Made by a program: the position numbers and the translations under genes | Source of the DNA: an uncultured Gammaproteobacteria bacterium | GTDB taxonomy: Bacteria > Pseudomonadota > Gammaproteobacteria > JAKDMP01 | DNA: 64,000 bases | Direction: 5' to 3' | Assembly (NCBI GenBank): GCA_963843735.1 | Contig: CAWJLN010000009.1 | Coordinates: 232,182 to 296,181, forward strand | Notes under the pieces: generated by a model | Told to the model about the DNA's origin: nothing | The model's input: only the letters and a program-made list of their open reading frames with translations | The model's database searches: none | Shown here: positions 1-64,000 of the stretch, piece after piece | Position numbering within the stretch: the stretch's first letter is position 1 | Layout of the letters: the number at the start of each line of letters is the position of its first letter

Positions 1-1
1 C

Positions 2-280
2 GGCGATCAGGCGATCTTTGTCGCACGCGAACTGTTCGATGCCGTCGGCGGCTTTCCCGACATCCCGTTGATGGAAGACCTTGCGTTTTCGCACAGCCTG
101 CGCGATCGCACCCGTCCCGCGAAACTGAAACTCCGGGTCGAAACGTCGGGACGACGCTGGGAGCAGCACGGCGTATTGCGCACCGTTTTTCTGATGTGGC
201 GGCTGCGGCTGGCCTATACGCTCGGCGCCTCGCCCGCGCAACTTGCGCGCCGCTACGACAACGTGCGCGAACGGCGCTGA
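2..280 (+). CDS. family-2 glycosyltransferase, C-terminal fragment (5' end outside window)
   Basis: Frame open from window edge to TGA 278-280; GDQAIFVARELFDAVGGFPDIPLMEDLAFSHSL...TSGRRWEQHG is the conserved C-terminal block of GT2 enzymes usually paired with DUF2064 genes (one follows at 811). Confidence 0.6.
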   Translation, partial: GDQAIFVARELFDAVGGFPDIPLMEDLAFSHSLRDRTRPAKLKLRVETSGRRWEQHGVLRTVFLMWRLRLAYTLGASPAQLARRYDNVRERR

Positions 281-281
281 G

Positions 282-803
282 ATGACGACCGTGCTCGTGC
301 CGATGGGCGTCTCGGGTTGCGGCAAGAGCACGCTCGGCAAGGCGCTTGCCGCACGGCTCGACTGGGGATACCTGGAAGGCGACGATTTTCATTCGCCGGC
401 CAACGTGGCGAAGATGCGCGCCGGCACGCCGCTCGACGATGCCGATCGCTGGCCGTGGCTCGCTGCGATCGCGGAACGGATGGACGCGAAAATCGCGGCG
501 CAGGAATCCGCCGTCGTTGCCTGTTCGGCGCTCAAGCGCGCCTATCGCGACTTCCTGCGCAACGGACGGCCCGAAGTTCTGTTCATCTATCTGCGCGTCA
601 CGCGCGGCGAACTCGAACGCCGCCTCACCGCACGACATCATGCCTGGATGCCGGCATCACTGCTCGCAAGTCAGCTCGCGACACTCGAAGAACCACGCGC
701 TGACGAACCCCGGGTGCTCGCCGTAAACGCCGACGGCGACCCCGCCTCTATCCTCGATGCCGTGTTGCAAGGCCTGCACGACAAAGGCATCGGCAATCAA
801 TAA
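282..803 (+). CDS. gntK: gluconokinase
   Basis: ATG 282 inside ORF 243-803; P-loop GVSGCGKST and YLEGDDFHSPANVAKMRAGTPLDDADRWPWL block typical of GntK/IdnK. Confidence 0.85.
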   Translation: MTTVLVPMGVSGCGKSTLGKALAARLDWGYLEGDDFHSPANVAKMRAGTPLDDADRWPWLAAIAERMDAKIAAQESAVVACSALKRAYRDFLRNGRPEVLFIYLRVTRGELERRLTARHHAWMPASLLASQLATLEEPRADEPRVLAVNADGDPASILDAVLQGLHDKGIGNQ

Positions 804-810
804 CGTCCGC

Positions 811-1461
811 ATGAACACGGCGCTCGTCGTTTTCGCCAAGACGTCGGAAACTTCCAAACGGCGGCTGGCCGCGATCCTTGGGCGCGCGGCGGCGACGCGG
901 GTGGCCGCCGCTCTCCTCGACGATGCACTTGCACGCGGCGCGGCAAGCGGTCTCGCGCCCCAGTATTTATATTGGGATGGTTCTGCCGCGGAGCCTCGTC
1001 TCGACAAGGCGCGGGCGATGAACTACCGCATCGCCGCCCAGGAAGGCCGCGATCTCGGCGCACGGATGCACGCCGCCTTCGCGCAGGTGCTCGCCGAATG
1101 CGAGCGGGCGCTTCTGATCGGCACGGATTGCCCGGACCTCGACGCGGAACGGCTTGCTGAGGCCGGCGAACGGTTGCATTCCGCAGATGCTGTTCTCGTG
1201 CCCGCGAGCGACGGCGGCTATGTCGCCATCGGCCTCGGCCGAACCGCATTGCCTCATCTCGAAACGCTTTTTATCAATATCGCCTGGGGCGAAGACAAAG
1301 TCGTCGCGGAGACCCGCCGACGCATTGTCCGCGCCGGACTGAAATCGAGCGAACTTGCGCCGCTGGCGGACCTCGACGATGCCGCCGATCTCGCGTGCCT
1401 CGCCGAACGCCATCTTTTTCTAACCGCTGCGCTTCAGGGCACGAAAATAAGCAGGATGTAG
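811..1461 (+). CDS. DUF2064 (TIGR04282-type) protein
   Basis: ATG 811 (MNTALVVFAKT...) in ORF 757-1461; LIGTDCPDL and SDGGYVAIGL motifs; adjacent to GT2 partner. Confidence 0.7.
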   Translation: MNTALVVFAKTSETSKRRLAAILGRAAATRVAAALLDDALARGAASGLAPQYLYWDGSAAEPRLDKARAMNYRIAAQEGRDLGARMHAAFAQVLAECERALLIGTDCPDLDAERLAEAGERLHSADAVLVPASDGGYVAIGLGRTALPHLETLFINIAWGEDKVVAETRRRIVRAGLKSSELAPLADLDDAADLACLAERHLFLTAALQGTKISRM

Positions 1462-2558
1462 GTAAGAAACAGAAGAATATGTACCAGACCTTGCAGCATG
1501 TTGGTGCGTCCGCTGGAAAAGGTCAGGATGGAAACGCCGAAGGTCAGCACCAGAAGCAGCGAGTAGGCTGGATTCAGGCCCAGGAACACCGCATGGTGCG
1601 TGAACAGATCAATGGCGAGCACCGCCGGCACGGTGAGGCTGATCGTCGAGAGCGCCGTACCCAGGCTGATATTCACCGCACGCTGCATTTGATTCAGGCG
1701 CGCGGCCTTGATCGCCGCCATGCTCTCGGGCGCAAGCACCAGAATCGCTACCGCCAGCGCGCCCACACCCGAGGGAAGTCCGATGACATCGAGGCCGATG
1801 TCGAGCGGCAAGGCGAAAAGCTTCGCGGTAAACACCACCAGCAAGAGATAAACGACCATCAACGTGGCGTGATACAGCCAGCCGCGTCCCGCCGCTTCCT
1901 CATGCGCCGCCTCGACGATCGTTTCCGGCGCGACAAAATAGCTGCGATGGCGCTTCGTCTGCATGGCGATAAACACACCGTAGAGCAGCAGCGACATGAC
2001 GACCAGAAAGATTGCCTCTTGCGTGGGGTGTACGCCGACCCCGCCGCCTACCGTCAAATCGGGCAGGATGAGCGCGAGCACGGCCAGCGGAATCAGGACA
2101 CTCAGAAACGCATTGGCGCCCTGGAGGTTGTATGTCTGTTCGCGATGCTTGAGTCCGCCGATCAGCAGGCCGACGCCGACCACGCCGTTGAGGATAATCA
2201 TCAACACGGCGAACATGGTGTCGCGCGCGATGTAGGGGTCGTTCGCGCCGTGCAGCATGATGGTGATGATGGTTGCGACCTCGATGGAGATGGCCGCGAG
2301 CGTGAGGATCAGGGTGCCGTAGGGTTCACCGAAACGATGGGCCAGATGCTCGGCGTGGCGCACCGCCGAAAAGGCGCCGGCGAGCGCGCCGATAAAAAAG
2401 CCGACGAAGGCGACGATGAGCACGGCATTCGGGACCGTACCCGCCGCGATCTCTGGCTTGAACACCCAGCCGACGACGAGGATCGCGAGCGCAAACGGCA
2501 GCGGCCATTCCGCCGACCAGCCGCGCATACTGCCCGGCACTCTAAGCCTTGATTTCAT
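1434..2558 (-). CDS. chaA: Ca2+/H+ antiporter, CaCA family (ChaA-like)
   Basis: 374-aa polytopic ORF; GEPYGTLILTLAAISIEV and second alpha-repeat GTALSTISLTVPAV; GGAGAA SD before ATG 2558. Confidence 0.8.
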   Translation of the reverse strand: MKSRLRVPGSMRGWSAEWPLPFALAILVVGWVFKPEIAAGTVPNAVLIVAFVGFFIGALAGAFSAVRHAEHLAHRFGEPYGTLILTLAAISIEVATIITIMLHGANDPYIARDTMFAVLMIILNGVVGVGLLIGGLKHREQTYNLQGANAFLSVLIPLAVLALILPDLTVGGGVGVHPTQEAIFLVVMSLLLYGVFIAMQTKRHRSYFVAPETIVEAAHEEAAGRGWLYHATLMVVYLLLVVFTAKLFALPLDIGLDVIGLPSGVGALAVAILVLAPESMAAIKAARLNQMQRAVNISLGTALSTISLTVPAVLAIDLFTHHAVFLGLNPAYSLLLVLTFGVSILTFSSGRTNMLQGLVHILLFLTYILLIFVP

Positions 2559-2645
2559 GCTTCTCCCCCGTCTGCGCGGCCAACAGTATGCCGCAAACGT
2601 GCTTTCTGCTCTAAACTAGCCCCCGGATTCCACCGGATTCAGGCC

Positions 2646-3545
2646 ATGGCACGCAGAACGTCCACCTTCGGAAAAATCGCACTCACCTGGGCTTGGCTGG
2701 CGCTCGTCGTCGGTGTCGTCGCCGTGGTGCTCATCGCTGTCGCGGGCCCGCTTTACCGTCACGAGACGATCACCCTCGGCGCCGCCTTCGATCTCCTGCA
2801 CAAAGGCTTCTGGGTCGGCATCGTGGCCGCGGCGGCGGCCGCCGTGGGCCTGATTGCGACGCTCCTCGCCCGACGCCACTTCGCCGTCGTGATCGCACTC
2901 GTTGCGCTTGTGCTCGGAATCGTAGCCTTCGGCTGGCCCTGGATGCTGCTGCGCGAAGCCCGCGCCGCGCCGCCGATCCACGACATCACAACCAATCCCG
3001 CCGCACCGCCGCAGTTCATCGCGCTTGCGGCGCAACGCAAATCCGCGCCCAACGGCCTCGCATACGCCGGCAGCGCCGGCGGTGGCATGGGCAAGGCCGA
3101 ACTCGGGGCACTGTCGCACTTCTTCGCAAGCCCCGCCGGACGGGCGAGCCCCGGCCACGATGCCGCCGTCAAGGCCTGCACAAGCTGGGGGCCGGCGTGC
3201 CTTGCCGCCGTTCAAGACGCTTATTACGCCGACATCCGGCCGTTGCTGGCACCGGGTGCGTCGCCCACGCAGGCATACGACGCCGCACTTGCAACGGCGA
3301 AGGGCATGGGTTGGAAGATTGCCGCCGCCGATGCCGCAAGCCACCACATCGAGGCCAGCGCAACCACGAGCTGGTTCGGCTTTACGGACGACATCGCCAT
3401 TGACGTTTCTCCAAACGGAAGCGGAAGCGTCGTCAACATCCGTTCGGAATCGCGGCTCGGACTTTCCGACGTCGGCATGAATGCAAAGCGCGTACGCGCC
3501 TATCTGCGGCGACTGCAAAAACGCCTGCCCGGTTCGCGCATGTGA
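2646..3545 (+). CDS. DUF1499 family membrane-anchored protein
   Basis: 299 aa; N-terminal TM helices then [14 protein letters not shown]...[23 protein letters not shown] signature. Confidence 0.6.
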
Positions 3546-4435
3546 GCGCGCCGGAGACGCTTTACCGCGCGGAACTCGCGAGCCTTGAGCGCGTGCACGG
3601 CGGCAAGGTACGCGACATTTTCGCCGTGGACGACAGCCACTGGCTGATCGTCGCAAGTGACCGGCTTTCCGCCTTCGATGTCGTCTTTCCCGATCCGATC
3701 CCCGGCAAGGGCGCGGTGCTCACCGCCGTCTCGCGCTACTGGTTCGACGCGACCCGCGGCATCGTGCCCAATCATCTCGCCGACATTCCGCTCGAAAACG
3801 CGGTGCCCGACGCCGACGACCGCGCACTGATAGCGGGCCGGGCGATGATCGTGCGTCGGCTGAGTGCGCTGCCGGTAGAAGCGGTGGTGCGCGGTTACCT
3901 CGCCGGCTCCGGCTGGAAGGACTACCAGGCGACGGGTGCCGTGTGCGGCATCGCGCTGCCGTCGGGACTCGAACTCGCCGACGAGCTGCCCGAACCCGTT
4001 TTCACGCCCGCTACCAAGGCCGAGACGGGCGAGCACGACGAAAACATTTCCTTCGATGCCTGTGCGCAACTTATCGGTCGCGAACTCGCCGAAAAAGTCC
4101 GCGCGGCTTCACTCGAGCTTTACCGCTACGCCGTCGGGCGCGCCAGGGAGCGCGGCATCATCATCGCCGACACCAAGTTCGAGTTCGGGCTGGAGGCGGA
4201 CGGCACGCTCATGTTGATAGACGAGGCGCTGACGCCGGATTCATCGCGCTTCTGGCCGGCGGATTCCTGGCGGCCGGGCGCAAGTCCGCCGTCCTTCGAC
4301 AAGCAGTACGTGCGTGACTGGCTGGAGGCGAGCGGCTGGAACAAGCGGCCGCCGGCGCCGCGGCTTCCCGCCGACGTCATCGCGAAAACCGCCGAGAAAT
4401 ACGCCGAGGCCCGTCGCCGCCTGACCGGAACATAG
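3542..4435 (+). CDS. purC: phosphoribosylaminoimidazole-succinocarboxamide synthase
   Basis: GTG 3542; [23 protein letters not shown] motifs of SAICAR synthetase. Confidence 0.9.
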
Positions 4436-4505
4436 GCATACCGGGGAGGAAATCTCCGCCCCGGCGGTGTATCATCCGTCGTTCGAAGCAGCGAAAGGGG
4501 AATTT

Positions 4506-4700
4506 ATGCACAAACTTCTGCTATTGCTCGCCGGAATGGTGCTCGCGTTCGGCGCCGCCATTGCCTCCTGCGCCATGCAGACCGAACCCGCCACGAAGGC
4601 TCCCGCAGCGGGCACGCACAAAAAGGCGGACGGCAAATCCATGGCCTTGCTGCAATTCAAGCGCAACGAATCGGATCCGTCGTTCTCAACCTCATCCTGA
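4506..4700 (+). CDS. small putative lipoprotein
   Basis: ATG 4506 gives MHKLLLLLAGMVLAFGAAIASCAM (signal peptide + lipobox-like IASC); short, no family recognised. Confidence 0.4.
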   Translation: MHKLLLLLAGMVLAFGAAIASCAMQTEPATKAPAAGTHKKADGKSMALLQFKRNESDPSFSTSS

Positions 4701-4721
4701 CCGGGCAACTCGTTCGTTTCC

Positions 4722-5219
4722 CTATAAAGCCCCGGCGTTCGTGTCGCTGCGTTCGAGGGCAAGCAGGCGCTGCTTGCGGGGGAGGCCGCCGCCGTAGCCG
4801 GTGAGCGAACCGTCACTGCCAATCACACGATGGCAGGGCACGACAAGCGAGATCGGATTGGCACCGTTCGCCGCGCCCACGGCGCGCACCGCCTTCGGTT
4901 TCCCGATTTTCCGCGCGATGTCGCCGTACGATTGCGTCTTGCCGTAGGGGATATCGAGCAGCGCCTTCCACACGCTGCGCTGAAACGGCGTTCCCTTTGG
5001 CGCAAGCGGGAGATCAAAGTCGCGGCGGCGGCCGGCGAAGTATTCTTCGAGCTGACGCTTCGCCCTTTTCAAAACCGGATGCGTCGGTCGCTCTTTCCAG
5101 TCGGCGCCGACCAGCGGACGATGCCGGCCGCTTGCGAAATGAATGCCGGTTAGCGCCTTGTCGTCAGCCGTCAGCAGCAATTTCCCGACCGGACTTTCCA
5201 TGTGCATGTAATACGTCAT
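4722..5219 (-). CDS. ogt: methylated-DNA--protein-cysteine methyltransferase
   Basis: 165 aa; active site PCHRV; ATGA overlap with upstream adaA-alkA gene. Confidence 0.9.
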
Positions 5220-6670
5220 CCCGTTTTCTCCTTAAAATCCACAGCCAAAGAATTCCACAAGTGAACGGCGGCATAGGCGCGCCACGGCCGCCAAGGTTCC
5301 GCCATGTCGAGCACGCGGCGCGGCGATTTTTCCTCCAGCGCCTTCATGACCGCGTAGTCGGTATGCGGAAACGCATCCGGCCACGCAAGCGTGCGCATGG
5401 CGACATATTGCGCCGTCCATTCGCCGATGCCCGGCAGCGCACGCAGCGTTGCGAGCGTGCGTTCGACGTCCGCGCCCGGTGCAAGCACGAGTTCGCCCGC
5501 GGCGCAGACCGCTGCCAGCGCCCGAATCGCGCGCTGACGCGAACGGATAATACCGAGACTGCCGAGTTCGTCGTCACTCGCCGCAGCCAGACGTTCCGGC
5601 GTCGGAAACGTGTACGTCAAACCCGGGTACGGCGTTTCCACTTCCTCCCCGAACGTGCGGGCGATGCGCCCGGCGAGCGTGCGCGCCGCCGCGACCGTGA
5701 TCTGCTGACCGAGCACGGCGCGCACCGCCGTCTCGAAGCCGTCGAAGGCGCCCGGCACGCGCAGCCCCGGCGCCTTCGCCGCGAGATCACCGAGATGGTG
5801 CGCAATTTCGTCCGGCCGGCAGGCAAGATCGAAAAGATGCTTCACGCGCCCGAGCACTTCCGGCACGACGCGCGCAAGCGAACCGGAAAGCGTGACATGC
5901 AAGGTGCGGCGCCGCGCTCGATGTTCAACGGCAATCCAGCCGCGATGCATCGTCGCCTCGCGCGCGATTGCGGCCGTGCGCAGGTACCGCTTCCCGGTCG
6001 CCGACTCGACGCCTTCGATGCAGCGCGTCCGCAGAAAGGCGAGCTGCGGCTCCCACGCATACGGCGGGCGATACGCCAACTCGAATGCAAGTTCGTTGCG
6101 CGCCGCCGCCTCGGGCGTCTTGCGCAGGTCGCGCGGCTGCAAGCGGTAGCGTTCACGGAACAATGCGTTGAAACGGCGCAGACTGCCGAAACCCGCCGCC
6201 ATCGCAATCTCCGTCACCGGCAACGCCGTGTCGGTGAGCAGCCGTTTCGCGAGCAGAAGACGTTGTGTCTGCGCGTACGCGACGGGCGAGACGCCGAACT
6301 CGGCCGCGAACACGCGCCTCAGGTGGCGATCCGTCGTGCCGAGCCGCTGTGCAAGGCCGCCGAGTCCGTCGTCGGCGAGTGCACCATCCTCGATCAGGCT
6401 CGCCGCCGCGTGGGCCAGGCGTCCGCTCGCATCCACGCTCGCGTGCCCCGGCGCGAGTTCCGGCCGGCAGCGCAGGCATGGGCGAAAGCCCGAGGCTTCG
6501 GCCGCCGCCGCACTCGGATAAAAGCGACAGTTCTCGCGCTTGACGGGACGCGCCCCGCAGACGGGACGGCAATAAATGCCGGTGGACGTGACGCCCACGA
6601 AAAACTGCCCGTCGAAGCGTGCATCGCGGGCGCGAAGCGCCTGGTAGCAGGTGTCGGGGTCGGTCCACAT
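5216..6670 (-). CDS. alkA: AdaA-AlkA fusion (Ada Zn methylphosphotriester domain + AraC HTH + DNA-3-methyladenine glycosylase II)
   Basis: ATG 6670 ([42 protein letters not shown]...FRPCLRCRP = Ada Cys4 site); AraC-type HTH; C-terminal HhH-GPD ([18 protein letters not shown]). The longer ORF to 6856 would overlap the divergent gene at 6813. Confidence 0.85.
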
Positions 6671-6812
6671 GGGCACATCATAGCCCTCCCCCGTCGCAGA
6701 AACTAGCCGTTTTCGGACATCAAGTTCGAGGCGTTTACGCCCTCGTGCAAGCGGCGGTCCGCATCCCGAAGCGATATACTTCGGCATCACCTGAAACATC
6801 TCGTTTCGTTGC

Positions 6813-8411
6813 ATGACCCAGCACCATGACGCTGTAATCATCGGCGGCGGCCACAATGGACTCGCCTGCGCCTGCTATCTCGCCAAGGCGGGACTCGACG
6901 TGCTCGTCGTCGAGCAGTACCGCACCGTCGGCGGCATGACCATGAGCGAAGAACTTGCCGCGCCGGGCTTCATGTCCGACGTGCATGCGAGCGGCTATCA
7001 GCTCGCCAACCTCTCACCGGCGCCGCGCGAACTCGATCTTGCCCACTACGGCCTGGAATTGATCGAACCCGAATACGCCTGGGCGCACGCCTTCCCCGAC
7101 GGCGGCTGCATCGCCGTCAACGGCGATCTCGAACGCACGCGGCAAAACATCGCACGCTATTCTGCACGCGACGCCGATACGGCCGTCGCACTCTTCGAGC
7201 GTTACCGCGGCGAGCGCGACGAAATCGTGCGCGCACTGTTCTCGCCGCCGCGCCCGCTTTCCGGCGCACTCGCGCAAATGGAGGCGACGCCCGGCGGACT
7301 CGATCGCTATCGCCTGAGTCTTCAGAGCGCCCGTTCGTGGTGCGACGAAACCTTCGAGAGCGCGCAGGCGAAATGCCTCTTCGGCGCCTTCGCGCCGTTC
7401 GTCGGCCACGGACCCGACGACGCGGCCGGTGCCGAAATCTCCTGGCTTTTCGCGAGCGTGCTGCAGGCCGAAGGCAACAAGCTCGTGCGTGGCGGCATGC
7501 ACAAGGTTCCGCTCGCGCTCGCCGCAAAGCTCGAATCCCTCGGCGGCACGGTCCGTACCGGCGTCGGCGTGCGGCGCATCGAAGTCAAGGCCGGCCGGGC
7601 AACCGCCGTCGTACTCGACAACGGCGAGCGGATCGGCGTCGGACGTCTTGTCGCCTCAAGCGCCGATCCCGCGCAGCTCGCACTGCGGCTACTCGGCGAA
7701 GACGTCGTCGGCAAGGAAGCGGCCGATCGCGTCCGGCGCCTCGAATGGGGCGATGCCGTGTTCGTCATCTATGCCGCGCTCGACGGTCCCGTCGCGTACC
7801 GTGCGGGTGCGGAAGCGGGCGCCGCGGCCCATGTGCATCTGAGCGACGCCTCGCTCGACGCGATGGCGACAGCGACCAATCAATGCCGCGCCGGCTTGCT
7901 TCCAGCCGCACCTGTCATCGTGAGCTGGAACGATTCCACGATAGATCCGAGCCGCGCACCCGCCGGCAAGCATTTAATGAAATTCGTCGTCCTCGGCGTA
8001 CCGTACGAAGTTCGCGGCGACGCGACGGGCAAGGTCGGCGCCGGTCCCTGGGACGAGATCCGCGAACGCTATGCCGATTATTTGATAACCATGCTCGACG
8101 AAAACTATCTGCCCGGTCTCGGCAAACGGATCATTGCACGCGCCGCCCATTCGCCGCTCGATCTCGAACGCAAACTTTCGAGCGCCGTGCGCGGAACGAT
8201 TCCACACGGCGCCATGATCCCCTATCAAAGCGGCGCGATGCGCCCGACTCCCGACTTCGCCGGCTATCGTTCGCCGGTCGCGAATGTTTATCTCTGCGGC
8301 TCGGAATCGTATCCCGGCGCCGGCGTCTCGATGGCGCCGGGGCGTAACGCCGCCCGCGTCATCTGCGACGACCTCGCGCTCGATTTCGACGCGCTGACAG
8401 CACCCTCATAA
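6813..8411 (+). CDS. NAD(P)/FAD-dependent oxidoreductase, phytoene-desaturase (CrtI)-like
   Basis: 532 aa; dinucleotide fold DAVIIGGGHNGLACACYLAKAGLDVLVVE. Confidence 0.8.
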   Translation: MTQHHDAVIIGGGHNGLACACYLAKAGLDVLVVEQYRTVGGMTMSEELAAPGFMSDVHASGYQLANLSPAPRELDLAHYGLELIEPEYAWAHAFPDGGCIAVNGDLERTRQNIARYSARDADTAVALFERYRGERDEIVRALFSPPRPLSGALAQMEATPGGLDRYRLSLQSARSWCDETFESAQAKCLFGAFAPFVGHGPDDAAGAEISWLFASVLQAEGNKLVRGGMHKVPLALAAKLESLGGTVRTGVGVRRIEVKAGRATAVVLDNGERIGVGRLVASSADPAQLALRLLGEDVVGKEAADRVRRLEWGDAVFVIYAALDGPVAYRAGAEAGAAAHVHLSDASLDAMATATNQCRAGLLPAAPVIVSWNDSTIDPSRAPAGKHLMKFVVLGVPYEVRGDATGKVGAGPWDEIRERYADYLITMLDENYLPGLGKRIIARAAHSPLDLERKLSSAVRGTIPHGAMIPYQSGAMRPTPDFAGYRSPVANVYLCGSESYPGAGVSMAPGRNAARVICDDLALDFDALTAPS

Positions 8412-8434
8412 GCGAGACAGTCCTGTAGTCACGT

Positions 8435-10045
8435 TCAGGCTCGCGGGCGGCGCCAGGCGATGATGGGGAGTACGAGCGCGAGTATCAGGCAGCCGCCAAA
8501 GGCGTAGACCATGAGCGGATACATGGTGTAGCCGGGAAGCAGCCACTTCACATTGCCGAATGCCGAGGCGAGCGCGAAGAGCGCCGTGTAGATTGCAATT
8601 GCAAGCACGACGCCCGAGGCTGCACGTTTCACCGGTTGCTGTGCGCCCACGGCAGGCGTGCCGCGCGCCGGCAGCCATACCGACATTCCCATCATGAGCG
8701 CGGCCGACACCGCAAGCGCGACAAGATCTGCAACGGCTCCGAATCCCGCCACCATCAGGCCGGCGCCGATAACAAGCGAAACGACGATCGCCCAGAAGGC
8801 GGCGCCCGCCTGCGCCCGCCGCCACGTGAGCCCGAGCACGAGAGGTACCAGAAGCGCGATATACACGGCGCTGTTGACGACCAGAAGATGCAGGATGCTT
8901 TTGACGCCCAGCGCGCCGACGATGCCGATCAGGCCGAGTGCCACCTGCAAGCCGAAACTCAGGTACACGGCGCGCCGCCCCGTTACATGGCGACCGAGAT
9001 AGCGGTCTATCACGTCGAATTGCACGATCGACGCGATGTTGTTGATGGTGGCGTCGCCGGTCGAAAACACGAGCGCCAGACCACCGAGCAGAAAAAACAC
9101 CGCCGCCCAGGTCGGGAAGAGATGCACCACGAGCCGCGTCGCAGCCTGATCGGGCGCAATCGCGGGCATGAGGTGAAAAGCGATCATGCCCATCACGCCC
9201 GAGCCGAGCGCGAAGGGAATCCACAACGCCGGAAAAATCTTCATGGCACGCACGGCGCTTCTATCGTCCCGGGCCGAAAACATGCGTTGCCAGAGGATGG
9301 GATTGGCGATCGCCAACGCGGCCAGCGTCAGAAAAAAATCGAGCATGTGCGACGGCCCCCAGGCAAGCAGATCGCGCTGACCCGCTCCGATGTGGCGCAC
9401 AAAATCCGGCAGATCAACGCGCTGGGAAGCGATGGCGAGACTCACCGCCACCGCAAGTCCCGCGATCATCAACTGGTACACATGCGAACGCGCCGTGCCC
9501 TCATAGCCGCCGAGCGCCGTGTAGAGAATCAACACCCCGCCGCCTATGAGAATCGAGGGACCGGTGCCGATATTTAGCAAGGAATCCAGCACGATGCCGA
9601 TAGCGACGACGACCGAAACGACGTGGATCACGCTCGCGATCAGTACCGTCACCAGTGCGGCGAGACGCGTGCGCCCGTCGTAGCGCACGCCGTAGTACTC
9701 GACCAGCGTCACGCCGCGCGGCATGGACGCGCGCATCCGCGAAATCAGATTGACCGGCCACACGAAGAACAAAATCGGCAGCGCCACGCCCAGCGCATAC
9801 CAGATGGGCCCGGAGAAACCGTACTTGAAGCCGCTTTCCGCGGCCGCGAGCAGCGTGTAGTTGCTGGCATAGACGGCGACGAGCGTGGCAATCAGCGCGC
9901 CCGTGCCGAAATTGCGGTGGCCGACGTAGGCCACTTCCTCCGCCTCCGTTCCGGCACGGTTCTTCAGGAAATTGCGGAAGTTCCAGCCGAGCAGGCCGAG
10001 GAAATACAATCCAACGATAACAACCACTTCTACCCGCACGCGCAA
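8435..10045 (-). CDS. sodium:solute symporter (SSS) family transporter
   Basis: 536-aa polytopic ORF with SSS-type N-terminal region; start uncertain (TTG at 10045). Confidence 0.8.
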   Translation of the reverse strand: MRVRVEVVVIVGLYFLGLLGWNFRNFLKNRAGTEAEEVAYVGHRNFGTGALIATLVAVYASNYTLLAAAESGFKYGFSGPIWYALGVALPILFFVWPVNLISRMRASMPRGVTLVEYYGVRYDGRTRLAALVTVLIASVIHVVSVVVAIGIVLDSLLNIGTGPSILIGGGVLILYTALGGYEGTARSHVYQLMIAGLAVAVSLAIASQRVDLPDFVRHIGAGQRDLLAWGPSHMLDFFLTLAALAIANPILWQRMFSARDDRSAVRAMKIFPALWIPFALGSGVMGMIAFHLMPAIAPDQAATRLVVHLFPTWAAVFFLLGGLALVFSTGDATINNIASIVQFDVIDRYLGRHVTGRRAVYLSFGLQVALGLIGIVGALGVKSILHLLVVNSAVYIALLVPLVLGLTWRRAQAGAAFWAIVVSLVIGAGLMVAGFGAVADLVALAVSAALMMGMSVWLPARGTPAVGAQQPVKRAASGVVLAIAIYTALFALASAFGNVKWLLPGYTMYPLMVYAFGGCLILALVLPIIAWRRPRA

Positions 10046-10187
10046 CCCCTCGCCGATGATCCGGACGCCTGATTATGCCCGATCCGCCCGGAATCGTCTT
10101 CACGTCCGGTTCGGGGATTTTCCCGGATGCCTTTCAAAACCCCGATTTGATAATCTAGGAACGAACGAAAGAAATTGGGAAAGAGTC

Positions 10188-10721
10188 GTGAAAGAAAAGC
10201 GCGCGGTTCATCTGGGGCTCGCGGTCCGCATTGCTGCACTGACTTTGCTGATTGTTGCCATGGGGCTTCTGTTCGAAGGATTGACCCTGCCGATCCTCGC
10301 CCTCAAGAAGTTCTGGATCTTCGGCGATACGATCTCGATATGGTCGGGCATGAAATCGCTCTACGGTTCCGGGGAGGTTTTCCTCGCGACGGTGCTTCTC
10401 GTGTTCTCAATCCTCTTCCCGATCGGCAAGAATCTGCTTTTGTTCTGGATTTTTGTACACGGATCGTGGCTCGGAAAGTTCAGCCAGCGGCTGATACGTT
10501 CGGCCGCCGTTCTCGGCAAATGGTCCATGCTTGATGTCTTCATCATTGCGATACTCGTCGCCAGCGTGAAACTCGGCATACTGGCCCACGCCCAAGTGCT
10601 TTCCGCCATCTACTTCTTTGCCGCCTCCGTGATCATCACGAATCTCATTTCCACCGGTCTCGACTGGTGGATTCGGCGCGAACGCGATCGAGTATTGCTG
10701 GCCGCCGAAAAGGAACGCTGA
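10188..10721 (+). CDS. PqiA-like (paraquat-inducible protein A family) membrane protein
   Basis: GTG 10188 preceded by GGGAAAGAG; FPIGKNLLLFW...GKWSMLDVFIIAILVASVKL matches one PqiA unit. Confidence 0.6.
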   Translation: MKEKRAVHLGLAVRIAALTLLIVAMGLLFEGLTLPILALKKFWIFGDTISIWSGMKSLYGSGEVFLATVLLVFSILFPIGKNLLLFWIFVHGSWLGKFSQRLIRSAAVLGKWSMLDVFIIAILVASVKLGILAHAQVLSAIYFFAASVIITNLISTGLDWWIRRERDRVLLAAEKER

Positions 10722-10741
10722 ACCGAAAATTCCGTCAGCCA

Positions 10742-12568
10742 CTATTGCCGTTGCGAATTCCTGGTGCTGTCCTTTTCTTCCGCAATAACGGCGAGGAAGG
10801 CGGCGCCGTAGCTTGCGAGCTTTTTGTCGCCCACCCCGTTGAGCGCGAGAAAGTCGGCATCCGTGGCAGGGCGATGCGCGAGCATTTCCCGCAACGTGGC
10901 GTCGGAGAAGATCATGAAGGCAGGCACGCCCTGTTCATCCGCGAGGCGCTTGCGCGTCTCGCGCAACGCTTCCCAGAGTTTGGTATCCGTCGGCGCAATT
11001 TCGGTTGAGGCTTTCCCTCTGCCACTGCGTTTGGGTTGCGGTTTGCGGTCATGGCGCAGACGAACGCTTTGTTCGCCGCGCAGCAAGGCGTCGCCGTCGC
11101 GTCCGAAACGCAGTCCGCCGAAACCGTCCGGATCACTTTCCAGATAGCCACGCGCGACAAGCTGGCGGATCACCGAGCGCCATTGCTTGACCGCGAGCTC
11201 TTCGCCAATGCCGAAGGTGGACAGCCCGGTGTGACCGAAGCGTTCCGCCCGCTCGCTCGTTTCGCCGCGCAGGTGCTCAATCAGGTAGCCCGCGCCGAAG
11301 CGCTGACCCGTGCGATAGATGGCGGAGAGGAGTTTGCGCGCAACCTCGGTTGCATCCCAGGTCTCGGGCGGCACAAGGCAAGTGTCGCAGTTGCCGCAAT
11401 CCTGCGCCGGTTGTTCGCCGAAGTAGCGCAGCAGGTTGATGCGGCGGCAGGTGGCGAGTTCGCAGTAGGCGAGCATCGCATCGAGCTTGCGCCGCTCCAC
11501 CCATTTGCGCTCATCCTTCGCTTCGGACTGCTCGATCATGCGGCGGCGCTGCACCACGTCGCTCAGGCCGTAAAGCATCCAGGCATCGGCGGGCAGTCCG
11601 TCGCGCCCCGCGCGGCCGGTTTCCTGATAATAGCTCTCGATGCTCCCCGGCATATCGAGATGCGCGACGAAGCGCACGTCGGGCTTGTCTATGCCCATGC
11701 CGAAGGCGACTGTAGCGACAATCACGATACCGTCTTCCAACAGGAAACGTCGCTGGTTCCGGTCGCGCAATACATGATCGAGACCGGCGTGATAGGGCAA
11801 GGCCGTGATGCCTTGCGCCGACAGCATCTCCGCCGTGCGCTCGGTCTTCGCCCGCGACAGACAATACACGATGCCCGCCTCGCCGGGATGTTCGTCGCGG
11901 ATGAAGCGCAATAACTGCTGGCTCCCGTTGCCGCGTTCGGCAACCCGATAGCAGATGTTGGGCCGATCGAAGCTGTGAACGAAGATGCGCGCTTCGGGCA
12001 TCCCCAGGCGCTCGACAATTTCCTTGCGCGTCGGCAGATCGGCGGTTGCCGTGAGTGCAATTCGCGGCACACCGGGGAAATGTTCGGAAAGCGCCGCAAG
12101 CTGCAAATACTCGGGACGAAAATCGTGACCCCATTGCGATACGCAGTGCGCCTCGTCAATCGCGATCAATGCGATTTCACAGCGCGCAAGCAATTCCAGG
12201 CAGCGCGGTTGCAGCAGGCGTTCCGGTGCGATGTAAACGAGGTCCAGTTCGCCGTTCAGCATCTGCCGTTCGATGGCCTGCTGCTCGGCGAAATCGAGAC
12301 TCGAATTCAGATAGGCCGCAGCGACGCCGACCTGACGCAACGTCGCAACCTGGTTCGCCATCAGCGAAATCAGCGGCGACACCACCACGCCGATGCCGGG
12401 ACGCAGCAACGCCGGAATCTGGTAACACAGGGATTTGCCGCCGCCGGTCGGCATCAGCACCAGCGCATCGCCACCGCCGGTCAGCGTGGCGACGATCTCC
12501 CGCTGCTGACCGCGAAACCCGGCGTAGCCGAATGTCGTCTTGAGAATGCCTTCGGCGGTTGGGATCAA
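10742..12568 (-). CDS. recQ: ATP-dependent DNA helicase RecQ
   Basis: 608 aa; [17 protein letters not shown], Cys cluster, C-terminal HRDC-like region; TTG start at 12568 in the ORF track. Confidence 0.95.
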
Positions 12569-12646
12569 ACGAACGCCCCAACGACTGCACTTCCCACTGC
12601 AACGATACCGGGAACAGGCGTTGCCGCTCGATCCTTATTGGAGAAT

Positions 12647-13048
12647 CTACACAAGCTTGACACGGGCGCGGCGAGCCGCCTTTCTTAGCGCATCATCCAA
12701 CGTCGCCAGCGGCAATCGCCGACGTTTTGCCAACTCCAGATAAGCCGCATCGTAAACAGAAAGCCGATATTGTCGCGCCAGACCGGACACGCTTCCCCAA
12801 CAGCGCACAGCGCTGACAAGTTCTATTTCCGGAGCGAGGCTATCCAGCAGACTCAATGCATCGGCCAACGCCGGTTCGTCCAGGCGTCCGCGCCGCCGCA
12901 TGACTTCGAGGGCATTGGCCACCTCGAACGGCCATAGAGCCGGCACGACGATTGCTTCCTGCTCAATTGCCTTCATGCTGGAAGGCGAAAGCATTTCGTC
13001 CGGCACAAGCCGCGCCAGCGTCACACTCGCGTCGAGTACAAAGGCCAT
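12647..13048 (-). CDS. vapC: type II toxin, PIN domain (VapC-like)
   Basis: ATG 13048 (MAFVLDASV...); 1-nt overlap with upstream antitoxin stop. Confidence 0.8.
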   Translation of the reverse strand: MAFVLDASVTLARLVPDEMLSPSSMKAIEQEAIVVPALWPFEVANALEVMRRRGRLDEPALADALSLLDSLAPEIELVSAVRCWGSVSGLARQYRLSVYDAAYLELAKRRRLPLATLDDALRKAARRARVKLV

Positions 13049-13320
13049 CAATGACGCCCTTCGTCTATTGCTGCCCTGATATCCTCAAGCGTGACCTTTA
13101 TGCCGGCCGAGTGCAGTCTCTTACGATGGGCATCCACTCTGGCAAGCGCCTTGTGGCGTGCCTCAAGATCGGCGGCGATGCTGACGGGTGCAAGCTCGGC
13201 GACGGGCTCGCCGCGACGGGTAATCGTAAAGCGTTCGCCGCGCCTCACACGCTCAAGCAGTGCCGAAAAATGCGTTTTGGCCTCAAAGAGGCCGATTTGT
13301 GTGTCCACGACAATCACCAT
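13048..13320 (-). CDS. type II antitoxin, Phd/YefM family
   Basis: 90 aa; FEAKTHFSALLERVRRGERFTITRRGEPVAEL typical Phd/YefM N-terminus. Confidence 0.8.
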   Translation of the reverse strand: MVIVVDTQIGLFEAKTHFSALLERVRRGERFTITRRGEPVAELAPVSIAADLEARHKALARVDAHRKRLHSAGIKVTLEDIRAAIDEGRH

Positions 13321-13353
13321 CTAGTCTTTTAACTAGTTCATTATACTCGTTTG

Positions 13354-16300
13354 TCAAAATGCGCCGAAAGCGCCGCCGCCCGGGGTGAGGATTTCGATGG
13401 CGTCGCCGGGCGCGGCTTCGGCGCGGTCCGAATAAGCGAGTTCCTGCACGCTGCCGTCGGCGCGGAGCAGACGGTTGATGCCGGCGGCAGCATCGCCACC
13501 GCCGTTCAAACCGAAGGGCAGGGTTTTCCTGCGGTTGGAGAGGATGGCGACGGTCATCGCCTCGCGGAAACGGATGCGGCGCACGATGCCGTCGCCGCCG
13601 CGCCACTTGCCCACGCCGCCAGAATCCTTGCGAATCGAAAATTGCTCCAGCAGCACCGGATAACGGAATTCGAGTATCTCGGGATCGGTGAGACGACTAT
13701 TGGTCATGTGCGTGTGCACGGCGCTCGCGCCGACGAATCCGTCGCCCGCGCCGGCGCCGCCGGCAAGCGTTTCGTAATGCTGATAGCGTTCGTTGCCGAA
13801 GGAAAGATTGTTCATCGTGCCCTGGCAGGCGGCGAGCGAACCGGTCGCGGCAAACAACGCATCGCACAGACACTGGCTCACCTCGACGTTGCCGGCGACG
13901 ACCGCGGCCGGATATTCCGGCGACAACATCGAGTGCGGCGGAACTTTCATCTCTACGTTTTCGAGGCAGCCGTCGTTGAGCGGAATCGGCTCCTCGACCA
14001 GCACGCGCAGCACATAGAGCACGGCCGCGCGCACGACCGCCGTCGGCGCATTGAAGTTGTCCGGCTGTGTCGCGCTGGTGCCGCTGAAGTCCACGACCGC
14101 GAGCGCCTTGTTTCCGTCCACGCGAAGCGCAACGACGATCTTCGCGCCGTTATCCATGGCGACTTCGTAACGGCCTTCGGGCGGCAGACGCTTGATGAGC
14201 CGGCGCACGGCGCTCGCGGCCTGATCGTTGACGTGGCGCATGTAAGCCTGCACGGTCGCAAGCCCGTACTGCGCAATCAGGCGTTCGAGTTCCGCACGGC
14301 CGCGTTCGTTGGCAGCAACCTGGGCGCGCAGGTCGGCGAGATTCTGTTCGGGCTTGCGCGCCGGGTGCGGATTGTCGGCGAGCACGCGGAGCATTTCGGC
14401 CTCGTCGAAACGCCCGTTCGCAACGAGACGCAGCGGACGGATGAGCACGCCTTCATCCTCGATGCAGCGGCTGTCGGGCGGCATCGAGCCGGGCGTCGCA
14501 CCGCCGAGATCCGCGTGATGCGCCCGCGAGGCGACGAAGAAGTCGGGCATCCTGCTTTCTCCCTCTCCCGCAAGGGGAGAGGGAATTGAACGAGAGTTCT
14601 TATCATTGACGAAGATCGGCGTGACCACGGTGATGTCGGGAAGATGCGTGCCGCCGGCGTAGGGATCGTTCATCACCCAGACTTCGCCCGGCGCCATGCG
14701 TTCGCGCGCTGTAAGCGCGCGCACCGTTTCGCTCATCGCGCCCAGATGCACCGGCATGTGCGGCGCATTGGCGACGAGCGCACCGTCCGGCCCGAACACG
14801 GCGCAGGAAAAATCAAGACGCTCGCGCACGTTGACCGATTGCGCGGACTGGCGCAGCGCCTCACCCATCTGCTCGGCCGTCGTCATGAACAGGCTGCCCA
14901 TCACTTCGAGCAAAATCGGATCGCGCGCCATTGCGACCTCCTTCTCCCTGGATGGGAGAGGGTTGGGGTGAGGGTGAAAAACACCGGCCGTTTTGCGGCC
15001 ATCCCCCTCACCCTTGCCCTCTCCCGCGAGGGGAGAGGGAACGCGGCGAAGGATCAGTCCACCTTCGGCGCCGACTTCGGCGCGCCAGCCGGACTCGACG
15101 ACCGTCGTGGCGGTGTCTTCGATCACGATTGCCGGACCCGTAATGTGCGTGCCGGCCGCAAGCGCGGCGCGACGGTAAAGCGGCACCTCGCGCCAACCGC
15201 CGTCGAACCAGGCACGAACCTGCCCGATCGGTTTGCTCGTATCGCCGACGGATACGTCAACCATCGCCGCGGCGCTCAGGCCACCGCGCGCTTCGATCCG
15301 CACGGCGGCGATCACGATCTCGCGCTCCGGCAGGACGAAGCCGAAATGTCGCCGATGCGCCGCCTCGAAACCATCGCGCAACGCCTGTTCGGAATCAAGC
15401 GGCACGGCAAGCGCTGTTTCGCTGCCGCCGTAACGCAGGAGCGCCGTGCGCGTCACTTCGATGCCCGCCGCGGGCGCACCCTGTTCCGCAACCGCCGCGC
15501 GCGTTTCCGCTTCCAGTTGATCTGCGATCTTGCGCGCCGCATCCAGTCCGTCGGCCAGGGCTTGCTCCACACTCTGTTCGCGCAGCGCCGTGAGGTCGCT
15601 CAAGCCGATGCCGAGCGCGGACAATACGCCCGCATGGGGATGAATGAGGATTTGCTCGATGCCGAGTGCATCGGCGACGGCGCAGGCGTGCTGTCCGCCG
15701 GCGCCGCCGAAGCAGTTGAGCACGCAGCGGCGCGGATCGTGGCCGCGCGCGATGGAGATGCGTTTGATCGCGCCCGCCATGTGCTCGACGGCGATGCCAA
15801 GCGCGCCCGCGGCGATTTCTTCCGCCGCGAGTTTCCGATCCGCGCCTTTGTGCGACGCCTGTGCGAGCGCGGCAAACTTTTCTGCGACCGCATCGCAATC
15901 GAGCGCCTCGTCGCCGTTCCGACCGAACACGCGCGGAAAGTGCTCGGCGCGGATGCGCCCGAGAAACACGTTGCAATCGGTGATGGTAAGCGGGCCGCCG
16001 TTGCGGTAACTTGCCGGTCCGGGATCGGCGCCCGCCGACTCCGGTCCCACGATCAAACGTTCGCCGTCGAAGCCGACGATGGACCCGCCGCCGGCGGCGA
16101 CGGTTTCCATGTCCAGCGCCGCCACCGCGATGCGGTTGCCGGCGATGACGGTTTCGCGTTGACGTTCGTACTCGCCGCCGTAATGACAGACGTCGGTCGA
16201 GGTGCCGCCCATGTCGAAGCCGATGACGCGCTTGAAACCCGCCGCGCGCGCCGTTTCGACCGCGCCGACGACGCCGCCCGCCGGCCCCGAAAGCAGCGCC

Positions 16301-17079
16301 TGGCAGGCGGTGAACGCGGCCGGCGCGGCAAGCCCGCCGTCGGACTTCATGAACAGCAGGCGCACGCCAGGCAGCGACTCGGAAAGATGGCGCGTATAGC
16401 GACGCAAAAGCGGTTGCAGATAAGCCTCCGTCACCGTCGTTTCCGCCCGCGGCAGATAGCGGATGAGCGGGCTCACTTCATGCGAGACGACGACGGTCTC
16501 GAAACCCGCCGCGCGTGCAAGTTCGGCGACACGCCGCTCCTGCGCCGGATGGCGCCAGGCGTGCATGAGACAAATCGCGCAACTCGTACAGCCCGCCTTG
16601 CGCGCCGCTGCCAGTCCGTGCCGCGCGGCGGCTTCGTCCAGCGCCGCAAGTTCGCCGCCTTCGGCATCGAGACGCAGCAAAACTCCAAGCACTCGACTGT
16701 AAAGCGGTTCGTGCTTCCTGATTTCGAGCGCGAAAAGATCGGGGCGCGCCTGATCGCGGATGAGAAGCGCATCCTCCAACCCGGCGTTGGTGACGAAGAG
16801 CGTCGGCGCGCCCTTGCGCTCCAGCAGCGCATTGGTCGCGACCGTCGTGCCGACACGCAGCTCGGCGATGCGATCGAGCGGAAGCGCCGCCTCGGCATCC
16901 ACGCCGAGCAGGCGGCGGATGCCCGCGATCACGGCGTCCTCGCCGCGGCCGGGATCGTTCGAGAGCAGCTTTGCCGCGCGCAGCGCGCCGTCGGGTGCGC
17001 GGCCGATCACGTCGGTAAACGTGCCGCCGCGATCTATCCAGAACCGCCAGCGCAAATCCTGATTGTCCGTTTCGCTCAT
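13354..17079 (-). CDS. 5-oxoprolinase (ATP-hydrolysing), fused hydantoinase A / B domains
   Basis: 1241 aa; N-terminal WRFWIDRGGTFTD (HyuA type), C-terminal FFVASRAHHADLGG (HyuB type). Contains two REP-derived in-frame insertions and an internal GGAGG-N7-ATG at 14931. Confidence 0.9.
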   Translation of the reverse strand: MSETDNQDLRWRFWIDRGGTFTDVIGRAPDGALRAAKLLSNDPGRGEDAVIAGIRRLLGVDAEAALPLDRIAELRVGTTVATNALLERKGAPTLFVTNAGLEDALLIRDQARPDLFALEIRKHEPLYSRVLGVLLRLDAEGGELAALDEAAARHGLAAARKAGCTSCAICLMHAWRHPAQERRVAELARAAGFETVVVSHEVSPLIRYLPRAETTVTEAYLQPLLRRYTRHLSESLPGVRLLFMKSDGGLAAPAAFTACQALLSGPAGGVVGAVETARAAGFKRVIGFDMGGTSTDVCHYGGEYERQRETVIAGNRIAVAALDMETVAAGGGSIVGFDGERLIVGPESAGADPGPASYRNGGPLTITDCNVFLGRIRAEHFPRVFGRNGDEALDCDAVAEKFAALAQASHKGADRKLAAEEIAAGALGIAVEHMAGAIKRISIARGHDPRRCVLNCFGGAGGQHACAVADALGIEQILIHPHAGVLSALGIGLSDLTALREQSVEQALADGLDAARKIADQLEAETRAAVAEQGAPAAGIEVTRTALLRYGGSETALAVPLDSEQALRDGFEAAHRRHFGFVLPEREIVIAAVRIEARGGLSAAAMVDVSVGDTSKPIGQVRAWFDGGWREVPLYRRAALAAGTHITGPAIVIEDTATTVVESGWRAEVGAEGGLILRRVPSPLAGEGKGEGDGRKTAGVFHPHPNPLPSREKEVAMARDPILLEVMGSLFMTTAEQMGEALRQSAQSVNVRERLDFSCAVFGPDGALVANAPHMPVHLGAMSETVRALTARERMAPGEVWVMNDPYAGGTHLPDITVVTPIFVNDKNSRSIPSPLAGEGESRMPDFFVASRAHHADLGGATPGSMPPDSRCIEDEGVLIRPLRLVANGRFDEAEMLRVLADNPHPARKPEQNLADLRAQVAANERGRAELERLIAQYGLATVQAYMRHVNDQAASAVRRLIKRLPPEGRYEVAMDNGAKIVVALRVDGNKALAVVDFSGTSATQPDNFNAPTAVVRAAVLYVLRVLVEEPIPLNDGCLENVEMKVPPHSMLSPEYPAAVVAGNVEVSQCLCDALFAATGSLAACQGTMNNLSFGNERYQHYETLAGGAGAGDGFVGASAVHTHMTNSRLTDPEILEFRYPVLLEQFSIRKDSGGVGKWRGGDGIVRRIRFREAMTVAILSNRRKTLPFGLNGGGDAAAGINRLLRADGSVQELAYSDRAEAAPGDAIEILTPGGGAFGAF
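14560..14584. repeat. REP hairpin inside the oxoprolinase CDS
   Basis: TCCCTCTCCC-gcaag-GGGAGAGGGA, perfect 10-bp stem; translated in frame as IPSPLAGEGES. Confidence 0.8.
14942..15040. repeat. pair of inverted REP units (BIME-like) inside the oxoprolinase CDS at the HyuA/HyuB junction
   Basis: CTCCC-tggat-GGGAGAGGGTTGGGGTGAGGGTG ... CCCCCTCACCCTTGCCCTCTCCC-gcgag-GGGAGAGGG; translated as SPLAGEGKGEGDGRKTAGVFHPHPNPLPSREKE. Confidence 0.8.
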
Positions 17080-17117
17080 GACACTATTATCCGGCAGAAA
17101 TACTTTTGGTTTTTCCT

Positions 17118-17490
17118 CTTGAGGAAGAGTTCATTTCTTACACCCTCTCTCCCCTTGCGGAAGAGTTCATTTCTTATGCCCCCTCTCCCCTTGCGGGAGA
17201 GGGTTGGGGTGAGGGGTATCGCCGCGCAGCGGCGAAAACGAACCGATCACCCTTGCCGCAATCCCCTTGCGGAAGAGTTCATTTCTTATGCCCCCTCTCC
17301 CCTTGCGGGAGAGGGTTGGGGTGAGGGGTATTGCCGCACAGCGGCGAAAACGAACCGATCACCCTTGCCGCAATCCTCTTGCGGAAGGGTTCACTTCTTA
17401 TGCCCCCTCTCCCCTTGCGGGAGAGGGTTGGGGTGAGGGGTATCGCCGCACAGCGGCGAAAACGAACCGATCACCCTTGCCGCAATCCTC
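17118..17490. repeat. tandem repeat, 112-bp unit x about 3.3
   Basis: Units start at 17155, 17267, 17379 (TTGCGGAAGAGTTCATTTCTTATGCC...), with a 37-bp partial copy at 17118. Each unit has the REP hairpin CCCTCTCCCC-ttgc-GGGAGAGGG + TTGGGGTGAGGGG and a CGCCGC-N3-GCGGCG hairpin. Confidence 0.9.
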
Positions 17491-17517
17491 TCCGATCCAG
17501 AGCGAGGAAGAAGGCAA

Positions 17518-18045
17518 TCACGGGCAAGCCCGTTCCTGCTTTTCCTCGTTGCGGGGTTCGCCGACGATGTCACGGAAGAGGGTGGATTCGCGTTGGTAGA
17601 AACCTTCGGTGTGGAAGGATTCGGGAAGACGAAAACCCTCGAAGTCGAGATGATGGCACAACTCGTGGACAAGCGTGCGCAGGAAGGTGCGGAAGGCGAC
17701 TACCTGACGGCGGCGCGCCGTGTACATCCACAGCGTGATCTCGGCGGGCTCGCCCTCCTCTTCGCCCGCGTAGAGGCCGTGATATTCCGAGCCCGCGCGC
17801 TCCGGACGCTTGCGTTTGACGACGATGCGTACCGGCGGCAATTTGAGCGCGGCGACGAAGCCGTCGGCGACCGTCTGCGCAGCATTGCCGACGGCGCGCT
17901 GTCCGCCCGCTTCAAGTGCCGCCCGCAAAGCCTCGATCGGCGATGCAAAGGCCGCGGCGTCCAGACGAGGCGCGGCGAGCGCGACGCTCCGATTGTAGAT
18001 GCGCTTGCCCCGCTCAGATAACCGGCCGTAATACCCGAACACCAT
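17518..18045 (-). CDS. hypothetical protein with HExxH metallohydrolase-like motif
   Basis: 175 aa; VHELCHHLDFEGF (HExxH); no family confidently recognised. Confidence 0.5.
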   Translation of the reverse strand: MVFGYYGRLSERGKRIYNRSVALAAPRLDAAAFASPIEALRAALEAGGQRAVGNAAQTVADGFVAALKLPPVRIVVKRKRPERAGSEYHGLYAGEEEGEPAEITLWMYTARRRQVVAFRTFLRTLVHELCHHLDFEGFRLPESFHTEGFYQRESTLFRDIVGEPRNEEKQERACP

Positions 18046-18172
18046 AACCCGTCTTCGTCATACCGGCGAAGGCCGGTATCCAGTAAAGATGATAAATCCC
18101 CTGCCCTGGATCGGGGTACTTCTCAAACTGGAATCCGGCTTTTGCCGGGGCGACAACCCAGGCGACACCCGC

Positions 18173-19192
18173 CTACGAATCCAGCGGGCTTCGCACGCCC
18201 CGCCCGCCTCGGTTGAGCACGTGCGTATAAATCATGGTCGTCTCGACGTTCTTGTGCCCCAGCAATTCCTGCACGGTGCGGATGTCGTAGCCGGACTCGA
18301 GAACATGCGTAGCAAAGGAATGCCGCAACACGTGCGGCGAAACCGGCTTCGTCAAACCGGCCCGCTTGGCCGCACTCCTCACGGTGCGTTGCACCTGCTG
18401 CTCGCTCAGGTGATGGCGCCTCACGGCACCCGAGCGCGGATCGGTCGAAAAACGGGCGGCAGCGAACACATACTGCCAGGCCCATTCACCCGCCGCCCTG
18501 GGATATTTACGCGCCAGCGCATGCGGAAGCCACACGTTGGCCCGTGCTTGCGCCCGGTCGCGTTCGTAGACCGAACGCCGCACCGTCAAATGCGCGCGCA
18601 GCGGCTCCGCCAAGGTCTGCGGCAACACGGTGACCCGATCCTTCGCGCCCTTGCCGTCGCGCACGAGTATTTCCCCGCGCGACAAATCGAGGTCTTTCAC
18701 CCGCAGCCGAACGCCTTCCATCAAACGCATCCCCGTGCCGTAGAGCAGCCGGGCGATCAGCCCCGGCTCGTCGGCCGGCAACTCGTCCAGCAGGCGCCGC
18801 ACCTCCGAACGCGAGAGCACGACCGGACGCCGCTGCGGCTTCTTGGCCCGCGTAATGCCGTCCAGCCACGGCAAATCCACGCCGAGCACCTCCCGGTACA
18901 GAAACAGAAGGGCCGAGAGCGCCAGGTTCTGCGTACTCGCCGCCACATTCTGCTGCACCGCCAGGTCGCTCAGAAACGCCTCGATCTCGACCGCCCCCAT
19001 CTCGCGCGGATGGCACTTGCCGTGAAAAAGAATGAAGCGTTTGATCCAATGGATATAGGACTGCTCCGTCCGCAGACTGTAGTGTCGCTTGCGGATTTCG
19101 GATCGGACCTGATCGAGCAATTTGGGAGCGTTTTTATTTTCGAATGAATGACTTACAGGAACTTTTGACGCGTTTCTTTTCGTTGATTCCAC
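18173..19192 (-). CDS. intI: integron integrase
   Basis: 339 aa; tyrosine recombinase boxes ([37 protein letters not shown]) plus IntI-specific insertion [38 protein letters not shown]; GTG start. Confidence 0.95.
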
Positions 19193-19287
19193 TCTTGCCG
19201 CCGATATGCTATGATTCGGCCATGATTATACGTCACATTTCCAGATTAGATGTCGCTTCGACATCTAGTTAGCGTTGGGCGTTAAGG
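19193..19287 (+). other. attI region (integrase-proximal recombination site)
   Basis: Between intI start and first cassette ORF: perfect palindrome TAGATGTCG-ctt-CGACATCTA (19247-19267) directly followed by three GTT cores (GTTAGCG 19268, GTTGGGC 19274, GTTAAGG 19281). Exact crossover point not determinable. Confidence 0.5.
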
Positions 19288-19294
19288 GGGCAAC

Positions 19295-19687
19295 ATGCGT
19301 AACAGGGCAGCAGTCATATTCTTCGCGGCTCTCGTTCCTTTTCCCGTATTTGCATCATCAACTTGGCCGCCCACGGTCAAGGACATTAAGCAATGTCGGG
19401 GTAACCCGAGTGTTGTTGCGCCATGTTTTCCCGTTCACGGTCGGCTGTTTCTGGCAAATGGTGCGCCGGGCCTGCGGATTTGGCATGTCGGCACAAAGCG
19501 AATTCTTGGGATCCTGACAAACGATCACCCAATAATACCTCCTGGGATTCGCAAGCATTTGGCGATTGGCGTTAGGATTTACGCCAATTTTGAAGTATGC
19601 CCCTTCACGAAATCAAAACCTGGATCGAATGCAGTACGTTTGCGTACAAAGCGCATCTCATATCGTCTTACAGGATTATCGCGATGA
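19295..19687 (+). CDS. cassette 1 ORF: secreted protein of unknown function
   Basis: 130 aa; signal peptide MRNRAAVIFFAALVPFPVFASS; AAGGGGG upstream of ATG; followed by attC. Confidence 0.6.
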   Translation: MRNRAAVIFFAALVPFPVFASSTWPPTVKDIKQCRGNPSVVAPCFPVHGRLFLANGAPGLRIWHVGTKRILGILTNDHPIIPPGIRKHLAIGVRIYANFEVCPFTKSKPGSNAVRLRTKRISYRLTGLSR

Positions 19688-19735
19688 GCGCAAGAAGCCA
19701 AAAATAACTGTCTTGCGGGGCACATATACACTCGC

Positions 19736-19795
19736 GCCCAACAGTTCATCCAAGCGGACGCGCTAACCGCGCGCCGCTTAATTTATGCGTTAGGC
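19736..19795 (+). other. attC site 1 (60 bp)
   Basis: R'' GCCCAAC (19736-19742) ... AAGCGG/CCGCTT inner arms ... R' GTTAGGC (19789-19795). Confidence 0.8.
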
Positions 19796-19807
19796 TTAGG
19801 AGGGGAC

Positions 19808-20314
19808 ATGCTTGGACTGGTTCTAATCGCGGCGTCAACAGTTTGGCTGCCTGCTCAAGAATCGACTTCAAAGCCCTTCGCTTCTCAGGTGCCTGGATTA
19901 TCGGCGCAACTATGCCTGGAACGACTTGAAGACAGCGGTGCAATGAATGGACATCCCAGTTGGGTTGACGTCTATAACAAGCTTGACGAACCCTACGCGG
20001 ATTACAGTGTCGCGCTATCCGGTGGTCAAGCAGCTTGCGTTTTCCTCTTGCCCGGACGTTACACCATCATCGCCAGTTCCAATAAATTCGATTCGCCAAT
20101 ATCCCCTAACAAAAAGGAATGTAAGTCGTCACCTTACAAGGTGACCATAAAGGCTAGAGAAAGAATCACCTTGGATGTGTGGCCTGCGCTATCGCAGTCA
20201 AACGGTGGAGGCTATAGCAACTGCGGTTGGGATGTACTCCCTCGCGGGAAACCTCAATCCGGCAACTGTATGGTTTGGCCTGATCAAGTGGGGTGTGGTA
20301 ATGCCTCCAAGTAG
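19808..20314 (+). CDS. cassette 2 ORF: secreted Cys-containing protein of unknown function
   Basis: 168 aa; AGGAGGGG SD; hydrophobic N-terminus MLGLVLIAASTVWLPAQ; strand-rich (LLPGRYTIIASSNKF...YKVTIKARERITLDV). Confidence 0.65.
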   Translation: MLGLVLIAASTVWLPAQESTSKPFASQVPGLSAQLCLERLEDSGAMNGHPSWVDVYNKLDEPYADYSVALSGGQAACVFLLPGRYTIIASSNKFDSPISPNKKECKSSPYKVTIKARERITLDVWPALSQSNGGGYSNCGWDVLPRGKPQSGNCMVWPDQVGCGNASK

Positions 20315-20323
20315 CAAATTTCA

Positions 20324-20383
20324 GCCTAACAAATCGTTCAAGCGGACGCGCATACTGCGCGCCGCTTATCTCAAGCGTTAGGC
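20324..20383 (+). other. attC site 2 (60 bp)
   Basis: R'' GCCTAAC (20324-20330) ... R' GTTAGGC (20377-20383); same sequence family as attC1 (CAAGCGGACGCGC...GCGCGCCGCTTA). Confidence 0.8.
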
Positions 20384-20392
20384 CTTACAATT

Positions 20393-27513: not shown

Positions 27514-28290
27514 ATGACCGAACCCATGCTCCGTTCGTCGAATCGTTATCGTGTCGAGGTCGCCGGCAACGAAGGCATCCTTGCCGCCCAACGGCTGCGC
27601 TACCGTATCTTCGCCGAGGAACTCGGCGCAAATCTATCAGATGCGGGATCGGGTCTCGACCGCGACGACTACGATCCCTTTTGTCGGCACCTTATCGTCC
27701 GCGATCTCGCCAGCGGCGATGTTGTCGCTTCCACGCGGCTGCTTACCGACGATGCGGCAACCGCAGCGGGCGGATACTATTCGCAAGGCGAGTTCGAACT
27801 CGGGACCGTGCTCGCGAACCGTGGCCGCTTCGTGGAAGTCGGACGCACCTGCGTTGACGCGCGTTATCGCAACGGCGCCGTCATCGCCACCTTGTGGCAG
27901 GGCATCGGCCAGATAGTCAACACCCATCGCATTGACTATCTGTTCGGCTGCGCGAGCGTGCCGCTGGCGCCCAATCCGCTTTATGCGCATGCCGTGCTGC
28001 GTCGCCTGCTAGCACGCCACCATGCCGCGGACGAATGCCGGGTGTCGCCCCACCGCCCATTGCCGCCCGCACCGCAACTCCCCGCGGAAATCGCGCCGCG
28101 CATGCCGCCGCTGTTGCGCGCTTACGTGAGCCTCGGCGCCAAGGCCTGCGGGGAGGCCTGCTGGGATCCGGCGTTCAACGTCGCCGATGTATTCATGCTG
28201 CTCAATCTGCGCGAACTCGATGCCGGTTACGGCCGTCACTTTGTGAACGCACCGCCCGCCTCCGCGAATCGGGAAAGAGCCTTTGCGTAA
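27514..28290 (+). CDS. olsB: GNAT-type N-acyltransferase, ornithine-lipid synthase OlsB-like
   Basis: YRVEVAGNEGILAAQRLRYRIFAEELGA...DRDDYDPFCRHLIVRD...FVEVGRTCVDARYR...LFGCASVP pattern of OlsB/hemolysin-like acyltransferases; alt. GTG start 27490. Confidence 0.75.
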   Translation: MTEPMLRSSNRYRVEVAGNEGILAAQRLRYRIFAEELGANLSDAGSGLDRDDYDPFCRHLIVRDLASGDVVASTRLLTDDAATAAGGYYSQGEFELGTVLANRGRFVEVGRTCVDARYRNGAVIATLWQGIGQIVNTHRIDYLFGCASVPLAPNPLYAHAVLRRLLARHHAADECRVSPHRPLPPAPQLPAEIAPRMPPLLRAYVSLGAKACGEACWDPAFNVADVFMLLNLRELDAGYGRHFVNAPPASANRERAFA

Positions 28291-29062
28291 ACTCGGTCTT
28301 CTTGCACTCTTCGCCGCCGGCGCGATACTCGCGCCGCTCATAGCCCGGCGACGCGCGCGCGGCGGCGGACAGCGCATCGTCCGCTGGTGGATGCGCCGCG
28401 CGACGCAGGTACTCGGCCTCGAGATCGTGGTTCACGGCGCGCCCGTTTCGCAGCCCGCTCTCTGGTGCGCCAACCACATCTCCTGGCTCGACGTGATCGT
28501 CCTCGGTTCGCTCGGCGACGTTACCTTCGTATCCAAGGCCGAAGTGCGGAAATGGCCGCTCATCGGCTGGTGCGCAGCCGCGGCGGGCACTTTGTTTCTC
28601 AAACGGGGTTCGGGCTCGACGCTCGCGGATTCGATAGCGGAGCGGCTGCGCAACAAACAGACCATCGCCATCTTTCCCGAAGGCACTACCAGCCGCGGCA
28701 TGCACATCAGCGGCTTTCATTCGCGACTGTTCGGCGCGGCGATCTCAGCCGGCGCCGTCGTGCAACCGCTGGCCCTGCGCTTCAGCGAAGCGGGACATCC
28801 AAGCGAGACGGCTCCCTTCGTGGGAGAAGATGCGTTCGTGCCCCATCTGCTCAAAGTGCTGGCAGCAGGCGGACTGCGCGTTGATGTCGGCTTCTGCGTT
28901 CCCATAGCGCCCGGCACTTACGACCGGCGCGGCCTCATGCGCGCCGCGGAACGCGCCGTTGCTTGCGCCATACCCACATTCCCGCCGCTGAAGACAAATC
29001 CCTTGCACGCGACGCGTTCCCCTGCCGGAACCCGGGTATTACCAACACATAGCTCAGCTTGA
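28283..29062 (+). CDS. olsA: lysophospholipid (lyso-ornithine lipid) acyltransferase, PlsC family
   Basis: HX4D motif NHISWLD and FPEGTTSRG block; overlaps olsB stop; TTG start. Confidence 0.75.
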   Translation: MRKLGLLALFAAGAILAPLIARRRARGGGQRIVRWWMRRATQVLGLEIVVHGAPVSQPALWCANHISWLDVIVLGSLGDVTFVSKAEVRKWPLIGWCAAAAGTLFLKRGSGSTLADSIAERLRNKQTIAIFPEGTTSRGMHISGFHSRLFGAAISAGAVVQPLALRFSEAGHPSETAPFVGEDAFVPHLLKVLAAGGLRVDVGFCVPIAPGTYDRRGLMRAAERAVACAIPTFPPLKTNPLHATRSPAGTRVLPTHSSA

Positions 29063-29127
29063 TTCATTTCAACGCCCGCGTGCCGGCGCTGGCCAGTCCG
29101 GACGGCGTATCGATTGCGGGAGTTTTC

Positions 29128-30633
29128 TTACACGAAGCGAAGCTTGAAGTTGGCGGCCTTCAGTGTTTCCGCCTCTTCGGCCAGATCCGCTTCAGTCAGC
29201 GGATGATCGGTCAACCATCCCGACGGAAAGCGAAGAGTCAACGCGGATGTGTCGCCGTCGGCATGCAGGACGGGTATCGCCGCGTCGCGGCGGCCGCGAT
29301 GCAGCAATACGGAAAGCCGCAACGCGATGGCAAGAGGGCGAACCGTCTGCGCAAGTCGCGGCGGCAAGCTCGCGAATTCCCGTGTCTGAAAGCGGCCGCG
29401 GTGCGTGCGTATCAGCACTGCCAGCAAATCCTGTTCCGCCTTTGAAAATCCCATCAGATCAGCGTTCTCCACAAGGTAGGCGCCATGTCTGTGATGCCCG
29501 GAATGCGAAATGGCCAGACCCGTCTCGTGCAGCAGCGCCGCCCACTCCAGATAAACCGCTGCCGAGTCTGCGTCCGGCACGGAATGACTTTGCATGCGTC
29601 CAAACAGCCATTTCGCGGTAACAGCAACTCGCTCGGCCTGGACGAAATCCACGGCGAAACGCGTCGCCATGGCACGCACACTGCGGGTACGGATGTCGCG
29701 GTGACCGCGGCGCTCGACGAAGTCCAGCAGCAACCCCTCACGCAGCGCAGCATCGGAAACTTCCATGGCGTCTATGCCGAGGACTTCGAACAAGGCGGTA
29801 AGAATGGCGACGCCGCCCGGAAACACGCCGCGGCGTCGCACGCTCAAGCCTTCGAGCTTCAGCTTCGAGGTGCTCTTGGCGGCACGCAGTACGCCCCCGA
29901 GCCGCCGTAAGCCATCGCGCGTAATTGTGTAGTCGGCCCAATGTTGTGCGGCAATGACCTTCTGGATGGCACGCACCGTGCCCGAGGAGCCGATGGCCTG
30001 CTGCCAGCCTCGATGCTGAAAGTCTTCGGCGTAGGGCTGCACTTCCAGCTCCGCATGAACGACGGCGGCACGCCATGCGCTTTCGGTAATACGCCCCCGG
30101 GGAAAGAAATGTTCGGTCAGCATCACGCAGCCCAAGGGCAGACTTTCCATTAAACAAGGCTCCGCGAGACGGCCGACGACAATCTCCGTGCTTCCGCCGC
30201 CGATGTCGGCAACGAAGCGCGCGGATTTTATCGGCGAGAGCCCGTGCACGACGCCGGCATAGATCAGGCGCGCCTCCTCGGCCCCCGATATGACTTCGAT
30301 GGGATGGCCCAGCGCGTCTTCGGCCTCGCGCATGAATTCCCCGGCGTTGGCAGCCTGACGCAGGGTGTTGGTGCCCACGGCCCGCACCTGGCTGCCGGAC
30401 AGGCCGCGCAGACGCTGGCCGAATCTGGCGAGAGATTTCAAGGCGCGTTCGCGTGCGCCCTTGTGAATCGCGCCGTCCGCGTCCAGTCCGGCCGCGAGCT
30501 TGACCGGATCGCGCAGCCTGTCAATAACGCGGAAATTCGTTTCGCGGGCACGGGCGACCAGCATGTGGAAACTGTGCGAGCCCAGATCGACCGCGGCGAC
30601 GACCTGATCTGCATTTGCAGATACCGATTTCAT
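29128..30633 (-). CDS. ppx: exopolyphosphatase / pppGpp phosphohydrolase (Ppx/GppA family)
   Basis: 501 aa; VAAVDLGSHSFHMLVAR, DIGGGSTE, C-terminal HD-like region. Confidence 0.9.
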   Translation of the reverse strand: MKSVSANADQVVAAVDLGSHSFHMLVARARETNFRVIDRLRDPVKLAAGLDADGAIHKGARERALKSLARFGQRLRGLSGSQVRAVGTNTLRQAANAGEFMREAEDALGHPIEVISGAEEARLIYAGVVHGLSPIKSARFVADIGGGSTEIVVGRLAEPCLMESLPLGCVMLTEHFFPRGRITESAWRAAVVHAELEVQPYAEDFQHRGWQQAIGSSGTVRAIQKVIAAQHWADYTITRDGLRRLGGVLRAAKSTSKLKLEGLSVRRRGVFPGGVAILTALFEVLGIDAMEVSDAALREGLLLDFVERRGHRDIRTRSVRAMATRFAVDFVQAERVAVTAKWLFGRMQSHSVPDADSAAVYLEWAALLHETGLAISHSGHHRHGAYLVENADLMGFSKAEQDLLAVLIRTHRGRFQTREFASLPPRLAQTVRPLAIALRLSVLLHRGRRDAAIPVLHADGDTSALTLRFPSGWLTDHPLTEADLAEEAETLKAANFKLRFV

Positions 30634-30989
30634 TCCGCCATGATAAATCTTAAGTATGAAATCTTTCTGACTCGATCACTTCCGGGAAATAAAATGACCC
30701 GCCGACATCGCATCGGCAGGCCTTCGCAAGAACTGCGGAGCGCGGCTGGGGAAACATGCTGCCGCCAATCATCGGGAAATCTTGCGGAGCGCTGATCGCC
30801 CGGTTGTTGGAATCCTTGACCCAGTCCACAAAATGGACGGTGCCACTATAGAGAAGCTGTGTGTCGGGTACGTTACTGCGGCGTGACGCGCGCTTTACAG
30901 CGCTCGGCCGCAGAATCCGACAACTGTAATCCGCACATTTCACATCACCGAGATGCTATCTTGAGTACGGCTTCAGCGGTAGACTTTGT

Positions 30990-31709
30990 ATGGCCCGGAA
31001 AACACCCATTACCGCCGTGCTCGGCGTCGGTCCCGGGCTCGGCGCCGCGCTTGCCGAACGCTTTGCGGCCGGCGGGCATGCCGTTGCACTGCTGTCGCGC
31101 TCGGCGCGGAGCCGCAGCGAAGCGGTAAAGAAGATTGCCACAGCCGGCGCCACCGCATTCGGCTACGACTGCGACGCCGGTGATCCGGCCTCCGTCACCG
31201 CCGCATTCGCCCGCATCCGCGATACGCTCGGCGACCCTTCGGTGCTCATCTACAACGCGGGCAGCTACGCGCCGGGCGGCATTCTCGACATCGAACCCGA
31301 ACGCTTTGAAGCGGCCTGGCGGGCAAACTGCTACGGCGGCTTTCTCGCCGCGCGCGAAGTCCTGCCCGCGATGCTCGAAGCGGGCGCGGGCACGATCCTC
31401 TACACCGGCGCGACGGCGGCACTGCGCGGCGGCGCCGGTTTCGCGGGGCTTGCGGTGGGCAAGTTCGGCCTGCGCGCACTCGCGCAAAGCCTCGCGCGCG
31501 AGTTCGGACCCAGGGGCATCCACGTCGCCCACGTCATCATAGATGGACAGATCGGCACGCCGACGGCGCACGAACGCCAACCCGAGCGCGCCGAGGAAAC
31601 CTTTCTCGCACCCGCGGACATCGCGGAAAACTACTGGCAACTTTACCGGCAGCCGCCGAGCACCTGGACGCAGGAACTGGACCTTCGCCCCCACGGCGAA
31701 AAGTTTTGA
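30990..31709 (+). CDS. SDR family oxidoreductase
   Basis: 239 aa; AVLGVGPGLGAALAERFAAGGHAVALLSRS Rossmann start. Confidence 0.85.
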   Translation: MARKTPITAVLGVGPGLGAALAERFAAGGHAVALLSRSARSRSEAVKKIATAGATAFGYDCDAGDPASVTAAFARIRDTLGDPSVLIYNAGSYAPGGILDIEPERFEAAWRANCYGGFLAAREVLPAMLEAGAGTILYTGATAALRGGAGFAGLAVGKFGLRALAQSLAREFGPRGIHVAHVIIDGQIGTPTAHERQPERAEETFLAPADIAENYWQLYRQPPSTWTQELDLRPHGEKF

Positions 31710-33283
31710 ACGCCTTCACCGCGCGGCCGACGCGCCGCGCCGTGTACGCACCGAACGGCATCGCCGCCACCTCGCAACCGCTCGCCGCCGCCGCGGGCGC
31801 GTTTGTGTTGCGCGAGGGCGGCACGGCGGTGGATGCGGCGATTGCGATGGCCGCCGTCTTGACCGTGGTCGAGCCGACCAGCAACGGCATCGGCTCCGAC
31901 GTCATGGCCATTGTCGGCTCGGGCCAGGAAATCGAGGGCTTCATCGGTGCTGGCCGCACACCCGCATTGTTCGATCCCGAGGTCTTTCTTGCCGAAGCGG
32001 GCGCACGCGGCTGGCATCCGGTGACGGTGCCCGGCGCGCCGCGGGCCTGGATTGCGCTGTCGGAACGCTACGGACGCCTGCCTTTCGCACGACTGCTTGC
32101 GCCGGCGATCGAATACGCACGCAAGGGCTTTGCGCTCTCGCCCGTCGTCGCCGAACAATGGCGGCGCGCGGCGGAGATTGCGCGCACGCTCGACGGTCCG
32201 GAATTCGCGGGATTCGCGCCGACCTTTCTGCCCGAGGGTTTTGCGCCCGCCGCGGGAACGCACTTTGCCAATCCCGATCTCGCCGACACACTCGAACGGG
32301 TGGCGGCATCGAAGGCCGAGGATTTCTACTGCGGCGCACTCGCCGAACGCATGGCGCGGTTCAGCAAAGAAACGGGCGGCTGGCTGCGCGCGGAAGACCT
32401 CGCCGCGCACGAGGGCGAGTGGGTGCAACCGTGCGCCGTCAACTATCGCGGTCGGCGCGTGTACGAACTGCCGCCGCCGACGCAGGGCGCCGTCGCGCTC
32501 ATCGCCTTGGGAATACTCGATGCACTGGACATCGCGAACACGCCGGAAGAATCCGAACATCGCGCCATCGAGGCGGTAAAACTGGCCTTGCAGGAATCGC
32601 TGCCCATGATCGCGGACGGTCCCGAAGCCCGCGATTGGCTCCACTCGGCGCTCGACAAAGCGGCGCTTGCCGGGAAAGCCGGGACGATCGGCGCAAGCGC
32701 TGCGTCCGGTCCGACCGATGCCCGGCTCGACGCGGGTACCGTGTATCTCGCCGCCGCCGATCGCGACGGCATGATGGCGAGCTTCATCCAGTCGAACTTC
32801 ATGGACTTCGGCAGCTACATCGTCATCCCCGGCACCGGCATCTCGCTTGCGAACCGCGGCTGGTGTTTCAGTCGCGAGGCGAATCACCCCAACGCGCCGC
32901 GACCGGGCCACCGCCCGTACAACACCATCATCCCGGGATTTCTCGCCGATGAAGACGGCGACGCGCTCGGACCCTTCGGCGTCATGGGCGGCTACATGCA
33001 GCCGCAAGGGCAGGTGCAAGTGCTTACGCGGCTGCTCGACGCGGGACTCGATCCGCAGGCTGCGCTCGACACGCCGCGATGGCGTTTCTTCGGCGGTCGC
33101 AAGATCGCCTGCGAGACGGAATTCGATCCGGATCTGCGTGCGGCCCTCGCGCGGCGCGGCCACGAAATCAGCGTGCAGAAAATTCATCCCCCCTTCGGTC
33201 GCGGACAGATGATCCTGCGCCACGGCAACGGCTATGTCGCGGGTTCGGACAACCGCGGCGACGGCTGTGCGTTAGGGTATTGA
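31706..33283 (+). CDS. ggt: gamma-glutamyltransferase family protein
   Basis: 525 aa; TSQPLAAAAGAFVLREGGTAVDAAIA and autoprocessing region AGTVYLAAADRDGMMASFIQSNF; TTG start overlapping SDR stop. Confidence 0.85.
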   Translation: MNAFTARPTRRAVYAPNGIAATSQPLAAAAGAFVLREGGTAVDAAIAMAAVLTVVEPTSNGIGSDVMAIVGSGQEIEGFIGAGRTPALFDPEVFLAEAGARGWHPVTVPGAPRAWIALSERYGRLPFARLLAPAIEYARKGFALSPVVAEQWRRAAEIARTLDGPEFAGFAPTFLPEGFAPAAGTHFANPDLADTLERVAASKAEDFYCGALAERMARFSKETGGWLRAEDLAAHEGEWVQPCAVNYRGRRVYELPPPTQGAVALIALGILDALDIANTPEESEHRAIEAVKLALQESLPMIADGPEARDWLHSALDKAALAGKAGTIGASAASGPTDARLDAGTVYLAAADRDGMMASFIQSNFMDFGSYIVIPGTGISLANRGWCFSREANHPNAPRPGHRPYNTIIPGFLADEDGDALGPFGVMGGYMQPQGQVQVLTRLLDAGLDPQAALDTPRWRFFGGRKIACETEFDPDLRAALARRGHEISVQKIHPPFGRGQMILRHGNGYVAGSDNRGDGCALGY

Positions 33284-33284
33284 G

Positions 33285-33482
33285 ATGAAGCTCCTGCGTG
33301 CATTGCTAGGCCTCGCGCCCTTCATCGGCATTCTTGGCGGCGTGTTCTTCGTGAACCGCGTCGAGCCCGCGGTGCTCGGGCTGCCGTTCCTCTTTTTCTG
33401 GATCATCGCCTGGACGGTCGGTACTGCACTGATCATGGCGCTGGTCTATCTTCTCGATCCGAAAAACCGGGCGAAGGGCTGA
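33285..33482 (+). CDS. DUF3311 small membrane protein (SSS accessory type)
   Basis: 65 aa, two TM; immediately precedes and overlaps (1 nt) an SSS transporter, the usual DUF3311 context. Confidence 0.6.
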   Translation: MKLLRALLGLAPFIGILGGVFFVNRVEPAVLGLPFLFFWIIAWTVGTALIMALVYLLDPKNRAKG

Positions 33483-34936
33483 TGGCGCTCGCACTGATCG
33501 CGCTTATCTTCGCCTTCGCGGTGGCGCTCGGGCTCGCCGCGCGGCGTGGCCGGCAGATGGATCTTGCGCAATGGACGATCGGGCGGCGCGGCTTCGGCGT
33601 CGTGATCGTCTTCCTGCTTATGGCGGGCGAAATCTACACCACTTTCACCTTTCTCGGCGCGAGCGGCTACGCTTATGGCCGCGGCGCACCGGCGTTCTAC
33701 ATTCTCGCCTACGGCGCGCTCGCCTACGCGCTCGGCTACTGGTTCGCGCCAACGATCTGGCGCTATGCAAAGACACACAATCTCATCACCCAGGCGGACT
33801 TTTTCGCCCACCGTTTCGGGAGCCGCGAACTCGGCATCGCGGTGGGTCTGATCGGCGTGCTCGCGATGCTGCCCTATCTGGCGCTGCAACTCGACGGCCT
33901 CGGGCTCATCGTCGAGGTCGCCTCGGGCGGCGCGATCCGTTCCACCGCGGCAATCGCGATCGGTACCGCCGGACTCGTCGTGTACGTCATTACCTCGGGC
34001 ATTCACGCCTCGGCATGGACGGCGGTCGTGAAGGACATTCTCGTACTCGGCATCGCGATCTTCCTTGGCATCTATCTGCCCTGGCACGCCTACGGCGGGA
34101 TCGGCCCGATGTTCCACAGCCTCAGCGAAACGCATCCGGCGCTCTTCACACTACGCGCACCGCAAGGTGTGGTGTGGTTCATCTCGACGGCGCTCGTCTC
34201 CGTACTCGGCTTCTGGATGTGGCCGCATGCCTTCGCGTACATCTTCTCCGCGCGCGAGGAAAGAAGCTTCCGCAAGAACGCCATGGTACTCCCGCTCTAC
34301 CAGCTCGTGCTGCTGTTCATCTTTTTCGTCGGCTTTGCCGCCATCGGCATCGTGCCGCATCTCGCCCGCGCGGACCTCGCGCTGCTCGCGGCGACTGCGG
34401 CGACATTGCCGACCTGGGTGCTCGGGCTCGTCGGCGGCGCCGGCGTACTCGCCGCGCTGGTGCCGGGTTCGCTGCTGATCACCGTGACCGCGGCGATACT
34501 CGCGAAAAACGGACTTGCACTCGCGCCCCGTTTCGCCGGAGAGAAGCGCATCATGCTTTCGGCCCGCCTGCTGGTCGCTCCGATCGCGATTGCCGCCGCC
34601 GCATTCGCCATCTTCGGTTCGACCGGCATCGTCGGCCTGCTGCTGCTCGGCTACAGCTACATCACCCAGCTTTTCCCGGCGCTCGCGCTTTCCTTCGTCG
34701 CCCGCCGCTTCGTCACCACGGCCGGCGCCTTTGCGGGATTGATCGCAGGCGTTGTTTTCGTCACCGTGCTCACGCTCACGCACCAGCACGTCGTCTCGCT
34801 GCTGCCCTTCCTTCCGCAATCACTCGCCGGACTCAACGACGGCATCGCGGCGCTCATCGTCAACGTCACTGTTCTTGTCGTCGTGAGTATCGCCACCGGC
34901 GGTTTGAAACGAACGGCCATCGAAAAGTCGGCATGA
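33482..34936 (+). CDS. sodium:solute symporter (SSS) family transporter
   Basis: 484-aa polytopic ORF; GRRGFGVVIVFLLMAGEIYTTFTFLGASG. Confidence 0.85.
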   Translation: MALALIALIFAFAVALGLAARRGRQMDLAQWTIGRRGFGVVIVFLLMAGEIYTTFTFLGASGYAYGRGAPAFYILAYGALAYALGYWFAPTIWRYAKTHNLITQADFFAHRFGSRELGIAVGLIGVLAMLPYLALQLDGLGLIVEVASGGAIRSTAAIAIGTAGLVVYVITSGIHASAWTAVVKDILVLGIAIFLGIYLPWHAYGGIGPMFHSLSETHPALFTLRAPQGVVWFISTALVSVLGFWMWPHAFAYIFSAREERSFRKNAMVLPLYQLVLLFIFFVGFAAIGIVPHLARADLALLAATAATLPTWVLGLVGGAGVLAALVPGSLLITVTAAILAKNGLALAPRFAGEKRIMLSARLLVAPIAIAAAAFAIFGSTGIVGLLLLGYSYITQLFPALALSFVARRFVTTAGAFAGLIAGVVFVTVLTLTHQHVVSLLPFLPQSLAGLNDGIAALIVNVTVLVVVSIATGGLKRTAIEKSA

Positions 34937-35676
34937 AGACGGCGCTCGCCATCCGCCATGTAGCCTTCGAGGATCTGGGTTCGTTTGCGTCCGTACTCGA
35001 AGAGCACGGTTACGTCGTGCAATACCGCGATGCGGGGGTGGACGATCTCGATGCGCTCGATCCGCTCGCGCCCGACCTGCTTGTCGTGCTCGGCGGTTCG
35101 ATCGGCGTTACACAGATTCGCGAGTATCCGTATCTCGCGACCGAAATCGAACTGACGCGTCGCCGGATCGAGGCCGGGCGCCCGACGCTCGGCATCTGCC
35201 TCGGCGCCCAGATCATGGCGCGTGCTCTGGACGCGCGCGTGTATCAGGCCGAAAAGATGGAACTCGGTTGGGCGCCGCTCGCACTCACGCAGGCGGGTGT
35301 GGACTCGCCGCTGATGCATCTCGCGGATGTCCCCACGCTGCACTGGCACGGCGACGCCTTTGAACTGCCGAAGGGCGCGATCCGCCTCGCCGCCTCGCCC
35401 GATTGTGCGAACCAGGCATTCACATACGGCAACGCCGCGCTCGCGCTGCAATTCCATCCCGAAGTGAGCTGGCCCGGATTTGAGCGCTGGCTGATCGCGG
35501 GTGTACGCGCACTCACCGCAAAGGGCTTCGACATTCCGCTATTGCGCGAAGAGTCGGCACGTTGCTGCGCCGAGCTTGCGCCGGCCGCCGCACGTATGCT
35601 TGCCGCATGGCTGGAGCGGTGTGACAAGGACGGCGCCGGGGTTGAAGAACGCATCTTGCCGGCTATGCAGAAATAA
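34933..35676 (+). CDS. class I glutamine amidotransferase-like protein
   Basis: ATG 34933 (ATGA overlap); MKTALAIRHVAFEDLG...GICLGAQIMARAL...HWHGDAF; only the last 247 codons of track ORF 33571-35676 are real. Confidence 0.8.
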   Translation: MKTALAIRHVAFEDLGSFASVLEEHGYVVQYRDAGVDDLDALDPLAPDLLVVLGGSIGVTQIREYPYLATEIELTRRRIEAGRPTLGICLGAQIMARALDARVYQAEKMELGWAPLALTQAGVDSPLMHLADVPTLHWHGDAFELPKGAIRLAASPDCANQAFTYGNAALALQFHPEVSWPGFERWLIAGVRALTAKGFDIPLLREESARCCAELAPAAARMLAAWLERCDKDGAGVEERILPAMQK

Positions 35677-35688
35677 GGAACCGCGCGC

Positions 35689-37845
35689 TTACCAGGTGAG
35701 CCCTGCGCTGAGCTGAATGGAGCGCGCCGGCATGACGTAGAACGAGTCCGGGCCCAGTTCGCTTTCGGCGACGGCGGGACGGCGGTTCGTGAGGTTGGTG
35801 CCATCGAGGCGCACCGTCCAGTGGCCGAAGCGGTAGCCGAACCCGGCGTTGATCGTGCCGTAACCGGGCGCCCGAATCTGATTGTCCATATCGTAGTAGC
35901 GCCTGCCGACGATTTCGAAGTCGGCATGGACAAGCCAACCCTGATCCGGCATGCGGCTGATGCCGGCCTTGAACAGTTGATGCGGAGACATCACGATCTG
36001 GTTGCCGGCAAGCTGGACGTTCTGGCCGCCCTCGTTGACGACGAAGTTCGTGTACTGCGCGTCGTGGTAGGCATACGTCACGGTCCAGCGCCAATCCGAA
36101 GCGATCGGACCGTTGAGGTCTCCTTCGATGCCGCGCAGCCGCTGCTGGCCACCGTTCTGCGTTCCCGGCAGCCCGCCTTCCGATGCCGGGATGACGACGT
36201 TGGAGAAGTTGACCCAGAAGAGGTACACGTTCCAATCCAGGCCGGACGTATAGCCCTTGATTCCGGCCTGATAGGACTGGGCCGTTTCGGGCTTGAGGAT
36301 GTTGCCTTCGGCTTCGGGACCGAAATCCACGGCCGCAGGCTTGAAGGTGTTGCCGTAGCTGGCGTACGCGACGCCGCGGCCCGAAGCGCCCTCCCACAGC
36401 GTGCGGCTCAGTGCGAGTGCACCGCTGAAGCGGGTATTCGTCTGACTCATCGAACTGAACTGCGGCTGTTCGCCGCTGTCCGGCGACGGCCATAGCGCGG
36501 CGTCCCGGGTCTCGCGCGTATGGTTCAGGCGCAGTCCGACCACGAGGTCCCACCGCGGGGCGAACGTCCAGTCGGCTTCCGAATACGCCCCGAAGAATGA
36601 GCGGCGATCAGTGAGCTGCGTCTGTTCGTCCACGTGCAGCGTGTTGCTGTTGGGCGGATTGGCGCCGTTGGGATTGATGTAGTACTCGTAGTTGTCGCTG
36701 TTTTGCTGGCCCCAGCCGTAGAGGTAATTGAAGCCGGCGACCAGCTTCAGGTTGTCGGCCAGCGGGTAGGCATAGTGGGTGTCGAAATAGAGGTTGTTGC
36801 TGCTGACGCTCTGGTTGAAACCGTCGGCGTTGGGGGTACCGCCGGTCATGAAGTCGGCGGCGCGCAGGAAACCGCGGACGTTGCGCTGATGCTGGAACGT
36901 AGTAGTCAACGTCGTCGTCCACGTCCCTTCGCCGAGTGCGACGTCGTAACCGGTCGCAATGTAATAGCGCTCGGTGTTCATTTCGGCGTTGCTGGGATTA
37001 TGGTTCGAATCTATCGGCACGGCCGGGCTGAGTCCGTTGGCGGCATCCGAGAGCGGTATCGGACTTTGCGGCTTCTGCTGGAGTTGCAGCACATCGAAAT
37101 CGAAGTGAAAAGTGCCCGCTCCGGCGTCAACGGCGCCGCGGTACAGCAGGTGCTCGCGATCGTAGCCCGCGCGATAATCGCGCATGCCCAGCCACGTACC
37201 GTCGACGGCAAGCGATTGACGCAGCGGACCGGCGCTCGGAAGCGGGGTCGAGAAGGAAAAATTGCCGCTGTCCCAACTGCCGACGCTTGCGCTCAGATCG
37301 TGCGTCGGGTCGCCGGCCGGCCGATGGATGATGTTGATGATTCCGACGAAGGCGGTGGCTCCGTATTTCACGGGCGCGGCGCCGCGAATTACCTCGATGC
37401 GCGCCACGTCGTTGAGGTCGATGCTCGGGAGGTCCGGGTTGAAGGCGCCGCCCCACGGCACGCCGTCCACCAGAAGCAGGAAGGCGTCGAACTCCTGCAG
37501 TCCCTGGAATTGCGGAACCGAACTTGCCGGGCCGCCGTCGCCGCCGGGTGCGATGTACACGCCGCCGACAAGCGCCAGCGCGCTGCGCAGGTCTGTCGCC
37601 CCTAGCCGCATGAGATCGTCGTGGGTGACGATGTTGATACTCCGGGGAACCGTCGCGATCGCTTCGGGCATCGGAGTTGCCGTAACCACGATGTTCCCGA
37701 GGTAAACGGAGGCGGTGGCGGAAGCGGGCGCATTTTCCGCGGCGGGTGCGGCGACCGCGGGCGTTGCAAATGGAGGGGCCAGGGCACAGACCGTGGACGC
37801 CACCAGGACGACGAGCGCGGCGCGCGTGGATGTGGAATGAAACAT
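35689..37845 (-). CDS. TonB-dependent outer-membrane receptor
   Basis: 718 aa; signal peptide, plug (IVVTATPM...VTHDDL), beta-barrel ending ...QLSAGLTW. Confidence 0.9.
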   Translation of the reverse strand: MFHSTSTRAALVVLVASTVCALAPPFATPAVAAPAAENAPASATASVYLGNIVVTATPMPEAIATVPRSINIVTHDDLMRLGATDLRSALALVGGVYIAPGGDGGPASSVPQFQGLQEFDAFLLLVDGVPWGGAFNPDLPSIDLNDVARIEVIRGAAPVKYGATAFVGIINIIHRPAGDPTHDLSASVGSWDSGNFSFSTPLPSAGPLRQSLAVDGTWLGMRDYRAGYDREHLLYRGAVDAGAGTFHFDFDVLQLQQKPQSPIPLSDAANGLSPAVPIDSNHNPSNAEMNTERYYIATGYDVALGEGTWTTTLTTTFQHQRNVRGFLRAADFMTGGTPNADGFNQSVSSNNLYFDTHYAYPLADNLKLVAGFNYLYGWGQQNSDNYEYYINPNGANPPNSNTLHVDEQTQLTDRRSFFGAYSEADWTFAPRWDLVVGLRLNHTRETRDAALWPSPDSGEQPQFSSMSQTNTRFSGALALSRTLWEGASGRGVAYASYGNTFKPAAVDFGPEAEGNILKPETAQSYQAGIKGYTSGLDWNVYLFWVNFSNVVIPASEGGLPGTQNGGQQRLRGIEGDLNGPIASDWRWTVTYAYHDAQYTNFVVNEGGQNVQLAGNQIVMSPHQLFKAGISRMPDQGWLVHADFEIVGRRYYDMDNQIRAPGYGTINAGFGYRFGHWTVRLDGTNLTNRRPAVAESELGPDSFYVMPARSIQLSAGLTW

Positions 37846-37935
37846 GGTTGGCGTTCTCCCTCTATTGCCGGTTGATCGGAAAGTTGATCGAGTAACAGGT
37901 GGCGCGCACGCTAGCAGAATTTTTCAAAGATTACA

Positions 37936-37967
37936 AATCTGTCATATTCGTCCTTCCATGACAAATT
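37936..37967. promoter_or_regulatory. inverted repeat, candidate operator between TBDR and aguA
   Basis: AATCTGTCAT-N12-ATGACAAATT (9/10 complementary) in the divergent intergenic region. Confidence 0.3.
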
Positions 37968-38089
37968 CGATGTCCGGCAGTCTTCCCGGCGAGGCCGCGC
38001 GTACCCCACTTGATCCGCGTAGTCCGCAAAAAAGTCATAAATTCCTTATACTTATTGCCCCTGGCCGGTATTTCACCCCGCCGAACGGC

Positions 38090-39157
38090 ATGATTCATCC
38101 ATCCCCCTTCTCGCCCGGGCACGCCTCGTCCCGTGCCGCCGGCTTTGCCCCGCGCGGCGAGTGGCAGGCGCATGCGCGCACCTGGATGGCCTGGCCCTGG
38201 CACCCCGAGACCTTTGTCGGCACCGTGGCCGAGGCGCAGTCGGCCTATGCGCGAGTGGCAAACGCGATCACCGAGTTCGAGCCCGTGGCGATGGTGGTGC
38301 GTCCCGATCAGGAGACCATCGCCCGCCGTCTGCTTTCGCGCGCCGTGGAAATCCTCGCCTGGCCGGTGGATGACGCCTGGATGCGCGACATCGCACCCAA
38401 CTTCGTGGTTGACGCACAGGGCCGCATGGCCGGCGTGGACTGGGAGTTCAACGACTACGGCAACAAGGACGGACGTAACCTCGAAGGCTACGGCGAGGAC
38501 GCGGTAACCGCCGAGCGCATCCTCGCGCATCTCGGCATCGAACGCTATGCCGCTCCGCTGGTCTGCGAAGGCGGTACGCTCGTGCTCGATGGTGAAGGCA
38601 CCTTGTTGACCAACGAAAGCGTCGTCCTCAACCCCAACCGCAACCCCGATCTGACGCGCGAGGCGGCGGAAGCCGTATTCCGCGATTATCTGGCGGTCGA
38701 ACAGACCGTCTGGTTTGCCGACGGACTTGCCGACGACGACACCGACGGCCATACCGACAACCTCGTCGCCTTCGCCGCGCCGGGCGTCGTGCTTGCGCTT
38801 TCGGAAGACGATTCCGGCGACGCCAATTACGCGGCGCTCGAGGACACGCACCAGCGCCTCGCCGACGCGCGCGACGCCCACGGACGCGCCTTCGTCGTCA
38901 TTCCCGTGCCACAACCGCGCGCACGCTACAAGGGCGAGTTGCGGCTCGCGCTCTCCTATGTCAATTTCTGCCTCGTCAACGGCGGCGTGCTGGTACCCGC
39001 TTTCGACGACCCGAAACGCGACGACTATGCGCGCGCATTGATCGCCGAGCAATTCCCCGGTCGCAAGGCCCTGTCACTGCCCTCACTCGCCGTTATCTCG
39101 GGCGGCGGCAGCCTGCATTGCATCACCCACGAGGAACCGGATCCATGCGCAAGCTGA
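38090..39157 (+). CDS. aguA: agmatine deiminase
   Basis: ATG 38090; WMAWPW..., DTDGHTDNLV, C-terminal GGGSLHCITHEEP. Confidence 0.9.
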   Translation: MIHPSPFSPGHASSRAAGFAPRGEWQAHARTWMAWPWHPETFVGTVAEAQSAYARVANAITEFEPVAMVVRPDQETIARRLLSRAVEILAWPVDDAWMRDIAPNFVVDAQGRMAGVDWEFNDYGNKDGRNLEGYGEDAVTAERILAHLGIERYAAPLVCEGGTLVLDGEGTLLTNESVVLNPNRNPDLTREAAEAVFRDYLAVEQTVWFADGLADDDTDGHTDNLVAFAAPGVVLALSEDDSGDANYAALEDTHQRLADARDAHGRAFVVIPVPQPRARYKGELRLALSYVNFCLVNGGVLVPAFDDPKRDDYARALIAEQFPGRKALSLPSLAVISGGGSLHCITHEEPDPCAS

Positions 39158-40014
39158 AACTCGCCGCCGTGCAGATGCAGATGGGCGCGGAGCGCGACGA
39201 CAACCTCGCGCGCGCCGAAGCCTTCGTGCGCGAAGCGGCGCAAGCGGGCGCCAGGCTCGTTCTTCTGCCCGAACTGTTCGCGCATCCCTACTTCTGCAAG
39301 GACGAGGATTCGGCGTTGTTCGCGCTCGCCGCGCCCGCCGAAAATCATCCAACGCTCGTGCGTTTCGCGGCGCTCGCGCGCGAACTCGGCGTGGTGCTTC
39401 CAATTTCCTTTTTCGAGCGCGCGGGTAACGCACACTTCAACAGCCTCGCCATCCTCGATGCCGACGGCGTGACGCGCGGCATTTACCGCAAGGCGCACAT
39501 CCCGGACGGCGTCGGCTATCAGGAAAAGTTCTACTTCACGCCCGGCGACACGCCGTTCACGCCCTGCGCAACGGCGGCGGGGCAACTCGGCGCGCTCGTC
39601 TGCTGGGACCAGTGGTTCCCCGAGCCCGCGCGCCTGATGGCCTTGCGCGGCGCAGAGATTCTTCTTTATCCGACAGCGATCGGCTCCGAACCGCCGTCGC
39701 CGGAACTCGATTCCTCCGCGCACTGGCGCCGCGTCATGCAGGGGCACGCGGCGGCGAACATCATGCCCGTCGTCGCCGCCAACCGCGTCGGCGAAGAGCG
39801 CGGCCGCGACGCGACAGTCACCTTCTACGGTTCGTCGTTCATTGCCGACCATACCGGCGCCCTCGTCGCCGAGGCCGGCCGCACGGAAGAGGCGATCCTC
39901 AGCGCCGAGTTCGATCTCGACGAAATCGCGGCCATGCGCCGCGACTGGGGCGTCTTTCGCGACCGTCGCCCCGAACTCTACCGCGGCTTAACCACCTACG
40001 ACGGCCGCGGGTAA
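39145..40014 (+). CDS. aguB: N-carbamoylputrescine amidase
   Basis: ATG 39145; nitrilase-fold LLPELF, CWDQWFPE catalytic Cys block. Confidence 0.9.
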   Translation: MRKLKLAAVQMQMGAERDDNLARAEAFVREAAQAGARLVLLPELFAHPYFCKDEDSALFALAAPAENHPTLVRFAALARELGVVLPISFFERAGNAHFNSLAILDADGVTRGIYRKAHIPDGVGYQEKFYFTPGDTPFTPCATAAGQLGALVCWDQWFPEPARLMALRGAEILLYPTAIGSEPPSPELDSSAHWRRVMQGHAAANIMPVVAANRVGEERGRDATVTFYGSSFIADHTGALVAEAGRTEEAILSAEFDLDEIAAMRRDWGVFRDRRPELYRGLTTYDGRG

Positions 40015-40016
40015 TT

Positions 40017-40466
40017 TCACAGTCCTTCCGGGCGGACGCGTTCGTAGTCGGCAAGACGCTTGCGCAAATTTTCGGGCACGGGAACGGGCTGCTGAGCGCC
40101 GAAATCGAACCACACTATGACGCTCTCGGCGCTTGCGATGATTTCGGATTCGCCGGCAAGACAGATGATCTGCGCGAGACCGATGCTCGTGCGTCCGACG
40201 CGCGCGCTGCGCGTATAGATATCCAGTTCGCCGGGCCAGGTCAACTGCCGGCGGAACGAGCAACGCATGTCGGCGAGAATGATGCTCTCGCCCTCCGCCT
40301 TCAATATGCTGGCGATGATCTCGCGCGAATAGGCGACGCGCGCACTTTCGAGATAGCGGAAGAACTGCACGTTGTTGACGTGGCCGAAGGCATCCATGTC
40401 GCCCCAGCGGATGATCTCCCGGTGACGATGCCGATACGCGCCGGCGTCCTGTTTTTGTGCGTCCAC
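40017..40466 (-). CDS. acyl-CoA thioesterase (4HBT / YbgC-like)
   Basis: 149 aa; RWGDMDAFGHVNNVQFFRYLE hot-dog fold motif. Confidence 0.8.
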   Translation of the reverse strand: MDAQKQDAGAYRHRHREIIRWGDMDAFGHVNNVQFFRYLESARVAYSREIIASILKAEGESIILADMRCSFRRQLTWPGELDIYTRSARVGRTSIGLAQIICLAGESEIIASAESVIVWFDFGAQQPVPVPENLRKRLADYERVRPEGL

Positions 40467-40550
40467 TACCCAATCCGCGTAAATGCCCGCTGCTCATGTT
40501 ACGTGGGCAGCGATTACGCCGCAACGCTGCGGCGCCCGGTTCCGTGAATC

Positions 40551-40973
40551 TCAGGGCGAGGCTTGCCCGCCCTGATCCTCGGGCGCCACGTAGATCGCGT
40601 ACGCCTTGACGCCGGGAGCAGCCGGGTGTCCTCCCACCGACCTGGTAGCTACGCTGCCGCCGCTTGCTGCCCCTTTGCCGATGGGGAGCAGCAGCAGGCC
40701 GTTCGCGCCCAGAAGTCCTGTCTGTCGCCTGAGTTCGATCACGATCTTGCGGTTCGTATCTCCCCCCGAAAAGCCCCCCAGCCCATAACTGTCCAGCTTG
40801 GCAATGATCTGGTAATGCGCCGGTATATGCCCCGGCACATACAGCGTGACCGCATTCGGATTCACCGGCGGGCGAACCGGCCCGACAATCTGCGGCGGCT
40901 GCCGCGATGCGCAAGCCGCAAGCGCAAAGGCCAGAAACAGAAACAGCGGTCCATTCAATCTGTATCTATTCAT
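40551..40973 (-). CDS. lipoprotein of unknown function
   Basis: ATG 40973 with GGAGA SD; MNRYRLNGPLFLFLAFALAACAS lipobox; ATGA overlap with upstream ORF. Confidence 0.55.
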   Translation of the reverse strand: MNRYRLNGPLFLFLAFALAACASRQPPQIVGPVRPPVNPNAVTLYVPGHIPAHYQIIAKLDSYGLGGFSGGDTNRKIVIELRRQTGLLGANGLLLLPIGKGAASGGSVATRSVGGHPAAPGVKAYAIYVAPEDQGGQASP

Positions 40974-41921
40974 AATCCTTTCTCCTTTCCGATTCCGGCG
41001 ATGCCGTATTGCACGGCGTAGGGCATGCCCTGCTTGGGCACGTAGAGCACCCACTTGTACTTCATCCGTATGTTTCCCTTCGGTTTACCGGGATTGGCGG
41101 CCATTGACCCATACGGATCTATTCCCCACCAGCAATGAGGCCACGACGGCGCCGCGCCGTCGCTGCGAAGTTTATAAAGGATGTAAATCTGATACGGCGT
41201 CAACTTGCCGTCCAGACGCAGAGCCTGGAATCGCCATTGCTTCATCGCGACTCTGATCGGCTCCTGTTGCCGCTCGAATGGACTCTTGCCGAGAAAATGG
41301 AATATTGCCTACATGCCCATGCGTATCCACCACGGCGGTAATGGTAACCGCCCCTGTCGGAGGCATTCCCCTGAAATCAGGACACCTGCCCTGCAATTGC
41401 GTTACGTGCAGACCGCTGTCGGGCAGATCATAAAGACCGACCGGCCCGCCCAGCCATTTCTTCACGCCCCAGCCCGCGCCCATATGGGGCGTCACCGCAG
41501 CCAGCGCCGTGCCCACGGCCTGGCGCGCCAACCGCGCCCGCACACCGCCCATGTCGAGCGCCACCCGTCTGACCGCGGCGCTGGGCAAGCCGTTGCGTCC
41601 CGGCGCCAGGGACATCGGCGGCATGACCTTCGCCCTTTGCGTCGTCCCGCCGCGGATGTGCCCCGCGCTCTTCAATCCGTTCGATAAGCGCTTGTGCCGC
41701 TTCGCGTGCGCGGCATTCTCGACGATCCGGGGCTGGAGTTCGGTCAGCGCCGCCGGCACCTTCACGACTGTTTGCGGCTGGCTCGCCAGCCGCTTCTGGT
41801 CAACGGAGATCAACTGTACGCACAAGACGAACAAACCGAGTGCAACAGCCACGGCCAGCGGCAAGGCCCATGCCAGCCGCCGACCGTGGCCGTTGTCGGA
41901 TTGTCGTTTGTTGGTAGCCAT
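40970..41921 (-). pseudogene. membrane-anchored TonB C-terminal-domain-like protein, split by a frameshift
   Basis: ORF 41172-41921 (N-terminal TM, ...GAVTITAVVDTHGHVGNIPF) and ORF 40970-41245 (...MKQWRFQALRLDGKLTPYQIYILYKL) together form a TonB_C-like domain. Removing one T from the T4 run (A4 at 41294-41297 on +) joins them as ...GNIPFLGKSPFERQQEPIRVAMKQWRF... Confidence 0.5.
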
Positions 41922-41936
41922 CTTCCCACAGCGAAA

Positions 41937-42711
41937 TCAAGTGTTATCTTTGATAATGCATACAACGCTACTGCACAAATCCCAGAGCTGAACGTCTATA
42001 TCGTAGATGGTCTGTTTGACTTGTACCGGCTTAAGCCTGGGCGGATCGGGAATAGAAATCGGTTGGATGGGGAGCGGGGGAGTCAATACGGGACCGCCCG
42101 GAGGCAAATTGACTGGTTGTCCGGTATCGTCCAGCGGGTAGTTGTTGGCGTCTTCACCGGTGCCGGACACAAAACTCCATGTCTGGCTGGCGGCGTCCAC
42201 CAATTGATAGACGGCCTTCGACCCATCGGGAAACAGCGTCACTGCTGTTTCGTCCAGGCCGATCGTTTGCCCCGAAAAAAAGCCGTGTATATAGGTTCCG
42301 ACCGTTTGCGATTGACCGCTACCCGTATAACTGCCGGCAACATTCGCGGGAATGTCTACCAGATAACCCGGACTTGCCACCCGCCACGCCTGCTGCATGT
42401 CGGCCACCGAGCGGGTGCGCATGACCGCAAATGTGGTCCAGGTATGCGTTTCACCTTCGTAGTTGCGGGTGACGCCGGCCTTTCCGACCAAGGCCGATCC
42501 GGGGTTCACCACGACAACGCGGTAGCTCCCCTGCGCGAGATTTTGCTGGATAGCCCAGTTTTTGGCCGTATTCTTGAAGTCCGTTACGGTGGAGCAGGTA
42601 TCGCACTCCAACTGGGCGCGGCCATCCCAGGCTTGCGCCGGCATGGCACTAAGAATCAGGACGAGGGCTGCCCCCCCCCCCAAGTAAACGACTGATTGAA
42701 TGAATATTCAT
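41937..42711 (-). CDS. secreted protein of unknown function, out of frame at a G11 tract (possible phase-OFF state)
   Basis: AGGAGG-N8-ATG at 42711 encodes MNIHSISRLLGGG..., but after the homopolymer it hits a stop. The long ORF (TTG 42683, ...AALVLILSAMPAQA|WDG) is in the -1 frame; G10 would fuse them into a normal signal peptide. Confidence 0.55.
42671..42681. repeat. C11 (G11 on coding strand) homopolymer
   Basis: Eleven consecutive C at 42671-42681, inside the signal-peptide coding region. Confidence 0.95.
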
Positions 42712-42886
42712 GATTTGCCCCTCCTGAAGAGACATAGGAGGCCGCGCCGGATGGTGCGGTCGGGCCGTCTTGGCGGCTCACCCTTCAAAATAAACCTATT
42801 TTCAGATTTTGCAAGGGGGCTCTGCCCGAAAACTTCCGGGCCGGAAGCACATCACCGCAATCGAGCCGGATTGTCTGCGTCCGCGC

Positions 42887-44656
42887 TTATCGCCCGCCCT
42901 GTCTCCGTTCTTCCGGCTTCACGGCGGCGGGAATCACGTAGCCTGGAACGAGTTCGGTCATGAATTTGTACCAGGTGCGGAAGTCGCCGTAATTGCCGGC
43001 GGTAAAGCCAACGACCATGTCGAGCTTGGGAATGATCAGTACGAACTGCCCGCCGTTTCCCCCGGCTTCGTAGAGTCTGTACGTTTCGCCGCCGGATTCG
43101 AGATCAATGATGTGCCAGGCAAAGCCGTAGCCATGATCGGGAGCGAATCTCGAATGCACTTGCAGGGATTCCTTGACCCACTTTGAGGCAATGACGCGGC
43201 GCCCGTCCCAGACGCCGTCGTCGAGATAGAGCTGGCCGAGTTTGAGCTGGTCCCGTGGACGCATCTCGATGCCGCCGCCCAGATAGGCGGCGCCCGTCGG
43301 CATCAGGTTGACGTAGTAGCGGCGGATGCCGAGCGGCCGGGCGAAGTAGTCGTAAAAGAATTCTGGGATTGGAATCCCTGTCGTGTTGCGAACGATCCCG
43401 CCCAGCAGATTGATGCCCGCCGAACAATACACGGCCTGTTTTCCTCCAGGCGCACGCGCCATGGGGAGATCGAGCGTATAGAGGTACCAGTCGGGCTGCG
43501 CGTGCTGCCTCTGCATCGTATCTTCGTTGCCCGGTGAATCTCCGCTGTCATCGTCACAGGCGAGTCCGGACGTCATCGTCAACAGATCCTTCACCGTCAT
43601 GGCGCGCTTGCGCGCATCCAGGTTCGCAATCTGCTTGTACTCCGGGAACAGGGAATAGACCGGCGTGTTCAAGTTGAATTTTGCGCCCTGTGCCAACGCG
43701 AGGCCGACGAGCACGCCGGCGAAGGTCTTGCTCGCGGAACGCATCTCGTGAACGCGCTCGCGGTCGTAGCCGTAGAAGTATTTCTCCAGCACCAGCTTGC
43801 CGTGGCGCGCGATCAGCAGGCTGTGGATGTAGGGCGTATGAAAGCCTGCGTAGCGGGTGTCGAGTATGCGCTCGACCAGCGCCCGGAGCGGTTTCGGATT
43901 CAGGCCGACGCCAGTCAGCGACGCCGTACTCCAGCCGTCGTCCTCGCGGATGGGCACGACGTAGGCGTAAGCGGAGGAAGCGGGCGTTTGCGGATAGAAG
44001 CCGAGTGCCGAGTTGCGATTGCGGCGAGTCAGTCTGAGCGGCGCCGCGAGCTGGTTGACGTGCAATTCCAGCACGTCGTTGTCCGCGAGGTACGTTGCGC
44101 TCATTTTGTCCGAGTTGTTGTGCGTGCTCGCGAGAGAGACCGTGTCGCCGGTGATCGTAATCGCGTAGGGATCACCGTGGCCGAAGTTGAACTGCGGATT
44201 GCGAAACGATCCGGAGAGCGTTCCGTCCGCGTTTCCCGTCACGTCGAGATACAGCGACAGCCTTTCAGGAAGCGATGCGAGCTTCCCCTGCCAGACGCCC
44301 GGCTCGATTTGGCGGAGCACCACGGGCGTCGCGTACGCGTTGTTGAAGAGGGTATCCGGCTGCTGGATCCATTGCCCGGAAATTTCCGTGGAGTCCTTGC
44401 CAATCTCGCCGCGGAAGCTGCCCCGGCCGTCGGGAAGCTGAAAGCCGACGCTGCGGCCCTGGTGACGGACGACCGGCGAGAATCCGGCGATGCCGGCGCG
44501 CCAGTTCGACGTGCGCCCGTTGATTACGAGCGTTCCGCCGACGGGCTGGCCGAACATCTTCTCTACTCCCCACAGGCCGGTGAGGTCCGGCGGAGCGGGA
44601 GCCGCCACCGCGACAGACGCGGCCAGCATGGCAATTACGATAAACAATCTGTGCAT
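42887..44656 (-). CDS. serine hydrolase, beta-lactamase/transpeptidase-like (class C fold)
   Basis: ATG 44656 (MHRLFIVIAMLAASVAVAAP signal peptide); SxxK motif MRSASKTF; about 590 aa. Confidence 0.85.
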   Translation of the reverse strand: MHRLFIVIAMLAASVAVAAPAPPDLTGLWGVEKMFGQPVGGTLVINGRTSNWRAGIAGFSPVVRHQGRSVGFQLPDGRGSFRGEIGKDSTEISGQWIQQPDTLFNNAYATPVVLRQIEPGVWQGKLASLPERLSLYLDVTGNADGTLSGSFRNPQFNFGHGDPYAITITGDTVSLASTHNNSDKMSATYLADNDVLELHVNQLAAPLRLTRRNRNSALGFYPQTPASSAYAYVVPIREDDGWSTASLTGVGLNPKPLRALVERILDTRYAGFHTPYIHSLLIARHGKLVLEKYFYGYDRERVHEMRSASKTFAGVLVGLALAQGAKFNLNTPVYSLFPEYKQIANLDARKRAMTVKDLLTMTSGLACDDDSGDSPGNEDTMQRQHAQPDWYLYTLDLPMARAPGGKQAVYCSAGINLLGGIVRNTTGIPIPEFFYDYFARPLGIRRYYVNLMPTGAAYLGGGIEMRPRDQLKLGQLYLDDGVWDGRRVIASKWVKESLQVHSRFAPDHGYGFAWHIIDLESGGETYRLYEAGGNGGQFVLIIPKLDMVVGFTAGNYGDFRTWYKFMTELVPGYVIPAAVKPEERRQGGR

Positions 44657-44683
44657 AAATATTCCAGGTATCAATTGTTGTGG

Positions 44684-45349
44684 TTAACTGCAGCGGCTTT
44701 TCAGCCAGTCCTGCAACGGTTTCACGGCCGACTGCATGTTTTGGTGCAGAGCCTCGCAGGCTTGGCCCAGATCGCCGGCCGTCAATGCGGCAAGGATTGC
44801 CTCGTGCTCTCCGAAGGCCGTGACGATGTGGGAGGTTTCCCGAAAGTACGCCTCCTCGTAGCGCTGCGTCAGGCCGATGAACTGTTCGATCGTCTGCAGC
44901 AGAATTTCATTGGGGCAGTGAGCAAGCAGCGCGCGGTGCCATTGATTATCGAGATCAACGACCTGCCGGACGCTTTTGGTTCGTTCCAGTTTTTTGTTAA
45001 GCGTCTCCAGCGCCTTGATCTGCTTCTCGGCAGGAATCCCCGCGACGCGAAGCGCGGCAGGATCGAGCAGGGCGCGCATGGCGTACAAATCGGCAAGCTC
45101 TTTCGTCTCGAGGGGGGCGACGAAAAAGCCCCGCCGCGGCTTGATGGCGACAAGCCCTTCTGCCGCCAGCCCGATAAGTGCCTCGCGCAGCGGCGTTCTG
45201 CTAACGCCGAGCTCCCTGGACAAATGAACTTCGTTGATCCGGCTGCCGTCCGGAATATCACCGGCGCCAATCAGCCGTCGCAGATCGGAGACCAGTCCCT
45301 GGCCGAGATTCGAGCGACCGGCGGCGGCAGGAGAAGTTAATTTCTGCAT
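44684..45349 (-). CDS. GntR family transcriptional regulator (FCD type)
   Basis: ATG 45349; INEVHLSRELGVSRTPLREALIGLAAEGLV wHTH. Confidence 0.85.
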   Translation of the reverse strand: MQKLTSPAAAGRSNLGQGLVSDLRRLIGAGDIPDGSRINEVHLSRELGVSRTPLREALIGLAAEGLVAIKPRRGFFVAPLETKELADLYAMRALLDPAALRVAGIPAEKQIKALETLNKKLERTKSVRQVVDLDNQWHRALLAHCPNEILLQTIEQFIGLTQRYEEAYFRETSHIVTAFGEHEAILAALTAGDLGQACEALHQNMQSAVKPLQDWLKSRCS

Positions 45350-45460
45350 ACTGTATACAATACTAAACAGTCGGCGGCTCGTCAAGCGAAATCGCATTTG
45401 CAGGATGTCCGCCCGCTGGCTAAGATGCCTAGGTCAACCCTGCGCAAGGAGGGTGCGGCT

Positions 45461-47134
45461 GTGCAAAAAGCGGGGTTCGTCCTGTTCCTCGGGCTTCTTT
45501 CCCTACCTGCCGCGGCCGCGCATGCAAGCGTGCTCACGCCGGAGCAGTGGCGCGCGGACCTGGAGCAGCTTCGCGATGCCATCGCGAACCGCCATTTCAA
45601 GCCGTTCCGCGCGATCCGCGAAACCGACTTTACGAGCGAGATCGCGAAACTGCTCCACGACATTCCGGAGCTGTCCGACCAGGCGGTCATCGTGCGCATG
45701 GCCGCGATCGTCGCCGCCGTCAGCGACGGGCACACACGGCTGACCATTCCGGAACGAGACCCCGGATTGTCCGTCCGCCTCGCCCACTCGAACCTCGCCG
45801 CGCCGCGCTTCGACTCGCTCGAATTCACGCGCCTTCCCGTCGCCTTCGAACTGTTCGACGACGGTCTGTTCGTCACGGCAGCCGATGCGGAGCACACCGC
45901 GCTCATCGGCGCGAAAGTGCTCGCCATCGGCAATGTCTCCGCGGACGAGGCGCTCCGACAGGCCGAAACGATCGTGTCGCACGACAATGCGCAAACGCAG
46001 CGCCTGCTCGCGCCGGAGCGTCTCGCGCTCCCGCAGGTGCTTGCGGCGCTCGGGATTACCGCGACGGGCTGCAGCACGCCGCTCGAACTGTCGCTGCCCG
46101 GCGGCACGACGAAGACGGTCGTCCTGCAGCCGATGCGGGCTTCGCCGTCCGAATGGCGGACCGCGGTCTCGCACCTGAAGCCGCCGCCGCTGTGGCTGCA
46201 CCATCCGCATCGCAATTACTGGTTCCAATACCTTCCCGCCGACAACGCGGTCTACGTGCAGCTCAATAAAATCGAAGACGGCCCGGGGGAATCACTCGCC
46301 GCGTTCATCGGCAAGACGGTCGCGTTGGCCGCGCGCCACCACGCCCGCTACATATTGGATCTGCGCCTCGACAGCGGCGGCTCGGGCAGCCTGAACCGCT
46401 CGGTGGTGCTCGCGCTCGTACGCAACCCCCGCGTCAACGCTTACGGGAAACTCTACGTATTGATCGGCCGCGGGACGTTCTCCGCCGCGGAAATGCTCGT
46501 CAACGATCTCGAACAGTATTCCAACGCGATCTTCGTCGGCGAACCGACGGGTTCCAGTCCCAGCCAATTTGGCGACCCGGTGAAAATCCGGCTCGAAAAC
46601 AGCGGGCTCACGCTGCGCGTGGCGACGATCTTCTGGCACAGCTGGCTCGCCGACGACACGCGTGACGCCACGCCGCCGGCTCTCGCCGTTCCCCTGAGCA
46701 GCGCGGACTACTTCGCCGGACGCGATCCCGTGCTGGAAAAGGCCCTTCGGTATCGCACGCCCGAAGGAACGATCGCACGCTTCCGCGCGCTTCTGACGGG
46801 CGCCGACGCCAACAGCGCCGCCATATTCCTGATGAAACACGTGACCGATCCGGGCACCGCCTCCGACGATCTGTCGCCGGGCCTCGCCCGGTTGGGTAAG
46901 AACCTCCGCGACGAAGGCGATATCGAAAACAGCCTGTACGCGTTGATGATCGGAACGATGTTTTATCCGGACAGTTCGCCACTGTACGCCCAGCTCGGAT
47001 TGACCTTCCTCAGGGCGGACCGCATCCCCGAAGCGCAACGGTCCTTCGAGAAGGCGCTGAAGCTGGATCCGAAGAACCGGCAGGCGGCCGAGGCGCTACA
47101 AAAACTCAACGGAACCGGGCCGGATACGCATTAG
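45461..47134 (+). CDS. peptidase S41-like protein with C-terminal TPR
   Basis: GTG 45461 after AAGGAGGG SD; signal peptide VQKAGFVLFLGLLSLPAAAAHA; GRGTFSAAEMLVNDL (S41 G-x-S-A-A-E block); TPR-like tail. Confidence 0.7.
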   Translation: MQKAGFVLFLGLLSLPAAAAHASVLTPEQWRADLEQLRDAIANRHFKPFRAIRETDFTSEIAKLLHDIPELSDQAVIVRMAAIVAAVSDGHTRLTIPERDPGLSVRLAHSNLAAPRFDSLEFTRLPVAFELFDDGLFVTAADAEHTALIGAKVLAIGNVSADEALRQAETIVSHDNAQTQRLLAPERLALPQVLAALGITATGCSTPLELSLPGGTTKTVVLQPMRASPSEWRTAVSHLKPPPLWLHHPHRNYWFQYLPADNAVYVQLNKIEDGPGESLAAFIGKTVALAARHHARYILDLRLDSGGSGSLNRSVVLALVRNPRVNAYGKLYVLIGRGTFSAAEMLVNDLEQYSNAIFVGEPTGSSPSQFGDPVKIRLENSGLTLRVATIFWHSWLADDTRDATPPALAVPLSSADYFAGRDPVLEKALRYRTPEGTIARFRALLTGADANSAAIFLMKHVTDPGTASDDLSPGLARLGKNLRDEGDIENSLYALMIGTMFYPDSSPLYAQLGLTFLRADRIPEAQRSFEKALKLDPKNRQAAEALQKLNGTGPDTH

Positions 47135-47136
47135 GC

Positions 47137-47784
47137 ATGAATGGCATCGTTCGATCGCGAATCCTGCCGGGTATCCTCCTCGTTCTGCTCGCCGTTTGCA
47201 CTGCGGGTTAGAGCAGCGCGGGCGCCGTGCAGGCGCCAGCGGTGGGCCGCTTCCTGGTCGCCACGCCTCCGCAGCAAGATTTCTTCTTCCGGGCCGTGAT
47301 ACTCCTGATCGGCTGCGGACCGGGCGGCGCCTTCGGCGCATCAGCGTCATATCCGGCGGGCGCACTGAAAGCGTTGGCCTGGCGCGGCATCGGGTCGTTT
47401 CGCGGCTGCCACTCGCGGTCGCGCCCTTGAACCCGAACGTGATCTACGCCAGCACCGGCGAGCCATTCCCGCGCGGCGACATGGCGACGGGCGACGACGT
47501 GTGGAAGTCCACCGACGCGGGCAAGACCTGGACCCACGTCGGACTCGACGACACGCGTGTGATCGGCCCCATCGCGATAGATCCGTGCGATGCGAACCAC
47601 GTGTACGTCGCGGCGCTCGGTCATGTATTCGGCCCCAACGCCGAAACTCTCGGCCCAGGCCGACGCCCAGCCGCAGGCGCCCAACAAAGTGAAGTCGCAG
47701 GACATGCCGCAGCTCAATGCAACGATCAAGCAGTCGAACCTGCCGCCCATCACAACCGCCGCGGCACCCGCCACCACCGGTTGA
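47137..47784 (+). pseudogene. remnant of a BNR/Asp-box (sortilin-like) repeat protein gene
   Basis: ATG 47137 signal peptide MNGIVRSRILPGILLVLLAVCTAG, then in-frame TAG (47209-47211). WRGIGSFRG, NPNVIYASTGE...WKSTDAGKTWTHVGL (Asp-box) and C-terminal ...LNATIKQSNLP pieces lie in two different frames; only ~200 codons of a protein family that is normally ~1000 aa. Confidence 0.6.
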
Positions 47785-49947
47785 AAACACGGCGAACGAT
47801 AAGCGCCCTCTCTCCGGCGCCGAAGAGAGGGCGTTTCTTTGTGCGGTAGCCTCCCGGTTCCTTGTCGCTGCTCAAAGAAGCGGTCTGGAGACGCAATCCC
47901 ATTTCTACAGTCAGATCGTCAGGGATACGGAAGAGATCCGTCGCACGCAAAGCGTTGCGGTGCATCAATACGAAGACGCGCTCCGAAATAGCCCGGACCA
48001 GCCCCGCCTTTTCCTGGATACGATGCGGCGGTTCCGTCGGGTTCCGTTTCCCGAGCCATTGAACGAGAACCCAACGCCGAAAGCGAAGCAGAGGTCCTCC
48101 GTAAACTGCCGGCACCAATGTCTCTCTCCCGAAGTAGAACGTCATTTCAGAGGGAACCAGCTTGAGCAGGCCGCGATCCGATGCCCGCTTCAGACTCTCC
48201 AGCACGCGCTGTTCCTGCTTGAACCCGTAATAAAGCTGTACGCGGTAAATTCCGTAGCCCAAGGGCGTAATGTCGATCCTCTTGGCCGACATGACCATCG
48301 GCTCATCGGTTGTAAACACCGAAAGGAGCAAGACCTGCTGATGCAGAACTTGATTGTGCCTTAAATGATAGTTGAACATCGGCGGCACGCCCAGCCCGGG
48401 CGAGGTCAGAAAAACTCCCGTGCCCGGATACCCGGTGCGGCATATCGCTGCCCAGTTCGATCCAGGAATACCGGCAGGGGCTCGGTGCGCGCTTGCAGGG
48501 CCTTGATCAGGCGCGCCCGATTCTTTGTCCAGATCCGCATGATCGCAAAAGCCGCCAGTGCAACGGCCAGCGGCACCCATCCGCCCTGGCCGATCTTGAG
48601 CATATTGGCCGCCCAGAACGGAATATCAATCACCAGAAACACCGTTGTGAGCAACGCTGCCGGCAACAGTCTCCATTGCCATACGTGGCGCATCACCCCG
48701 AACATGAGCATGGTAGTGATAAGCATGGTCGTACTGATGGCGATGCCGTAGGCGCCGCCAAGCGCACTCGAACTTCTGAAACTCAACACCAGGATGATCG
48801 TGGCGATCATCAGCAGGGTGTTCACGAACGGGACGTAGACCTGACCACGCTCCGTACGCGAGGTACGCACAACCTTCATCCGCGGACTCATGTTCAGTGC
48901 GATCGATTGGGAGATCAGCGAAAACGAACCAGAGATCGCCGCCTGCGATGCAATTACGGTGGCGATCGTCGCCAGCGCGACCATCGGATAGAGCATGCCG
49001 TGCGGGACGAGTCCGAATACGGTGCTCGGTGCGGAAGCGGGGTTCCTGAGAATCATTCCACCCTGGCCGAGGTAATTCAGGAGCAGCGCCGGAAACGCGA
49101 CCAGGAACCACCCGAAGCGTACGGGATTGGCGCCGAAGTGGCCGATGTCGGCATACAGCACCTCACCGCCAGTGACGACCAGAAACACGGCTCCGAGCGC
49201 GAAGAAACCTTCCATCCTGTGGTGCGCGAGGAAAGCAACCGCGTATGCAGGGTTGAAGGCAGCGAGGATAAGCGGCGACTGCACGACGGAAATCGCACCG
49301 GACACCGCCAGCACCGCGAACCAGATGCAAATCAGCGGACTGAAGATTATGGAGACGCCTTTCGTGCCGCGCCGCTGAAACCAGAAAAGCAGGAACAGGA
49401 TGATGCAGGTGATCGGAAGAATCAGCGGGTGAAAGCTTGGCGTGATCTGGCCCAGACCTTCGACCGCCGAAAGTACCGAGATAGCCGGCGTAATCATGCC
49501 ATCCCCATAGATCAGGCAGGCGCCGAAAGTGCCCAGTATCAGCACCCAGACGCCGACCCGCACCCTTTGTCTGCGTTTGGCGGCACCGACCGGACGACGC
49601 TGCAGGCCCGGACGGGCGCCGCGCCCGCGCAGAAGCGCCATGAGCGCAAGGACTCCGCCCTCGCCGCGGTTGTCTGCGCGCAGCACGAAGGTTTGGTACT
49701 TGAAGCAGATGACCAGGATCAACGACCAGATCACCAGCGAGAGTACGCCCAGCACCTCCGAAGGTGTCGGTGGATGTCCCAGGGGCGCCAGGGAAAGCGA
49801 TACTGCATACAGCGGACTCGTCCCGATGTCGCCGAAGACCACGCCCAGCGTCAGAAAGGAGAGATAGGCCAGCCGCCTCCGCTCCGCAACGCGCAGATTT
49901 TCTGCACCGAAGCCACGGCGTCTCTTGAAGGGATTTGGAAACCGCAT
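47750..49947 (-). pseudogene. kup: KUP/HAK/KT potassium transporter, frameshifted
   Basis: Membrane part (ATG 49947, VVFGDIGTSPLY) ends at TGA 48406. The cytoplasmic domain (YPGTGVFLTSPGLGVPPMFNYHLRHNQVLHQQVLLLSV...RIPDDLTVEMGLRLQ) continues in another frame to 47750. One extra G in the G3 run (C3 48431-48433) restores ...APGYPGTGVFLT. The tail reads through the 47.8-kb terminator hairpin. Confidence 0.75.
47803..47840 (+). terminator. rho-independent terminator
   Basis: GCGCCCTCTCT-ccggcgccga-AGAGAGGGCG followed by TTTCTTT. Confidence 0.65.
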
Positions 49948-50193
49948 GTATCGCCTGCTCTTCGCACGAAGTAGTTCAGCCGTTGGATAACCTTGAGGCG
50001 CAGCTGCAAAACCACAGATCTGCACCGTCCGGCCGTTGATCTTCCTTCGTCCGGTTGTGCCAGTTGGGAGCAGAGATTAGAGGCAGCTTGCGTAAAATTG
50101 CTATGTGGAAACAGGACCCGGGCGTAAATTTTCCGTAAAGACCCGAGCCGACGCGTCACGGTAGCGGAATCGCAACGACGAACCTTGAAAAGG

Positions 50194-50901
50194 TTATGGC
50201 TTAAGTGTCAGGCCGCCAAGCAACCGGTAACCGACTCCGGGCTCGTTGGCGATAAAGCGGGGATTGACCGGATCGTCTCCCAGCTTCTGCCGGAGTTGGC
50301 GAACGTAGATCCGAAGATAATGGGTATCTTCAAGGTGTGCTGGACCCCAGACTTCGCGCAATAGCGTCTTGTGCGTCAGGACCTTGCCGACATGGCGCAC
50401 AAGCAGTGCGAGCAGTGCGAATTCCCTGGGCGTGAGCTTTACGATTTCTCCATCGACGACGACCCTATGCTGCTCCGGATCGACGACCAGGCCACCAATC
50501 TCAATCGGGCCCGTGGTCCACGGCGCCTCACCTCCCGAACGCAGAGCCGCACGGATTCGGGCCAGCAGCTCTCCGACCGCGAACGGCTTCGCGACGAAGT
50601 CATTCGCCCCTGCGTCAAGCGCTTTTATTTTTTCGGTTTCGCTGCCGCGCACCGAGAGAACGATAATGGGAACCTGGCTTCGCGCCCGTATCGCCAGAAT
50701 CACGTCTTGACCGTCCGCGTCCGGCAGTCCCAGGTCGAGGAGTACCAGATCCAGACTGTCTCTCTCCAGAGACTGAAGCGCAGCCGCCGCGCTCGCCGCC
50801 TCGATGACATGATGACCCGCGGCCGTCAGACTGATGCGCAGAAACTTGCGGATCGGAGCCTCGTCGTCAACGATCAGAATCTTCGCATGATCGATACTCA
50901 T
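50194..50901 (-). CDS. kdpE: OmpR-family response regulator KdpE
   Basis: ATG 50901 (MSIDHAKILIVDDE...), receiver + winged-helix (...GVGYRL); canonical ATGA overlap with the shifted-frame kdpD stop. Confidence 0.85.
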   Translation of the reverse strand: MSIDHAKILIVDDEAPIRKFLRISLTAAGHHVIEAASAAAALQSLERDSLDLVLLDLGLPDADGQDVILAIRARSQVPIIVLSVRGSETEKIKALDAGANDFVAKPFAVGELLARIRAALRSGGEAPWTTGPIEIGGLVVDPEQHRVVVDGEIVKLTPREFALLALLVRHVGKVLTHKTLLREVWGPAHLEDTHYLRIYVRQLRQKLGDDPVNPRFIANEPGVGYRLLGGLTLKP

Positions 50902-52938
50902 CTCCGTGCCGTCTCCGGTCTCGGCGGCTGAGGGAATTCCATCTCGAACCGCGCACCGCGTCCGCCCGCGCCGCTTCCCAAAGTAATACTGCCGTCCAAT
51001 ACCTTGACCAGATACCCGACAGATGGCCAACCCGAGTCCCGTTCCGGCGATTTGACGGTCGCCCTTGTCCACCCGGTAAAACATGTCGAAAACCCGTTCC
51101 CGCTCCGCTGGCGGAACCCCCGGACCCTTGTCCTCGACCGCCATGCGCAAACGGTGCGGGGTCTGCATAGTCGCGGCGATAAGAAGCGTTGATCCCGGCG
51201 GTGCGTATTTCGCGGCGTTGTCCAAAAGGTTCACCAGTATCTGTTCCATGAGGACCGCATCGGTGTGGATCATGCAGTCCTCGGGCGCACGCAGGTCGAT
51301 GACTAACCCCGCGAGCGCGGTGCGCAGCCTCCGCGAGGCTTCGCCGACGATGTCGTGCAAGTCGTGCCATCCGAAATTCGGCGTGATCGCGCCGTAGCCG
51401 AGCCGCGTCATGTCGAGCAGGTTCTGCACAAAGCGGTTGAGCCGCTCGGCCTCGCCGAGGAGCCCCTTGAGCAGTTCGCGCGACGCTTTTTCGTCGAGAC
51501 GCGGTCCCATTTCAAGCAGGGAACTGGCAGCACCGATGATAGAAACCAGCGGCGTGCGCAGGTCGTGTGAAACGGATGAGAGCAGCGCCGCGCGCAACCG
51601 CTCGGTTTCCGCCGTCAGTTTCGTTTGCGCGATCTCGGCCGACAGACGTTCCTTTTCGAGCGCGACGGACGCCTGATCACGCAGCGCGCAGGCGACTCTG
51701 CGATTCATCCCTGACAGGCGTTTCCCGGCATCGCCCACTCCCAGTCCGATGACTCCCAGACTGCGGCCGCCACTGCGCATGGGCATGAAATACCAATCGC
51801 TGTCAGGCGACGCCTTCGTTCCGCATCCAGCAGACTCGACATGCTCAAACGCCCACATCGCAGCCGCACGATCCTCCGCCGTCAGGGCAAAGCCCGCGCT
51901 GCTCTCGTTGCCATTTTCCAGCATTCCTCCGGATTCCAAAAGGATGACGGCATCCGTCTTCAGGGCGTCTTTAAGGTATTCCGGAAGTTTGCGAACGATG
52001 TCGCCCTGACCGGCAGACGCATTAAGTCGCTTACTGAACTCGTATAGAAGGGAATTGACACGGCCGTTGTCGCGAATAAGCTGCATCTGTCGGCGAAGGC
52101 GTCCTCCGAGCTGCCCTACCAATAAAGCGACGAGAAGAAAAAAAGTAATCGTGAAAACATCTTCCCGGCTCGCCACGCGAAACGTATAAAGCGGTTCGGT
52201 AAAAAGGAAATTGAAGGTCAGGAAACTCAGGATAGCCGTGGCCAAAGCCGCTCCGCGCCCGTAGCGCACAGCAACGACCAGCACTCCCAGCAAGAAGACG
52301 AGGCTCAAATTGGGTGTGCTTAGCGAATGAGCCAGCAACCAGCTGAGTCCCGTGGCTACCGCAGTCGCCAGTATCCCGAAAAAATAGCCCTCCAGTACCG
52401 GCTGTTGCCAATGCCAATCGACTGCCGTCTTATCGCGGCCTTCAGGCGTGGACGTCACCACCGTGATCGCAAGGCTCAGACTTCCGGCCCGTCGCAAAAG
52501 AGCCACGGCTAGAGACGGACGAAGCATGAGCCATCGCCAGGAGCGCCGCGAACGCCCAAGGACTATCTGTGTGACGCCGTGACTCTCAGCGTAGGCAAGG
52601 ATCTCGGCAACGAGATCATGCCCGGTGAGAGAAACGACCTCGGCGCCAAGCTGCTCGGCCAGTTGCAGCGCAGCCTGAAGCCATTTTTGTCCTGCAATGC
52701 CCTCGATTCCCAGTGCAGCGACATGCGCGACGGTCCAGCTTCCATCGCTCCGGCCAGCCATGCGTCTGCCGAGTCTTATGAGACCTTCTGCGCCTGCGCC
52801 ACCGACAAGAACCATCAATTGATCCCGTTGTGCGAGATGACCATTGCTGCTGCCCGAGCTTGTCGACTCGACAGAAACGTCTATGCATGCCGACTTCGAC
52901 GGCGCTTCCGGAGAAGGACGCCCAACATCGCCACCCAT
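50898..52938 (-). pseudogene. kdpD: sensor kinase KdpD, 5'-truncated and frameshifted near the 3' end
   Basis: Begins inside the Usp-like region (no N-terminal KdpD/P-loop domain). TM block, SHDLRTPL (HisKA), NLLDNAAKYAPPGS...GTGLGLAICR (HATPase). After AICR the track frame is nonsense and runs into kdpE (914-aa ORF), whereas a shifted frame gives GYLVKVLDGSITLGSGAGGRGARFEMEFPQP...ARR-TGA at 50898-50900. Shift near the C3 run 51015-51017. Confidence 0.7.
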
Positions 52939-53039
52939 GCTGCAACCGGGCGATCGGGAGGGCTTCTAGGATAACGGAGTGGCTGCCGGCTTGGCGTCTT
53001 CAACGTGTGCCGGCCGGGGCAAGAAGCGCTTCCAATCCA

Positions 53040-53290
53040 ACCGGCTGTGGAGCAAACTCCTCATCCTGGGAACGGAATTCGACGACGAGTCAGCCCCGAC
53101 GCAGTCCGAGCGCGCGGCCTGGCAGCAACTTTCGGCCCAGACCGATGCCCAGTTGCAGGCCCTCGACCATGTCATCTCGCGGGACATTGCGGAGCTTAAT
53201 GCCCTGATCAAACAGTCCAACCTGCCCCGGTCGCCCCCGCACCCGCCATCGGCTGCTGACAAACCGGCCGCCCAGCCAAACCCTAGCAAG
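53040..53290 (+). pseudogene. 3'-terminal remnant of a second BNR/sortilin-like gene
   Basis: FDDESAPTQSERAAWQQLSAQTDAQLQALDHVISRDIAELNALIKQSNLP parallels the C-terminal piece at 47.65-47.78 kb (about 70% nt identity by eye); no 5' part; abuts truncated kdpD. Confidence 0.45.
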
Positions 53291-53322
53291 ACGCCCGCTC
53301 TTCCTATGGGAGCGGGCGTTTA
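53291..53322 (+). terminator. probable rho-independent terminator
   Basis: ACGCCCGCTC-ttcctatgg-GAGCGGGCGT followed by TTACT (weak T tract). Confidence 0.45.
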
Positions 53323-53559
53323 CTACTACCGCAAATATCAAATTTTCGAATATCCGGGGGCGTTCTGTGCTTTGTAATGGCTGGAGTTATCCCGCCTCCT
53401 GTGGAAGTTGAATCAATATCCATGACGCATCATCCACAGCCCCCTTGATTTTTTGTCATTTCTTTGTCGCAAGAAGGTTAATCGTTGATAGCTCGCTGTC
53501 ATGCAACTCCTCTTCGTTAGGGAGTCTAGAGTGCTGCATTAGAACCTAGAGCCACCCAG

Positions 53560-55821
53560 TTAAATTACTTTGCATTCAATCCGTGCCGGTTGGATTAGCT
53601 CAGACCTTTGTTCATTAATCAATTCAATAAGATTTCCTATGGAGCCACTTACTGTCACCCGAGGTCGACGGGATTCCACGTCGAGGGCGATGCGTACGCG
53701 GCGGGCGGCGGGGAGTTCGAGCACTTTCGGGTAGCGGCGCGTGAGTGCTTCCTGCAACACTGTACGTTCTCTCGCTTCGAGCAATAACTGGTAGCGGTAG
53801 CGTCCGGCGCGGCGTAGCATCGGTGCGGGCGCGGGGCCGAGTACGTGCAGTCCGCGTGCGCCTTTGAATAGTTTGGCCGCTTCGGCAAGAAAATCGCGCG
53901 GCGGCGTTTCTTGTGTCGCCTCGGCACGGATGAGCGCAAGTGCGCCGTAGGGCGGCAGGCCCGCCGCCTCGCGTTCGGCGAGTGCGCGTTTGGCAAAGCC
54001 CGCGTAGCCGTGCTGCAACAACTCGATGAGCAGCGGATGATCGGGATGGCGCGTCTGGATCAGCACTTCGCCCGGACGCGCGCCGCGCCCGGCGCGTCCC
54101 GCGACCTGCGTGATGAGTTGCGCCATGCGTTCGGGCGCGCGGAAGTCCACGCCGTAGAGCCCCTGGTCCGCATCCACGATCGCGGCGAGCGTCAACGCCT
54201 GGAAGTCGTGGCCCTTGGCAAGCATCTGGGTGCCGACGAGAATGCGCGCAGCGCCGCTTGCAGCATCGCGCATCAACTCGGCGAGCCGACCGCGGCGACG
54301 CGTCGCGTCGCGGTCCACACGCACAATCGCCACATCGGGGAAACGTTCGGCAAGCACGAGTTCCAGGCGCTCGGTGCCCTTGCCGAGCGCAACGAGTTCG
54401 GCCGCACCGCATTCGGGACAGACATCGGGCAACGGGCGCTCCGCACCGCAGTGGTGGCAGAGCAGGCGATCGCGCTCGCGGTGCCAGGTAAGCCGCGCGC
54501 TGCACCGTTTGCAGGAAAGCGGTTCGCCGCAGGCGTTGCAGAGCACGACCGGCGCGAAGCCGCGGCGGTTGAGAAACACGAGCACCTGATCGCCGGCGGC
54601 GAGGTGGCGCCCGATGGCGTCGAGCAGCGCGTTGGAAAGTCCCGCCTCCATGCGCTGCCCGCGCACGTCCACTCTTTTTACTGTGGGCGGATTCGCGTTG
54701 CCCGCGCGCTCGGAAAGTACAAGTCGTTTGTAGCGTCCGGCGTTCACGTTCGCGAGCGATTCGAGCGAGGGCGTCGCCGAGCCGAGGATCACCGGAATGC
54801 CGAGTGCGCGCGCACGGTACACGGCGAGATCGCGCGCGTGATAGCGGAAGCCGTCCTGCTGCTTGAGCGAGCCGTCGTGTTCTTCGTCCACCACGATCAG
54901 GCCCGGCTCGGCGAGCGGCAGAAACAGCGCCGAGCGCGTGCCGATTATTACCGGCGCCGTGCCCGCGCGCGCTTCGAGCCATACCCGCAGCCGTTCGCCC
55001 TGGGCGAGCCCCGAGTGATAGACGGCGACGGCGATGCCGAGCGCGGCCTCAAAGCGCGTGATGAGCTGCGGCGTGAGCGCGATCTCGGGCACCATCACCA
55101 AGGCCTGGCGGCCGCGCGCCAGCACTTCGCGGATGACTTCGAGATAGACCTCCGTCTTGCCGCTGCCGGTGACGCCTTCGAGCAGAAACGGCGCATAGTC
55201 TGTCAGCGCTTCGACAACGCTTGCGGCCGCCGCATGTTGCTCGGGATTGAGTGTGAACGCCGCGGGCCGGGCCGTGGTCTCGCGCGCGGGTGCAGGCTCC
55301 GCCACGCCTTGCGCGGCGAGGCGACGGACACGGGCGCGATCCGCAGGCGACAGAGATTCCAACGCAAGCCCGGTTTCGCCCGCTTCGCGCAGACTTTCAA
55401 CGAGCGCCGCCTGGCCTTCGGTGCGCGACTTGAATTCGACGTCTGCCGCAAGCCGGTAACGCACAGGCGTCGGCAAGCGCGCGGGTTTGCCCTGGCGCAG
55501 CGGCGTCGGCAGCACGGCGGCGAGCGCTTCGCCCGGCGGGTAGTGGTAGTAGCGCGCGGCAAAGGCGACGAGTTCGAGGAGTTCCGCCGGGACCAGCGGT
55601 TCGCCGTCGAGCACTTCGGCGACGCGGCGCAGGCGCGCATCGGAGAGTCGAGAACCTTTGGCATGACCGATCACCACACCGATGATCTTGCGCTGCCCGA
55701 GGGGCACCCGCACCCGCACGCCGACCGGTACCGCTGACGCCTCGACACCGGCGGGCGGCAGATAATCGAGCGCCGCGGCGAAGGGCGCCGGGACGGCTAC
55801 CTTGATGACGGCTTCAGTCAT
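53560..55821 (-). CDS. priA: primosomal replication protein N' (PriA helicase)
   Basis: 753 aa; GVTGSGKTEVY, DEEHD, Cys-rich Zn region CNACGEPLSCKRCSARLTWH...CHHCG...CPECG. The last ~40 codons are AT-rich and look like a non-native tail. Confidence 0.9.
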   Translation of the reverse strand: MTEAVIKVAVPAPFAAALDYLPPAGVEASAVPVGVRVRVPLGQRKIIGVVIGHAKGSRLSDARLRRVAEVLDGEPLVPAELLELVAFAARYYHYPPGEALAAVLPTPLRQGKPARLPTPVRYRLAADVEFKSRTEGQAALVESLREAGETGLALESLSPADRARVRRLAAQGVAEPAPARETTARPAAFTLNPEQHAAAASVVEALTDYAPFLLEGVTGSGKTEVYLEVIREVLARGRQALVMVPEIALTPQLITRFEAALGIAVAVYHSGLAQGERLRVWLEARAGTAPVIIGTRSALFLPLAEPGLIVVDEEHDGSLKQQDGFRYHARDLAVYRARALGIPVILGSATPSLESLANVNAGRYKRLVLSERAGNANPPTVKRVDVRGQRMEAGLSNALLDAIGRHLAAGDQVLVFLNRRGFAPVVLCNACGEPLSCKRCSARLTWHRERDRLLCHHCGAERPLPDVCPECGAAELVALGKGTERLELVLAERFPDVAIVRVDRDATRRRGRLAELMRDAASGAARILVGTQMLAKGHDFQALTLAAIVDADQGLYGVDFRAPERMAQLITQVAGRAGRGARPGEVLIQTRHPDHPLLIELLQHGYAGFAKRALAEREAAGLPPYGALALIRAEATQETPPRDFLAEAAKLFKGARGLHVLGPAPAPMLRRAGRYRYQLLLEARERTVLQEALTRRYPKVLELPAARRVRIALDVESRRPRVTVSGSIGNLIELINEQRSELIQPARIECKVI

Positions 55822-55851
55822 GCTCGACGGTCAACGAAGAGGCGACCATTA

Positions 55852-55960
55852 TGTAGGAGCGCCGCCAAGCGGCGAGAATTGTTTTTCACCCCCACCCTTG
55901 CCCTCTCCCGTCAAGGGAGAGGGGATAAGATTTTGAAATCGCGAGCAAACTCGCTTCTAC
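55852..55960. repeat. REP cluster (three hairpin types)
   Basis: TGTAGGAGCGCCGC-caa-GCGGCGAGAA; TTTTCACCCCCACCCTTGCCCTCTCCC-gtcaa-GGGAGAGGGG; AATCGCGAGC-aaa-CTCGCTTCTAC. Confidence 0.6.
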
Positions 55961-55977
55961 GGCTGCTCGAATAGGGC

Positions 55978-57345
55978 TCAGTAGCTTTTTGCGGCCTGGA
56001 TCAGTCTGGCCATCGTCTCCTGCGCGTCGCCGTAGAGCATGCGTGTGTTGTCGCCGAAAAAGAGTGCGTTCTCCACGCCCGAAAAGCCGCGACCCTGTCC
56101 GCGCTTGCAGACGATGACATTCTGGGCGCGATCCGCGTTCAGGATCGGCATGCCGTAGATCGGAGAAGACTTGTCCGCGCGCGCCGCCGGGTTCACGACG
56201 TCGTTCGCGCCGATCACCAGCGCGACGTCGGCGTTGGCGAATTCCTCGTTGATCTCATCGAGATCGTGGATGAGATCGTAGGGCACGCCGGCTTCCGCGA
56301 GCAGCACGTTCATGTGCCCCGGCATGCGCCCGGCGACGGGATGGATCGCGAAGGAAACCTTCACGCCCTTTTCGCGCAGGAGTTTCACGAATTCCCACAG
56401 CTTGTGCTGCGCCTGCGCAACCGCCATGCCGTAGCCGGGCGCGATGATTACGTGTCCGGCATAGGCCATCATCGCCGCCGCGTCGTTCGCCTCGATCGAC
56501 TTGAGTTCGCCTTCGATCGCCTCGCCGGTCGCCGTCTCTCCGAAGCCGGAAAAAAGTACGTTCGCGAGCGAGCGATTCATGCCCTTCGCCATGAGGTAGG
56601 TCAGCAGCGAACCCGCGGCGCCGACGATCATGCCCGCAATGATCATCGCGGGATTGCCGAACACATAGCCCTCGAAGGCGACGGCAAGCCCCGTCATCGC
56701 GTTATAGAGAGAAATCATCACCGGCATGTCCGCGCCGCCGACCGGGGCGGTCACGAGCACGCCGAATGCGACGGCAACAAGGAAGAACACCACGAGCACG
56801 GCGGCGTTGCCGTAAATGATGGCAAGCGCGGCGAAGAGCACCAGGGCGACGAGTGCAATTGCATTCGCCGCGTTCTGCGCGGGAAAGCGCCACGCGCGCA
56901 TCCAGCCCTGAAGTTTGGCGAAGGCGAGCAAACTGCCGGAAAAGGATATTGCGCCGATCAGCGCGCCAACCACGGCGAGCACCACTTCGCTCGTACCATG
57001 CCTGCCGGTGGTGAGCGCGTGAGCGGCGATCGCAGCAGCCGCGCCGCCGCCCATGCCGTTGTAGAGCGCAACCATCTGCGGCATGGCCGTAAGCGGAACC
57101 CGTTTGCCGGCGATCCAGGAAACCGAACCGCCGAGGCCGAGCGCAATGAGAATGAGAATGATATTGGTTGCGCCGCCCACGCCGGGCAGGAAGAAGGTGA
57201 CTACGACTGCGATCGCCATGCCGACGCCCGCGGTAATGAATCCGCGCCGCGCGCGTTTGGGTGAACTCATACCCTTCAAGCCGACGATGAAGAGGATCGC
57301 GGCAATGAAGTACGCCACCTGGATAATCCACATTACAGTACTCAT
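55978..57345 (-). CDS. pntB: NAD(P) transhydrogenase subunit beta
   Basis: ATG 57345 (MSTVMWIIQVAYFIAAILFIVGLK...), 455 aa; C-terminal NADP(H) domain (GYGMAVAQAQH...). The 602-aa track ORF is over-extended. Confidence 0.9.
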   Translation of the reverse strand: MSTVMWIIQVAYFIAAILFIVGLKGMSSPKRARRGFITAGVGMAIAVVVTFFLPGVGGATNIILILIALGLGGSVSWIAGKRVPLTAMPQMVALYNGMGGGAAAAIAAHALTTGRHGTSEVVLAVVGALIGAISFSGSLLAFAKLQGWMRAWRFPAQNAANAIALVALVLFAALAIIYGNAAVLVVFFLVAVAFGVLVTAPVGGADMPVMISLYNAMTGLAVAFEGYVFGNPAMIIAGMIVGAAGSLLTYLMAKGMNRSLANVLFSGFGETATGEAIEGELKSIEANDAAAMMAYAGHVIIAPGYGMAVAQAQHKLWEFVKLLREKGVKVSFAIHPVAGRMPGHMNVLLAEAGVPYDLIHDLDEINEEFANADVALVIGANDVVNPAARADKSSPIYGMPILNADRAQNVIVCKRGQGRGFSGVENALFFGDNTRMLYGDAQETMARLIQAAKSY

Positions 57346-57638
57346 TTGCGCGGCTCTTCCTTGCTGGTTTTGAACATGGCGAGCATGCGTTCGGTCGTGA
57401 CCCAGCCACCGACCGCGTTCGCCACCGCAAGCACCACGGCGATGAAGCCGATGATGCGTCCGAGCGGTCCATGCGCCGTGCCGAGCGCGATGATCGCGCC
57501 GACGAGCACCACGCCGTGAATAAAGTTTGAGCCCGACATCAGCGGCGTGTGCAGAATGCTCGGCACGCGCGAGATGACTTCGTAGCCAACGAAGGCCGCG
57601 AGCATGAAAATATAGAGCGCGATGAAGCCGTAGATCAT
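57342..57638 (-). CDS. pntA: NAD(P) transhydrogenase subunit alpha, part 2 (membrane)
   Basis: 98 aa, three TM; ATGA overlaps on both sides. Confidence 0.85.
   Translation of the reverse strand: MIYGFIALYIFMLAAFVGYEVISRVPSILHTPLMSGSNFIHGVVLVGAIIALGTAHGPLGRIIGFIAVVLAVANAVGGWVTTERMLAMFKTSKEEPRK

Positions 57639-64000: not shown

What the first reader, a model, noticed from the sequence alone, without database searches (positions are those of the whole stretch)
42661..42727. C11 homopolymer uncouples a strong SD-ATG from its secreted-protein ORF: candidate phase-variation switch
On the minus strand AGGAGG-N8-ATG (42711) starts MNIHSISRLLGGG.... After the G11 run (42671-42681) this frame terminates at TAG 42649-42651, giving a 20-aa product. 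The 248-aa ORF (...AALVLILSAMPAQA|WDGRAQLE...) is in the adjacent frame and has only an SD-less TTG start (42683). With G10 (or G13) the two parts form one ORF with a textbook signal peptide, MNIHSISRLLGGGAALVLILSAMPAQA. A homopolymer at the 5' end of a surface or secreted gene that heads an operon is the classic slipped-strand ON/OFF arrangement. It is equally the classic site for a sequencing error.
Basis: partly seen in the sequence, partly recalled or inferred. Interest (0 to 1): 0.6.

Follow-up and report, generated by a model that had tools for sequence, protein, structure and literature searches.

The report
Poly-G on/off switch, secreted protein
A run of eleven G's splits the export signal of an unknown secreted protein in an uncultured soil gammaproteobacterium; relatives carry slippery repeats of varying length at the same spot or in the promoter, so it is very probably a classic mutational on/off switch, though the exact length recorded in this error-prone assembly cannot be trusted.

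Summary
G11 lies at 42671-42681 on the minus strand, between AGGAGG-N8-ATG (42711) and the hydrophobic core of a signal peptide. G10 or G13 gives one 257/258-aa ORF; G11 stops after 20 aa.

Comparison supports the switch reading:
- The gene belongs to a small orphan family (about 25 representatives, no Pfam, no PDB fold match).
- Close relatives have a poly-G at the same signal-peptide codons: G7 in frame in four loci, G9 and G6 out of frame.
- One relative has (CTCACAA)x4 there, also out of frame.
- In all four OFF cases the repeat is the only lesion.
- Core dN/dS between the window and the G9 homologue is 0.19.
- A second, multi-copy subfamily carries G5-G14 in the spacer between TTGACA and TAGGGT-like -10 boxes. 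Its length differs between near-identical paralogues.

Caveat: this assembly has other frame breaks (gene 2 of the same operon, kup, kdpD/kdpE). No read or contig from a served run crosses the tract. G11 versus G10 is therefore unresolved.

Verdict: a probable slipped-strand phase-variation locus, a new member of a known kind, in a soil lineage where few are known.

The parts
42671..42681 (-). G11 homopolymer (C11 on the + strand), the slippage-prone tract. ON lengths are 10 or 13; the recorded 11 is OFF.
42709..42725 (-). Shine-Dalgarno AGGAGG (42725-42720), 8-nt spacing, ATG start (42711-42709)
   Evidence: The same AGGAGGG-N7-ATGAATATTCATTC is in homologue L001.
42630..42711 (-). Signal-peptide coding region, split by the tract: n-region MNIHSISRLL, Gly run, h-region AALVLILSA, c-region MPAQA, cleavage before WDG
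   Evidence: N-termini of relatives.
42649..42651 (-). TAG that ends the 20-aa product of the ATG frame at G11
41937..42683 (-). Main ORF (248 aa from an SD-less TTG): orphan secreted protein with an invariant CxxC after the signal peptide, a C-terminal Cys pair and a confidently modelled core with no PDB match
42712..42781 (-). About 70 nt of structured 5' leader, conserved with L001. It includes CCUCCU (42741-42736), which pairs with the SD, and a middle hairpin with two compensatory pair changes.
   Evidence: no Rfam match
42787..42814 (-). Putative promoter TTGCAA-16 nt-TATTTT (8 of 12 to consensus, below the scan threshold). TTGCAAAATCTG-AAAA-TAGGTT resembles the subfamily-B promoter TTGACAAATCTC-Gn-TAGGGT with the G tract replaced.
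   Evidence: Read; not reported by the scan. Inference.
40970..41921 (-). Gene 2: membrane-anchored protein of about 315 aa, conserved partner. In the window it is split over two frames near 41291-41299 (TTTTCTC), not at a long repeat.
40551..40973 (-). Gene 3: small lipoprotein (MNRYRLNGPLFLFLAFALAAC...), conserved partner in both subfamilies

Best explanation
The G tract is a slipped-strand (simple-sequence-repeat) phase-variation switch. It sits inside the signal-peptide codons of an orphan secreted protein that heads a three-gene envelope module (secreted CxxC protein, membrane-anchored protein, lipoprotein).

Proposed mechanism. Replication slippage adds or removes a G. With 10 or 13 G's, ribosomes starting at the SD-ATG make a pre-protein with a normal Sec signal peptide. 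With 11 G's they stop after 20 codons, and the mature part can at best be made without an export signal. Untranslated gene-1 mRNA would probably also lower expression of the two downstream genes through polarity.

Shown here: the frame arithmetic; homology of the joined N-terminus to intact relatives; repeats of differing length and both ON and OFF states at the same site across the family; a promoter-spacer version of the same device in the sister subfamily; purifying selection on the body of the gene.

Inferred, not shown: switching within one population, its rate and reversibility, polarity on genes 2 and 3, and the true tract length in this organism. I put G11 at about 50%, with G10 the main alternative.
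For: Searches give the anatomy and the ON/OFF lengths.

The same site in relatives:
- L001 (64% aa identity) has G9 at the same codons, OFF, with ON at 7 or 10.
- L050, L164, L051/L052 and L055 have G7 in frame.
- L053, a MEGAHIT contig, has G6, OFF, with ON at 5 or 8.
- L054, a MEGAHIT contig, has (CTCACAA)x4.6 between ATG and the h-region, OFF, with ON at 3 or 6 copies.

In every OFF case the remaining ORF is intact for 255-263 aa. Window versus L001: core dN/dS 0.19 at dS about 1.07. GGG is only about 25% of Gly codons elsewhere in these genes, yet the Gly-Gly site is GGG-GGG in all tract-bearing lineages.

Subfamily B comprises 21 loci in MAGs, up to 6 copies per genome. It has G5-G14 between TTGACA and TAnnnT, giving spacers of 12-20 nt. 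Near-identical paralogues in one MAG have G6, G7, G10 and G14. Twelve of 18 G/C runs of 8 or more in 117 kb of these loci sit at that promoter spot.

Illumina metatranscriptome contigs match the gene body at 99-100% identity.
Against: - No read or contig crosses the tract in any served run, so there is no evidence of length heterogeneity within a population.
- The assembly is indel-prone: gene 2 of the same operon is frameshifted at a non-repeat site, kup is split, and kdpD runs into kdpE. Earlier unchecked notes list more breaks elsewhere, in mreB and lptD. An 11-base homopolymer is the most error-prone kind of site, so the OFF state may be an artefact.
- L002 agrees on G11 but is probably from the same run.
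- Poly-G can also occur harmlessly in frame, e.g. G9 in an AspRS GGGSIRIH motif in L067.
- L077, L165 and L166-168 lack any tract, so the repeat is not universal in the family.
Confidence: 0.7

Rival explanations
1. Pure assembly or base-calling error at a stable tract. The organism has G10, the gene is simply on, and the Gly-Gly-Gly run has no switching role.
For: There are at least three other frame breaks in this 64-kb window. A 498-kb contig from soil suggests a long-read assembly; that is an inference. Earlier notes e1-3225393 and e1-1477157 report breaks in essential genes elsewhere in the genome (unchecked). Long homopolymers are the classic long-read error site (my own knowledge).
Against: This explains the recorded state at most, not the family pattern. 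OFF states also occur in MEGAHIT/Illumina contigs at G6 and at a 7-nt repeat. Tract lengths differ between near-identical paralogues in Illumina MAGs. The all-GGG codon choice is kept at a site where synonymous positions are saturated. An independent k-mer assembly of ERR11571143 also gives G11, although it may use the same reads.
Confidence: 0.17
2. Decay: the operon is being lost in this strain, and the frameshifts in gene 1 and gene 2 are fixed inactivating mutations.
For: There are two frame breaks in one three-gene operon, one of them not at a repeat. A neighbouring K+ locus also looks degraded.
Against: Gene 1 has no other lesion over 248 codons. Core dN/dS against L001 is 0.19. Metatranscriptome contigs from soil match the gene body. 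A break exactly at the tract is what a reversible switch gives. The gene-2 break may itself be an assembly error.
Confidence: 0.08
3. Programmed recoding: the out-of-frame arrangement is the normal state, and it is read through by ribosomal frameshifting or RNA-polymerase slippage on the G run.
For: Two close homologues (the window and L001) are both out of frame. Long homopolymers can cause transcriptional slippage (my own knowledge, mainly for A/T runs).
Against: The two need opposite corrections (-1 and +1 base). Five related loci are simply in frame. No conserved shift site or stimulatory structure follows the tract. In L001 the ATG frame meets a stop directly after the run.
Confidence: 0.05

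Closest known systems
Neisseria gonorrhoeae/meningitidis pilC1/pilC2: poly-G tract within the signal-peptide coding sequence (PMC13017665, citing Jonsson et al.)
   Same: A homopolymeric G run inside the signal-peptide codons of an exported protein. Length changes by slippage shift the frame and switch the protein on or off.
   Different: The protein is unrelated (PilC is a type IV pilus tip adhesin; this is an orphan of about 230 aa with a CxxC motif and no fold match). The lineage is an uncultured soil bacterium, not a host-restricted pathogen. Switching has not been shown here experimentally.
Gardnerella NanH3 sialidase: poly-C (8-14) just after the signal peptide (bioRxiv 10.1101/2020.09.16.300947)
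   Same: A 5'-proximal G/C homopolymer of 8-14 in a secreted-protein gene. Only every third length gives the full protein. Different strains sit at different lengths.
   Different: There the tract follows the signal peptide, so OFF forms still carry it; here the tract splits the signal peptide. In Gardnerella, length heterogeneity was shown by clone sequencing; here it is only inferred from comparison.
Promoter-spacer poly-G/C switches: N. meningitidis porA and opc, Bordetella fim genes (my own knowledge; general classes in PMC5953494 and PMC11868660)
   Same: Subfamily B of this gene family has G5-G14 between a TTGACA -35 box and a TAGGGT-like -10 box, giving spacers of 12-20 nt.
   Different: The window's own promoter has no tract; its switch is translational. 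One relative (L164) has both a G6 in the promoter spacer and a G7 in the ORF.
Poly-G promoter 'phasomes' of uncultured gut Bacilli and a rumen alphaproteobacterium noted earlier in this scan (e1-1389719, e1-1098377, e1-4068838)
   Same: Orphan secreted-protein families in uncultured bacteria carry length-variable poly-G tracts.
   Different: Those are host-associated and promoter-only. This family comes from soil and other environmental MAGs and uses promoter, in-ORF homopolymer and heptanucleotide repeats.

Membership tests
SSR-mediated translational phase variation (contingency locus) | A simple-sequence repeat long enough to be hypermutable (G/C run of about 8 or more) | tested here: met
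   G11 at 42671-42681. The length threshold is from my own knowledge.
SSR-mediated translational phase variation (contingency locus) | The repeat is placed so that a one-unit change toggles the reading frame between a full-length and a truncated product | tested here: met
   Length scan: ON at 10 or 13; stop after 17-21 aa otherwise.
SSR-mediated translational phase variation (contingency locus) | Repeat length differs between related strains or lineages while the flanks are conserved, with both ON and OFF alleles | tested here: met
   G11, G9, G7 (four loci) and G6 at the same site, plus (CTCACAA)x4 in one relative; 4 of 9 distinct loci are OFF.
SSR-mediated translational phase variation (contingency locus) | Length heterogeneity within one population or clone | tested here: inconclusive
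   No read or contig crosses the tract in the served runs.
SSR-mediated translational phase variation (contingency locus) | High-frequency, reversible switching of the phenotype | not testable with these tools
   Needs a culture or reporter constructs.
SSR-mediated translational phase variation (contingency locus) | The rest of the gene is intact and under purifying selection (not a pseudogene) | tested here: met
   Intact 248-codon ORF. Core dN/dS 0.19 against L001. All OFF relatives are intact downstream.
Promoter-spacer homopolymer switch (porA/opc/fim type) | Homopolymer between the -35 and -10 hexamers, so that its length sets the spacer | tested here: not met
   The window promoter region (42787-42814) has no tract. 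The feature is met only in subfamily B relatives and in L164 and L169.
Programmed frameshift / transcriptional slippage gene | The out-of-frame arrangement is conserved in homologues, with one fixed shift direction | tested here: not met
   Five relatives are in frame. The OFF relatives need corrections of different sign.
Assembly indel artefact | Other frame breaks in conserved genes of the same assembly | tested here: met
   kup is split into K_trans and K_trans_C frames. kdpD HATPase_c is cut at 82/111 and fused to kdpE. Gene 2 is split.
Assembly indel artefact | Independent high-accuracy data give a different, frame-restoring length | tested here: inconclusive
   Only L002 covers the tract. 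It gives G11 but is probably from the same sample.

The most novel reading that the evidence does not exclude
An uncultured environmental (soil, sediment) proteobacterial group runs a whole orphan family of secreted CxxC proteins as a contingency system. The proteins have no match to any solved fold, are paired with a small lipoprotein and often a membrane-anchored protein, and occur in up to six copies per genome. The slippery repeat has been installed independently at three places: promoter spacer, signal-peptide codons, and a heptanucleotide repeat. That would be one of the first SSR 'phasomes' described in free-living soil bacteria. It would point to a strong fluctuating selection on this envelope module, most plausibly phage or predator recognition.
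Probability: 0.45. Interest if true: 0.65.

Novelty: new member of a known kind. Interest (0 to 1): 0.5.

Why it matters
Repeat-driven phase variation is known almost entirely from pathogens and commensals of animals. A 2025 review names soil and ocean bacteria as a knowledge gap (PMC11868660). Here a gene family with no annotation, in uncultured soil and other environmental Proteobacteria, shows the signatures of such switches in three forms: promoter poly-G, signal-peptide poly-G and a 7-nt repeat.

This flags the family and its lipoprotein and membrane partners as envelope components under fluctuating selection. It also gives a concrete target for amplicon or read-level tests in existing soil metagenomes.

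There is a practical consequence as well. Gene callers truncate these genes, and long-read polishing may wrongly 'fix' or break them.

Tried and rejected
- The search for related loci with the single protein in genome contigs and with the pair alignment in metagenome contigs found nothing.
- Exact scans for the conserved leader AAATCATGAATATTCATTC gave 47 loci, all chance matches with no relative.
- Alignments A3 and A5 were too divergent for pattern searches.
- A second word-based protein search added nothing.
- Sequencing runs: only low-depth soil metagenomes and metatranscriptomes hold fragments, and none crosses the tract.
- Rfam found no family in the leader.
- Pfam found no family for any of the three operon genes, even at E=1.
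- Foldseek against the PDB gave no hit below E=0.02, with TM 0.2 or lower.
- The AlphaFold model of gene 2 was unusable (pLDDT 39).
- I rejected the upstream frame that the gene caller used for P0002 (MSRQDG...). It starts at or before the predicted transcription start, has no SD, and covers the structured leader.
- I corrected my first hand estimate for L053: its ON lengths are 5 or 8, not 7.

Full report
**1. The observation**

Read on the minus strand, the region is AGGAGG (42725-42720), 8 nt, ATG (42711-42709), AAT ATT CAT TCA ATC AGT CGT TTA CTT, then eleven G (42681-42671), then CAGCCCTCGTCC... The ATG frame gives MNIHSISRLLGGGGSPRPDS and stops at TAG 42651-42649.

The long ORF (42683..41937, 248 aa) is in the next frame. 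Its only start is an SD-less TTG formed by the last T before the run. A length scan shows that 10 or 13 G's fuse the two parts into one ORF of 257/258 aa beginning MNIHSISRLLGGGAALVLILSAMPAQA|WDG. All other lengths from 8 to 14 stop after 17-21 codons.

This is the only G/C run of 8 or more in the window. Five of 100 dinucleotide-preserving shuffles reached three or more G9 matches, as observed.

**2. What the gene is**

- Pfam finds nothing for the protein or for the two genes downstream.
- An exhaustive HMMER search of 1.84 billion representatives finds 29 proteins, 23 below 1e-10.
- These are proteins of about 230-320 aa with a signal peptide, an invariant CxxC just after the cleavage site, a conserved (V/I)AxT(F/Y)TG(S/T)xQ block and a C-terminal Cys pair.
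- An AlphaFold model has a confident core (residues 20-195, pLDDT about 90) but no match in the PDB (best E 0.02, TM 0.2 or lower).
- The neighbours are conserved: a membrane-anchored protein of about 310 aa and a small lipoprotein follow the gene in the close relatives. The lipoprotein also follows it in many distant ones.
- PntB places the organism among uncultured Gammaproteobacteria: 88% identity to MAG SE1508_metabat2.bin.13 and 82% to MAG SRP187154_co1_354, which also carries a family member.
- Illumina soil metatranscriptome contigs match the gene body at 99-100% identity, so the gene is probably transcribed in situ. DNA carry-over cannot be excluded.

**3. The ATG is the true start**

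Intact relatives begin MRNLSILVGGLLALVFILAAPPAHA|NG, MSRFKLIGGVALLLFSSLFSTNALA|DG and MLHFKIIGGVVVALLLASLFSAPALA|NG. This is the same architecture as the joined window sequence, with a Gly-Gly at the n/h boundary.

The upstream frame that a gene caller used for the closest homologue (P0002, MSRQDG...) is not coding. It starts at the predicted transcription start, has no SD, and covers a structured leader.

**4. Subfamily A: the repeat at the same site in relatives**

I fetched the DNA of nine distinct close relatives.

| Locus | Source | Repeat | State | ON lengths |
|---|---|---|---|---|
| window | this assembly | G11 | OFF | 10, 13 |
| L001 (64% aa identity) | Logan contig | G9 | OFF; stop directly after the run | 7, 10 |
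| L050, L164 | Logan contig; MEGAHIT contig | G7 | ON | - |
| L051/L052 | NCBI MAG contig; Logan contig | G7 | ON | - |
| L055 | NCBI assembly contig | G7 | ON | - |
| L053 | MEGAHIT contig | G6 | OFF | 5, 8 |
| L054 | MEGAHIT contig | (CTCACAA)x4.6, no G run | OFF | 3, 6 copies |
| L077 | MAG | interrupted GGGAG | ON | - |

L054 at three heptamer copies would read MKLTTHNSQLRILALVTALLLIAPVASVWG|SN.

So four of nine loci are OFF, each by the repeat alone, with 255-263 intact codons behind it. Two of the four are short-read assemblies, where a G6 or a 7-nt repeat is not an error-prone site.

Between the window and L001 the core has dN/dS 0.19 at dS about 1.07. The gene has therefore been under purifying selection for nearly all of their divergence, and the OFF states are recent.

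Outside the tract only about a quarter of Gly codons are GGG. Yet the Gly-Gly site is GGG-GGG, flanked by a further G, in every tract-bearing lineage, although synonymous sites are saturated at these distances. That argues for selection on the DNA run itself.

**5. Subfamily B: the repeat in the promoter**

A pattern search of species-representative genomes found 21 loci in 'Proteobacteria bacterium' MAGs assembled with SPAdes or MEGAHIT. Several copies occur per genome: six in LSA3.bin15, and three each in clean41, clean240 and YP2.bin4.

Nearly all have, 70-80 nt before the ATG, TTGACA-AATCTC-G(n)-TAGGGT/TATGGT with n from 5 to 14. The resulting -35/-10 spacers are 12 to 20 nt. Paralogues of one MAG with almost identical flanks have G6, G7, G10 and G14. 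Orthologues in three samples have G8, G10 and G13.

Twelve of the 18 G/C runs of 8 or more in 117 kb of these loci are at this promoter spot. Two scaffolds have N gaps right at the tract (L059, L075).

One subfamily-A relative (L164) has both a G6 in a TTGACT-17-TACTTT promoter and the G7 in the ORF.

The window's own upstream region, TTGCAAAATCTG-AAAA-TAGGTT-TATTTT, looks like the subfamily-B promoter with the G run replaced. This is my reading, and it is an inference.

**6. How it most likely works**

This is slipped-strand mispairing at the G run during replication. G10 or G13 gives a pre-protein with a Sec signal peptide. G11 gives a 20-aa peptide, and at best a signal-less product from the weak TTG or from ATG 42644. 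Because gene 1 would then be untranslated for about 700 nt, Rho-dependent polarity probably lowers genes 2 and 3 as well (inference).

The family-wide recurrence of three kinds of slippery repeat at the 5' end argues that variable expression of this envelope module is itself selected. What the module does is unknown. Fluctuating selection by phage or predators is my guess.

**7. The caveat**

The assembly is not clean.
- Gene 2 of this very operon changes frame near 41291-41299, at TTTTCTC, relative to four intact homologues.
- kup is split into K_trans and K_trans_C frames.
- kdpD (HATPase_c cut at 82 of 111) runs into kdpE.
- Earlier first-stage notes, which I could not check, list many more breaks elsewhere in the genome, including mreB and lptD.
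- The contig is 498 kb from a soil sample, which suggests long reads (inference).

An 11-base homopolymer is the worst case for such data. The Logan contig L002 also has G11, but it comes from what is probably the source run. No served run has a read or contig across the tract.

I therefore give about even odds that the population majority is really G11 rather than G10. This uncertainty concerns the state of the switch, not its existence.

**8. Rivals**

- A pure artefact at a stable tract does not explain the Illumina OFF alleles, the paralogue length differences or the codon choice.
- Decay is argued against by the intact ORF, the low dN/dS and the transcript evidence. The gene-2 break keeps this rival alive.
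- Programmed recoding is argued against by the in-frame relatives and by the opposite corrections that the window and L001 would need.

**9. Comparison with known systems**

The device works like pilC of Neisseria, which has a poly-G within the signal-peptide codons (PMC13017665), and like nanH3 of Gardnerella, which has a poly-C of 8-14 next to the signal peptide (bioRxiv 10.1101/2020.09.16.300947). The subfamily-B promoters work like porA, opc and fim (my own knowledge).

It meets the structural and comparative criteria of a contingency locus. Within-population heterogeneity and reversibility remain untested. It is a new member of a known kind.

Three things are new:
- the gene family;
- the lineage and habitat (soil and other environmental Proteobacteria, named as a knowledge gap in PMC11868660);
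- the coexistence of three repeat solutions in one family.

Similar promoter poly-G families have already turned up in this scan in gut and rumen MAGs, which tempers the novelty.

No genome-wide tract census could be made.

Noticed in passing
window 42712-42781 (minus); L001 281-351: The leader of about 70 nt is conserved between the window and L001 and folds into three hairpins. The last pairs CCUCCU with the SD AGGAGG. The middle one shows two compensatory pair changes (CCGCACC/GGCGCGG versus CCAUACC/GGUAUGG). The fold z-score is -3.5 for L001 and -0.9 for the window, and there is no Rfam match. This may be a second, translational layer of control.
   Followed up: partly
window 41285-41305 (minus): Gene 2 of the operon changes frame at ...ATT CCA TTT TCT C|GGC AAG..., where L001 has ATC CGG TTT CGT GGT GGC. 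This is not at a long repeat. The identical Logan contig L002 ends at 41306, just short of it.
   Followed up: partly
window 47753-50076 and 50197-52965 (minus): kup is split into two frames (K_trans and K_trans_C). A truncated kdpD runs without a stop into kdpE. This confirms an earlier first-stage note and shows that the assembly, or the genome, carries several frame breaks.
   Followed up: partly
L058, L060, L065, L066 (one MAG, LSA3.bin15) and 15 other loci: Multi-copy subfamily B of the same protein family has G5-G14 in the spacer between TTGACA and TAGGGT-like boxes (spacers of 12-20 nt). The tract is followed by a conserved leader with a palindrome (e.g. CTTGAGGCAGCTGCCTCAAG).
   Followed up: yes
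L054 2335-2366: A heptanucleotide repeat (CTCACAA)x4.6 lies between ATG and the signal-peptide core of a family member. It is out of frame as assembled, and 3 or 6 copies restore the frame. A gene caller annotated a 33-aa ORF plus a truncated main ORF.
   Followed up: yes
L070 about 3000-3030; L076 about 2960-3000: Two subfamily-B copies have frame breaks inside the signal-peptide codons at short CT/TC-rich stretches rather than at long repeats. They are possible pseudogenes or low-coverage errors (YP2.bin4 is at about 3x).
   Followed up: no
L059 about 2923-2932; L075 about 2852-2861: Runs of N (scaffold gaps) start directly after the promoter poly-G. This suggests the assemblers broke at the tract.
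   Followed up: no
L067 1436-1444: An in-frame G9 encodes the GGGSIRIH motif of aspartyl-tRNA synthetase. It is a useful control showing that not every long G run in these genomes is a switch.
   Followed up: no
window 42074-42665 and 40500-40632: Soil metatranscriptome contigs (X1, and X5/X6, which look like one data set filed twice) match gene 1 and the end of gene 3 at 99-100% identity. The flanking beta-lactamase-family gene is not covered in the regions laid. The X1 contig stops 6 nt short of the tract.
   Followed up: partly
window 42000-42999: G+C is about 58% over gene 1 against 63% for the window: a mild dip, consistent with an accessory gene.
   Followed up: no
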